Origin: Escherichia coli
GTDB lineage: Bacteria; Pseudomonadota; Gammaproteobacteria; Enterobacterales; Enterobacteriaceae
DNA: 64,000 nucleotides
Direction: 5' to 3' (one strand)
NCBI RefSeq assembly: GCF_003019035.1
Contig: NZ_CP027447.1
The position numbers were made by a program, and so were the translations under genes. The notes beneath the pieces are model-generated. The model ran no database searches. It saw nothing but the letters and a program-made list of their open reading frames with translations, and was not told where the DNA came from. Shown piece after piece: positions 1 to 64,000 of the stretch. Within the stretch, counting starts at the first letter, position 1. Every line of letters starts with the position of its first letter.

Positions 1-1100
1 AAGTGGTTGCGGCGGTGGAAGCGCAGTTGAAAAAGCTGTCGCACACCTGCTTCCAGGTGCTGGCTTACGAACCGTATCTGGAGCTGTGCGAGATTATGAA
101 TCAGAAGGTGCCGGGAGATTTCGCCAAAAAAACGCTGCTGGTAACGACCGGTTCTGAAGCGGTGGAGAACGCGGTGAAAATCGCCCGCGCCGCCACCAAA
201 CGCAGCGGGACCATCGCCTTTAGCGGTGCATATCACGGGCGTACGCACTACACGCTGGCGCTGACCGGCAAGGTAAATCCGTACTCTGCGGGTATGGGGC
301 TGATGCCAGGCCATGTTTATCGCGCGCTTTATCCTTGCCCGCTGCACGGCATCAGTGAAGATGACGCTATCGCCAGCATCCACCGGATCTTCAAAAATGA
401 CGCCGCGCCGGAAGATATCGCAGCCATCGTGATTGAGCCCGTTCAGGGCGAAGGCGGTTTCTACGCCGCGACGCCAGCCTTTATGCAGCGTTTACGCGCT
501 CTGTGTGACGAGCACGGGATCATGCTGATTGCCGATGAAGTGCAGAGCGGCGCGGGGCGTACCGGCACGCTGTTTGCGATGGAGCAGATGGGCGTTGCGC
601 CGGATCTTACCACCTTTGCGAAATCGATCGCGGGCGGCTTCCCGCTGGCGGGCGTCACCGGGCGCGCGGAAGTGATGGATGCCGTCGCTCCAGGCGGTCT
701 GGGCGGCACCTATGCCGGTAACCCGATTGCCTGCGTAGCGGCGCTGGAAGTGTTGAAGGTGTTCGAGCGGGAAAATCTGCTGCAGAAAGCCAACGTTCTG
801 GGGCAGAAGCTGAAAGACGGATTGCTGGCGATCGCCGAAAAACACCCGGAGATCGGCGACGTACGCGGGCTGGGGGCGATGATCGCCATCGAGCTGTTTG
901 AAGATAGCGATCCCAGCAAACCGGACGCAAAACTCACCGCCGAGATCGTGGCACGCGCCCGCGATAAGGGTCTGATTCTTCTCTCCTGCGGCCCGTATTA
1001 CAACGTGCTGCGCATCCTTGTACCGCTCACCATTGAAGACGCTCAGATCCGTCAGGGTCTGGAGATCATCAGCCAGTGTTTTGCTGAGGCGAAGCTGTAG
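1..1100 (+). CDS. gabT: 4-aminobutyrate aminotransferase, 5' partial (gene starts upstream of window)
   Basis: ORF track 3..1100; class-III PLP aminotransferase-like sequence; immediately upstream of gabP and csiR as in the gab operon. Confidence 0.9.
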   Translation, partial: VVAAVEAQLKKLSHTCFQVLAYEPYLELCEIMNQKVPGDFAKKTLLVTTGSEAVENAVKIARAATKRSGTIAFSGAYHGRTHYTLALTGKVNPYSAGMGLMPGHVYRALYPCPLHGISEDDAIASIHRIFKNDAAPEDIAAIVIEPVQGEGGFYAATPAFMQRLRALCDEHGIMLIADEVQSGAGRTGTLFAMEQMGVAPDLTTFAKSIAGGFPLAGVTGRAEVMDAVAPGGLGGTYAGNPIACVAALEVLKVFERENLLQKANVLGQKLKDGLLAIAEKHPEIGDVRGLGAMIAIELFEDSDPSKPDAKLTAEIVARARDKGLILLSCGPYYNVLRILVPLTIEDAQIRQGLEIISQCFAEAKL

Positions 1101-1109
1101 CACCGCACC

Positions 1110-1256
1110 ATGCCGGAGGCGACGCTTTGCGGCTTGTCCGGCCTACGAGAATCCAGGTCGGATAAGGCGTTTACGCCGCATCCGACAATCTGTACGTGAA
1201 CAGGAATAAATCTATGTCGGCCGGATAAGGCGGAGCCGCTCTCCGGCAAAAAGAAC
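1110..1256. repeat. REP/BIME cluster in gabT-gabP intergenic
   Basis: Several GCCGGATAAGGCG/CGCATCCG-type palindromic units visible in the sequence. Confidence 0.6.
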
Positions 1257-1336
1257 CAATAACAATTAAACGCGTGACCCGACGCGGGAAATGTCGGGGC
1301 GCTCTCCCAAGTGACACACTTTCGAGAGGATTCAGG

Positions 1337-2737
1337 ATGGGGCAATCATCGCAACCACATGAGTTAGGCGGCGGGCTGAAGTCACGCCACGTCACCATGT
1401 TGTCTATTGCCGGTGTTATCGGCGCAAGTCTGTTTGTCGGTTCCAGCGTCGCCATCGCCGAAGCGGGCCCGGCGGTATTACTGGCCTATCTGTTCGCCGG
1501 ATTACTGGTGGTTATGATTATGCGGATGTTGGCGGAAATGGCGGTTGCCACGCCCGATACCGGTTCGTTTTCCACCTATGCCGATAAAGCCATTGGCCGT
1601 TGGGCGGGCTATACCATCGGCTGGTTGTACTGGTGGTTTTGGGTACTGGTTATCCCACTGGAAGCCAACATCGCCGCCATGATCCTGCACTCGTGGGTTC
1701 CAGGCATTCCCATCTGGTTATTTTCCCTGGTCATTACCCTCGCCTTGACTGGCAGTAATTTATTAAGCGTTAAAAACTACGGCGAATTTGAGTTCTGGCT
1801 GGCGCTGTGCAAAGTCATCGCTATCCTGGCCTTTATTTTCCTTGGTGCAGTCGCAATTAGCGGTTTTTACCCTTATGCCGAAGTGAGCGGGATCTCAAGA
1901 TTGTGGGATAGCGGCGGCTTTATGCCCAACGGCTTCGGTGCGGTATTAAGCGCGATGTTGATCACCATGTTCTCGTTTATGGGCGCAGAAATTGTCACTA
2001 TTGCCGCCGCGGAATCTGACACGCCGGAAAAACATATTGTCCGCGCCACCAACTCGGTTATCTGGCGTATTTCTATCTTCTATTTGTGCTCTATTTTTGT
2101 CGTCGTGGCATTAATACCGTGGAATATGCCGGGGCTGAAAGCCGTTGGATCTTATCGCTCGGTTCTGGAGTTGCTCAATATTCCCCATGCGAAATTAATC
2201 ATGGACTGCGTGATATTACTTTCCGTAACCAGTTGCCTGAACTCGGCGCTGTATACCGCTTCCAGAATGCTCTACTCCTTAAGCCGTCGCGGTGATGCGC
2301 CCGCGGTAATGGGTAAAATCAACCGCAGTAAAACCCCGTATGTGGCGGTATTACTCTCCACCGGCGCGGCATTTTTAACGGTGGTGGTGAATTATTACGC
2401 GCCTGCGAAAGTGTTTAAATTTCTGATCGACAGCTCCGGTGCTATCGCCCTGCTGGTTTATTTAGTCATCGCCGTTTCACAATTGCGGATGCGCAAAATT
2501 CTGCGAGCAGAAGGAAGCGAAATTCGCCTGCGGATGTGGCTTTATCCGTGGCTCACCTGGCTGGTCATCGGCTTTATTACCTTTGTGTTGGTAGTGATGC
2601 TATTCCGCCCGGCGCAACAGTTAGAAGTGATCTCCACCGGCTTATTAGCGATAGGGATTATCTGTACCGTGCCAATTATGGCTCGCTGGAAAAAGCTGAT
2701 AATGTGGCAAAAAACACCCATTCATAATACGCGCTGA
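1337..2737 (+). CDS. gabP: GABA permease (APC family)
   Basis: ORF 1274..2737; start trimmed to ATG 1337 (MGQSSQPHE...), giving 466 aa; multi-TM amino acid permease. Confidence 0.9.
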   Translation: MGQSSQPHELGGGLKSRHVTMLSIAGVIGASLFVGSSVAIAEAGPAVLLAYLFAGLLVVMIMRMLAEMAVATPDTGSFSTYADKAIGRWAGYTIGWLYWWFWVLVIPLEANIAAMILHSWVPGIPIWLFSLVITLALTGSNLLSVKNYGEFEFWLALCKVIAILAFIFLGAVAISGFYPYAEVSGISRLWDSGGFMPNGFGAVLSAMLITMFSFMGAEIVTIAAAESDTPEKHIVRATNSVIWRISIFYLCSIFVVVALIPWNMPGLKAVGSYRSVLELLNIPHAKLIMDCVILLSVTSCLNSALYTASRMLYSLSRRGDAPAVMGKINRSKTPYVAVLLSTGAAFLTVVVNYYAPAKVFKFLIDSSGAIALLVYLVIAVSQLRMRKILRAEGSEIRLRMWLYPWLTWLVIGFITFVLVVMLFRPAQQLEVISTGLLAIGIICTVPIMARWKKLIMWQKTPIHNTR

Positions 2738-2757
2738 TAATGATCAGGAGTCACACC

Positions 2758-3420
2758 ATGACCATTACCTCTCTGGATGGCTATCGCTGGCTGAAGAACG
2801 ATATTATTCGCGGCAATTTTCAGCCGGATGAAAAATTACGGATGAGTTTGCTGACATCGCGTTATGCACTTGGCGTTGGGCCGTTGCGGGAAGCGCTTTC
2901 GCAACTGGTGGCAGAACGACTGGTCACGGTGGTGAATCAAAAAGGGTATCGGGTGGCGTCTATGTCAGAGCAAGAGCTGCTCGATATTTTCGATGCCCGC
3001 GCCAATATGGAAGCGATGTTGGTGAATCTGGCGATTGCCCGCGGTGGCGATGAATGGGAGGCAGACGTTCTTGCGAAGGCGCATCTGCTCAGTAAGCTGG
3101 AGGCCTGTGACGCCAGTGAGAAAATGCTTGATGAGTGGGATCTTCGTCATCAGGCGTTTCATACTGCAATTGTGGCGGGCTGTGGTTCTCACTATTTGCT
3201 GCAAATGCGTGAACGGTTGTTTGATCTGGCGGCGCGCTATCGATTTATCTGGCTGCGGCGAACAGTGCTTTCGGTGGAAATGCTGGAGGATAAACACGAT
3301 CAGCACCAGACCCTGACTGCGGCGGTACTGGCGCGAGATACCGCGCGCGCCAGTGAGTTAATGCGCCAGCATTTACTGACGCCAATTCCCATTATCCAGC
3401 AGGCGATGGCTGGCAATTAA
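2758..3420 (+). CDS. csiR: GntR-family transcriptional repressor CsiR
   Basis: ORF 2740..3420; start at ATG 2758 (MTITSLDGYRW...), 220 aa; position after gabP. Confidence 0.85.
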   Translation: MTITSLDGYRWLKNDIIRGNFQPDEKLRMSLLTSRYALGVGPLREALSQLVAERLVTVVNQKGYRVASMSEQELLDIFDARANMEAMLVNLAIARGGDEWEADVLAKAHLLSKLEACDASEKMLDEWDLRHQAFHTAIVAGCGSHYLLQMRERLFDLAARYRFIWLRRTVLSVEMLEDKHDQHQTLTAAVLARDTARASELMRQHLLTPIPIIQQAMAGN

Positions 3421-3870
3421 CTACTCTTCAGGAATACGCAACACTTGCCCCGGGTAAATTTTATCCGGGCTTTTTAGCATCGGTTTATTCGCTTCGAAGA
3501 TTTTATTGTACAGATTGGCGTTACCGTAGACCTGTTTGGAAATGGCACTCAGAGTGTCGCCAGACTTAACGGTATAAAACTGGCTGGCAGTGGCTGGTGT
3601 CGTCGTTTTCACCTGATCATCGACACTGGCAATACCGGAAATATTCCCCACCGCAACAAGGATTTTCTCCTTCGCCTCCTGACTCAGGCCGTCACCCGTG
3701 ACCGTCGCTTTGCCGTCGGCAATTTGAATATTCACTTTATCGGCATCAGGTATACCGGTTTTGTTCAGATGCTCCTGCACCTTCTTCGCCTGATCGTCTT
3801 TATCGTGCAGACCTGTAACCGCGTCCCAGAGTTTTTCTCCGGCATCTTTCACAAAATTGAACAGACCCAT
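3421..3870 (-). CDS. ygaU: BON/LysM domain protein
   Basis: ORF 3421..3897; start trimmed to [13 protein letters not shown] (149 aa); LysM-like C-terminus. Confidence 0.85.
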
Positions 3871-3953
3871 AGCTACCTCATTCGTTAACGGAAACACTCA
3901 GAAAGTGTAGCAGAGGAACGCGGCGCGTTAACGCCGCGGGGGTGAACACAGAT

Positions 3954-4112
3954 TTAATCGCGGGTTTGCACCCAAAACGCGTGAATCAAACCGGGGATAT
4001 ACCCAAGCAGTGTCAGCAGAATATTAATAATGAACGCCCAACCGAACCCTTTACCGAGCAGCACGCCGAGCGGCGGCAGAATGATGGTGATGACGATTCT
4101 CCAGAAACCCAT
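3954..4112 (-). CDS. yqaE: small UPF0057-family membrane protein (52 aa)
   Basis: Hand translation of minus strand: MGFWRIVITIILPPLGVLLGKGFGWAFIINILLTLLGYIPGLIHAFWVQTRD; below the 60-aa cutoff of the ORF track. Confidence 0.8.
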   Translation of the reverse strand: MGFWRIVITIILPPLGVLLGKGFGWAFIINILLTLLGYIPGLIHAFWVQTRD

Positions 4113-4294
4113 ATGTACTCCCTATAAGAAAATTACTCATTGTTTAAAAAGAGATTTTATCTCTTAAGCGTAGTAATTTTAGCGGAGCCTGCCAGTTTCA
4201 GCTTACGCTTTTACTCTCATTTACGCTGCTGAGGCTGGTATATGTTGCATTTTTAGTTTAGAGTTTGCTTAATTTAGAAAATACTTAAATAACT

Positions 4295-4594
4295 ATGACT
4301 GAACTCGCGCAATTACAGGCCAGTGCCGAACAGGCAGCGGCCTTATTGAAAGCAATGAGCCACCCTAAACGGTTGCTGATTCTGTGCATGCTTAGCGGTT
4401 CCCCCGGCACCAGCGCGGGAGAGCTGACTCGCATTACCGGACTGAGTGCCTCTGCGACATCACAGCATCTCGCTCGTATGCGGGACGAAGGGCTTATCGA
4501 CAGCCAACGGGATGCCCAACGCATTCTATATTCCATTAAAAATGAGGCGGTAAATGCCATTATCGCCACCCTGAAAAATGTCTATTGTCCGTAA
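4295..4594 (+). CDS. ygaV: ArsR-family transcriptional regulator
   Basis: 99-aa ORF with ArsR-like HTH; position before ygaP. Confidence 0.85.
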   Translation: MTELAQLQASAEQAAALLKAMSHPKRLLILCMLSGSPGTSAGELTRITGLSASATSQHLARMRDEGLIDSQRDAQRILYSIKNEAVNAIIATLKNVYCP

Positions 4595-4603
4595 GGAGTC
4601 ACT

Positions 4604-5128
4604 ATGGCTTTGACAACCATTTCGCCGCATGATGCACAAGAATTAATCGCACGCGGCGCAAAGTTAATCGATATTCGTGACGCTGATGAATATCTTCGTG
4701 AACATATTCCTGAAGCAGATCTGGCTCCATTATCCGTACTGGAACAGTCAGGTCTTCCGCCTAAATTACGTCGCGAGCAAATTATATTCCACTGCCAGGC
4801 AGGTAAACGCACCAGTAATAACGCCGATAAATTAGCAGCGATTGCCGCCCCCGCAGAAATCTTTTTACTCGAAGATGGGATTGATGGCTGGAAAAAAGCA
4901 GGATTACCAGTAGCGGTAAATAAATCTCAACCCTTGCCGTTAATGCGCCAGGTGCAGATCGCTGCGGGTGGTTTAATATTAATCGGCGTTATACTGGGTT
5001 ATACCGTAAATAGCGGTTTCTTCTTATTAAGCGGCTTTGTTGGTGCCGGGTTACTGTTTGCAGGAATTAGCGGTTTTTGTGGGATGGCAAGGTTGTTAGA
5101 TAAGATGCCGTGGAACCAACGAGCTTGA
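4604..5128 (+). CDS. ygaP: membrane-anchored rhodanese-domain protein
   Basis: 174-aa ORF; rhodanese-like N-terminus with CQAGKR active-site loop and hydrophobic C-terminal helices. Confidence 0.85.
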
Positions 5129-5174
5129 GAAGAGACGCCGGACGCGCCATAGCGGCGGCATCCGGCCTCAGTAA

Positions 5175-5579
5175 TTAGATCAGGAAATCGTCGAGAGATT
5201 TACCTTCTGCCAGCGCCTGAGCGATTGGCTTCGGTGTACGGCCCTGACCGGTCCAGGTTTTAGTTTCACCGTTAACATCGGTGAATTTATATTTCGCCGG
5301 ACGCGGCTGGCGTTTTTTACCAGCGCGTGGGGCAGCCGCAGAGTTATTACCCAATAACTCTTCCGGGTTAATTCCGTCAGCTTTCATCAGCTCCAGCCAG
5401 GTGCTAATTTTTTCCTGGCGCTCTGCCAGCTCACGCTGCTGCTGTTCTTCTTCTTCACGTCTTTCTTTAGTGACAACCCTGAATTTTTCGAGCATTTCTT
5501 CAAGAACGTCAATGGAGAATTCGCGAGCCATCGCACGGAGAGTGCGAATGTTATTTAAACTTTGTAACATTACGGACAT
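5175..5579 (-). CDS. stpA: H-NS paralog StpA
   Basis: 134 aa; H-NS family sequence ([21 protein letters not shown]... [10 protein letters not shown]). Confidence 0.95.
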
Positions 5580-6245
5580 AATAAAGAAAACCTTTTAACG
5601 CCAAAACAAAAAAGTATTTCGTCGCGTAGTGTAAGCGATCACTTATTATATTTCCACAAAATTTAATCTATTTACAGTCCTGCACGAGATTATTTCAGCT
5701 GTTATTTTCTGAAACTCTCAGAATAATTTCAAGATTATATATTAGCCATTTTGATGAGTAATTTCGGTTATTGGTGAACAGAGCGGCGCTCTCTGCTCGC
5801 TAATTCCGCAAGCCTGACAAAACCAAAGTGAATAAAAATGCAACTCAACAGAATAAAAGAAAACATCACTCACTGGTGCTTTCTGCTGTCAATGTACGTT
5901 ATCTGGCATAAAAAATGCTGAAAATGACCCGGTCACGACATACACCGAATTCTCTACGCTTATAGCGTTACCTCCCCCCAAACCTTCATGAGTGAAAATA
6001 AAGGTAAACACATATCCAATTGATTTAATTAAAAATAAATCATATCGGCATGTAAAAATCCACAATGTACAAAAAACGCGCCGTTACGGAATATTTTATC
6101 TACAAAAACAGATTAAATAAAAATTTTTCACTAATTGATTAGTCATAGCCAGCGATATACGCTATGCGAAAATGCAGATGGCAATGAGATCCACTGCTTT
6201 CACCTCCATTAACATCCCATTACGCTTTTATTAAGGAGCATTAGC
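5580..6245. promoter_or_regulatory. AT-rich divergent regulatory region between stpA and alaE
   Basis: About 660 bp of strongly AT-rich non-coding DNA between two divergent genes; curved, H-NS-type target composition. Confidence 0.4.
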
Positions 6246-6695
6246 ATGTTCTCACCGCAGTCACGCTTGCGTCATGCAGTTGCAGATACGTTCGCGATGG
6301 TTGTTTACTGTTCTGTCGTGAACATGTGTATTGAAGTTTTCCTCTCCGGAATGAGCTTCGAACAGTCTTTTTATTCCAGATTGGTAGCGATTCCGGTGAA
6401 CATCTTAATTGCATGGCCATACGGTATGTACCGCGATCTGTTTATGCGCGCAGCACGCAAAGTTAGCCCGTCGGGCTGGATAAAAAATCTGGCGGATATC
6501 ATGGCTTATGTGACGTTCCAGTCACCGGTGTATGTGGCGATCTTGTTAGTGGTGGGCGCAGACTGGCATCAGATTATGGCGGCAGTCAGTTCAAACATCG
6601 TTGTTTCGATGTTGATGGGGGCGGTTTATGGCTACTTCCTCGATTATTGCCGCCGACTGTTTAAAGTCAGCCGTTACCAGCAGGTAAAAGCCTGA
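6246..6695 (+). CDS. alaE: L-alanine exporter
   Basis: 149-aa membrane protein ORF; position between stpA and ygaC. Confidence 0.85.
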
Positions 6696-6731
6696 CCCTT
6701 CTTTTCGCGACTGGCATCGCCAGTCGCGTCT

Positions 6732-7076
6732 TTAACTGGCTTCGCCAAATAAACCATTCAAATAACGTTCAAGCGCAACACGCGAACTAAAGCCATGTGG
6801 GATACCGTAATGCTCATGACGTTCACCCGCTAAATAGAGCGGAAATTGCTGGTAATGATCGCAAGTTTTAATATCGGAAGCGGGTTCAGCCAGTGTTGAA
6901 CTACGTTCTTTTAATGTTGGATGAATCACCAGGGCGGTACGTCCCATTCGCGCTTCGCGATTAACATAGACATAATTTTCCCCACGGCGGTAACCATACG
7001 CTTTCTGGGTTACCACATCGACAGTAAAACCGACTTTTTCAAGTACGCGCGCCACCTCGTCTGGTCGTAAATACAT
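6732..7076 (-). CDS. ygaC: DUF2002-family protein
   Basis: 114-aa ORF in conserved position. Confidence 0.8.
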
Positions 7077-7227
7077 ATTTGATCCTCGTTATTATCAACC
7101 GCGGGCCTACCTTACCTGATTGCGCATTCACAACGCTTTCAGAAAAGTCCATAAAGCCGCGATGAACCTCAGTTAAGAAAATTATGGTCTACACTGAAAA
7201 TTACATCGAATTCTAATGGGGGATCAT

Positions 7228-7557
7228 ATGTTTAACCGACCGAACCGCAACGACGTTGATGATGGCGTGCAGGATATCCAGAATGATGTCAATCAATTAG
7301 CTGACAGTCTCGAATCTGTATTGAAGTCCTGGGGCAGCGACGCCAAAGGGGAAGCCGAAGCCGCTCGTAGTAAAGCGCAGGCTCTACTGAAAGAAACCAG
7401 GGCGCGGATGCATGGTCGTACTCGCGTCCAGCAAGCCGCGCGCGATGCCGTTGGCTGCGCGGATTCTTTTGTTCGTGAAAGACCCTGGTGTAGTGTGGGT
7501 ACAGCGGCAGCGGTGGGTATTTTTATCGGCGCACTGTTAAGCATGCGCAAATCGTAG
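7228..7557 (+). CDS. ygaM: ElaB/YgaM-family membrane-anchored protein (DUF883)
   Basis: ORF 7216..7557; start at MFNRPNRND (109 aa); C-terminal TM helix. Confidence 0.85.
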   Translation: MFNRPNRNDVDDGVQDIQNDVNQLADSLESVLKSWGSDAKGEAEAARSKAQALLKETRARMHGRTRVQQAARDAVGCADSFVRERPWCSVGTAAAVGIFIGALLSMRKS

Positions 7558-7587
7558 TGCAAAAATGATAATAAATACGCGTCTTTG

Positions 7588-7616
7588 ACCCCGAAGCCTG
7601 GCTTCGGGGTTTTTTA
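7588..7616. terminator. bidirectional intrinsic terminator between ygaM and the MocR-type gene
   Basis: ACCCCGAAGC-CTGG-CTTCGGGGT stem-loop followed by TTTTTT. Confidence 0.75.
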
Positions 7617-8948
7617 GCTTAAGGCTTTACGTAATTGTTGTGCTACCTGTCGCGCCATACCTTCGTTAACGATATTAGTAAACGAAAGCAGTAATCCACC
7701 TTCCCCACTTGAACGGATACGCCAGTCGCTAAGTGCCTGCACCGCAAGGCCTGCAGCATTGGCTTTACGCGCATGGGCAATATCATCGCCTATCATTCTG
7801 ATCACCATCTGGATACCACCTTTCTGCGGCACAACCTGAAATCCTTGCTGCGTCAACGCTTGCTCAATCCATTGCCGACGTTGAGCATAATGCTGACGCA
7901 TTTTCTTCAGATGCCGCCAGAAATGCCCCTCGCGAAGAAAGTCTGCCAGTGTGTTCTGCCATAGAACAGGTACCGCACATGGAGCCAGTGACGCCTGGTG
8001 GCGGAATTGTGCAATTTGCTTCACCGGCACCACCAGCCACGCACAGCGCAATGCAGGAAATAGCGCTTTGCTGAATGTTCCGGCATAAATTACCCGCTGC
8101 GGTGCGTCGAGACTTTTCAACGCCGGTAACGGCTTACCGTGATAGCGAAACTCACTGTCATAATCATCTTCAATAATCCATGCCTGACTACGATCTGCCC
8201 ATTCCAGTATCTGATGCCTGCGCGCTAAAGAGAGCGCCACACCCAGCGGACTTTGGTGTGCTGGTGTTATCAGGGCAAAACGCGCATCAGGATAATTTTG
8301 TATTCCGCTTGTGATATCCAGTCCATTGTCATCAACCGGCACAGGCAAAATTTCCACATCATGGCGAGTGACAATCGGGCGAATCAGTGGAAAGCCGGGA
8401 TCTTCTATCCACATCCCGTTTCCCGGTTTCGCCAGCGCGTGCAGAATTAAAGCTATTGAGGCCGCATAACCGTGAGTGATAAAGACCTGCTCTGGCTGAC
8501 AATCAATCCCACGTGAAACGCGTAAGTAATCAACTATTGCCTCGCGCAACGCCACCTCACCGCAAACATCGCCTAACGCCAAATCAAAGCGCGTCTGGGT
8601 ACGAAGGCGACGCCCCATCACCCGCGCCCACAGCTCTCGCGGAAAGAGATCGAGTGCGGGTAATCCCATTTGAAATGGCAACGGTTGCTGACTTTCACCG
8701 GCAAAAGCTACAACTTGTACAGTAGATTGTTGCGGATATATCCGCTCACTGACAAATGTGCCAGCCTGTCCCCGCCTGATCAGCCATCCTTGCGCCACCA
8801 GCTCAGCATACGCATTTTCGACAGTGGAACGAGACACCCCCAGCTCCTGCGACCAGGTACGACTTGAAGGCAGCCTTGCGCCGGGTTTCAGTTCCCCTTG
8901 CTCAATAGCCGTTTTTAACTGACGGGCGATATCCTGATAGCGCGGCAT
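7614..8948 (-). CDS. MocR/GabR-type regulator (GntR HTH fused to PLP aminotransferase-like domain)
   Basis: 444-aa ORF; N-terminal GntR-type HTH (MPRYQDIARQLKTAIEQGELKPGARLPSSRTWSQELGVSRSTVENAY), long aminotransferase-fold C-terminus. Confidence 0.75.
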   Translation of the reverse strand: MPRYQDIARQLKTAIEQGELKPGARLPSSRTWSQELGVSRSTVENAYAELVAQGWLIRRGQAGTFVSERIYPQQSTVQVVAFAGESQQPLPFQMGLPALDLFPRELWARVMGRRLRTQTRFDLALGDVCGEVALREAIVDYLRVSRGIDCQPEQVFITHGYAASIALILHALAKPGNGMWIEDPGFPLIRPIVTRHDVEILPVPVDDNGLDITSGIQNYPDARFALITPAHQSPLGVALSLARRHQILEWADRSQAWIIEDDYDSEFRYHGKPLPALKSLDAPQRVIYAGTFSKALFPALRCAWLVVPVKQIAQFRHQASLAPCAVPVLWQNTLADFLREGHFWRHLKKMRQHYAQRRQWIEQALTQQGFQVVPQKGGIQMVIRMIGDDIAHARKANAAGLAVQALSDWRIRSSGEGGLLLSFTNIVNEGMARQVAQQLRKALS

Positions 8949-9035
8949 ATGGTCTGCTTTTTTAGGTAATTTATGGCTCTCTTTAGCAGTCCATTATAGT
9001 GCTACATTGCGGGCGTTAATAAGAGGAGAAACTGT

Positions 9036-9467
9036 ATGACTACATTACGTCAGCCTTACTACGAACTTAGCCCGGCAGTGTATAACGCACTAGTGCAGGC
9101 CAAAACGGCACTGGAAAATAGCACGCTGGATACCACGTTGATGGAGTTAGTTTATTTGCGCGTCTCGCAAATCAACGGCTGCGCATTTTGTCTGGAGATG
9201 CACAGCAAAGCATTGCGCAAATCCGGCGTGCCACAGCACAAACTGGACGCCCTGGCAGGTTGGCGCGTAAGCCATCATTTTGATGAACGCGAGCGGGCGG
9301 CGCTGGCATGGGCGGAATCGGTAACCGAAATTGCCAGAACCCATGCGGAAGACGAGGTTTATCAGCCTTTGCTTGAGCATTTCAGCGCAGCAGAGATCAG
9401 CGACTTAACGTTTGCCATCGGGCTGATGAATTGTTTTAACCGTCTGGCCGTTTCCATGCGGATGTAA
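9036..9467 (+). CDS. carboxymuconolactone decarboxylase (AhpD-like) family protein
   Basis: 143-aa ORF with CAFCLEMH motif typical of the CMD/AhpD core; divergent from the MocR-type regulator. Confidence 0.65.
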   Translation: MTTLRQPYYELSPAVYNALVQAKTALENSTLDTTLMELVYLRVSQINGCAFCLEMHSKALRKSGVPQHKLDALAGWRVSHHFDERERAALAWAESVTEIARTHAEDEVYQPLLEHFSAAEISDLTFAIGLMNCFNRLAVSMRM

Positions 9468-9675
9468 CTTCTTGATGCCGGGTATTCGCCCGGCAAAAAA
9501 ACACAAAATCCCCTACCCCGTTGAGCCATTCATCGGTGGCGTAACCAATCTAAAATTCCCATATCTTGTGTGGTTGAATCTTTTTTCAACTACATCTAGT
9601 ATCTCTGTATCAACAGAGAGACAACCCGACGCGTATCATCGCGCCGTATCTTCATTTTAAACGGAAATACGAATC

Positions 9676-9921
9676 ATGCGCATTACTATTTACACTCGTA
9701 ACGATTGCGTTCAGTGCCACGCCACCAAACGGGCGATGGAAAACCGGGGCTTTGATTTTGAAATGATTAATGTCGATCGCGTTCCTGAAGCGGCAGAAAC
9801 GCTGCGTGCTCAGGGCTTTCGTCAGTTGCCGGTTGTGATTGCAGGCGATCTTAGCTGGTCTGGTTTCCGCCCGGACATGATCAATCGTCTGCATCCAGCG
9901 CCACACGCGGCCAGTGCATGA
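9676..9921 (+). CDS. nrdH: glutaredoxin-like protein NrdH
   Basis: 81 aa with CVQC redox motif; first gene of nrdHIEF. Confidence 0.95.
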
Positions 9922-10328
9922 GCCAGCTCGTCTACTTTTCCAGCAGCTCCGAAAATACGCAGCGTTTTATCGAACGTTTAGGGCTGCCCGCGGTGCGCAT
10001 CCCGCTCAATGAGCGGGAACGGATTCAGGTAGACGAGCCTTACATCCTGATCGTGCCCTCTTACGGCGGCGGCGGTACGGCTGGCGCGGTGCCACGACAG
10101 GTCATTCGCTTTTTAAACGACGAGCATAACCGGGCGTTGCTGCGCGGCGTTATTGCTTCGGGTAATCGCAACTTTGGTGAGGCATATGGCCGCGCCGGAG
10201 ATGTGATTGCCCGGAAATGCGGCGTGCCGTGGCTGTACCGCTTTGAACTCATGGGTACGCAAAGCGATATCGAAAACGTTCGTAAAGGAGTAACCGAATT
10301 TTGGCAACGACAACCGCAGAACGCCTGA
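9918..10328 (+). CDS. nrdI: flavodoxin-like protein NrdI
   Basis: 136 aa; 4-bp overlap with nrdH; operon position. Confidence 0.95.
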
Positions 10329-12445
10329 CGCAGGAAACGATGGATTATCACGCTCTGAATGCGATGCTTAACCTTTACGATAGCGCAGGTCGCATTCAGT
10401 TCGATAAAGATCGCCAGGCAGTAGACGCCTTTATGACAACGCATGTGCGTCCGAACAGTGTGGCCTTCAGTAGCCAGCAGCAGCGCCTGAACTGGCTGGT
10501 TAACGAAGGTTACTATGATGAAAGCGTCCTTAATCGCTACTCTCGCGATTTTGTCATTACGCTGTTTGCCCACGCGCACGCCAGCGGTTTTCGTTTCCAG
10601 ACATTCCTCGGAGCATGGAAGTTTTACACCAGCTATACGTTGAAGACATTCGACGGTAAGCGTTATCTGGAAGATTTTGCCGATCGCGTCACGATGGTGG
10701 CGCTGACGCTGGCACAAGGCGATGAAACACTGGCGACGCAGCTCACTGATGAGATGCTGTCAGGACGCTTTCAGCCAGCCACGCCAACATTCCTCAACTG
10801 CGGTAAGCAGCAGCGCGGCGAACTGGTTTCCTGTTTTCTGCTGCGTATTGAAGACAATATGGAGTCGATTGGCCGGGCAGTAAATTCCGCACTACAACTG
10901 TCGAAACGCGGCGGCGGCGTAGCATTTTTGCTGTCGAATCTGCGGGAAGCGGGCGCGCCAATTAAACGTATTGAAAATCAATCTTCTGGCGTGATTCCGG
11001 TGATGAAAATGCTGGAAGACGCATTTTCCTATGCCAACCAACTCGGCGCGCGTCAGGGGGCTGGGGCAGTCTATTTACATGCTCATCATCCCGATATTCT
11101 GCGTTTTCTCGATACAAAACGGGAAAATGCCGACGAAAAAATCCGCATTAAAACACTGTCGCTGGGCGTGGTGATCCCGGATATCACTTTCCATCTGGCG
11201 AAAGAGAATGCGCAGATGGCGCTGTTTTCGCCCTATGACGTTGAGCGGGTTTATGGCAAGCCGTTTGCCGATGTCGCCATCAGCGAACGCTATGACGAAC
11301 TGGTTGCCGATGAACGCATTCGCAAAAAATACCTCAACGCCCGTGATTTCTTCCAGCGACTGGCAGAGATCCAGTTTGAGTCTGGCTATCCGTACATCAT
11401 GTATGAAGACACGGTTAACCGTGCTAACCCTATCGCCGGGCGCATAAATATGAGCAATCTCTGCTCAGAAATTTTGCAGGTTAACAGCGCCTCAGAGTAT
11501 GACGAGAATCTCGACTATGCTCGTACAGGACATGATATTTCCTGCAATCTAGGGTCGTTGAATATTGCCCACACCATGGATTCCCCCGACTTTGCCCGCA
11601 CGGTAGAGACTGCCGTACGCGGTTTAACGGCGGTGTCAGATATGAGTCATATCCGCAGCGTGCCGTCCATCGAAGCCGGAAATGCCGCCTCACACGCCAT
11701 CGGTCTGGGGCAGATGAATTTACACGGTTATCTGGCGCGAGAAGGCATCGCTTATGGTTCGCCGGAAGCACTGGATTTCACCAATCTCTATTTCTATACC
11801 ATCACCTGGCACGCACTGCGTACCTCGATGTTGCTGGCGCGCGAACGCGGTGAAACCTTCGCCGGGTTCAAACAGTCACGCTATGCCAGTGGTGAATATT
11901 TCAGCCAATATCTGCAAAGTAACTGGCAGCCGAAAACGGCGAAAGTTGGCGAACTGTTTGCCCGTAGTGGTGTTACGTTACCTACCCGTGAGATGTGGGC
12001 GCAGCTGCGCGACGACGTGATGCGCTATGGCATATACAACCAGAATCTCCAGGCGGTGCCCCCAACCGGTTCTATCTCTTATATCAACCATGCCACGTCG
12101 AGTATTCATCCGATTGTGGCGAAAGTAGAGATACGCAAAGAGGGCAAAACAGGACGCGTTTACTACCCTGCCCCGTTTATGACTAACGAAAATCTGGCGC
12201 TGTATCAGGACGCTTACGAAATCGGCGCAGAAAAGATCATCGACACCTACGCGGAAGCGACTCGCCATGTCGATCAGGGGCTGTCGCTGACGCTGTTTTT
12301 CCCCGATACCGCCACCACTCGCGATATCAACAAAGCGCAGATTTACGCCTGGCGCAAGGGTATCAAAACGCTCTATTACATTCGCCTGCGTCAGATGGCG
12401 CTGGAAGGCACTGAAATTGAAGGCTGCGTCTCCTGTGCACTTTAA
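10301..12445 (+). CDS. nrdE: class Ib ribonucleotide reductase alpha subunit
   Basis: 714 aa; RNR large-subunit sequence. Confidence 0.95.
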
Positions 12446-13414
<969 letters not shown>

Positions 13415-13769
13415 GGGGGTTATTTTCAAAAATATCACTACCCGCGACAGGGAAATAATTCCCGCCAAATAGCTTTTTATCACGCAAATATTTTGTGGTG
13501 ATCTACACTGACACTCTGTTGCATTATTCGCCTGAAACCACAATATTCAGGCGTTTTTTCGCTATCTTTGATAAAAAATATCAACTTTTCTCGATTTGCT
13601 CTCAGCCCTTATATCATGGGAAATTCCGGCGATTTGCTCACATCAATATTCATGCCACATTTGCCATCAGGGGTTGCCTCAGATTCTCAGTATGTTAGGG
13701 TAGAAAAAAGTGACTATTTCCATTGGGTAATGTATCGACATAAACAAATAACAGGAATCTTTCTATTGC
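13415..13769 (+). promoter_or_regulatory. proU (proVWX) promoter/upstream regulatory region
   Basis: AT-rich 355-bp leader upstream of proV; the osmoregulated, H-NS-silenced proU control region is established knowledge; exact -35/-10 not assigned. Confidence 0.5.
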
Positions 13770-14972
13770 ATGGCAATTAAATTAGAAATTAAAAATCTTT
13801 ATAAAATATTTGGTGAGCATCCACAGCGAGCTTTCAAATATATCGAACAAGGACTTTCAAAAGAACAAATTCTGGAAAAAACTGGGCTATCGCTTGGCGT
13901 AAAAGACGCCAGTCTGGCCATTGAAGAAGGCGAGATATTTGTCATCATGGGATTATCCGGTTCGGGTAAATCCACAATGGTACGCCTTCTCAATCGCCTG
14001 ATTGAACCCACCCGCGGGCAAGTGCTGATTGATGGTGTGGATATTGCCAAAATATCCGACGCCGAACTCCGTGAGGTGCGCAGAAAAAAGATTGCGATGG
14101 TCTTCCAGTCCTTTGCCTTAATGCCGCATATGACCGTGCTGGACAATACTGCGTTCGGTATGGAACTGGCCGGAATTAATGCCGAAGAACGCCGGGAAAA
14201 AGCCCTTGATGCACTGCGTCAGGTCGGGCTGGAAAATTATGCCCACAGCTACCCGGATGAACTCTCTGGCGGGATGCGTCAACGTGTGGGATTAGCCCGC
14301 GCGTTAGCGATTAATCCGGATATATTATTAATGGACGAAGCCTTCTCGGCGCTCGATCCATTAATTCGCACTGAGATGCAGGATGAGCTGGTAAAATTAC
14401 AGGCGAAACATCAGCGCACCATTGTCTTTATTTCCCACGATCTCGATGAAGCTATGCGTATTGGTGACCGAATTGCCATTATGCAAAATGGTGAAGTGGT
14501 GCAGGTTGGTACACCGGATGAAATTCTTAATAATCCGGCGAATGATTATGTCCGTACCTTCTTCCGTGGCGTCGATATTAGCCAGGTGTTCAGTGCGAAA
14601 GATATTGCCCGTCGTACACCGAACGGCTTAATTCGTAAAACCCCCGGCTTCGGCCCGCGTTCGGCACTGAAATTATTGCAGGATGAAGATCGCGAATATG
14701 GCTACGTCATCGAACGCGGTAATAAGTTTGTCGGCGCTGTGTCTATCGATTCGCTTAAAGCCGCGTTAACGCAGCAGCAAGGTCTTGATGCGGCGCTGAT
14801 TGATGCGCCGTTAGCGGTCGATGCACAAACGCCTCTTAGCGAGTTGCTCTCTCATGTCGGACAGGCACCCTGTGCGGTGCCCGTGGTCGACGAGGACCAA
14901 CAGTATGTCGGCATCATTTCGAAAGGAATGCTGCTGCGCGCTTTAGATCGTGAGGGGGTAAATAATGGCTGA
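13770..14972 (+). CDS. proV: glycine betaine/proline ABC transporter ATPase
   Basis: 400 aa; Walker [13 protein letters not shown] signature LSGGMRQR, C-terminal CBS-like region. Confidence 0.95.
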
Positions 14973-16029
14973 TCAAAATAATCCGTGGGATACCACGCCA
15001 GCGGCGGACAGTGCCGCACAATCCGCAGACGCCTGGGGTACACCGGCTGCTGCACCGACTGACGGCGGTGGTGCTGACTGGCTGACCAGTACGCCTGCGC
15101 CAAACGTCGAGCATTTTAATATTCTCGATCCGTTCCATAAAACTCTGATCCCGCTCGACAGTTGGGTCACTGAAGGGATCGACTGGGTCGTTACCCATTT
15201 TCGTCCCGTCTTTCAGGGCGTGCGCGTTCCGGTTGATTACATCCTCAACGGTTTCCAGCAATTGCTGCTGGGTATGCCCGCGCCGGTGGCGATTATCGTT
15301 TTCGCTCTCATCGCCTGGCAGATTTCCGGGGTCGGAATGGGCGTGGCGACGCTGGTTTCGCTGATTGCCATCGGCGCAATCGGTGCCTGGTCGCAGGCAA
15401 TGGTTACTCTGGCGCTGGTGTTAACCGCCCTGCTGTTCTGTATCGTCATCGGTTTACCGTTGGGGATCTGGCTGGCGAGAAGTCCGCGAGCAGCGAAAAT
15501 TATTCGTCCACTGCTTGATGCCATGCAGACCACGCCCGCGTTTGTTTATCTGGTGCCAATCGTCATGCTGTTTGGTATCGGTAACGTGCCGGGCGTGGTG
15601 GTGACGATCATCTTTGCGCTGCCGCCGATTATCCGTCTGACGATTCTGGGAATTAACCAGGTTCCGGCGGATCTGATTGAAGCCTCGCGCTCATTCGGTG
15701 CCAGCCCGCGCCAGATGCTGTTCAAAGTTCAGTTACCGCTGGCGATGCCAACCATTATGGCGGGCGTTAACCAGACGCTGATGCTGGCCCTTTCTATGGT
15801 GGTCATCGCCTCGATGATTGCCGTCGGCGGGCTGGGTCAGATGGTACTTCGCGGTATCGGTCGTCTGGATATGGGGCTTGCCACCGTTGGCGGCGTCGGG
15901 ATTGTGATCCTCGCCATTATCCTCGATCGCCTGACGCAGGCCGTTGGGCGCGACTCACGCAGTCGCGGCAACCGTCGCTGGTACACCACTGGCCCTGTCG
16001 GTCTTCTGACCCGCCCATTCATTAAGTAA
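14965..16029 (+). CDS. proW: glycine betaine/proline ABC transporter permease
   Basis: 354 aa multi-TM permease; overlaps proV stop. Confidence 0.95.
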
Positions 16030-16086
16030 CTCTGCACTTGCCCGGTGACGCCGGGCATTATCACCCTGCCAAAAAAAGGAATAACA

Positions 16087-17079
16087 ATGCGACATAGCGT
16101 ACTTTTTGCGACAGCGTTTGCCACGCTTATCTCTACACAAACTTTTGCTGCCGACCTGCCGGGCAAAGGCATTACTGTTAATCCGGTTCAGAGCACCATC
16201 ACCGAAGAAACTTTCCAGACGCTGCTGGTCAGCCGCGCGCTGGAGAAATTAGGTTATACCGTCAATAAACCCAGCGAAGTGGATTACAACGTTGGGTACA
16301 CCTCGCTTGCTTCCGGCGATGCAACCTTCACCGCCGTGAACTGGACGCCGCTGCATGACAACATGTACGAAGCTGCCGGTGGCGATAAGAAATTTTATCG
16401 TGAAGGAGTATTTGTTAACGGCGCGGCACAGGGTTACCTGATCGATAAGAAAACCGCCGACCAGTATAAAATTACCAACATCGCGCAACTTAAAGATCCG
16501 AAGATCGCCAAACTGTTCGATACCAACGGCGACGGTAAAGCGGATTTAACCGGCTGTAACCCAGGCTGGGGCTGCGAAGGTGCGATCAACCACCAGCTTG
16601 CCGCGTATGGACTGACCAATACCGTGACGCATAATCAGGGGAACTACGCAGCGATGATGGCTGACACCATCAGTCGTTACAAAGAGGGTAAGCCGGTGTT
16701 TTACTACACCTGGACGCCGTACTGGGTGAGTAACGAACTGAAACCGGGGAAAGATGTGGTCTGGTTGCAGGTGCCGTTCTCCGCACTGCCGGGCGATAAA
16801 AATGCCGATACCAAACTGCCGAATGGCGCGAATTACGGCTTCCCGGTCAGTACCATGCATATCGTTGCCAACAAAGCCTGGGCCGAGAAAAATCCGGCGG
16901 CAGCGAAACTGTTTGCCATTATGCAGTTGCCAGTGGCAGATATTAACGCCCAGAACGCCATTATGCATGACGGCAAAGCCTCAGAAGGCGATATTCAGGG
17001 CCACGTTGATGGCTGGATCAAAGCCCACCAGCAGCAGTTCGATGGCTGGGTGAATGAAGCGCTGGCAGCGCAGAAGTAA
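16087..17079 (+). CDS. proX: glycine betaine-binding periplasmic protein
   Basis: ORF 16045..17079; start at ATG 16087 ([21 protein letters not shown] signal peptide), 330 aa. Confidence 0.9.
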
Positions 17080-17087
17080 TTTTTATT

Positions 17088-17168
17088 CGGGCGGATAAGG
17101 CGTTTTTGCCTCATCCGCCGCTCTGTACACAATGCCTGATGCGACGCTGGCGCGTCTTATCATACCTA
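17088..17168. repeat. REP/BIME element downstream of proX
   Basis: CGGGCGGATAAGGCG...CATCCGCC and GCCTGATGCGACGCTGGCGCGTCTTATCA palindromic units. Confidence 0.6.
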
Positions 17169-17270
17169 CAAACCACACCGCACATTTCAACAATCTATCT
17201 TTCATCCCATATTCATCAACATCCGCTATTATTGATTTCCAGCTTAATCATCACCTGATGAACAAAAATA

Positions 17271-18455
17271 ATGACTAAACCTAATCATGAGCTTAGCCCG
17301 GCGCTGATCGTGCTGATGTCTATCGCCACCGGTCTGGCGGTAGCCAGTAACTATTACGCCCAGCCATTGCTCGACACCATCGCGCGTAACTTTTCCCTTT
17401 CCGCCAGTTCGGCAGGCTTTATTGTTACCACCGCGCAGTTGGGCTATGCCGCAGGTCTGCTGTTTCTTGTTCCCCTCGGTGATATGTTTGAACGCCGCCG
17501 CCTGATTGTCTCGATGACCTTACTGGCGGCAGGCGGCATGTTAATCACTGCCAGCAGTCAGTCGCTGGCGATGATGATCCTCGGTACGGCATTAACCGGT
17601 TTATTCTCAGTCGTGGCACAAATTCTGGTTCCGCTGGCAGCGACGCTGGCTTCACCGGACAAACGCGGCAAAGTGGTCGGCACCATTATGAGCGGGCTGC
17701 TGTTGGGGATCTTGCTGGCACGGACCGTTGCCGGATTGCTGGCGAGTCTCGGTGGCTGGCGAACTGTCTTTTGGGTCGCTTCGGTATTAATGGCACTGAT
17801 GGCGCTGGCGTTATGGCGTGGTCTGCCACAAATGAAATCAGAAACCCACCTCAACTACCCACAGTTGCTAGGTTCTGTTTTCAGCATGTTTATCAGCGAT
17901 AAAATCCTGCGCACCCGCGCGTTGCTGGGCTGCCTGACCTTTGCCAACTTCAGCATTCTCTGGACCTCGATGGCCTTTTTGCTTGCCGCTCCACCTTTTA
18001 ACTACAGCGATGGCGTAATTGGTCTGTTCGGACTTGCAGGAGCTGCAGGGGCGTTAGGCGCTCGTCCGGCGGGCGGTTTTGCCGATAAGGGCAAATCACA
18101 CCTCACCACAACTTTCGGCCTGCTGCTGCTGTTACTTTCATGGCTGGCTATCTGGTTTGGACACACTTCTGTACTGGCGCTGGTTATCGGCATCCTGGTG
18201 CTGGATCTCACCGTGCAGGGCGTGCATATCACTAACCAGACGGTAATTTATCGAATTTACCCCGATGCGCGTAATCGCCTGACTGCAGGTTACATGACCA
18301 GCTACTTTATTGGCGGTGCTGCCGGTTCGCTAATTTCAGCCTCAGCCTGGCAACATGGCGGTTGGGCAGGCGTTTGTCTGGCTGGCGCGACGATTGCCCT
18401 GGTTAACTTACTGGTCTGGTGGCGAGGTTTTCATCGTCAGGAAGCCGCAATTTAA
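17271..18455 (+). CDS. ygaY: MFS transporter (intact here)
   Basis: 394-aa 12-TM-type ORF between proX and ygaZ. Confidence 0.75.
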   Translation: MTKPNHELSPALIVLMSIATGLAVASNYYAQPLLDTIARNFSLSASSAGFIVTTAQLGYAAGLLFLVPLGDMFERRRLIVSMTLLAAGGMLITASSQSLAMMILGTALTGLFSVVAQILVPLAATLASPDKRGKVVGTIMSGLLLGILLARTVAGLLASLGGWRTVFWVASVLMALMALALWRGLPQMKSETHLNYPQLLGSVFSMFISDKILRTRALLGCLTFANFSILWTSMAFLLAAPPFNYSDGVIGLFGLAGAAGALGARPAGGFADKGKSHLTTTFGLLLLLLSWLAIWFGHTSVLALVIGILVLDLTVQGVHITNQTVIYRIYPDARNRLTAGYMTSYFIGGAAGSLISASAWQHGGWAGVCLAGATIALVNLLVWWRGFHRQEAAI

Positions 18456-18578
18456 GCAATCAGCAACCGTTTTCGTGGCTTTACACTTATAAGGGTGTTA
18501 AGAAGCCCATCAGTCTGATAAGGTTAAGATATTCATTCAGTCTATTTATAATATTAACAATCGTTAAGCGTACACTCT

Positions 18579-19316
18579 ATGGAAAGCCCTACTCCACAGC
18601 CTGCTCCTGGTTCGGCGACCTTCATGGAAGGATGCAAAGACAGTTTACCGATTGTTATTAGTTATATTCCGGTGGCCTTTGCGTTCGGTCTGAATGCGAC
18701 CCGTCTGGGATTCTCTCCTCTCGAAAGCGTTTTTTTCTCCTGCATCATTTATGCAGGCGCGAGCCAGTTCGTCATTACCGCGATGCTGGCAGCCGGGAGT
18801 AGTTTGTGGGTTGCTGCACTGACCGTCATGGCAATGGATGTTCGCCATGTTTTGTATGGCCCGTCACTGCGTAGCCGTATTATTCAGCGTCTGCAAAAAT
18901 CGAAAACCGCCCTGTGGGCATTTGGCCTGACGGATGAGGTTTTTGCCGCCGCAACCGCAAAACTGGTACGCAATAATCGCCGCTGGAGCGAGAACTGGAT
19001 GATCGGCATTGCCTTCAGTTCATGGTCATCGTGGGTATTTGGTACGGTAATAGGGGCATTCTCCGGCAGCGGCTTGCTGCAAGGTTATCCCGCCGTTGAA
19101 GCAGCATTAGGTTTTATGCTTCCGGCACTCTTTATGAGTTTCCTGCTCGCCTCTTTCCAGCGCAAACAATCTCTTTGCGTTACCGCAGCGTTAGTTGGTG
19201 CCCTTGCAGGCGTAACGCTATTTTCTATTCCCGTCGCCATTCTGGCAGGCATTGTCTGTGGCTGCCTCACTGCGTTAATCCAGGCATTCTGGCAAGGAGC
19301 GCCCGATGAGCTATGA
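18579..19316 (+). CDS. ygaZ: AzlC-family branched-chain amino acid exporter subunit
   Basis: 245-aa membrane protein ORF. Confidence 0.85.
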
Positions 19317-19641
19317 GGTTTTGCTGCTTGGGTTACTGGTTGGCGCGGCGAATTATTGCTTCCGCTATTTGCCGCTGCGCCTGCGTGTGGGTAATGCCCG
19401 CCCAACCAAACGTGGCGCGATAGGCATATTGCTCGACACCATTGGCATCGCCTCGATATGCGCTCTGCTGGTTGTCTCTACCGCACCAGAAGTGATGCAC
19501 GATACACGCCGTTTCGTGCCCACGCTGGTCGGCTTCGCGGTACTGGGTGCCAGTTTCTATAAAACACGCAGCATTATCATCCCAACACTGCTTAGTGCGC
19601 TGGCCTATGGGCTCGCCTGGAAAGTGATGGCGATTATATAA
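19306..19641 (+). CDS. ygaH: AzlD-family exporter small subunit
   Basis: 111-aa membrane ORF overlapping the ygaZ stop. Confidence 0.85.
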
Positions 19642-19731
19642 CCCACAAGAATCATTTTTCTAAAACAATACATTTACTTTATTTGTCACTGTCGTTACTA
19701 TATCGGCTGAAATTAATGAGGTCATACCCAA

Positions 19732-20262
19732 ATGGATAGTTCGTTTACGCCCATTGAACAAATGCTAAAATTTCGCGCCAGCCGCCACGAAGATTTTCCT
19801 TATCAGGAGATCCTTCTGACTCGTCTTTGCATGCACATGCAAAGCAAGCTGCTGGAGAACCGCAATAAAATGCTGAAGGCTCAGGGGATTAACGAGACGT
19901 TGTTTATGGCGTTGATTACGCTGGAGTCTCAGGAAAACCACAGTATTCAGCCTTCTGAATTGAGTTGTGCTCTTGGATCATCCCGTACCAACGCGACGCG
20001 TATTGCCGATGAACTGGAAAAACGCGGTTGGATCGAACGTCGTGAAAGCGATAACGATCGCCGCTGCCTGCATCTGCAATTAACGGAAAAAGGTCACGAG
20101 TTTTTGCGCGAGGTTTTACCACCGCAGCATAACTGCCTGCATCAACTCTGGTCCGCGCTCAGCACAACAGAAAAAGATCAGCTCGAGCAAATCACCCGCA
20201 AATTGCTCTCCCGTCTCGACCAGATGGAACAAGACGGTGTGGTTCTCGAAGCGATGAGCTAA
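19732..20262 (+). CDS. mprA: MarR-family repressor of emrAB
   Basis: 176 aa with MarR-type wHTH; upstream of emrAB. Confidence 0.9.
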
Positions 20263-20388
20263 CGCGTCATCTCGCTCAAAAATCCAGATTTATAAAAGAA
20301 AAAATGACTGGCCAGCATCGCAACATGCTGGCCTTTTTGGCAAGCAGGTCGGCTCAGCCGATGAGTTAAGAAGATCGTGGAGAACAAT

Positions 20389-21561
20389 ATGAGCGCAAAT
20401 GCGGAGACTCAAACCCCGCAGCAACCGGTAAAGAAGAGCGGCAAACGTAAGCGTCTGCTCCTCCTTCTCACCTTGCTCTTTATAATTATTGCCGTAGCGA
20501 TAGGGATTTATTGGTTTTTAGTACTGCGTCATTTCGAAGAAACCGATGACGCATACGTGGCAGGGAATCAGATTCAAATTATGTCTCAGGTGTCTGGCAG
20601 CGTGACGAAAGTCTGGGCCGATAACACCGATTTTGTAAAAGAAGGCGACGTGCTGGTCACTCTCGACCCGACAGATGCTCGCCAGGCGTTTGAAAAAGCC
20701 AAAACTGCACTGGCTTCCAGCGTTCGCCAAACCCACCAGCTGATGATTAACAGCAAACAGTTGCAGGCGAATATTGAGGTGCAAAAAATCGCCCTCGCGA
20801 AAGCACAAAGCGACTACAACCGCCGTGTGCCGCTGGGCAATGCCAACCTGATTGGTCGCGAAGAGCTGCAACACGCCCGTGACGCCGTCACCAGTGCCCA
20901 GGCGCAACTGGACGTCGCTATTCAACAATACAATGCCAATCAGGCGATGATTCTGGGGACGAAACTGGAAGATCAGCCTGCCGTACAACAGGCTGCCACC
21001 GAAGTACGTAACGCCTGGCTGGCGCTGGAGCGTACCCGTATTGTCAGTCCGATGACCGGTTATGTCTCCCGCCGCGCGGTACAGCCTGGGGCGCAAATTA
21101 GCCCAACGACGCCGCTGATGGCGGTCGTTCCAGCCACCAATATGTGGGTGGATGCCAACTTTAAAGAGACGCAGATTGCCAATATGCGTATCGGTCAGCC
21201 GGTCACCATCACCACCGATATTTACGGCGATGATGTGAAATACACCGGAAAAGTGGTTGGTCTGGATATGGGCACAGGTAGCGCGTTCTCACTGCTTCCG
21301 GCGCAAAATGCGACCGGTAACTGGATCAAAGTCGTTCAGCGTCTGCCTGTGCGTATTGAACTGGACCAGAAACAGCTCGAGCAATACCCGCTGCGTATCG
21401 GTTTGTCCACGCTGGTGAGCGTCAATACCACTAACCGTGACGGTCAGGTACTGGCAAATAAAGTACGTTCCACACCGGTCGCGGTAAGCACCGCGCGTGA
21501 AATCAGCCTGGCACCTGTCAATAAACTGATCGACGATATCGTAAAAGCTAACGCTGGCTAA
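20389..21561 (+). CDS. emrA: multidrug efflux membrane fusion protein
   Basis: ORF 20377..21561; start at MSANAETQTPQQP (390 aa); HlyD-type adaptor. Confidence 0.9.
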   Translation: MSANAETQTPQQPVKKSGKRKRLLLLLTLLFIIIAVAIGIYWFLVLRHFEETDDAYVAGNQIQIMSQVSGSVTKVWADNTDFVKEGDVLVTLDPTDARQAFEKAKTALASSVRQTHQLMINSKQLQANIEVQKIALAKAQSDYNRRVPLGNANLIGREELQHARDAVTSAQAQLDVAIQQYNANQAMILGTKLEDQPAVQQAATEVRNAWLALERTRIVSPMTGYVSRRAVQPGAQISPTTPLMAVVPATNMWVDANFKETQIANMRIGQPVTITTDIYGDDVKYTGKVVGLDMGTGSAFSLLPAQNATGNWIKVVQRLPVRIELDQKQLEQYPLRIGLSTLVSVNTTNRDGQVLANKVRSTPVAVSTAREISLAPVNKLIDDIVKANAG

Positions 21562-21577
21562 TCCAGAGGTGCGTGTG

Positions 21578-23116
21578 ATGCAACAGCAAAAACCGCTGGA
21601 AGGCGCGCAACTGGTCATTATGACGATTGCGCTGTCACTGGCGACATTCATGCAGGTGCTGGACTCCACCATTGCTAACGTGGCGATCCCCACTATCGCC
21701 GGGAATCTGGGCTCATCGCTCAGCCAGGGAACGTGGGTAATCACTTCTTTCGGGGTGGCGAATGCCATCTCGATCCCGCTTACCGGCTGGCTGGCAAAGC
21801 GCGTCGGGGAAGTGAAACTGTTCCTCTGGTCCACCATCGCCTTTGCTATTGCGTCGTGGGCGTGTGGTGTCTCCAGCAGCCTGAATATGCTGATCTTCTT
21901 CCGCGTGATTCAGGGGATTGTCGCCGGGCCGTTAATTCCGCTTTCGCAAAGTCTATTGCTGAATAACTACCCGCCAGCCAAACGCTCGATCGCGCTGGCA
22001 TTGTGGTCGATGACGGTGATTGTCGCGCCAATTTGCGGCCCGATCCTCGGCGGGTATATCAGCGATAATTACCACTGGGGCTGGATATTCTTCATCAACG
22101 TACCAATTGGCGTGGCGGTGGTGTTGATGACCCTGCAAACCCTGCGCGGACGTGAAACCCGCACCGAACGGCGGCGGATTGATGCCGTGGGGCTGGCACT
22201 GCTGGTTATTGGTATCGGCAGCCTGCAGATTATGCTCGACCGCGGTAAAGAGCTGGACTGGTTCTCATCACAGGAAATTATCATCCTTACCGTGGTGGCA
22301 GTGGTGGCTATCTGCTTCCTGATTGTCTGGGAGCTGACCGACGATAACCCAATAGTCGATCTGTCGTTGTTTAAGTCGCGCAACTTCACCATCGGCTGTT
22401 TGTGTATCAGCCTCGCGTATATGCTCTACTTCGGCGCTATTGTTCTGCTGCCGCAGTTGTTGCAGGAGGTCTACGGTTACACGGCAACGTGGGCAGGTCT
22501 GGCCTCTGCGCCGGTAGGAATTATTCCGGTGATCCTGTCGCCGATTATCGGCCGCTTCGCGCATAAACTGGATATGCGGCGGCTGGTAACCTTCAGCTTT
22601 ATTATGTATGCCGTCTGCTTCTACTGGCGTGCCTATACCTTTGAACCGGGTATGGATTTTGGCGCGTCGGCCTGGCCGCAGTTTATCCAGGGTTTTGCGG
22701 TGGCCTGCTTCTTTATGCCGCTAACCACCATTACGCTGTCCGGTTTGCCACCGGAACGACTGGCGGCAGCATCGAGCCTCTCCAACTTTACGCGAACGCT
22801 GGCGGGGTCTATCGGCACATCGATAACCACGACTATGTGGACCAACCGCGAGTCGCTGCACCATGCGCAGTTGACTGAGTCGGTAAACCCGTTCAACCCG
22901 AATGCCCAGGCGATGTATAGTCAACTGGAAGGGCTTGGGATGACGCAACAGCAGGCATCAGGCTGGATTGCCCAGCAGATCACCAATCAGGGGCTGATTA
23001 TTTCTGCCAATGAGATCTTCTGGATGTCAGCCGGGATATTCCTCGTCCTGCTGGGGCTGGTGTGGTTTGCTAAACCGCCCTTTGGCGCAGGTGGCGGCGG
23101 AGGCGGTGCGCACTAA
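21578..23116 (+). CDS. emrB: multidrug efflux MFS transporter (14-TM)
   Basis: ORF 21569..23116; start at ATG 21578 (MQQQKPLEGAQ...), 512 aa. Confidence 0.9.
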   Translation: MQQQKPLEGAQLVIMTIALSLATFMQVLDSTIANVAIPTIAGNLGSSLSQGTWVITSFGVANAISIPLTGWLAKRVGEVKLFLWSTIAFAIASWACGVSSSLNMLIFFRVIQGIVAGPLIPLSQSLLLNNYPPAKRSIALALWSMTVIVAPICGPILGGYISDNYHWGWIFFINVPIGVAVVLMTLQTLRGRETRTERRRIDAVGLALLVIGIGSLQIMLDRGKELDWFSSQEIIILTVVAVVAICFLIVWELTDDNPIVDLSLFKSRNFTIGCLCISLAYMLYFGAIVLLPQLLQEVYGYTATWAGLASAPVGIIPVILSPIIGRFAHKLDMRRLVTFSFIMYAVCFYWRAYTFEPGMDFGASAWPQFIQGFAVACFFMPLTTITLSGLPPERLAAASSLSNFTRTLAGSIGTSITTTMWTNRESLHHAQLTESVNPFNPNAQAMYSQLEGLGMTQQQASGWIAQQITNQGLIISANEIFWMSAGIFLVLLGLVWFAKPPFGAGGGGGGAH

Positions 23117-23125
23117 GGTTGTCAA

Positions 23126-23150
23126 AGGGAGCTGCGGCTCCCTTTTTATT
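23126..23150 (+). terminator. intrinsic terminator after emrB
   Basis: AGGGAGC-TGCG-GCTCCCT stem-loop followed by TTTTT. Confidence 0.75.
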
Positions 23151-23373
23151 TGCTCATTCTGTAAACGGTTGTTTTATCCTCTCATTCGGTGTATCTTTTC
23201 GCCGCCCCAAACTCTTCCATTCACCATTAACCGGTTCTGAGCATTCGCTCAGGTTGTTAATTCTCTTTTTCCTTCGCCCTCGCTTTCGCGGGTGATACTC
23301 ACATTTTTCTTTTAACCCCATAACTCGCACCCTCGCGGGCGTACATTTATTACACACAAAATAATGGATTATT

Positions 23374-24081
23374 ATGAATACCCAACGGAAATACGGGAGA
23401 ACCTGGCATTATCCTTTCTCCCCTGGCACCACCAGCGATGACCGCATTAACGCCGATTACTGGCAGGATTTACAGGCCATCACGCAATTGGTGCACACAG
23501 AAAAACTCGACGGCGAAAATAACTGCCTTAACCGCTACGGCGTGTTTGCCCGCTCCCATGCCGCGCCTACGCAGTCGGCATGGACCTATAAAATTCGCCA
23601 ACGCTGGCAACTGCTGAAAAACGATCTCGGCGACCTGGAGTTGTTTGGTGAAAATCTTTATGCCGTCCATTCGATTGAATATCGCGCCATGGAGCAGGAT
23701 TTTTATCTGTTTGCCGTTCGCTGCCAGGATATGTGGCTGAGCTGGGAAGAGGTGCAGTTTTACGCCGCTCTGTTTGATTTCCCCTGCGTTCCCGAAATCT
23801 CCGGCCCGCAGCCGGGGAATGATGAAAAAAGCTGGCAACGTGATTTTTTGGCGCTGACCAATGCGCGCGGCGCGTTCGATCCCTGGGATACGCAAACTGG
23901 GCAACCCTGTACGCTGGAAGGCATTGTCAGCCGGAATCGTGACGCGTTTTCCGTCGCTGACTTTTCGCATAACGTCTTCAAGTATGTGCGCAAAAATCAT
24001 GTCAAAACCACCGTGCACTGGAAACGACACTGGCAACGGGCGCGGATGGCCCATGAGTTCGCTTATGGAGAACAGTCATGA
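23374..24081 (+). CDS. ATP-dependent RNA ligase-like nucleotidyltransferase (235 aa)
   Basis: Covalent nucleotidyltransferase motifs visible: motif I KLDGEN (Lys at about nt 23503), motif III-like ELFGENLYA, motif IV-like LEGIVSR, motif V-like FKYVRKNH. Confidence 0.55.
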
Positions 24082-25190
24082 TTTGGCAGCTTACCGACGA
24101 CAAACGCTGGTCGACGCTACGCCAGCGTTTCAGTTGGGTTGAGGAGATGCATCACACGCCACAAGACCCGGAGCATCATGGTGAAGGTGACGTCGGCGTG
24201 CATACCGAAATGGTGCTTAACGCCCTCGTTACTCAGCCAGAATTCCAGCAACTCCCCGCTCAACAGCAGGAAGTTTTATGGGCGGCGGCGTTATTGCATG
24301 ATGTTGAAAAGCGCAGCACTACCGTGCAGGAAAACGGACGTATTCAGTCGCCTGGCCATGCTCGTCGGGGCGAACTGACGGCCCGACAAATTTTATGGCG
24401 CGATATCCCAACGCCGTTCGTGCTACGCGAGCAAATTGTTGCGCTGGTGCGTCTGCATGGGCTACCGCTATGGTTACTGGAACGTCCGGAACCGGAGCGT
24501 TTGCTGCTTACAGCTGCAATGCGCATCGACACGCGTTTGCTCGCTTTGCTTGCTCGTGCCGATCTGCTTGGTCGCCAAAGCCCGGATCAGCAATCAATGC
24601 TGGAACGCATAGATCTGTTCGAGCTGTTTTGCCATGAGCAACAATGCTGGGGAAAAGCGCGCCCGTTCGTGTCTGATTCCGCACGCTGGCACTACCTGAC
24701 TCATGAGCAAAGTTCTACTGATTTTGTTCCCTGGGGGGCTGAACCTTTTGAGGTTATTTTGCTGTGTGGCTTACCGGGTATGGGCAAAGATCGCTATATC
24801 AGTGAACAGTGCCAGGGAATTGACGTTATCAGCCTTGATGATATGCGGCGGCGAATCAATGCTAGCCCGGATGACAAAACCGCTACCGGGCGTATTGTGC
24901 AACAGGCAAAAGAAGAGGCGCGCGTTTTTTTACGCCAGAAAAAGCCGTTCATCTGGAATGCAACGAACATTACCCGCCAGCTGCGTAGCCAGCTCATCAA
25001 TCTGTTTACGGCTTACGGCGCACGAGTAAAAATCGTTTATCTGGAAGTGCCATGGGCGCAATGGAAGCAGCAAAATGCCAGACGCAAGTATGCAGTTCCT
25101 GAAGCGGTCGTGATGCGGATGGCCTCAAGGCTGGAAGTTCCTCAACCTGATGAAGCACATAGCGTGGAGTATCGGGTGATTGAAAGGTAA
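24078..25190 (+). CDS. HD-domain phosphohydrolase fused to P-loop kinase (370 aa)
   Basis: N-terminal HD motifs ([17 protein letters not shown]); C-terminal Walker A-like GLPGMGKD; start overlaps upstream stop (ATGA), implying translational coupling with the ligase-like gene. Confidence 0.55.
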
Positions 25191-25229
25191 AAAAACCGGG
25201 CGGTGGTGTCACCTGCCCGGCTTCTTTTG
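25189..25229. terminator. bidirectional intrinsic terminator between the accessory cassette and luxS
   Basis: A-tract, CCGGGC...GCCCGG stem-loop, then CTTCTTTTG. Confidence 0.7.
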
Positions 25230-25238
25230 TTCCACTGA

Positions 25239-25754
25239 CTAAATGTGCAGTTCCTGCAACTTCTCTTTCGGCAGCGCCAGTTCTTCGTTGCTGTTGATGC
25301 GCACGTCACGTTCCAGAATGTTACGCGCAATATCCTGCGCTTCCTGCAACGAGTGCATCTGGTAAGTGCCACACTGGTAGACGTTCAGTTCCGGGATCTG
25401 ATTCTGATCCTGCACTTTCAGCACGTCTTCCATTGCCGCTTTCCAGGCATCAGCGACACGCTGCTCATCTGGCGTACCAATCAGACTCATATAAAAACCG
25501 GTGCGGCAGCCCATTGGCGAGATATCGATAATCTCTACGCCATTACCGTTAAGATGGTTACGCATAAAACCAGCAAACAGGTGCTCCAGGGTATGGATCC
25601 CTCTTTCTGGCATCACTTCTTTGTTCGGCACGCAGAAGCGCAGATCGAACACGGTGATTGCGTCGCCATGCGGGGTGTTCATTGTTTTCGCCACCCGAAC
25701 TGCAGGCGCTTCCATCCGGGTATGATCGACTGTGAAGCTATCTAACAACGGCAT
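25239..25754 (-). CDS. luxS: S-ribosylhomocysteine lyase (AI-2 synthase)
   Basis: 171 aa; LuxS sequence with HTLEH metal-binding motif. Confidence 0.95.
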
Positions 25755-25822
25755 TTAGCCACCTCCGGTAATTTTTTTAAAAATTTTCTGAACTCTTTCT
25801 TCCCAGGCGAGTCTGAGTATAT

Positions 25823-25895
25823 GAAAGACGCGCATTTGTTATCATCATCCCTGAATTCAGAGATGAAATTTTGGCCACTCACGAGTGGCCTTTTT
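25823..25895 (+). ncRNA. micA: Hfq-dependent small RNA MicA (SraD)
   Basis: Sequence GAAAGACGCGCATTTGTTATCATCATCCCTGAATTCAGAGATGAAATTTTGGCCACTCACGAGTGGCCTTTTT matches MicA as I recall it; terminator hairpin plus U-tract; luxS-gshA intergenic position. Confidence 0.85.
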
Positions 25896-25903
25896 CTTTT
25901 CTG

Positions 25904-27487
<1,584 letters not shown>

Positions 27488-27532
27488 TTAATTAGCATAA
27501 CTGTAATGGTGACCATATGTGCAGGCCTACAA

Positions 27533-27961
27533 TTAGTGCCACCACATCATGCCCTGAACGGTCGCTGCTGCAACTGCAACATAGCGTAACGCTTTACCAA
27601 GGCACAAAAAAAAGATTACCGGCCCCCAGGAGATGCGCATCCATCCCGCTAAGAGACACAGTAAATCGCCAACCACGGGCATCCAGCTTAATAATAGCGT
27701 GACTGCACCATAGCGTTTCAGCCAGCCGGTAGCTTTCTCTTGCCAGCGCGATGTTTTACGCAATGGAAAGAAACGCCCAAGGATAACGTTAGTTAACCCT
27801 CCAAGGCTATTACCCATTGTTGCTGTTAAAACTAAAACCCAGGGATGACTGATCCCGGAAAGCAACATTGCCACCAGCACGACTTCGGAGTTGCCGGGTA
27901 ATAGTGTAGCGCTGAGAAAACTACTGGCAAACAACGAGAAAAGCGATAACGCTTCACTCAC
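27533..27961 (-). CDS. yqaA: DedA/SNARE-associated family inner membrane protein
   Basis: 142-aa membrane ORF in conserved position. Confidence 0.85.
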   Translation of the reverse strand: MSEALSLFSLFASSFLSATLLPGNSEVVLVAMLLSGISHPWVLVLTATMGNSLGGLTNVILGRFFPLRKTSRWQEKATGWLKRYGAVTLLLSWMPVVGDLLCLLAGWMRISWGPVIFFLCLGKALRYVAVAAATVQGMMWWH

Positions 27962-28524
27962 AGCAAGCGAACATCCACAGCGTCCATGCCTGCTGCACGG
28001 GCCGCCTGAATACCGAAATCGGCATCTTCAAAGACCACACACTGCGTCGGTTGCACGCCCATACGCTGCGCGCACAACAAAAATGTGTCTGGCGCGGGTT
28101 TATGGTGTTTGACGTGATCGGCAGCAACGACGGCGTCAAAATAACGGCGTAATCCCAGGTGTGCCAGCAATGCCTCAGCGATGGCGCTTTCACTCCCCGT
28201 TCCTACAGCCATTGGGCGACGACCATGCCAGCTTTTCACCACTTCAACAAGAGGAAGCGGCTCGACACTATCCAGCAGCATACTTCTTACTGCTTCTGTT
28301 TTTTCACGCGCTAACGCATGCGGGTCGAGATCGGCCTGATTCAGCTCAATAATCGCCTGAGCAATACGCCAGGTGGGCGAGCCATTAAGCGCAATCATCG
28401 CCTGAACATCGTACTGAAGACCGTAGTGCCCTAATACTTCGCGCCACGCTTTACGGTGCGTAGGCTCCGTATCCAGGATTGTGCCATCCATATCAAAAAT
28501 TAAACCTGCATAACGCTCGTACAT
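27958..28524 (-). CDS. yqaB: HAD-superfamily sugar phosphatase
   Basis: 188 aa; HAD motif I DMDGT near N-terminus; 4-bp overlap with yqaA. Confidence 0.85.
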   Translation of the reverse strand: MYERYAGLIFDMDGTILDTEPTHRKAWREVLGHYGLQYDVQAMIALNGSPTWRIAQAIIELNQADLDPHALAREKTEAVRSMLLDSVEPLPLVEVVKSWHGRRPMAVGTGSESAIAEALLAHLGLRRYFDAVVAADHVKHHKPAPDTFLLCAQRMGVQPTQCVVFEDADFGIQAARAAGMDAVDVRLL

Positions 28525-28663
28525 GGTCTTCTCGCAAGTCGAAAAATATGACGCTACTTTAGCGTAATTGCTTGATTTTGTCGCTGACGGCGAAGGAGAA
28601 GAAAATTCAGGAAATGGATAAAGTAGTTATTTAGAAATGAGATATTTTTGAAGGAAATTTTTT

Positions 28664-28689
28664 GGAGAAGATGGTGCATCCGGGAGGAT
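28664..28689 (-). repeat. tRNA-Arg 3'-end fragment (26-bp direct repeat of argQ 3' end plus flank)
   Basis: GGAGAAGATGGTGCATCCGGGAGGAT occurs identically at 28664-28689 and at 28775-28800 (the true argQ 3' end); the first copy then diverges. Confidence 0.6.
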
Positions 28690-28782
28690 GACTCACTGGC
28701 GTTCGCCCTTCGGGCCGTTGCTGGCGTGCGGTTAATATCGCTACCTCTTCGATACTTTCATTGCTGAAGGTTACGGAGAAGA

Positions 28783-28859
28783 TGGTGCATCCGGGAGGAT
28801 TCGAACCTCCGACCGCTCGGTTCGTAGCCGAGTACTCTATCCAGCTGAGCTACGGATGC
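28783..28859 (-). tRNA. argQ: tRNA-Arg (anticodon ACG)
   Basis: Reverse complement reads GCATCCGTAGCTCAGCTGGATAGAGTACTCGGCTACGAACCGAGCGGTCGGAGGTTCGAATCCTCCCGGATGCACCA. Confidence 0.95.
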
Positions 28860-28921
28860 ATCGGGAAATTTATTTTACTGCTGATATTGATACCGCTACT
28901 AAAGCCATATCAAGTAAGAGA

Positions 28922-28998
28922 TGGTGCATCCGGGAGGATTCGAACCTCCGACCGCTCGGTTCGTAGCCGAGTACTCTATCCAGCTGAGCTACGGATGC
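28922..28998 (-). tRNA. argZ: tRNA-Arg (ACG), identical copy
   Basis: Identical 77-nt sequence; symbol assigned by position in the array. Confidence 0.9.
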
Positions 28999-29060
28999 AT
29001 CGGGAAATTTATTTTACTGCTGATATTTATACCGCTACTAAAGCCATATCAAGTAAGAGA

Positions 29061-29137
29061 TGGTGCATCCGGGAGGATTCGAACCTCCGACCGCTCGGTT
29101 CGTAGCCGAGTACTCTATCCAGCTGAGCTACGGATGC
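29061..29137 (-). tRNA. argY: tRNA-Arg (ACG), identical copy
   Basis: Identical 77-nt sequence; symbol assigned by position. Confidence 0.9.
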
Positions 29138-29201
29138 ATCGGGAAACTTACTTTACTGCAGATTTTTTGATACCGCCACTAAAGCCGTATCAAGTAAGAG
29201 A

Positions 29202-29278
29202 TGGTGCATCCGGGAGGATTCGAACCTCCGACCGCTCGGTTCGTAGCCGAGTACTCTATCCAGCTGAGCTACGGATGC
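29202..29278 (-). tRNA. argV: tRNA-Arg (ACG), identical copy
   Basis: Identical 77-nt sequence; symbol assigned by position. Confidence 0.9.
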
Positions 29279-29281
29279 AAA

Positions 29282-29374
29282 TGGCGGTGAGGCGGGGATT
29301 CGAACCCCGGATGCAGCTTTTGACCGCATACTCCCTTAGCAGGGGAGCGCCTTCAGCCTCTCGGCCACCTCACC
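29282..29374 (-). tRNA. serV: tRNA-Ser (anticodon GCU), long variable arm
   Basis: Reverse complement reads GGTGAGGTGGCCGAGAGGCTGAAGGCGCTCCCCTGCTAAGGGAGTATGCGGTCAAAAGCTGCATCCGGGGTTCGAATCCCCGCCTCACCGCCA. Confidence 0.95.
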
Positions 29375-29689
29375 ACACGCCTCTTACGAGTGCTTCGAAG
29401 AACTTGTTTATCGCTCATCGTCGCTGCGTGGCGCACATATTACTTTCTGAGACTTATAAGTCAAACAATTTTTCCCACACTTTTATCGTTTGCACACTTC
29501 ACGCTCAATTAGTCTGTAAAAACGTCAAAAAGAGTGTTTTATCAACAGAAAAACGGAGGTCTGACAGATAGCAGTAATGCAAAAAAATGGAGACTTAAGT
29601 TGAATGAACGGGAATAAAGCGAAAAGACAATGGAGTGAAAGAGAAATTTTGAGGGTGCGTCTCACCGATAAAGATGAGACGCGGAAAGA

Positions 29690-29875
29690 TTAGTAACTGG
29701 ACTGCTGGGATTTTTCAGCCTGGATACGCTGGTAGATCTCTTCACGGTGAACAGAAACTTCCTTCGGGGCATTTACGCCAATACGTACCTGGTTGCCCTT
29801 TACCCCTAAAACTGTCACGGTGACCTCATCCCCAATCATGAGGGTCTCACCAACTCGACGAGTCAGAATCAGCAT
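29690..29875 (-). CDS. csrA: carbon storage regulator (RNA-binding global regulator)
   Basis: 61 aa, [61 protein letters not shown]. Confidence 0.97.
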
Positions 29876-30109
29876 TCTTTGCTCCTTGAAAGATTAAAAG
29901 AGTCGGGTCTCTCTGTATCCCGGCATTATCCATCATATAACGCCAAAAAGTAAGCAATGACAAACACATTACATCTAAGCAGTCATGGCATTACATTCTG
30001 TTAAACCTAAGTTTAGCCGATATACACAACTTCAACCTGACTTTATCGTTGTCGATAGCGTTAATGCGAATGCCGTGAAGCGAGTCCACGGCATTGCCTG
30101 ACGCTTATA

Positions 30110-32740
30110 TTATTGCAATTTCGCGCTGACCCAGCCTTTCACACTGGCTAACGCTGCAGGTAAGGCCGCAGCATCCGTACCACCGGCTTGCGCCATGTCA
30201 GGACGTCCACCACCCTTGCCGCCCACCTGCTGAGCGACCATACCAATCAGCTCCCCTGCTTTCACACGATCTGTGACGTCCTTAGATACGCCTGCAATCA
30301 GAGAAACCTTACCTTCGACTACCGTTGCCAGCACGATAATTGTCGACCCCAGCTGATTTTTTAAATCGTCAACCATGGTACGCAACATTTTCGGCTCAAC
30401 ACCGCTAAGCTCGCTAACCAACAGCTTAACACCATTAACATCAATTGCCTTACTGGAAAGATTTGCGCTCTCCTGTGCGGCAGCTTGTTCTTTAAGCTGT
30501 TGTAACTCTTTTTCCAGCTGACGCGTACGTTCCAGTACTGAACGCACTTTATCAGCCAGATTATTGCTATCGCCTTTCAGCAGATGCGCGACTTCGCTTA
30601 AGCGATCACTGTCTGCATGAACGGTGGCGATAGCGCCTTCTCCGGTTACCGCTTCGATACGACGAACGCCTGCAGCAGTACCCGATTCAGAGATGATGCG
30701 GAACAGACCAATATCACCAGTGCGACTGGCGTGAGTACCGCCACACAGCTCGGTGGAGAAATCGCCCATGCTCAGCACGCGTACGCGCTCATCATACTTC
30801 TCGCCGAACAGCGCCATCGCACCTTTCGCTTTCGCCGCTTCGAGATCCATGATGTTGGTTTCAATCGGCAAGTTACGGCGAATCTGTGCGTTCACCAGGT
30901 CTTCGACCGCACGAATCTCTTCCGGTTTCATCGCTTCATTGTGTGAGAAGTCGAAGCGCAGCACTTTGTCGTTAACCAGTGAACCTTTCTGCGATACATG
31001 AGTACCCAGAACCTGGCGCAACGCCGCGTGCATCAGGTGCGTTGCGGAGTGATTCAGACGAATACGGGCGCGACGAGCCTCATCAACATCAGCCTGCACA
31101 GCGTCGCCCACTTTCAGAGAACCCGTAGCAAGTTTACCGATGTGACCAATCGCCTGGCCGTATTTCTGAGTATCTTCCACCGCAAAGGAGAAGTTAGCGC
31201 CTTTCAGTTCGCCTTTATCACCAACCTGACCGCCGGATTCCGCATAGAATGGCGTTTGATCCAGCACGACCACAGCTTCCTGGCCTGCATTGACGGCATC
31301 AACCGCTTTACCATCAACAAACAGCGCGGTCACTTTGCCGTTCAGTTCCAGATGGTCATAGCCTTTAAATTCAGATGCACTGTCAACACGGATCATTGCG
31401 TTGTAATCGGCACCAAAGCCGCTGGCTTCGCGCGCACGACGACGCTGCTCTTCCATTGCTGCTTCAAATCCAGCTTCGTCAACTTTGATGTTGCGCTCAC
31501 GACAAACATCAGCCGTCAGGTCAACCGGGAAGCCATAGGTGTCGTACAGACGGAAAGCAGTTTCACCATCCAGCGTATCACCAGAAAGTTTTGCCAGCTC
31601 TTCATCCAGCAACGCCAGACCGCGCTCCAGAGTACGAGCAAACTGCTCTTCTTCAGTCTTCAGCACCTGCTCAACCTGCGCCTGCTGGCGTTTCAGGTCT
31701 TCACCCGCAGAGCCCATAACGTCGATCAGCGGACCAACCAGTTTGTAGAAAAAGGTTTCTTTCGCGCCGAGCATATTACCGTGACGCACTGCGCGACGAA
31801 TGATACGACGCAGTACATAACCACGGTTTTCGTTGGACGGCATTACGCCATCCGCGATCAGGAACGCACAAGAACGAATGTGGTCAGCGATTACGCGCAG
31901 CGATTTATTGCTCAGATCGGTTGCGCCAGTGACTTTCGCTACCGCCTGGATCAGCGTGCGGAACAAGTCGATGTCATAGTTAGAGTTAACGTGTTGCAGC
32001 ACCGCAGCAATACGCTCCAGACCCATACCGGTATCTACAGACGGCTTCGGCAGCGGTTCCATCGTGCCATCGGCCTGGCGGTTGAACTGCATGAAGACGA
32101 TGTTCCAGATCTCAATGTAGCGATCGCCGTCTTCTTCCGGACTTCCCGGAGGGCCACCCCAAATGTGGTCGCCGTGATCGTAGAAGATTTCGGTGCACGG
32201 GCCGCACGGACCAGTGTCACCCATCTGCCAGAAGTTGTCAGATGCGTATGGCGCACCTTTGTTATCGCCGATGCGAATAATACGTTCGCGCGGGATCCCT
32301 ACTTCTTTTTCCCAGATTTCGTAGGCTTCGTCGTCGCTTTCATAGACGGTAACCCACAGACGCTCTTTCGGCAGGGCAAACCATTTTTCACTGGTCAGCA
32401 GTTCCCATGCAAACTGAATGGCATCGTGTTTGAAATAGTCGCCGAAGCTGAAGTTGCCCAGCATTTCGAAGAAGGTATGGTGACGCGCGGTGTAACCGAC
32501 GTTTTCCAGGTCGTTGTGTTTACCACCCGCACGCACGCAGCGTTGGGAAGTGGTAGCGCGGGAATAATTACGCTTGTCGAGCCCAAGGAACACATCCTTG
32601 AACTGGTTCATCCCGGCGTTGGTAAACAACAAAGTTGGGTCGTTATGGGGTACCAGGGAGCTGCTGGCAACTACCTGATGTCCCTTACTATGGAAAAAGT
32701 CGAGAAACGCCTGACGGATCTCAGCGGTGCTCTTGCTCAT
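30110..32740 (-). CDS. alaS: alanine--tRNA ligase
   Basis: 876-aa ORF; class II aaRS with C-terminal editing/DHHA1 region. Confidence 0.97.
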
Positions 32741-32868
32741 AATTATCCTGAAATCAAGCTAACGAAATATCGCTACCAGCCGTTGCGTGTCGTTAACCGC
32801 CCGGCTGGTAACTGAAAAGTGGGAATAAGATAAGTTTTCTTGACTGGGAAGTAAAATCCCGTATGCGT

Positions 32869-33369
32869 TCAGTCGGCAAAATTTCGCCAAATATCCTGGA
32901 TATCTTCCATCAGATAGCCACGATAGAGCAGAAAACGCTGGATCTTAACTTTTTCTGAAAAGGCAGTTGGCAAAGGTTCGCCATATTTTCGCGTCGCCTG
33001 ATCGCGCGCCAGTTCGCACCAGTCGATGTCACATTCACGCATCGCTTTTTCTGTCGCTTCGCGGGAAATACCTTTCTGATTCAGTTCCTGACGAATACGC
33101 GCAGGTCCATAACCTTTGCGACTACGACTGGCAATAAAGCGCGCCACAAATCGGCTGTCATCGAGATAGCCATGTTCATGGCACCAGGCGATAACCCGCT
33201 CGTAATCTTCTGCCGTAGCATCAATCTCTTCCGGGCCATTTTTGCCCATAATCGGTGCCGCGAGTTTACGCCGCAGTTCTTGCTCACTGTGATCGCGCAC
33301 CGCCAGAATGCGTACCGCACGATCCAACAGGCGAGCATATGCCGGGCGACGGGATGTTGATTCTGTCAT
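32869..33369 (-). CDS. recX: RecA regulator RecX
   Basis: 166 aa immediately downstream of recA. Confidence 0.95.
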
Positions 33370-33387
33370 GGCATATCCTTACAACTT

Positions 33388-33417
33388 AAAAAAGCAAAAG
33401 GGCCGCAGATGCGACCC
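33388..33417 (-). terminator. partial intrinsic terminator between recA and recX
   Basis: Minus-strand hairpin GGGTCGCATCTGCGGCCC followed by TTTTGCTTTTTT. Confidence 0.6.
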
Positions 33418-33437
33418 TTGTGTATCAAACAAGACGA

Positions 33438-34578
<1,141 letters not shown>

Positions 34579-35076
34579 TCAAGTGTTTTGTAGAAATTGT
34601 TGCCACAAGGTCTGCAATGCATACGCAGTAGCCTGACGACGCACCGCATCACGGTCACCGCTGAAGCATTCCCGCCGGGTAATGCCTTCACCACGGGCAG
34701 TGGCAAAAGCAAACCAGACGGTGCCGACAGGCTTCTCTTCACTGCCGCCATCCGGCCCGGCGATACCACTAATAGACACAGCATAATCAGCACGAGCCGC
34801 TTTCAGTGCGCCTATCGCCATTTCCACCACGACAGGCTCGCTCACCGCGCCATGCTGCGCCAGCGTCTCTTCACGTACGCCGATCATTTGCGCTTTGGCT
34901 TCGTTACTGTAGGTGACAAATCCGCGTTCAAACCAGGCGGAGCTACCGGCAATATCGGTAATCACTTTCGCTACCCAACCACCGGTACAAGACTCAGCAG
35001 TTGTTACGGTTGCGCCACGGACTTTCAGCGCCTGCCCAACCTGTTCGCTTAACTGCATCAGTTCACTGTCAGTCAT
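34579..35076 (-). CDS. pncC: CinA-like NMN amidohydrolase
   Basis: ORF 34579..35079; start at MTDSELMQLSEQ (165 aa). Confidence 0.9.
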   Translation of the reverse strand: MTDSELMQLSEQVGQALKVRGATVTTAESCTGGWVAKVITDIAGSSAWFERGFVTYSNEAKAQMIGVREETLAQHGAVSEPVVVEMAIGALKAARADYAVSISGIAGPDGGSEEKPVGTVWFAFATARGEGITRRECFSGDRDAVRRQATAYALQTLWQQFLQNT

Positions 35077-35220
35077 CACAACCTCTGTCAGTCATAAATT
35101 TATGCCGGACAAGATAGCACTTTCGTCAGGAAGATGGTGTTGGCGTTGCAATTTTACGAGGAGGATTCAGAAAAAAGCTGATTAGCCAGAGGGAAGCTCA
35201 CGCCCCCCTCTTGCAAATAG

Positions 35221-36306
35221 TTACTGCACGCGCGCCAGCGCCACGGCTTGTCCTAACTGCCAGACCGCCATTGCGTAATGGGTGCTGTGGTTATAACGGG
35301 TAATGGTGTAGAAGTTCGGCAGACCGTACCAGTACTGGTAACCTGTTCCAACATCCAGACGCAGCAGGCTGGCTTGTTGATGGTTGCCCAGCGGCTGCTG
35401 TGGCGTTAAACCTGCCGCGGCAAGTTGTGAAATGCTGTACTTGGTTTTGAAGCCATTTGGCAAGCCTGGAGCCTGACCGTTTGCCATCACCGCAACCTGA
35501 TCACCTTTCACCCAGCCGTGCGCTTTGAAATAGTTCGCCACACTACCAATGGCATCAACCGGATCCCACAGGTTGATATGCCCGTCGCCGCTGAAATCTA
35601 CCGCATATTGTTTGTAAGACGACGGCATAAACTGTCCGTAGCCCATCGCCCCGGCAAAGGAACCTTTCAGATTGAGCGGATCGTCCTGCTCATCGCGCGC
35701 CATCAGCAGGAAAGTTTCCAGCTCGCCAGAGAAATACTCCGCGCGGCGTGGGTAGTTAAATGACAGCGTTGCCAGCGCATCGAGGATACGGGTTTTCCCC
35801 ATCACGCGCCCCCAACGGGTTTCAACGCCGATAATCCCGACGATAATTTCCGGCGGTACGCCATACACCTGCCACGCGCGATTCAACGCATCTTCATACT
35901 GATTCCAGAAAACCACACCATTCTGCACGTTGTCCGGCGTAATAAATTTTTTGCGATAACGCAGCCATGCGCCGTTCGGACCTGATGGCGGTTTCACCGA
36001 TGTGGTTGGTGCCTGGTTATCCATCAGCCGCAGTACCGAATCCAGACGTTTCGCCTGAGAGAGAATTTCCTGCAACTGCTGACGATCGAAACCGTGTTTG
36101 TTCACCATTTTGTCGATGAACTGCTGGGCATTCGGGTTATTGGCGAAGTCACCGCCCATCTGCATCACATTGTGCTGCGGCTCAAGCAGGAAGCCGCCAG
36201 ACGGCGTTCCGGTGGTCGTTTCAGTCTCAGTAGGTTTTGGCTTGCTGCTACAGGCGGCAAGCAACACAAAAAGGGGAAGCAATGTTACATAACGACGCTT
36301 GAACAT
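35221..36306 (-). CDS. mltB: membrane-bound lytic murein transglycosylase B
   Basis: ORF 35221..36411; start at MFKRRYVTLLPLFVLLAACSS (lipoprotein signal), 361 aa. Confidence 0.9.
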   Translation of the reverse strand: MFKRRYVTLLPLFVLLAACSSKPKPTETETTTGTPSGGFLLEPQHNVMQMGGDFANNPNAQQFIDKMVNKHGFDRQQLQEILSQAKRLDSVLRLMDNQAPTTSVKPPSGPNGAWLRYRKKFITPDNVQNGVVFWNQYEDALNRAWQVYGVPPEIIVGIIGVETRWGRVMGKTRILDALATLSFNYPRRAEYFSGELETFLLMARDEQDDPLNLKGSFAGAMGYGQFMPSSYKQYAVDFSGDGHINLWDPVDAIGSVANYFKAHGWVKGDQVAVMANGQAPGLPNGFKTKYSISQLAAAGLTPQQPLGNHQQASLLRLDVGTGYQYWYGLPNFYTITRYNHSTHYAMAVWQLGQAVALARVQ

Positions 36307-36544
36307 GAGGGGTCCATTTAACAGATTCAACCAGGGGCAAGTATGGTAAAGCATCCCGCCCCGCACAAGGAAGCGGTAGTCACTGCCCGATACGGACTTT
36401 ACATAACTCAACTCATTCTCCTCACTACCTTCTTTATATAAACTTTCAAAATAAAATATTTATCTTTCATTTTGCGATCAAAATAACACTTTTAAATCTT
36501 TCAATCTGATTAGATTAGATTGCCGTTTGGTAATAAAACAATAA

Positions 36545-38082
<1,538 letters not shown>

Positions 38083-38092
38083 AGGCTGAAAC

Positions 38093-39247
<1,155 letters not shown>

Positions 39248-39292
39248 TTAACAGCGGAGATCCGTTAAGGATCTCCGCGAGACTAATAGAAT

Positions 39293-39322
39293 GCCTGATG
39301 CGCTACGCTTATCAGGCCTACA
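39293..39322. repeat. REP element downstream of srlD
   Basis: GCCTGATGCGCTACGCTTATCAGGCCTACA; preceded by a GCGGAGATCC-GTTAA-GGATCTCCGC hairpin at 39255-39279. Confidence 0.6.
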
Positions 39323-39352
39323 GGACTTCCGCCACTACATTAAGGAGAAGTT

Positions 39353-39712
39353 ATGGTATCCGCACTCATCACCGTCGCCGTTATCGCCTGGTGTGCGCAA
39401 CTGGCCTTAGGCGGCTGGCAAATTTCTCGTTTTAACCGTGCCTTCGACACACTATGCCAGCAAGGGCGGGTTGGCGTGGGCCGTTCCAGCGGGCGCTTTA
39501 AACCGCGGGTCGTGGTCGCCATCGCCCTGGACGATCAGCAGCGCATCGTCGACACCTTGTTTATGAAAGGACTGACCGTCTTCGCCCGACCGCAAAAAAT
39601 TCCCGCAATTACCGGTATGCATGCGGGTGATTTACAGCCCGATGTGATCTTTCCCCATGATCCACTATCACAGAATGCTCTATCATTGGCGCTTAAACTG
39701 AAACGTGGATAA
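39353..39712 (+). CDS. gutM: glucitol operon activator
   Basis: 119-aa ORF in conserved position. Confidence 0.88.
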   Translation: MVSALITVAVIAWCAQLALGGWQISRFNRAFDTLCQQGRVGVGRSSGRFKPRVVVAIALDDQQRIVDTLFMKGLTVFARPQKIPAITGMHAGDLQPDVIFPHDPLSQNALSLALKLKRG

Positions 39713-39778
39713 TTTCGTTGTGAATGTTACTTGCTTGCGAAGTTATCATTTTGAAACCTAAATCAGGTAATCACGCCC

Positions 39779-40552
39779 ATGAAACCTCGTCAGCGTCAGG
39801 CCGCCATTCTGGAGTATCTGCAAAAGCAGGGTAAATGCTCGGTTGAAGAATTGGCGCAATACTTTGACACCACAGGCACAACCATTCGCAAAGATCTGGT
39901 CATTCTGGAACATGCCGGAACCGTCATTCGTACTTATGGCGGAGTGGTGTTGAATAAAGAGGAATCCGATCCGCCTATCGATCATAAAACACTCATCAAC
40001 ACCCACAAGAAAGAGCTGATTGCAGAAGCTGCCGTTAGTTTTATCCATGATGGCGATTCGATCATTCTTGATGCTGGCAGTACCGTTTTGCAGATGGTTC
40101 CCCTGCTCTCGCGCTTTAATAACATCACAGTGATGACCAACAGCCTGCATATCGTCAATGCGCTATCCGAACTGGATAACGAACAAACTATCCTGATGCC
40201 AGGCGGAACATTTCGTAAAAAATCGGCCTCATTTCACGGGCAACTGGCAGAGAATGCCTTCGAGCATTTCACCTTCGATAAATTGTTTATGGGCACCGAC
40301 GGCATCGATCTCAATGCGGGCGTAACCACCTTCAACGAGGTCTATACCGTCAGTAAGGCGATGTGTAATGCCGCGCGCGAAGTGATTTTGATGGCTGACT
40401 CATCGAAGTTTGGTCGTAAAAGCCCCAACGTGGTTTGTAGTCTTGAAAGCGTCGATAAGCTAATTACCGACGCAGGTATCGATCCAGCGTTTCGTCAGGC
40501 GCTGGAAGAAAAAGGGATCGACGTGATCATAACCGGAGAGAGCAATGAGTGA
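39779..40552 (+). CDS. srlR: DeoR-family glucitol operon repressor
   Basis: 257 aa; DeoR-type HTH N-terminus. Confidence 0.9.
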
Positions 40553-41510
40553 AGCACTACTGAACGCGGGACGTCAGACGTTAATGCTGGAGTTGCAGGA
40601 AGCAAGCCATTTACCGGAACGTCTGGGCGATGATTTTGTTCGCGCCGCCAATATCATCCTGCACTGCGAAGGCAAAGTGGTGGTTTCGGGAATTGGCAAA
40701 TCGGGCCACATTGGTAAGAAAATCGCCGCAACGCTTGCCAGCACTGGCACACCGGCTTTTTTTGTCCATCCGGCAGAAGCACTGCACGGCGATCTGGGGA
40801 TGATTGAAAGCCGCGATGTGATGCTGTTTATCTCTTACTCCGGTGGCGCGAAGGAACTGGATCTCATTATTCCGCGTCTGGAAGACAAATCTATCGCGCT
40901 GCTGGCAATGACCGGAAAACCGACGTCACCGCTGGGCCTGGCGGCGAAAGCGGTGCTGGATATCTCCGTAGAACGCGAAGCCTGCCCGATGCATCTTGCG
41001 CCGACCTCCAGCACCGTGAATACCCTGATGATGGGCGACGCGTTGGCGATGGCAGTCATGCAGGCGCGTGGTTTTAATGAAGAAGATTTTGCCCGCTCCC
41101 ACCCAGCCGGGGCACTGGGCGCTCGCTTGCTGAATAAAGTGCATCATCTGATGCGCCGTGATGACGCTATTCCGCAGGTAGCGTTAACCGCCAGCGTGAT
41201 GGATGCGATGCTGGAACTCAGCCGCACCGGTCTGGGGCTGGTGGCAGTATGTGACGCTCAGCAACAGGTACAAGGCGTCTTTACCGACGGTGATTTACGT
41301 CGCTGGCTGGTTGGCGGCGGCGCACTCACCACGCCAGTCAATGAAGCGATGACGGTCGGCGGCACCACGTTGCAATCGCAAAGCCGTGCCATCGACGCCA
41401 AAGAAATCCTGATGAAACGCAAAATCACCGCCGCACCGGTAGTGGATGAAAACGGCAAACTCACCGGCGCAATTAACCTGCAGGATTTCTATCAGGCCGG
41501 GATTATTTAA
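40545..41510 (+). CDS. gutQ: D-arabinose 5-phosphate isomerase (SIS plus CBS domains)
   Basis: 321 aa; overlaps srlR stop. Confidence 0.9.
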
Positions 41511-43021
41511 TCCTTCAGCCCCAGACGTTTCGCCAACCGATGCAAGTTGGCGACGTCGGTTTCCAGCATCCGTGCGCTGGCAGCCCAGTTGTGATGATTT
41601 TGTGCCAGTGCCTGACGAATGGTTTCACGCTGGAACGCTTCTGTCGCTTCACGCAGGTTTTGCTTAACGATAGGCACCGCCGCCGCTTCTGGCGGCGGCA
41701 ACGTCACCTCAGGAAAAGCAAAATGTTGCGCTTCAAGAATCACTTCATCGCCGCTGCGAGTGGCTCTCGCCAGCACTACCGCCCGATGAATAGCATGTTC
41801 CAGTTCACGAACGTTCCCCGGAAAATTGTAGTGTTGCAGTAAATTTCGCGCTCCGGCACTTAATACCACGCGGGAGAGCCCCAACCGCAGGCGGCACTGT
41901 TCGCAGAAATACCCCGCCAGCAGAATGACATCATCGCCCCGCTCACGCAGCGGCGGCACTGAAAGTGGAAACACGCTCAGGCGGTGGAACAAGTCAGCGC
42001 GAAATCGCCCTGCCAGTACCTCTTCGCGTAAGTCACGGTTAGTCGCCGCCAGCACGCGCACATCGACCCGCAAACTGCGGTCATCGCCAACGCGCTGAAT
42101 ATCGCCATACTGCAACACCCGCAGCAGCTTGGCCTGCAATGCCAACGACAACTCGCCGATCTCATCCAGAAACAGCGTGCCGTTATCCGCCATTTCAAAC
42201 TTCCCGCTGCGGTTACTGATAGCGCCAGTAAACGCCCCTTTCACGTGCCCGAACAACTCACTTTCCGCCACACTTTCCGGCAGTGCGGCACAGTTGAGAT
42301 AGACCAGCGGATTCACCGCCCTTGGCGAGGCTTCATGAATCGCTTTCGCCACCAGCTCCTTACCGGTTCCCGTCTCACCGCTGATTAAGACGTTGAGATC
42401 GGACGCCGCCACAATCTCAATCTCTTTTTTCAATTGCGTCATGCCTGGCGACAGACCGATCATCTGCGTCTGTTTCACCGCTTCAAACGGCGCGGCATCG
42501 CCCGGCAGCATATTCTGGCTTTCCAGTTGCTCAATCAGCAACGCATTGCTTAACGCTCCCGCCGCCAGCGCGGCAATCAGGCGTAACTCTTCGTCGCTGA
42601 AAACATCGAACTGATCGGGCTGCATCCCGTCGAGCGTCAATGCGCCGATCAGGTTTTGCCCGGCAAACAATGGCAGACCAACGCAGGCGTGAACCTTCAG
42701 ACTCTCCTGCCCGGGAATCAAACCGTCATAGGGATCGGGCAATTCGCTGTCTGCGGGAAAGCGCACCACGTCCCCGGCGCGGGCAATCGCTTCCAGCCGT
42801 GGATGCCCTTCCAGCGCAAAGCGTCTACCGAGTACATCCTTCGCCAGCCCGTCGATGGCAAGCGGAATAAACTGCCGCGAGTCATAACGTAGCAACGCAG
42901 AGGCATCACACTCCAGCACCTGACGCAGCGTGGTGATCAGGCGCTGAAAACGATCCTGATGACCAATCCCACGCTGCAATTCGATGGCGATATTCGCCAG
43001 CACATCAACGGAAAAACTCAT
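41507..43021 (-). CDS. norR: sigma-54-dependent NO-responsive activator
   Basis: 504 aa; GAF-like N-terminus, AAA+ core with GETGTGKE Walker A and GAFTGA motif, C-terminal HTH. Confidence 0.95.
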
Positions 43022-43033
43022 CTTTGCCTCACT

Positions 43034-43089
43034 GTCAATTTGACTATAGATATTGTCATATCGACCATTTTATTGATAGTCATTTTGAC
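43034..43089. promoter_or_regulatory. three NorR binding sites (GT-N7-AC)
   Basis: GTCAATTTGAC (43034-43044), GTCATATCGAC (43055-43065), GTCATTTTGAC (43079-43089) in the norR-norV intergenic. Confidence 0.85.
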
Positions 43090-43143
43090 TACTCATTAAT
43101 GAGCACAATTTTATTTATAGAGTAAAAACAATCAGATAAAAAA

Positions 43144-43159
43144 CTGGCACGCAATCTGC
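43144..43159 (+). promoter_or_regulatory. sigma-54 (-24/-12) promoter of norVW
   Basis: TGGCACGCAATCTGCA fits the GG-N10-GC sigma-54 consensus, about 50 bp upstream of norV. Confidence 0.85.
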
Positions 43160-43207
43160 AATTAGCAAGACATCTTTTTAGAACACGCTGAATAAATTGA
43201 GGTTGCT

Positions 43208-44647
43208 ATGTCTATTGTGGTGAAAAATAACATTCATTGGGTTGGTCAACGTGACTGGGAAGTGCGTGATTTTCACGGTACAGAATATAAAACGCTGCGC
43301 GGCAGCAGCTACAACAGCTACCTCATCCGTGAAGAAAAAAACGTGCTGATCGACACCGTCGACCATAAATTCAGCCGCGAATTTGTGCAGAACCTGCGTA
43401 ATGAAATCGATCTGGCGGATATCGATTACATCGTGATTAACCATGCAGAAGAGGACCACGCCGGGGCGCTGACCGAACTGATGGCGCAAATTCCCGATAC
43501 GCCGATCTACTGTACAGCCAACGCTATCGACTCGATAAATGGTCATCACCATCATCCGGAGTGGAATTTTAATGTGGTGAAAACTGGCGACACGCTGGAT
43601 ATCGGCAACGGCAAACAGCTCATTTTTGTCGAAACGCCAATGCTGCACTGGCCGGACAGCATGATGACTTACCTGACAGGCGACGTGGTGCTGTTCAGTA
43701 ACGATGCTTTCGGTCAGCACTACTGCGACGAGCATCTGTTCAACGATGAAGTGGATCAGACGGAGCTTTTCGAGCAGTGCCAGCGTTACTACGCCAATAT
43801 CCTGACGCCGTTCAGCCGCCTGGTAACGCCGAAAATTACCGAGATCCTGGGCTTTAACTTGCCAGTCGATATGATAGCGACCTCTCACGGCGTGGTATGG
43901 CGCGATAACCCGACGCAAATTGTCGAGCTGTACCTGAAATGGGCGGCGGATTATCAGGAAGACAGAATCACCATTTTCTACGACACCATGTCGAATAACA
44001 CCCGCATGATGGCTGACGCTATCGCCCAGGGGATTGCGGAAACCGACCCACGCGTGGCAGTGAAAATTTTCAACGTCGCCCGAAGCGATAAAAACGAAAT
44101 CCTGACCAATGTCTTCCGCTCAAAAGGCGTGCTGGTCGGCACCTCTACGATGAATAATGTGATGATGCCGAAAATCGCCGGGCTGGTGGAGGAGATGACC
44201 GGATTACGCTTCCGTAACAAACGCGCCAGTGCTTTCGGCTCTCACGGCTGGAGCGGCGGTGCGGTGGATCGTCTTTCCACGCGCCTGCAGGATGCGGGTT
44301 TCGAAATGTCGCTTAGCCTGAAAGCCAAATGGCGACCAGACCAGGACGCTCTGGAGTTATGTCGTGAACACGGTCGCGAAATCGCCCGTCAGTGGGCGCT
44401 CGCGCCGCTGCCACAGAGCACGGTGAATACGGTGGTTGAAGAAGAAACCTCTGCCGCCACGACGGCTGACCTCGGCCCACGGATGCAGTGCAGCGTCTGC
44501 CAGTGGATTTACGATCCGGCAAAAGGCGAGCCAATGCAGGACGTTGCGCCAGGAACGCCGTGGAGTGAAGTCCCGGATAACTTCCTGTGCCCGGAATGCT
44601 CTCTCGGCAAAGACGTCTTTGACGAACTGGCATCGGAGGCAAAATGA
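43208..44647 (+). CDS. norV: anaerobic NO reductase flavorubredoxin
   Basis: 479 aa; metallo-beta-lactamase/flavodoxin fold with C-terminal rubredoxin CxxC...CPxC. Confidence 0.95.
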
Positions 44648-45777
44648 GCAACGGCATTGTGATCATTGGTTCGGGCTTCGCCGCCCGCCAACTGGTGAAA
44701 AATATTCGCAAACAGGACGCCTGTATTCCATTAACCCTGATTGCCGTCGACAGCATGGATGAGTACAACAAACCGGATCTCAGCCATGTTATCAGTCAGG
44801 GGCAACGTGCCGACGACCTTACCCGCCAGACGGCGGGTGAATTTGCCGGGCAGTTTAATCTGCACCTGTTTCCGCACACCTGGGTGACGGATATCGATGC
44901 CGAAGCCCATGTGGTGAAAAGCCAGAATAATCAGTGGCGATACGACAAGCTGGTGCTGGCAACTGGTGCCAGCGCCTTTGTCCCGCCTGTGCCCGGGCGT
45001 GAGTTAATGCTGACGTTAAATAGTCAGCAAGAGTATCGCGCCTGTGAAACGCAACTGCGGGATGCCCGACGCGTGTTGATTGTTGGCGGTGGCTTGATTG
45101 GTAGCGAGCTGGCGATGGATTTTTGTCGGGCAGGCAAAGCGGTCACGCTGATCGACAACGCTGCCAGTATTCTGGCGTCGTTAATGCCACCGGAAGTAAG
45201 CAGCCGCTTGCAGCATCGGTTGACGGAGATGGGCGTTCATCTGCTGTTAAAATCTCAGTTGCAGGGGCTGGAAAAAACGGATTCTGGCATTCTGGCAACG
45301 CTGGACCGCCAGCGTTGCATCGAAGTGGATGCGGTAATTGCCGCCACCGGGCTGCGCCCGGAAACCGCCCTGGCACGACGCGCCGGGCTGACGATTAATC
45401 GCGGCGTTTGCGTCGATAGTTATCTGCAAACCAGTAATGCCGATATTTATGCGCTGGGCGATTGCGCGGAAATTAACGGTCAGGTATTGCCGTTCCTCCA
45501 GCCGATTCAACTTAGCGCGATGGTGCTGGCAAAAAATCTTCTCGGCAATAACACGCCGCTGAAACTCCCGGCGATGCTGGTGAAAATCAAAACGCCAGAA
45601 TTACCGCTGCATCTGGCTGGCGAAACCCAGCGTCAGGATTTACGCTGGCAAATTAATACCGAACGCCAGGGAATGGTTGCGCGCGGTGTTGACGATGGTG
45701 ACCAGCTTCGCGCCTTTGTGGTCAGTGAGGATCGGATGAAAGAGGCGTTTGGATTGTTGAAAACGTTGTCGATGTAG
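44644..45777 (+). CDS. norW: flavorubredoxin reductase (NADH-dependent)
   Basis: 377 aa; FAD/NAD-binding GxGxxG motifs; overlaps norV stop. Confidence 0.95.
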
Positions 45778-45855
45778 GCATGGTTTTCTCCCTCGCCCAA
45801 AGGGCGAGGGGACTGTCCGCGCTACTTTTAACGCTTAGTTACGCCACATCCGCCA

Positions 45856-48096
45856 CTATGCAGCATGCAGGATGCGCGCCGCAGCAATAACCCCCTGCCC
45901 CAGAGACAAGCCGCCATCACCCGCCGGTAAACTCTGCGGAAAGAGTAATGTGAAATCAGCGAGATAATGCGCCAGGCGTGTACGCAGCAATCGGTTATGA
46001 ATAACCCCACCGCTAAATACCAGCGTAGTGATACCGCGCATCGTGGCCTGCTCACGCATCAACGCGGCAAAACCCTGCGCCAGCGCATCATGAAACGCCC
46101 ACGCGCGTTGATTAACCGGTGCCTGCCAGTTCAGCCACTGCTGCCAGAAAGTGGCGAGATCCAGTTGATTGTCCACCAGCGGTATCGTCACCGGATGCGT
46201 CACTCCGTCGCATGAGGCTGCGAGCGCCTCCAGAGCACAAGCCGCTTCACCTTCATAACTTAACGTGGCTGGCGCACAGCCCAGTGCCGCCGCCACAGCA
46301 TCGAACAAACGCCCACACGACGACGCCAGCGGCGCGTTAATTCCACGCTCAATGGCCCGCGCCAGCACGCTCCAGTTTTGCTGTTGCACACTTGCCGTTT
46401 CAGGGTAATTCTGCCACTCCGGCACAAAGCGCAGGCACTGCGCCAGCAGGTTACGCCACGGCTGCTTCGCCGCAAAATCGCCACCCGGAAGCGCCACCGC
46501 AGGCAAGCCGCCCAGATGCTGGCATTCGCGATAGTTCACCCGCAGACACTCGCCGCCCCACAAAGCGCCATTCTCCCCCATACCGATACCGTCGAGCGTC
46601 AACGCAATGACATCACCGCCATCCAGTGGCCAGTGATGTTCTGCCAGACACGCCGCCGCGTGGGCATGATGATGCAGCACCGTTTGCGTCGGCAGATTCA
46701 TTTCGCGCGCCCACTGGCTGGAGACATAGCCCGGATGCGCGTCATGCACAACGTATTGCGGAGTGAAATCGTAGATGTTTTGCATCAGGCGTAACGCTTC
46801 GCGCCACTGCATCTGGATGCCATCGTCACTTAAATCGCCCAGATGCTGACTCAACACCGCTTGTTCACCGCGCACCAGGCAGAAGGTGTTTTTCAGATCC
46901 GCGCCGAGACACAGCACAGGCGGAACATTTTTAAAGCCCGGAGGCAAAGCCAGCGCATCCGGCACATACCCCCGCGAACGGCGCAGCATTTCGCCGCTTT
47001 CGCGCACCACCGAATCATCCATCCGCTGCACGATGTCGCGGTTATGTATCAAGAATCCGTCGGCAATCCCCTGCAAATCCGCCAGCGCCTGTTCGTTGCT
47101 GATAGCTGGTGGTTTACCGCTCAGGTTGCCGGAGGTCATCACCAGCGGGCATTGCAGTTCCTGTAACAGCAAATGCTGGAGCGGGTTCGCAGGCAACATC
47201 ACCCCAACTTCGTTAAGGCCAGGGGCGATATCATCACAAAGCTCAGGTATGTATTTTTTATCCACCAGCACAATCGGCGCAGCGGGCGTGGTAAGCAACT
47301 GGCGCGCAGCGTCTGGTAAACTTTCTGCCACTGGCAACATGACTGCCAGCGGTTTCGCCGGGCGATATTTGCGCTCCCGCAGTGTTGCCACCGCGTTACT
47401 GTTACGCGCATCGCAGGCGAGATGAAATCCGCCAATCCCTTTGATGGCGACAATGTTGCCCATTTTTAACTGTGCGATAGCTGCCTGTAATGCCGCCTCT
47501 TGTTCTGCATGTTCACCATGACTTACCCATTCAAGATGTGGGCCACACTCCGGGCAGGCCACCGGCTGGGCGTGGAAGCGACGATCGAGCGGGTCGCGGT
47601 ACTCTTTATCGCAGGCCGGACATAGCGGAAACGCCTCCATCACGGTAAACGGGCGGTCGTAAGGCATCGCGCGAATAATAGTGAAACGTGGGCCGCAGTG
47701 AGTACAGTTGATAAACGGATAACGATAACGCCGCTCGCCTGGGGTATTCATTTCAGCAAGACAGGCAGGACAAGTGGCGGCATCGGGAACAATTTGCGTA
47801 TTCATGACGCCGCCTGCGCTCTGGCGGATAGTGAACTCAGTGGGCAGTTGTGACCAGATAAACGGCTCACGCTCGACGCTATCAATACGCGCCAGCGGCG
47901 GGCAGTGCTGATGCAACTGCACAAGAAACGTTTCCGGGGCTTCCAGCAGCCGGACTTCTACGCCATCGCCGTCATTACAGACATCGCCGTGAAGATTTAA
48001 TTGCTGTGCCAACTGCCAGACAAACGGACGAAAACCGACGCCCTGCACTTTGCCACGAATACGCAGTTGGACACCGCAAGATGTGTTTTTTGCCAT
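45856..48096 (-). CDS. hypF: carbamoyltransferase HypF (hydrogenase maturation)
   Basis: ORF 45856..48168; start at [28 protein letters not shown] (acylphosphatase domain), then Zn-finger CxxC pairs and YrdC/Kae1-like domains. Confidence 0.92.
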
Positions 48097-48248
48097 TGAG
48101 TTATTCCCGCCATCATGAATTGCGTAACCCGCCCTGCCGGACACGACAGCGTCGTATCCGGCAATCACAGGTCGGCGATACCGCCCGCTCCGTATTCTAC
48201 GAATATTTCCGGGAATTCCTTTGATGCCAGAACAGTTCAGTAAGATTT

Positions 48249-48776
48249 TTAGAACATCAGCGCCGTACGGCGACGTTTTTCTGCGCTCAGTTGTTCAAGT
48301 TTATTACGATCGACACAAATCAGCGCATGGGTCGGGCAAGCCGCCATACACGCCGGGCCGTCTTCACGATGGTTACAGAGGTCGCATTTATTAGCTTCGG
48401 CTTTGTCAGCGCGTACGTTAAGCCCTGCGCCGCTGTTGCGAATCACCGGACGTACCACCACTTCCATCGCGCCATACGGGCAAGCCACAACGCAGGTTTT
48501 GCAACCAATGCAACGTTCCTGCATCACATGAACAAACCCTTTATCACGGCTGATAGCACCATTCGGGCAGACGTTAGCGCACGGTGCATCTTCACACTGA
48601 CGGCAGACTGTTGCCGTGGAAATGTTCACACCTTTAATGACATGGATTCGCGGTAAAAAAGTTTCCGGGGTCAGCGATGCACAGTCCTGATTCTCCTGAT
48701 GAGAAACCACGCACGCCACTTCACAGGTACGGCAACCAATACATTTACTCGCGTCAGCAATGATGAAACGGTTCAT
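48249..48776 (-). CDS. hydN: 4Fe-4S ferredoxin-type electron transport protein
   Basis: ORF 48249..48791; start at [22 protein letters not shown]; multiple CxxCxxCxxxCP clusters. Confidence 0.9.
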
Positions 48777-48924
48777 CAAATTCTCCAGCAATGACAGTTA
48801 ATGCGCCGATACATTCACAAATCATGCCAGTTTTTAATTTACTGTTATTTAAAGAAATTAAATTCTGTAATGCAGGAAAAACGATGTCATCGACACTAGT
48901 GACGATGACATGTGTTGACAATGT

Positions 48925-49935
48925 TTATTGCGAAAGAGCAATGAGGGAGCCGCGGCGGATCAGTTTTCCGCTGAAGGTTTTCGGCGGTGAGAAATCCCCA
49001 CCATCGAGCATAAAAATCAGCCGTCCAATAATTTCCTGAATCATCTCAGTCACCGGAATTTTTACGCTGGAGAGCGCCGGAACGGTGTAGGGGGCAATAG
49101 CGATATCATCGAATCCGATAACTGACACCTGCTCTGGCACCGCTACGCCGCGCTCGTGCAACGCTTTCATCGCACCTATCGCCATATCGTCGTTACTGGC
49201 AACTAACGCGCTAAATTTAGCCCCACGTTCGAGCAACGTTTCTACCCCTTCGGCCCCGCTGGCGGGCGTCCATTTACCGTTAGCGATAAGTTTTTCATTG
49301 AGCGCAATACCATGCTGCGCCAGCGCGTCTTTATACCCGGCAAGACGTTCAACGCTGGTGGGGGAATCCATCGAGCCGGTAAGGAAAGCAATCTCCTGAT
49401 GTCCGGCGTTTATCAACTCTGCCACGGCGTTAAAGCTGGTCTGTTTATGATCGCACCAGACGCTATGGCTGGTGTTTTTGCGCAGGCGGCGATTAAGCAC
49501 CATTATCGGCTGACTGTGTGCGTCAATGATGTCATCAATCTCATCCACGCTTAAAAAACGCGGGTAAATCATAATGGCGTCGCAGCGCAAATCCAGCAGA
49601 TACTGAATCGCCTGGCGCTCTTCTTCGGCGCTGTGTTTACCATCTGCCAATAGCAACTGTCGCCCTTTCTCTTCCGCCATTCGCGCGGCATGAAACAGTA
49701 GTTCACTAAAATAAATGCCGTGGTAAAGCGTGTTGGTCACTACCAGCCCCAGCGTCTGAGTACTCTTCGCCGACAGATTGCGCGCCAGCAAGTTTGGGCG
49801 GTAACCGCTCTCTTCTACCGCCTGAAACACGCGATCTTTAGTCTCCTGGCTGACGTAGCCATTACCTGAAAGCACGCGGGAAACGGTCGCTTTTGAAACC
49901 CCGGCGCGCTTCGCCACTTCCAGCATCGTCGTCAT
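48925..49935 (-). CDS. ascG: LacI/GalR-family repressor of asc operon
   Basis: ORF 48925..50001; start at MTTMLEVAKRAGVSKATVSRVL (336 aa). Confidence 0.88.
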   Translation of the reverse strand: MTTMLEVAKRAGVSKATVSRVLSGNGYVSQETKDRVFQAVEESGYRPNLLARNLSAKSTQTLGLVVTNTLYHGIYFSELLFHAARMAEEKGRQLLLADGKHSAEEERQAIQYLLDLRCDAIMIYPRFLSVDEIDDIIDAHSQPIMVLNRRLRKNTSHSVWCDHKQTSFNAVAELINAGHQEIAFLTGSMDSPTSVERLAGYKDALAQHGIALNEKLIANGKWTPASGAEGVETLLERGAKFSALVASNDDMAIGAMKALHERGVAVPEQVSVIGFDDIAIAPYTVPALSSVKIPVTEMIQEIIGRLIFMLDGGDFSPPKTFSGKLIRRGSLIALSQ

Positions 49936-50193
49936 CATTTTCATCCCTTTACACGCAATCAACGCAGTGTACTGCACCGTTTGCCGATTGTCCTTGCGCA
50001 ATCGGCGGGAAAAATATTCAGGTGACCGGTTTCACAAATATAAAAAATGAACAATTAACTCTCTTGCTTATTTAGTGACAACTATTCATGATTTTGTGAA
50101 ACCGGTTTCCTAATTCCGTTTCAGCATCGGCATTTTCCGTCACGTCGACTGATAACAACTACATCTACCCTACTGATAACAGGATAAAATCCG

Positions 50194-53084
<2,891 letters not shown>

Positions 53085-53091
53085 GTAACCG

Positions 53092-53157
53092 TGCCGGATG
53101 CGGCGTGAACGCCTTATCCGGCCTACAAGGCCCGATAAGCGTTGCGCATCGGGCAAT
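53092..53157. repeat. REP pair (BIME) downstream of ascB
   Basis: GCCGGATGCGGCGTGAACGCCTTATCCGGCCTACA followed by an inverted partner GGCCCGATAAGCGTTGCGCATCGGGCA. Confidence 0.75.
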
Positions 53158-53170
53158 CTGGCGTTTGGCA

Positions 53171-53422
53171 TCAGAGCTGGTTCACCCCATCAAGAACATC
53201 CCCCTTTATCAAGCAACGCTGCGTCAGCGCCAGATCTTCCGATTGCGGGTCGCGCCCGGCGATGGGTTTGAGGACGAGTTTACGGTTGGGGGTATAAGTA
53301 AAACGCGTGAGCGCGGGATAGCTTAACTTGCCAAACCAGCCGTGAACACGCTGCCATTTGGCGTCTTTTACCTGATACAGACTGGTTATCCAGTAACCGG
53401 AATCAAACTGCATATCCAGCAA
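53171..53422 (-). pseudogene. orphan ORF fragment, possibly the 3' remnant of a gene truncated by the adjacent insertion
   Basis: 83-aa ORF with no convincing ribosome-binding site; an in-frame stop lies just upstream of its first ATG; sits between the ascB REP and the prophage-like region. Confidence 0.3.
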
Positions 53423-53636
53423 TTGCGTGTGGCCATTCCTTGATCAGACATGAGATAAATGAAGGGGGATCCGTGAGATAAATAACGAATTGGAGTGGGT
53501 TAACATGGGTTCTGGTGAACAGAACTGAAATTCTTTTTCGTTATACGATAGATAAGTCGGACATTGAAATCATCCTTTCTGGCAACTTAGAATCGAGTTT
53601 GCTGAAACATGACTCGTAACAAAAAGGATGATTCCA

Positions 53637-53798
53637 ATGACTACTCAAAACAATAAGCATGATAGCCTGGATTACTCAGAAAAGCCCAAAAGCAAGCACA
53701 TCGTGACGTTCGAGCGCGATTCCGGTAGAAAAGGAGAATCGTCTTCCTCTGCCAATAAAAACACTATACCGGCAGCTCCTGCTCCGGGGAAAAAATAA
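53637..53798 (+). CDS. hypothetical small hydrophilic protein (53 aa)
   Basis: Hand-translated MTTQNNKHDSLDYSEKPKSKHIVTFERDSGRKGESSSSANKNTIPAAPAPGKK; AAGGA about 10 nt upstream of the ATG; below the ORF-track cutoff. Confidence 0.25.
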   Translation: MTTQNNKHDSLDYSEKPKSKHIVTFERDSGRKGESSSSANKNTIPAAPAPGKK

Positions 53799-53801
53799 AC
53801 A

Positions 53802-54434
53802 TCATTCATCGTTCGTTGCACGAACGCGCCTGATCTCCACTCTGGCAATCTGATCTGCTGGAATATAGGTTGCCAGAGCTCCCCAGTACTTATCAACCAC
53901 GCCTTTATACTCTTCCCATTCGTTACTGCCTGAAGGGCTGCTGTGTGTGACGTAAAGAACCATATCGCCTTTATTCCCCAGGGTAAACGGACCGTTAGGC
54001 CACTCTTCAAAGTTCCCTGGCAGTCGTGACATCATACCGGAACCATCGCGAAGAATCACTCTGACCTCGGTGACGCTGAAGTCTGTTTGATCAAACATTG
54101 CCTGCCATGCTGAGCTGGTATCGTCAGACCATGAAATATCATTATTCCACAGTAATCTGTACATCCATTTGCGACCGTACCTGCGCCACCACGCACCACA
54201 TGTAACAGCACACAGAAGTGCTGGTGGTGTTGCCAGCCAGGCATTCAGACCTGCCCACATAACAGCCTGGTAAGCCATCATTGCTGTCAGGCCAAAAATT
54301 AGCGAAGAAAAAGTCACCTCAATGGGTTTGTGCTGATCCTTCAGCCCCACATTCGCAATAAAATACCCAATATAGCCACTGGTCAGAGTCACCAGTGTTG
54401 CCCATGGCAAATTTAACAACGAAACGTCAAACAT
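53802..54434 (-). CDS. prophage-encoded membrane protein, unknown function (3 predicted TM helices plus about 120-aa soluble domain)
   Basis: ORF 53802..54512; start trimmed to ATG 54434 (MFDVSLLNLPW...), which has an AGGGAG Shine-Dalgarno 6 nt upstream; lies just past the post-mor terminator. Confidence 0.6.
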   Translation of the reverse strand: MFDVSLLNLPWATLVTLTSGYIGYFIANVGLKDQHKPIEVTFSSLIFGLTAMMAYQAVMWAGLNAWLATPPALLCAVTCGAWWRRYGRKWMYRLLWNNDISWSDDTSSAWQAMFDQTDFSVTEVRVILRDGSGMMSRLPGNFEEWPNGPFTLGNKGDMVLYVTHSSPSGSNEWEEYKGVVDKYWGALATYIPADQIARVEIRRVRATNDE

Positions 54435-54471
54435 ATTTTCTCCCTGCATCCTGAATACTACAGAGAGAGCA

Positions 54472-54508
54472 TAAAAAAAGCACGGTAAGGGGTCTACCGT
54501 GCTTTTAT
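54472..54508 (-). terminator. intrinsic terminator after mor (end of the early operon)
   Basis: Minus strand reads GCACGGTA-GACCCCT-TACCGTGC followed by TTTTTTT; A-tract on the other side makes it potentially bidirectional. Confidence 0.8.
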
Positions 54509-54548
54509 ACAATAAGGAGATTTTTGAAAGGACTTTAACAAGCAGGAA

Positions 54549-54947
54549 TTATCTGGATTTGTTAACGTCTCTCGTCTCTTCTGGCAGATCTTCATCAAAC
54601 AACCTGCCCTGCATCCGATCCAGTTCTTCTTTTCTGACCCGCTTAACCACGCTGTAGACCCACTGAAGCGAAACACCAAACTTGCGGGCCAGTTCATGGT
54701 GGTTGCGTCCGTTAAACTCCCGGAAGATTTCCCGGTCGCGCTGACTGACCTTCCATACCATGCCCATCGGGAAATAAACGTTTTGCCCGCCCCAGACCTG
54801 CATCATGCGGTTCGCGACGGCCTGACCAATCTGGTCGGCAATTGCGGGCTCAATATCAATAATCTCGCGAACGGTCTCAGAGGTATGCTGTGCCAGTTCC
54901 ACCAGGAGTTCCGGCCCTTTACTTCGAAACTGATTCAGGTCGCTCAT
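54549..54947 (-). CDS. mor: Mor-family middle-operon transcription activator
   Basis: 132-aa ORF; C-terminal HTH (HHELARKFGVSLQWVYSVV) and position after GemA as in Mu; family assigned from memory. Confidence 0.75.
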   Translation of the reverse strand: MSDLNQFRSKGPELLVELAQHTSETVREIIDIEPAIADQIGQAVANRMMQVWGGQNVYFPMGMVWKVSQRDREIFREFNGRNHHELARKFGVSLQWVYSVVKRVRKEELDRMQGRLFDEDLPEETRDVNKSR

Positions 54948-55371
54948 GTTTTACTCCCGCAGCTCTGCGCTGCCACTTCTTCAGTTTCTCAATAACACTG
55001 CTTGCCTGTTCTGTATTGAGCCAGCGCAGGGCGCTGATGCCCGTTTCCCGCTTGATCCACCGCGCTAATGCATTTTCTGAACGGTCACGAACAATGCCGG
55101 CAGCAGCCATTTCAAGCCATAGCGCACGGATTTTCCTGGACTGCGGATGGTTATCCAGCGGTAAACCGGAGCTGGCTTTTCCGGCAGGCTTAACGCGAAA
55201 GCCTTTCCTTTTCATGGATTCCAGCACGCAGTTTAGTTGTGTGGTATCCATTCCTTTGGTTGAGGCTTTACCGGTCAGCCCCTGTAACATCTGGCGGTAG
55301 GTGTCTTCATCCATACCCAGTTCATTACGGGCAATATGAATGAGCTGGATAAGACGTTGTTTAGTCATCAT
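54919..55371 (-). CDS. gemA: GemA (Mu gp16)-like protein
   Basis: ORF 54919..55410; likely start at MMTKQRLIQLIHIARNELGMDEDTYRQ; resembles the Mu GemA/DUF1018 family by recall; overlaps mor start. Confidence 0.65.
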   Translation of the reverse strand: MMTKQRLIQLIHIARNELGMDEDTYRQMLQGLTGKASTKGMDTTQLNCVLESMKRKGFRVKPAGKASSGLPLDNHPQSRKIRALWLEMAAAGIVRDRSENALARWIKRETGISALRWLNTEQASSVIEKLKKWQRRAAGVKHERPESVSK

Positions 55372-55576
55372 CGTTGCTCCTTTTACCTGCGCCACCGATA
55401 TAATCGACATATAAAGGAAGCGCCACAGGCCAGCACAGGAACATCACCGACCAGCTAATCCAGTAGCCGGCACCACTGTAACGTGAATAAAACCCTGAAC
55501 GGCGGTGCAGTTCAGCAGTACACCAACCGACAAAACAATACCAGAACAGGGCACATACAACAGATTCAGCCGTCAT
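55361..55576 (-). CDS. hypothetical small membrane protein
   Basis: ORF 55361..55732; plausible start at internal MTAESVVCALFWYCFVGW; two hydrophobic segments; start uncertain. Confidence 0.35.
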   Translation of the reverse strand: MTAESVVCALFWYCFVGWCTAELHRRSGFYSRYSGAGYWISWSVMFLCWPVALPLYVDYIGGAGKRSNDDD

Positions 55577-55796
55577 TCTGAATATCCCCCCAACTGATAT
55601 GAATATTACGGGCAGCAATGACAGGGTCGTTATCCCACCATGCACCTGACATGTATTTTTCAACCTGTTCGCGTCCGGCAATAACACCAATTGTGATCCC
55701 CGGCCTGACGTTCTTAAAAAAGGCGCGGGCAAAAAGGTATCTGGCAGATATTCGGCAGGCTTTTAATTTCCGGCTGTTACCTGATAGCGTAATCAT
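55566..55796 (-). CDS. hypothetical protein (76 aa), translationally coupled to the upstream gene
   Basis: ATG overlaps the stop of the upstream 227-aa gene (ATGA arrangement). Confidence 0.4.
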   Translation of the reverse strand: MITLSGNSRKLKACRISARYLFARAFFKNVRPGITIGVIAGREQVEKYMSGAWWDNDPVIAARNIHISWGDIQNDG

Positions 55797-56476
55797 CTGG
55801 CCTCCAGTTTCTGTTGTTCCTGCCCACTGACCGGGCGGTGCAGTCTGACGTTCTGCCCTTCACGAAACCCCGCATAGCGCGAGGCGTCACCATTGCGGCT
55901 TCTTCCCGGTTTACGCGCCCTGGTGGTTTGCGTTTGCGGGTATTTATGTTCCAGCCACTGCTGCATCAGTTCACGTTCGTCATCAGTCAGGGCGAAGGAC
56001 TGTATTTCACTGATAACGGCCAGCACCCAGCCTTCAGCAAACTGGTCTCCACGGCTGGTGCGGGTGGCGGTTTTTATTCTTTTGTTCTGTGTGCTGATAT
56101 ACTGCTGACGCGCCTTTTTCAGCTGGCGGGCCAGCACTTCCCAAGTGTACGCAGCCAGTGCGGCCCGTTCCCGGTTGCCGTAGAATCCCACACCCGGATA
56201 TGTGCCGGGGTGAATGATGGAGTTAACACCAAATGCCTCGCGGATGATGTTCATCAGGCCCAACATATAGCGCGGTGGACGGAGGCTGCCTGTCGGCCAG
56301 TAGTGGCTGATGGTTTCATCAATATCACTCATGGCAATGTCGGAATGTGTGATGCCGTGAACATCCATCAGTTTACGGGCACGGCGCAGTGCCAGAGCGG
56401 CCTCGTGCGGGTTGCCGGATGCAGCCAGCGCCAGCAGTTTTTTCAGTTTCTCAATGTGTTTATCCAGGTCTGTCAT
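55793..56476 (-). CDS. conserved phage protein (DUF2786-like N-terminus)
   Basis: 227-aa ORF; N-terminus KLKKLLALAASGNPHEAALALRRARKLM resembles the DUF2786 signature as I recall it; 4-bp overlap with the upstream gene. Confidence 0.5.
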   Translation of the reverse strand: MTDLDKHIEKLKKLLALAASGNPHEAALALRRARKLMDVHGITHSDIAMSDIDETISHYWPTGSLRPPRYMLGLMNIIREAFGVNSIIHPGTYPGVGFYGNRERAALAAYTWEVLARQLKKARQQYISTQNKRIKTATRTSRGDQFAEGWVLAVISEIQSFALTDDERELMQQWLEHKYPQTQTTRARKPGRSRNGDASRYAGFREGQNVRLHRPVSGQEQQKLEAR

Positions 56477-56778
56477 TGTTCGGTATCTCCGGTGTACATG
56501 ACGCCCAGCCGTGCGGCAAGGCGTTCCAGTTTTTTCTGTTTGTGGAAGTCAATCAGCCGGCCCATCCCCTGAAGACGCAACTGCTCTGTCATGATTTCCA
56601 CGTCTGCCAGCTCTGCCGCGAGGTCACTTTCGCTGCCCTGTCCGTTCAGGTTGCGGGCAGCACTGGCCGCCAGTTCGGCGGCCTCTTCTGTCAGTTTCAG
56701 GGCCTGTGCATCCGGCCCGAAACGCTGCAGAGCCAGACGATAGAGGGCAGTGCGTGTGAGTATGGTGTTCCGTGTCAT
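56473..56778 (-). CDS. hypothetical phage protein (101 aa)
   Basis: ORF in the tightly packed early operon, same strand. Confidence 0.45.
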   Translation of the reverse strand: MTRNTILTRTALYRLALQRFGPDAQALKLTEEAAELAASAARNLNGQGSESDLAAELADVEIMTEQLRLQGMGRLIDFHKQKKLERLAARLGVMYTGDTEQ

Positions 56779-56787
56779 GCCGCGCCC

Positions 56788-57060
56788 TCAGTGCTTCCGG
56801 TCGACGGTGATGTGCAGGCCGCCTTCTGCAGTGGTTTCCATCCGGTACGGCACCTCATGCTCTGCCGTGTGGGTGAGTGTGTTCACCAGTACCTGCAGGG
56901 CAGCCTCCTTTCCGTTGGTCGTCACAATGGCCTGAGCGGCCATGCTGATTAGCGCTGTCAGGACGTGCTTCACATCGGTGAGGTCGCGGCATTCACACTC
57001 GTTGACATAGTGTTCAACAAGGGTTCGGGTGCGCTGTCGTGCTTCCTGTGGGGTAATCAT
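56788..57060 (-). CDS. hypothetical phage protein (90 aa)
   Basis: ORF in the early operon; 4-bp overlap with the upstream zinc-ribbon ORF. Confidence 0.45.
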   Translation of the reverse strand: MITPQEARQRTRTLVEHYVNECECRDLTDVKHVLTALISMAAQAIVTTNGKEAALQVLVNTLTHTAEHEVPYRMETTAEGGLHITVDRKH

Positions 57061-57251
57061 TGCGAGTCCTCCCTGTCAGGGCGGGAGAATTCCATGACGG
57101 GCACGTCCGCTGAAAAATGTTGGCTGCAGTACGGACAGACCAGGGTGACGCGCACTGCAGGTACGTGGTACTTACCGGACATCACGGCGATGGCGCTGTG
57201 AAAACGCAGGGCTGTTATATCCCTCTCGCACTGAATACATTTAAATATCAT
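57057..57251 (-). CDS. small zinc-ribbon protein (64 aa)
   Basis: Two Cys pairs, CIQC and CPYC, about 40 residues apart. Confidence 0.45.
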   Translation of the reverse strand: MIFKCIQCERDITALRFHSAIAVMSGKYHVPAVRVTLVCPYCSQHFSADVPVMEFSRPDREDSQ

Positions 57252-57348
57252 GATTTAATTCTCCTCTGTTTCCGGCGTGCAGAAGCCCACGGCGCTGACG
57301 CCGGAATAAAAAAGAAAATGTTTTTATTAAATAATTAACGTGGTGTGT

Positions 57349-57879
57349 TTACTGCACATCCTGCTCAAAAGGAATTATTGAAAAATCCTCAATATCACTT
57401 TTTATGGTAATACCGGGAATATTTTTCACGGCCTCTTTTTCATTCAGAATGGCATCTTTATTTATTTCCTCTTTTACACGAATAAAGCGCTCAAGCCCCA
57501 GACGTCTCAGTAGTTCAATAACATTATCCGCTCCACGGATACTGACTGATGGCGGACGGTTTCGCCACTGCACCTCGCCGGTGGTGAGGTTAGCGAACTT
57601 CACCTTCCCGTTGCCGGTCAGTTCATCACGGTGTGCCTCACACCATGTCTGAATACCGGACTGCAGTTCGGCCATGCGTTTTTTCAGGCTCTCGGTGAGC
57701 GGGGCATAACGTGCGGTGATATCGCCAATGGCGTCATTCATTTCTGTTTCAGCCCTGACCAGTTCACGTTGTGCGTCACCGAGCAGTCTGATTCCCTCAA
57801 TGACCTCTTCGCGTGTCCCCGGTACCCAGAGTGCCGCTGCGGACTTGATACGTTTTGCCCCTTTTGTACTTTTTGCCAT
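57349..57879 (-). CDS. gam: Gam-like host-nuclease inhibitor (Mu Gam family, DNA-end binding)
   Basis: 176 aa; strong similarity to Mu Gam as I recall it (...KRIKSAAA...ETEMNDAI...WCEA.RDELT..GKVK.ANL.TG.V.WR.RPPSVSIRG...RLGL.RFIR.K.EINK.AIL...GITVKS.IEDFSIIPFEQ). Confidence 0.8.
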   Translation of the reverse strand: MAKSTKGAKRIKSAAALWVPGTREEVIEGIRLLGDAQRELVRAETEMNDAIGDITARYAPLTESLKKRMAELQSGIQTWCEAHRDELTGNGKVKFANLTTGEVQWRNRPPSVSIRGADNVIELLRRLGLERFIRVKEEINKDAILNEKEAVKNIPGITIKSDIEDFSIIPFEQDVQ

Positions 57880-57906
57880 ATCTTATGATTTCTCCGGTTG
57901 TGCTGA

Positions 57907-58176
57907 TTACCACAAAGATTCCGGCCACACGACGCGACAGCCGTGCAGTTCGAAAACGCCCTGACGGAAATATCCCCTGTGGTCATGTCCGGTATACAGA
58001 TAACAGGCCTTTCCCTGCTCAAGCATGCGCATGCAATGCGCACTTCGGGAAACGCGGATGACAGGTTTGTTACCCCTGATGGTGATGCTTTGTACATCCG
58101 TGTTCGTCGCCTTAAGCGCCATAATGGCTGACTGCACTTTGCTGATTTGCTGGTTGATACCTGTGGTGGATTTCAT
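57907..58176 (-). CDS. hypothetical phage protein (89 aa)
   Basis: ORF between the partner ATPase gene and gam. Confidence 0.45.
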   Translation of the reverse strand: MKSTTGINQQISKVQSAIMALKATNTDVQSITIRGNKPVIRVSRSAHCMRMLEQGKACYLYTGHDHRGYFRQGVFELHGCRVVWPESLW

Positions 58177-58178
58177 TA

Positions 58179-59372
58179 TTAAACCCCTTTGACAACGTCA
58201 GCGTTGACCTGTGGAACCCCGATTTCAGCGGCCAGATTCATGGCGGCTATCACCAGGTTACTGACGGCCAGCGGATACAACAGGCTGACCATATTTTTAC
58301 GATGACTTCCCGGATTGCTCAGGCGGGCACGTATGGCATCCACTGCACTGGCGTCCATAATGTCCGTCAGTTGTTTACCTGCCCGTTGCAGTTTGAACGT
58401 CAGAAACTCTTCAAGGTTATTGTCCAGAGGCAGAAGTTCGACCACCTCACAGCGCTGAACGACTTCACGGACTTCCATATTGCGTTCAGACAGTTTTGTC
58501 GCCAGTTCCGGCTGGCCAATCAGCACGATGGACAGCAGTTTTTTGAAACCGGACTCCAGCTCAAAAAAGCGTTTGAGGTGTTTCAGTGTCGGAATGGGCA
58601 GACTGTGGGCCTCCTCAATCACCAGAACGTGGCTGAACCCCGCCTGGCTGCTGTCTTTCAGGACGCGATGCAACTGGCGAAAGCGGGCGTCCTGACTGCG
58701 TCTGATGCTTTCCAGTGGTGCGATGGTACTGATAATGGCTTCGGCAATAGCTGCTGCCTTCAGGGTTTTCCCTTTCACATCGTTGTCTTCCATAGCGATG
58801 ATGTATGGCTCGATAACAATTACCGGCGCATTCTCGCGGTTGATACGTTCAGTCAGGTCGCGGCGCAGCGTGGATTTACCCGCACCGGACTCACCGATGA
58901 CGGCCATAAACCCACCATGACGGGCTGTCTGGTACAACGCCTCACGCACGTAGCGAATGTCCGGGGTGGTGAACACATCATCAGAACCCTGCATGGCTTC
59001 GTCGGCGAACGGGTCACGGAAAAGACCAAACGCTTTTTTGGTTGCTGGAAATAACACCTGTTTTTTGAGTAACATATTCTCTTCCTCACTGAGGCTCGTT
59101 TTATCTGTGGTACCCGCTGTACGGGGCGTGGCCGCGCCCTGTACAGCATCAAAACTCTTCGCTGTATCAATCCCCTGACTTTCCAGCCAGGACGCAAGAC
59201 GCCGGCGCACTTCTCCGGGGCTGGTGCGGGGCCACGCGTTATGATTCACAATCTGGGCCAGCGTGGCCTCAGAAACATCGACAGCTCTCGCCACCACCGC
59301 CTGTGGAATACGGGCCTCTTTCAGTTGCTGCTTCAGTACCAGCATGTTTCCCTCCTCAGTTGCCGTTAACAA
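58179..59372 (-). CDS. transposition ATPase (MuB/TniB-like AAA+ target-DNA activator)
   Basis: 397 aa; Walker A GESGAGKST; immediately downstream of and overlapping the transposase gene. Confidence 0.75.
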   Translation of the reverse strand: MLTATEEGNMLVLKQQLKEARIPQAVVARAVDVSEATLAQIVNHNAWPRTSPGEVRRRLASWLESQGIDTAKSFDAVQGAATPRTAGTTDKTSLSEEENMLLKKQVLFPATKKAFGLFRDPFADEAMQGSDDVFTTPDIRYVREALYQTARHGGFMAVIGESGAGKSTLRRDLTERINRENAPVIVIEPYIIAMEDNDVKGKTLKAAAIAEAIISTIAPLESIRRSQDARFRQLHRVLKDSSQAGFSHVLVIEEAHSLPIPTLKHLKRFFELESGFKKLLSIVLIGQPELATKLSERNMEVREVVQRCEVVELLPLDNNLEEFLTFKLQRAGKQLTDIMDASAVDAIRARLSNPGSHRKNMVSLLYPLAVSNLVIAAMNLAAEIGVPQVNADVVKGV

Positions 59373-61125
59373 TGCTGATAACGCTGCTGCGGGCCGGCGT
59401 GGTCAGCGTGGCCATGACTTCATCCAGTGCGGCTTCCGGTACGCCGTCCGGGTACTGTGCCGTTAACTGGCGGTAATGTTCCGGCGTCCAGGTAAGGCCG
59501 TCGGCGCTGAACTTATCGCGCAGGGCTTTCGCGGCCTCCACATGAGTCATGGGACGTTGTTCAGTGCGCGGTCTGCGTACATCAGAGGCCTGACCGCGCT
59601 TCGGTATACAGGCCGGAAGTGTGGCGTCATCAATATGTTTATACGGGTCAAGCCGCCCGCCGAACGGCAGCGCCTTCGCCTTGCGTGCGGCAGCTGCATC
59701 TGCGGCGTTGTCTGTACCGGTGACCAGCGCTTCGGTTTCTTTTGCCGCCGTCTGTGCCGGTGTTTCCGGCAGGGCTTTGTAACTTTCGCCAAATACCGCC
59801 GCGCCTTCAGCAAAGCCAAACTCGTTCTTTCTGACCTCTTCGACCAGGAAGAACGTCTCGTGGCCGTCCTCACCGGTCAGAACCACCTGTGCCACATCGC
59901 TGCGCCATGGGTTACGGGTAATCATCAGTTTTTCACCAACCAGTACGCCCGGTACCGTTGATACGTCAAATTCAGTGCCCCGGAACGAGACACGAAGTTT
60001 TGGCGTGACTTTGCGGAGTTCTGGTGTCGTCACAGCCAGTTCACGGCATACCTCAACGGAAGGCGCTTTTTTCAGCTGCTCAGCAGTAATCTTCAGCCAG
60101 ATATCCGTGCGGGTTTTACCGTGGCGGCTGTGAACAGCTGTTGCGTTAAAGTGGCTACGCCATTTCGCGGCCAGCGCGTTGAGTTCTTCCAGACTGTGAA
60201 CCGGCCGGAACTTCAGACCCGGCTCCAGCTTGCGTTCGATAATGTCACGCGCCTTTTCCACCTGTCCGGTGGCGCGGGCGTTATGCGGCTTGTGCGCTAT
60301 CAGGTCGATGCCCAGTGAGCGGCACATGTTTTTCGTCATACCCGCGGTGTTTGCCGAGCCGGGGTCGAGATAGAGTATTTTCGGCACGCCGTGCAGCACG
60401 TCTGCGCCGCCACGCTCCTGCATGGCGTTGATAAGCACAGAACACAGGTTCTCACCGGATTCCGCACCCGTCACATACTCAACGTAAATCCAGCCGCTGG
60501 CATGGTCGGTAATCTCGTAACTCCACACGCGGTCACTGGCGATACGGGCAAGGTTAGCGGGCTTGTTCTTGTAGAACTTCGCGCTGTCCATCACCTGCAG
60601 CCCTTTGTGTCCATTGCTCAGGTAGTAAAGCGTGCAGAGAGAGGCATCAATCTGCCAGACATGATTGGGATGCAGACTGGCCACTTCGGTATGCGGCGCA
60701 GGGGCATCCAGTTGTTCCGGGTGCAGGCCATAGTTACGCAGGGCACGGCTGATAGCATCTTCGGACAACGGGAAAAACTCACCGGTGGTTTCATCTGTTC
60801 TGCCTGCGGAGATAAAGCCGTTAGCCCGCAGGGTTTCCACTGCATCTGCGATGGAATAGAGACGCTTACCGTTCTTGCGGGTGGCCTCACGTAGTGTGGC
60901 AGATATCAGCGCGGCTTCGTCGCGGGTCAGGGCGCTGCGCCCGGCATCGGCGCGTTTTTTGCGTTTATCAGTCACAGAGACCTCCTTCAGCCTGCGCAGC
61001 AGAGTGGCGCGGGACATGCCAAGTTCAGCACAGGCGGCGTCATATATTGCACCACGTTTACCATGCCCCGCGTCACGTGCCGCGCGGGCGACATAAACCA
61101 GTCGTTCAGTCAGGGCAGCATTCAT
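59356..61125 (-). CDS. DDE transposase (Mu A-like, rve/integrase-core type)
   Basis: 589 aa; N-terminal HTH region, central DDE-type core (HVWQIDASL..., LYLDPGSANTAG..., distal E), C-terminal extension; paired with the AAA+ ATPase gene. Confidence 0.8.
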   Translation of the reverse strand: MNAALTERLVYVARAARDAGHGKRGAIYDAACAELGMSRATLLRRLKEVSVTDKRKKRADAGRSALTRDEAALISATLREATRKNGKRLYSIADAVETLRANGFISAGRTDETTGEFFPLSEDAISRALRNYGLHPEQLDAPAPHTEVASLHPNHVWQIDASLCTLYYLSNGHKGLQVMDSAKFYKNKPANLARIASDRVWSYEITDHASGWIYVEYVTGAESGENLCSVLINAMQERGGADVLHGVPKILYLDPGSANTAGMTKNMCRSLGIDLIAHKPHNARATGQVEKARDIIERKLEPGLKFRPVHSLEELNALAAKWRSHFNATAVHSRHGKTRTDIWLKITAEQLKKAPSVEVCRELAVTTPELRKVTPKLRVSFRGTEFDVSTVPGVLVGEKLMITRNPWRSDVAQVVLTGEDGHETFFLVEEVRKNEFGFAEGAAVFGESYKALPETPAQTAAKETEALVTGTDNAADAAAARKAKALPFGGRLDPYKHIDDATLPACIPKRGQASDVRRPRTEQRPMTHVEAAKALRDKFSADGLTWTPEHYRQLTAQYPDGVPEAALDEVMATLTTPARSSVISIVNGN

Positions 61126-61128
61126 TGG

Positions 61129-62043
61129 TTATGCCTCCAGCCCGTTAATCTGTGGCGTCGGCTCAGTCAGCCATGAAGGCGCGACATCGCCTGTTGGCTC
61201 GTCCGGCAGGTCAAATGTGGAGCGCAGGCTACGCGCTGTGCTTTCCAGTTGACAGACCAGGCCTGCCATGAAGTCTCTGGGGGTATCAATCATGTTTTCA
61301 GCACAATATGCGCACAGCGTCTCAAAAGCGCTGGACAGTCGAACGGCGATAGCAGATTCCGCCTCAACCGCTAATGCTGTCACTTCCGCCCGCAGCTTCT
61401 TAACCTCTTCATCAGGCTCAGGCGGCTGAATACGGGATTTCTTCTCCAGTTTTGTGGAAAGCGAGTCGATTTTTTCGTTTTTGTCGGCCAGCACGCGCTG
61501 TTGTGCTGCGTTGGTTTCGCGGGCTTCGCGCAGGGCCTGACGCAATTCACGTACTGACATGCGATCAACGTCGTCAAGCGTCAGGCCGGCAACTGTGCCG
61601 CCGTCGGCCAATTCATCAAGTTCTTCATTATCCAGAACCATCAGGTCGTACAGTTTGGCTTTCCCCAAAACGCTCAACGTTGAGCGTTTTGTTGGCTCAT
61701 CACCTTCTCCCAAAAACTTCATACTGGCTTGCATCATGCGGCGAGCAACTTGTGGTGCAAGTCCGAGTTCATTTTCTAAAATGTTTGTAAAATCACCGTG
61801 TGGCTCATTTTCTTTTAAGATGATCAGCCGTTTACCCGCTTCCAGCATAGATTCAGCACTCTGCGCCATATAAAAACGTGCTTCGTGAACAATGCGATCA
61901 CGTTCATAAGGCAGTCCATCACCAAACTGCTGCATAATTTCCATGCGATGCTGTGTCATAGCGTTCAAATTGACATTGATGTTATCTGACAGCGGAACCT
62001 CAACATTCAGTTCAGTGTTAACGGGTGATTTGGTGCGTCCCAT
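61129..62043 (-). CDS. hypothetical phage protein (304 aa), predicted coiled-coil-rich
   Basis: ORF immediately upstream of the transposase gene; charged heptad-like central region. Confidence 0.45.
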   Translation of the reverse strand: MGRTKSPVNTELNVEVPLSDNINVNLNAMTQHRMEIMQQFGDGLPYERDRIVHEARFYMAQSAESMLEAGKRLIILKENEPHGDFTNILENELGLAPQVARRMMQASMKFLGEGDEPTKRSTLSVLGKAKLYDLMVLDNEELDELADGGTVAGLTLDDVDRMSVRELRQALREARETNAAQQRVLADKNEKIDSLSTKLEKKSRIQPPEPDEEVKKLRAEVTALAVEAESAIAVRLSSAFETLCAYCAENMIDTPRDFMAGLVCQLESTARSLRSTFDLPDEPTGDVAPSWLTEPTPQINGLEA

Positions 62044-62053
62044 TGATTACTCC

Positions 62054-62362
62054 TTACAAACGACTACCTGAAATAACTCGTTGGTTGATTTCGTTAATAC
62101 GATCCTGTGCACGCGCCATCTCGTGACTGTGAGCCATGGCGATCTGTAGTAACTGGATTCCCGGTGCGAAACGTCCGTTCTCTAATTTCATGGCCAGTCC
62201 CTCTTCAATAAGGGTATTAAGTGCTCGATTGATATTCGCCGGGGACTCCCCCAGGGCTGATGCCAGTTCACCGTTAGAAACACCGTTCAGAGCATGACCG
62301 CGTAGAGCTTTGAGTACACGTAGGATGCGGCTCCCGGAACTGGAAATATTTACTTTACTCAT
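62054..62362 (-). CDS. small winged-HTH protein (IclR-like DNA-binding domain only)
   Basis: ORF 62054..62425; likely start at MSKVNISSSGSRILRVLKALRGH...; start uncertain. Confidence 0.45.
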   Translation of the reverse strand: MSKVNISSSGSRILRVLKALRGHALNGVSNGELASALGESPANINRALNTLIEEGLAMKLENGRFAPGIQLLQIAMAHSHEMARAQDRINEINQRVISGSRL

Positions 62363-62414
62363 GTCACATTTCCATTTTTGCAATATGTGATAACCTGTTG
62401 CATATGTGGAAAAT

Positions 62415-62603
62415 TTATGCCGCATTTGACGTGGGTTTTAATCCCAGTTTTACGGCAATTTCATGGGCTTTGCCGTAACGAGCTTTGGTCTGTCCATTGA
62501 GAACACGATAGACCTCATTGCGGCTGTAGCCGTGTTCTTCGGCCCAGCGGGTAAACGTGATACCACGCTGACGGAAGAGATTTTTAACTTGTTCGGAAGT
62601 CAT
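62415..62603 (-). CDS. ner: Ner-like DNA-binding protein (Mu Ner/Nlp family)
   Basis: 62 aa; aligns with the Ner/Nlp HTH pattern (G.t..rWaee.G.s...vyrvL.G....kG..IA..LG.kP); first gene of the early operon, divergent from the repressor. Confidence 0.65.
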   Translation of the reverse strand: MTSEQVKNLFRQRGITFTRWAEEHGYSRNEVYRVLNGQTKARYGKAHEIAVKLGLKPTSNAA

Positions 62604-62640
62604 TGTTGTCTCCTTTGTTGATGCAATGATGTTTGTTTTA

Positions 62641-62695
62641 TATGTGATAGATTATGTGAACTATTGTTCTCATTGTCAATGAGGTTTATGTGAAT
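62641..62695. promoter_or_regulatory. candidate operator repeats in the repressor/ner divergent intergenic
   Basis: TATGTGA occurs three times (62641, 62653, 62687), the last two as TTATGTGAA; the third contains the repressor GTG start. Confidence 0.35.
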
Positions 62696-63115
62696 TTTGA
62701 TTCTCTTTGCGCGTCGCGGTTCAAAGCTGAGCGTTCGCGGTTATCACTCAAGCAGGCTGAAGTAGCAGCCCTTTGTGGCGTTTCAAGAGAAATGTGGGGG
62801 AAATATGAACGAGGGGTTGCTGTTCCCGGAGGTGAGTTACTTGCAGCCTTTGCAAGAATTGGGGCCAATGTACAGTTCATTCTTACCGGGGAGTCATCAG
62901 GTATAACTTTATCACGTGATGAAATGGAGTTACTGCAGCACTACCGGCAAGCACCGTTACAGGTCAAAGGTTCAGTTTTGTCGGCTTTGACTACTGGCTC
63001 CTCCAGAGAACGGGCGGAACAGGTTATTCATGGAGATGTTCTGGGGAATGTTATCAAAGGTAACGTAACCATAGGAACAGGTGGAATAATGAACAAAAAT
63101 ACCAAGAGAAGATGA
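62690..63115 (+). CDS. XRE-family (Cro/C1-type HTH) phage repressor candidate
   Basis: 141 aa, GTG start; N-terminal HTH (LSLKQAEVAALCGVSREMWGKYERG); divergent from the ner-transposase operon. Confidence 0.7.
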   Translation: MNFDSLCASRFKAERSRLSLKQAEVAALCGVSREMWGKYERGVAVPGGELLAAFARIGANVQFILTGESSGITLSRDEMELLQHYRQAPLQVKGSVLSALTTGSSRERAEQVIHGDVLGNVIKGNVTIGTGGIMNKNTKRR

Positions 63116-64000
63116 GTAAAGAGAAGCAAACAGTTAACGGGGATGTGGGTAACGTTGTCAGCGGTGATGTTACCATTCATAACTATTCTGCTGACATACT
63201 TCCTTCTGCCCAGCAACCAATTTCGTTGCTGCAAAAACGCGATTTACACAGATTGATGGATGAATTGGTTGATCTGGGGGAAAGTAAGCGCGAGCTATGG
63301 ATGACGATCCACACGAAACTTAATACCAAAACAGTTAATGAAATGACTGCGGCTGATTATCATGGTGCGGTTGAGATCCTTCAGAGATATGCACAACAGA
63401 TCCAGAATATGAAGGACTGTAATCTTCTGGTCAGCAAAATAATGGCGCTTACTGACCCTGGGTATCGTCTTGACCGTGACAGATACTGTCTGAAGCATTT
63501 CGGTACAACCCATCTTAAAGGCCTGGACAAAGAGCAGTTGCAGGCTGTGTTTGGTTATTTTGATGATCTGCTGAATATTCGTGATGAGAGTAAAACTCTA
63601 TCACCTCCATCGGAAAGCGGTGCAAAATCAGTCGCAACTGTACCAACCAGAAGCCGGAAGCCTCATGTAGTAGTGTTGGGGGGAGCGTTAGTTCTTGTAG
63701 CAATATTTTTCGTGGGAATGATTGTGTTCGCTGGTAAATGGGGAAATGCTAAAGCAGTAGCTTCTACTGAAACCAGCGTTTTTAACATTAAAACCAACGA
63801 CAAAATAATAGAAGATTCCATCCCCGCACTGCGCAGCATGTTTCCAGGATTAAATAAGTACTCAGATGATTTCCATTCGGTTTCAAGCTACAAGCAAAAA
63901 ACGGGCTGGCATACCCTTAAATTTACTGTATCAGCAAAGGCATCCGTCCCCGAAAATTATAGTGTTAAGGGCAAGGTTTGTTACATTAACATAAACCCTG
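63112..64000 (+). CDS. hypothetical single-pass membrane protein, 3' partial (runs off window end)
   Basis: Hand-translated open frame from ATG 63112 with no stop before 64000 (absent from ORF track because incomplete); ATG overlaps repressor stop (ATGA); TM helix VVVLGGALVLVAIFFVGMIVFAG. Confidence 0.6.
   Translation, partial: MSKEKQTVNGDVGNVVSGDVTIHNYSADILPSAQQPISLLQKRDLHRLMDELVDLGESKRELWMTIHTKLNTKTVNEMTAADYHGAVEILQRYAQQIQNMKDCNLLVSKIMALTDPGYRLDRDRYCLKHFGTTHLKGLDKEQLQAVFGYFDDLLNIRDESKTLSPPSESGAKSVATVPTRSRKPHVVVLGGALVLVAIFFVGMIVFAGKWGNAKAVASTETSVFNIKTNDKIIEDSIPALRSMFPGLNKYSDDFHSVSSYKQKTGWHTLKFTVSAKASVPENYSVKGKVCYININP

What the first reader, a model, noticed from the sequence alone, without database searches (positions are those of the whole stretch)
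63032..63177. Duplicated 14-residue motif shared by the repressor C-terminus and the N-terminus of the downstream protein
The repressor ends ...H-GDVLGNVIKGNVTI-GTGG (nt 63032-63073) and the next protein begins MSKEKQTVN-GDVGNVVSGDVTI-HNY (nt 63139-63177). The nucleotide sequences are also visibly related (ggagatgtt.ctggggaatgtt...ggtaacgtaaccat versus ggggatgtg...ggtaacgttgtc..ggtgatgttaccat). The frames differ and a frame-1 stop at 63061 rules out a simple frameshifted fusion. A shared short beta-strand-like repeat on two adjacent proteins suggests a common interaction or oligomerisation module, or a recent duplication.
Basis: seen in the sequence. Interest (0 to 1): 0.6.

Follow-up and report, generated by a model that had tools for sequence, protein, structure and literature searches.

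The report
Repressor tail matches membrane partner's head
A prophage repressor ends in a short glycine/asparagine-rich peptide that is repeated at the start of the membrane protein encoded next to it, and the two copies change together across many prophages, which points to an undescribed way of linking a phage's on/off switch to the cell membrane.

Summary
At protein level it is unlikely to be chance (2 of 2000 shuffles reach the score). The DNA similarity is not above chance.

The window carries the immunity region of a BcepMu-like transposable prophage of E. coli. A P22-C2-like HTH repressor with no S24 domain overlaps by ATGA a gene for a membrane protein with a Flk_N domain.

In about 160 related loci, repressor tail and partner head share a motif. 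It falls into at least 8 sequence classes that match within a locus and differ between loci (z 10.6-14.3; 0 of 20000 permutations).

Synonymous sites are fully randomised between the two copies (39% same codon, 42% expected). Recent duplication and gene conversion are therefore excluded.

Tail and head are the best-conserved parts of both proteins, yet AlphaFold2 predicts both as disordered. The same motif heads at least three unrelated families of membrane partners.

Position, gene arrangement and composition match those of amyloid signalling motifs, and the logic resembles SinR/SinI.

Best reading: a homotypic interaction module that couples the repressor to a membrane-anchored regulator. 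Binding itself is inferred, not shown. I found no description of it in the literature searched.

The parts
62415..62603 (-). Ner-like / BcepMu_gp16-family early regulator, divergent from the repressor
   Evidence: ORF; annotated 'DNA-binding protein' or 'BcepMu_gp16 family' in E. coli genomes
62604..62689 (.). Divergent control region between the early operon and the repressor gene. Contains one sigma-70-like site on the - strand (62679..62651).
   Evidence: This is a consensus match only; the count is not above shuffles.
62690..63115 (+). Repressor gene, 141 aa: XRE/P22-C2-like HTH (res 1-67), two short helices (76-101), disordered tail
   Evidence: P22 C2 N-domain, E 9e-5; AlphaFold2 secondary structure
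63008..63112 (+). Repressor tail (res 107-141): the most conserved part of the protein. Motif core at 63032-63073, then GTGGIM and a basic end, NKNTKRR.
   Evidence: Tail is 83-91% identical in relatives whose HTH is only 33-52% identical. pLDDT about 31.
63112..63115 (+). ATGA overlap of the repressor stop codon and the partner start codon (translational coupling inferred)
   Evidence: the same 4-nt overlap or gaps of at most about 35 nt in relatives
63112..64000 (+). Partner gene, cut by the window end. Full length is 328 aa in E. coli A24 (L001:6713-7699, WP_023892592.1, 'hypothetical protein').
   Evidence: phrog_10002
63139..63177 (+). Partner head motif GDVGNVVSGDVTI (res 10-22), within a disordered N-terminus (res 1-31)
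   Evidence: pLDDT about 41. Head is 80-100% identical in all but the most distant of 16 relatives (60% in P0093), where Flk_N is 53-86%.
63223..63597 (+). Flk_N helical domain (about res 38-162), cytoplasmic
   Evidence: NCBIfam Flk E 3.5e-12, below cutoff. PF27202 Flk_N is precomputed for the cluster. AlphaFold2 pLDDT about 96. Foldseek hits to Flk.
63670..63732 (+). Transmembrane helix (res 187-207), preceded by basic residues (N-terminus inside)
63778..64000 (+). Start of the periplasmic alpha/beta domain (res 223-328; window ends at res 296)
   Evidence: AlphaFold2 pLDDT about 90; Foldseek similarity to small uncharacterised lipoproteins

Best explanation
The two motifs are the two halves of a homotypic interaction module. 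The prophage repressor has an HTH like the P22 C2 N-domain and no S24 autocleavage domain. It carries at its C-terminus a disordered peptide of about 20 residues, rich in G, N and V and almost free of L and P, followed by basic residues.

The gene translationally coupled to it encodes an inner-membrane protein. Its cytoplasmic N-terminus begins with a copy of that peptide, followed by a linker, a Flk_N helical domain, one TM helix and a periplasmic domain.

I infer that head and tail pair directly, as like-with-like in-register beta pairing. That would explain why the partners are similar rather than complementary. The repressor would thus be physically coupled to a membrane-anchored partner made from the same mRNA in the lysogen. 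The partner would then act as a built-in regulator of repressor availability. It could capture or co-assemble with the repressor (derepression on a membrane or periplasmic cue), or stabilise and organise it.

Shown: the motif pair, its co-variation, protein-level selection, modular reuse, and predicted topology. Inferred: direct binding, and its effect on repression.
For: (1) A paired motif occurs in at least 33 non-redundant loci, in at least 8 sequence classes that match within a locus and differ between loci. Examples: L011 GNRVAGRDFNENK / QNRVAGRDFNENK; L136 HRFALGDYHE / HRIALGDYYE; L161 HGGQFSTGTINNY / HGGQFGQVINNY; L019 GQVSAENIYNI / GQVAANNIYNI.

(2) Cognate versus permuted partners: sum 2855 against 1948 +/- 63 (z 14.3) over 91 loci, and 1665 against 959 +/- 66 (z 10.6) among the 33 motif-bearing loci. 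None of 20000 permutations reaches either value.

(3) A profile built only from the heads of 110 library proteins was searched against 5798 ORFs. It hit 62 N-termini and 22 C-termini, and all 22 C-termini are repressor ORFs. Tail and head presence are associated: odds ratio 22, p 5e-11.

(4) At 270 positions with identical amino acids, 39.3% use the same codon, against 41.7% expected from codon usage. The match is therefore kept at protein level.

(5) Tail and head are the most conserved segments of their proteins, although AlphaFold2 predicts both as disordered.

(6) The same motif heads unrelated membrane partners: Flk_N plus a tail anchor; a zinc ribbon plus 2 TM; a helix plus 2 TM. One locus has three motif-bearing proteins (L163).

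(7) Starting from the partner side recovers matching repressor tails in a further BcepMu-like locus (L163) and, for the first time, in P2-like prophages.

(8) Relatives of the repressor carry an S24 peptidase domain or a helical domain in place of the tail. None of the S24-carrying relatives has a matching downstream head. The helical-C-domain relatives (Lonsdalea, Pseudomonas) keep a downstream partner with an internal motif-like stretch that does not match the repressor.
Against: No binding data exist. AlphaFold2 on a repressor-linker-partner fusion with a 21-row paired alignment left both motifs at pLDDT about 31 with no strands, so a defined 1:1 complex is not predicted. Some tail-bearing repressors have no motif-bearing neighbour within the ORF search range (8 loci), and some heads lack a detectable tail upstream (e.g. 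L162). The effect on repression is pure inference. Both segments could instead bind a common phage-encoded site. ORF calls in the related loci are mechanical. Related loci are not independent, so the z-scores overstate the number of independent events.
Confidence: 0.55

Rival explanations
1. Amyloid-type signalling, a special case of the best explanation. The motifs are cross-beta or solenoid-forming units, as in NWD2/HET-S or Bab/Agp. When the membrane partner is activated and clusters, its heads form a template that converts the repressor tails. The repressor is pulled into an inactive assembly and the prophage is induced.
For: The layout is that of amyloid signalling motifs: C-terminus of one product and N-terminus of the next, collinear genes, overlapping or nearly so. 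Composition of the motif cores is N x3.1, G x2.1, Q x1.55, V x1.36, I x1.29, L x0.09, P x0.12. This is the bias reported for BASS and fungal motifs. Partner heads often carry two pseudo-repeats, e.g. NRIAGNDFHE...NYIARDFVNI. The motif is reused on varied domains. The segments are disordered when monomeric. There is a precedent in E. coli, BASS11.
Against: The core of 13-20 residues is shorter than the typical 25 or so. There is no NLR/STAND receptor or cell-death effector. K is only mildly depleted, and R and D are frequent in the commonest class (AGRDY). No fibril, ThT or foci data exist. No BASS profile was available for comparison. AlphaFold2 predicted no beta structure.
Confidence: 0.2
2. 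Tail mimicry or competition for a third site. The tail binds a pocket on the repressor itself (for cooperative oligomerisation) or on another phage protein. The partner head mimics the tail and competes for the same pocket. This resembles SinI sharing SinR's oligomerisation module.
For: Similarity plus co-variation would also arise if both peptides co-evolve with one pocket. SinR/SinI is a precedent: a phage-like XRE repressor whose adjacent antagonist shares its C-terminal module (general knowledge; the papers listed were not opened). The tail is more conserved than the HTH.
Against: The same tail class occurs with HTH and middle regions that have diverged to 33-51% identity, so no obvious co-varying pocket lies in the repressor. 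Partners lacking Flk_N still carry the head, so the pocket is not in Flk_N. AlphaFold2 docked neither tail nor head onto a domain.
Confidence: 0.15
3. Shared recognition by a host factor. Both peptides are degrons or chaperone, protease or membrane-targeting signals, read by the same host machinery.
For: The C-terminus of the Mu repressor controls ClpXP sensitivity (general knowledge). The tails are disordered and end in basic residues.
Against: Several very different motif classes occur in prophages of the same host group, including E. coli itself (GDVLGNV here; NRVAGRDY in P0035 and phage 520873). Each class still matches its own neighbour. A host site would hold one consensus. One copy is N-terminal and the other C-terminal.
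Confidence: 0.05
4. No function: chance similarity, a recent local duplication or gene conversion, or a relic of a split or frameshifted fusion gene.
For: The single-locus statistic is only p about 1e-3. The two genes overlap and lie in different frames.
Against: The pair recurs and co-varies across loci. Synonymous sites are randomised. These are the strongest-conserved segments of both proteins. TAA at 63061 blocks read-through in the partner frame. No HTH-Flk_N fusions occur among the listed best 150 of 304 relatives, judged by length and N-terminal sequence. RNA folding of the junction is not unusual (z -1.06).
Confidence: 0.03

Closest known systems
Amyloid signalling motifs (fungal NWD2/HET-S; bacterial BASS1-10; E. 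coli Bab/Agp BASS11)
   Same: A short motif shared by the C-terminus of one protein and the N-terminus of the protein encoded by the adjacent collinear, often overlapping, gene. N/G/Q/V/I-rich and L/P-poor composition. Motif classes that match within pairs. Reuse on varied domains. Pseudo-repeats on one side.
   Different: The C-terminal bearer here is a transcriptional repressor, not a pore-forming or cell-death effector. The N-terminal bearer is a small membrane protein, not an NLR/STAND or TPR sensor. The motif is shorter. Amyloid formation is untested.
SinR/SinI (and SlrR/SlrA) of Bacillus subtilis
   Same: A phage-like XRE HTH repressor and an adjacent gene whose product shares the repressor's C-terminal oligomerisation segment and thereby binds it (general knowledge; the papers listed were not opened).
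   Different: The SinR/SinI module is a helical hook and SinI is a small soluble antagonist. Here the shared segment is predicted non-helical and disordered (no helix), and the partner is membrane-anchored and co-translated downstream.
Antirepressors that inactivate phage repressors by aggregation or sequestration (RstC/RstR of CTXphi-RS1; Qtip/cI of VP882)
   Same: Repressor inactivation without cleavage, by capture into assemblies (general knowledge; the Qtip paper is listed).
   Different: Those antirepressors share no sequence with their repressor, are soluble, and are expressed only on induction. Here the partner is co-transcribed with the repressor and shares a peptide with it.
[quoted passage not shown]
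   Same: The partner shares the Flk_N helical domain, and most relatives share the C-terminal membrane anchor. Flk is a cytoplasm-facing, membrane-anchored inhibitory protein.
   Different: Flk proper begins with a Pro/Gly-rich sequence (MQPxSGP...) and lacks the motif. The NCBIfam score of 46 is far below the cutoff of 353. The window's protein has an added periplasmic domain.
Membrane-anchored anti-sigma factors / ImmR-ImmA-type co-transcribed antirepressors
   Same: A regulator and its signal-responsive antagonist are encoded in one operon. The antagonist's cytoplasmic N-terminus contacts the regulator, and some partners here have an N-terminal zinc ribbon plus TM segments.
   Different: No homology was detected, no protease domain is present, and the contact element is a shared peptide.

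Membership tests
Amyloid signalling motifs (ASM/BASS) | Same short motif at the C-terminus of one protein and the N-terminus of the product of a neighbouring gene | tested here: met
Amyloid signalling motifs (ASM/BASS) | Genes collinear and adjacent, with a gap of 10 bp or less or an overlap in most pairs | tested here: met
   ATGA overlap in the window; gaps of -4 to about +35 nt in most relatives; criterion as described
Amyloid signalling motifs (ASM/BASS) | Composition enriched in Q, N, G, V, I and depleted in K, P, L | tested here: met
   N x3.1, G x2.1, Q x1.55, V x1.36, I x1.29, L x0.09, P x0.12, K x0.75, against the description
Amyloid signalling motifs (ASM/BASS) | Links an NLR/STAND-type (or comparable) sensor to a cell-death or immune effector | tested here: not met
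   The bearers are an HTH repressor and small membrane proteins
Amyloid signalling motifs (ASM/BASS) | Forms amyloid fibrils, behaves as a prion-forming domain, cross-seeds its partner | not testable with these tools
   AlphaFold2 gives only disorder. Peptide fibrillation, ThT and GFP-foci assays are needed.
SinR/SinI-type repressor-antagonist pairs | XRE-type HTH repressor with an adjacent gene sharing its C-terminal oligomerisation segment | tested here: met
   HTH_31/HTH_3 and P22 C2 matches; shared segment
SinR/SinI-type repressor-antagonist pairs | The shared segment is a helical hook, and the antagonist is a small soluble protein | tested here: not met
   No helix predicted in the shared segment; the partner has a TM helix
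LexA/lambda-CI-type autocleaving repressors | C-terminal S24 peptidase domain | tested here: not met
   No Peptidase_S24 hit. Some relatives do have it (P0059 PF00717; L034, L066, L072, L073 show S24-like C-terminal endings by eye).
Flk_N family (PF27202) / Flk equivalog | Flk_N domain | tested here: met
   PF27202 is precomputed for the cluster representative P0074 (named). The NCBIfam Flk model aligns residues 19-147. Foldseek hits Flk proteins.
Flk_N family (PF27202) / Flk equivalog | Full-length Flk (NCBIfam NF007987 cutoff 353 bits) | tested here: not met
   46.2 bits; different N-terminus and C-terminal part
Pentapeptide / hexapeptide beta-helix repeats | Match to the Pfam repeat models | tested here: not met
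   No such hit at E <= 10. Only a non-significant PDB hit to a gamma-carbonic anhydrase (E 4.2).

The most novel reading that the evidence does not exclude
Prophage repressors of this family are controlled by prion-like templating. A membrane-anchored sensor nucleates a cross-beta assembly through its N-terminal motif, and this recruits and inactivates the repressor through its matching tail. The result would be an SOS-independent, possibly heritable (bistable) induction switch. The motif classes would act as 'zip codes' that insulate co-resident prophages from each other.
Probability: 0.2. Interest if true: 0.92.

Novelty: new variant of a known kind. Interest (0 to 1): 0.76.

Why it matters
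These repressors have no RecA-cleavable domain, so how such prophages are induced is an open question. A co-evolving peptide pair that ties the repressor to a co-translated membrane protein gives a concrete, testable route from the envelope to the lysis-lysogeny switch. The same module occurs in Mu-like and P2-like prophages of many Proteobacteria.

If the pairing is amyloid-like, it would extend amyloid signalling from cell-death immunity to transcriptional control. If it is simple beta-pairing or mimicry, it is still a portable, class-specific protein 'connector' that phages shuffle between unrelated partners. Either way the motif classes offer ready-made orthogonal interaction tags.

The exact module is present in 126 of 5426 complete E. 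coli genomes.

Tried and rejected
DNA-level explanations:
- The nucleotide alignment is not above shuffles.
- No direct repeat covers the motifs.
- The 21-nt inverted repeat 63050-63070 / 63163-63183 does not give unusual RNA stability (z -1.06).
- Codon identity equals the codon-usage expectation.

Frameshift or fusion:
- A stop at 63061 lies in the partner frame.
- I saw no canonical slippery heptamer on reading the sequence.
- Among the listed best 150 of 304 Flk_N relatives, no length or N-terminal sequence suggests an HTH fusion.

Structure:
- AlphaFold2 of the partner alone and of a linked repressor-partner construct left the motifs unstructured.
- Foldseek against AFDB returned only Flk, unnamed proteins and lipoproteins.

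Annotation:
- Pfam gave nothing for the partner.
- PHROGs gave only unknown-function families and nothing for five small partners.
- A PDB sequence search with the tail found nothing significant.
- The phage genome collection holds one weak relative, phage 520873, with a frameshifted copy.

Literature:
- Searches on BcepMu repressors, membrane-anchored antirepressors, and amyloid plus prophage induction found no description of this pair.

Other:
- A matching partner for the motif-like stretch in the Lonsdalea and Pseudomonas loci was sought and not found.

Full report
**1. What is in the window**

Positions around 55-64 kb belong to a BcepMu-like transposable prophage of E. coli. The stretch 62400-64000 is 99-100% identical to chromosomal prophages of strains A24, IAI39, CE10 and others. 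It is present in full in 126 of 5426 complete genomes.

The early genes run on the minus strand:
- transposase, 59356-61125
- DUF3102 protein
- an HTH protein
- a Ner-like / BcepMu_gp16 protein, 62415-62603

The repressor gene diverges from them at 62690-63115. In strain A24 it is followed by the partner gene, then two small genes, then the holin, transglycosylase and terminase genes.

The repressor is 141 aa long. Residues 1-67 are an XRE-type HTH (Pfam HTH_31/HTH_3). The closest solved relative is the P22 C2 N-domain (E 9e-5). It has no S24 peptidase domain.

The next gene starts at ATG 63112, inside the repressor stop codon (ATGA), and runs off the window. The full product is 328 aa (L001).

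**2. The observation**

- Protein level: the local alignment RAEQVIHGDVLGNVIKGNVTI / KEKQTVNGDV-GNVVSGDVTI scores 55, against 29.6 +/- 4.6 for shuffled sequences. Two of 2000 shuffles reach it.
- Whole window: in all six frames, the repressor tail is the only good match to the head motif (53, next best 35).
- Nucleotide level: the similarity is not above chance, and no direct DNA repeat covers the motifs.

**3. The pair recurs and co-varies**

I fetched 80 genome loci and 80 viral-contig loci around relatives of the repressor. I extracted the repressor ORF and the ORF starting next to its stop.

In many loci the repressor tail and the downstream N-terminus share a motif. Its sequence differs from locus to locus but matches within a locus:

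| Locus | Repressor tail | Partner head |
|---|---|---|
| L011 | SGKGNRVAGRDFNENKK | STGGQNRVAGRDFNENK |
| L136 | GGKGHRFALGDYHENK | TGQEHRIALGDYYEH |
| L161 | VHGGQFSTGTINNYG | IHGGQFGQVINNYY |
| L019 | DGQVSAENIYNIG | VGQVAANNIYNIY |
| L049 | VGQVASGNIINKG | VHQVAGGDIINTA |
| L147 | TSQTAGRNIKN | TRQSAGRDIRN |
| L029 | NSGMGAIQIGSI | NSGSGAVQMGNV |

Over 91 non-redundant loci, the summed cognate score is 2855, against 1948 +/- 63 for permuted partners (z 14.3). Among the 33 loci whose tail and head each match some partner well, it is 1665 against 959 +/- 66 (z 10.6). None of 20000 permutations reaches either value.

If the two copies had diverged independently after one ancient duplication, cognate and non-cognate similarity would be equal in expectation. 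The excess therefore means correlated change. Related loci are not independent, but at least eight distinct classes are involved.

A profile built only from the first 32 residues of 110 library relatives of the partner was searched against all 5798 ORFs of the loci. These relatives were found independently of my loci. The profile hit 62 N-termini and 22 C-termini, and every C-terminal hit was a repressor. Tail and head presence are associated (25 / 8 / 11 / 78; odds ratio 22, p 5e-11).

**4. The similarity is protein-level, not DNA-level**

In 27 pairs, there are 270 positions where tail and head have the same degenerate amino acid. Of these, 39.3% use the same codon, against 41.7% expected from the codon usage of the same genes. 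Nucleotide identity is 55%. Synonymous sites are therefore fully randomised. This rules out recent duplication and ongoing gene conversion, and shows that selection acts on the peptides.

**5. The motifs are the best-conserved parts of both proteins**

- Repressor: relatives whose HTH is only 33-52% identical to the window's keep 83-91% identity in residues 107-141.
- Partner: residues 1-25 are 80-100% identical in all but the most distant of 16 relatives (60% in P0093). In the same proteins the Flk_N domain is 53-86% identical and the following linker 25-58%.

Yet AlphaFold2 predicts both segments as disordered: pLDDT about 41 for the head alone and about 31 for both in a linked construct.

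**6. The partners**

The window's partner has this layout:
- head motif, residues 10-22
- disordered linker
- a confidently predicted helical domain, residues 35-162, pLDDT about 96
- a TM helix, residues 187-207, preceded by basic residues
- an alpha/beta periplasmic domain, residues 223-328

The helical domain is Flk_N. This rests on the NCBIfam Flk model (E 3.5e-12, far below the equivalog cutoff), the precomputed PF27202 assignment, and Foldseek hits to Flk.

A profile search of 1.84 billion representatives finds 304 relatives.
- Most of the closer relatives (roughly the top third of the list) are about 185-225 aa long, and the aligned examples end in a tail anchor.
- Nearly all non-Flk members begin with a motif of this kind.
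- Flk proper (MQPxSGP...) does not begin with it.

In other loci the same head sits on unrelated small membrane proteins:
- motif + zinc ribbon + 2 TM (L012, L100, L024)
- motif + helix + 2 TM (L136, L159, L049, L161)

One motif class (NRVAGRDY) occurs on all three partner types. Locus L163 has three motif-bearing proteins in a row: repressor tail, Flk_N partner and 2-TM partner.

Starting from the partner side, matching repressor tails also turn up in P2-like prophages:
- L165: VVHGDVGQTVKGNVTI versus IIHGDVGIVAEGDVIQ
- phage 520873, a Xuanwuvirus: repressor gp04 tail NNRIAGRDYNETKGR, followed by a frameshifted head NNRVAGRDFHE

The module is therefore portable between phage types.

Relatives of the repressor that carry an S24 peptidase domain have no tail and no matching head downstream. 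Relatives with a helical C-domain (Lonsdalea, Pseudomonas) also have no tail; their downstream partner keeps an internal motif-like stretch that does not match the repressor.

**7. How it most likely works**

Similarity between two interacting peptides, as opposed to complementarity, is what in-register like-with-like beta pairing predicts. My best explanation is that the tail and head are a homotypic interaction module. It would couple the repressor to a membrane-anchored partner made from the same transcript. The partner would then control how much free repressor is available.

Shown:
- the pair exists
- it co-varies
- it is held by protein-level selection
- it is modular
- the partner is predicted to be membrane-anchored with its head in the cytoplasm

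Inferred:
- direct binding
- the regulatory outcome

The layout, gene arrangement and composition coincide with what defines amyloid signalling motifs. Motif-core composition relative to the rest of the proteins is N x3.1, G x2.1, Q x1.55, V x1.36, I x1.29, L x0.09 and P x0.12. An E. coli precedent exists in Bab/Agp.

The typical receptor and effector are absent here, the motif is shorter, and nothing shows fibril formation. I therefore rank amyloid templating as a possibility (about 0.2), not the default.

Tail mimicry of the SinI/SinR kind is a second variant. It is weakened because the tail stays constant while the rest of the repressor diverges, and because partners without Flk_N still carry the head.

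A host degron or chaperone site is unlikely. Very different classes coexist in one host species, and each matches its own neighbour.

**8. Known or new**

The literature searches found no description of a repressor-tail / partner-head motif in BcepMu-like or other prophages. The partner is annotated 'hypothetical protein', and its PHROG families have unknown function.

The principle is known: a short shared motif on adjacent gene products, or a shared oligomerisation module between a repressor and its antagonist. This instance is not: a phage repressor joined to membrane proteins. I file it as a new variant of a known kind.

**9. Caveats**

- ORFs in related loci were called mechanically.
- The 27 pairs used for the codon test were chosen by visible similarity. 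This does not bias a synonymous-site test.
- The linked-chain AlphaFold2 run used a shallow alignment and reports no contacts.
- No experiment supports binding.

Noticed in passing
window 62654-62692: In E. coli A24 and many relatives the repressor is annotated from ATG 62654 (153 aa, MRTIVLIVNEVYV...). In the window the second codon is TGA (AGA in A24), so only the GTG at 62690 can start the ORF. Distant relatives also begin at MNFDS, so 62690 is probably the true start everywhere.
   Followed up: partly
window 63050-63070 and 63163-63183: A 21-nt inverted repeat (81% complementary) links the two motif-coding stretches, because GGTAAC (Gly-Asn) is the reverse complement of GTTACC (Val-Thr). 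It would enclose the partner's start codon in a 92-nt loop. Folding of 63040-63195 is not unusual (z -1.06).
   Followed up: yes
L163:3336-3728 (and L164): A third gene after the Flk_N partner encodes a 130-aa 2-TM protein that starts with the same motif (MGRQDFHNQVGQVAGRDIVNM). Three proteins of one immunity region therefore share it.
   Followed up: partly
L006-L010, L013-L021, L117, L119, L132, L133, L145: In Lonsdalea and Pseudomonas relatives the repressor has a helical C-domain ending in VLKLVINH/R instead of the tail. The downstream protein has an N-terminal helix, then a motif-like stretch (ITISVGGDNPGSIHVGSVVNI or IKIKGNHGNINLGTQ), then (in the Pseudomonas relatives) a zinc ribbon, and one or two predicted TM segments (Lonsdalea: one). 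No matching second copy was found in those loci, so a different adaptor may be used.
   Followed up: partly
L166:2284-2896 (Escherichia phage 520873, NC_049344.1): The partner gene of this P2-like phage is split by a frameshift into a 55-aa head ORF and a 115-aa Flk_N/TM ORF. It is not annotated in the record.
   Followed up: partly
P0003-P0034 versus window 62690-63115: Mosaicism: the HTH domain is swapped (33-52% identity) while the middle region or tail stays 83-95% identical. This suggests that immunity specificity is exchanged by recombination upstream of the tail.
   Followed up: partly
L001:9040-9426: A short 'KAP family NTPase' fragment on the opposite strand lies between the immunity module and the lysis genes in strain A24. 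It may be the remnant of a moron or defence gene. It lies beyond the window end.
   Followed up: no
L162:2232-2504 and L165:2095-2361: A conserved gene of about 90 aa (MEHxYxxExRPxFD...) lies immediately upstream of the Flk_N partner in two loci. In L165 it sits between repressor and partner. In L162 no repressor was found within 2.5 kb.
   Followed up: no
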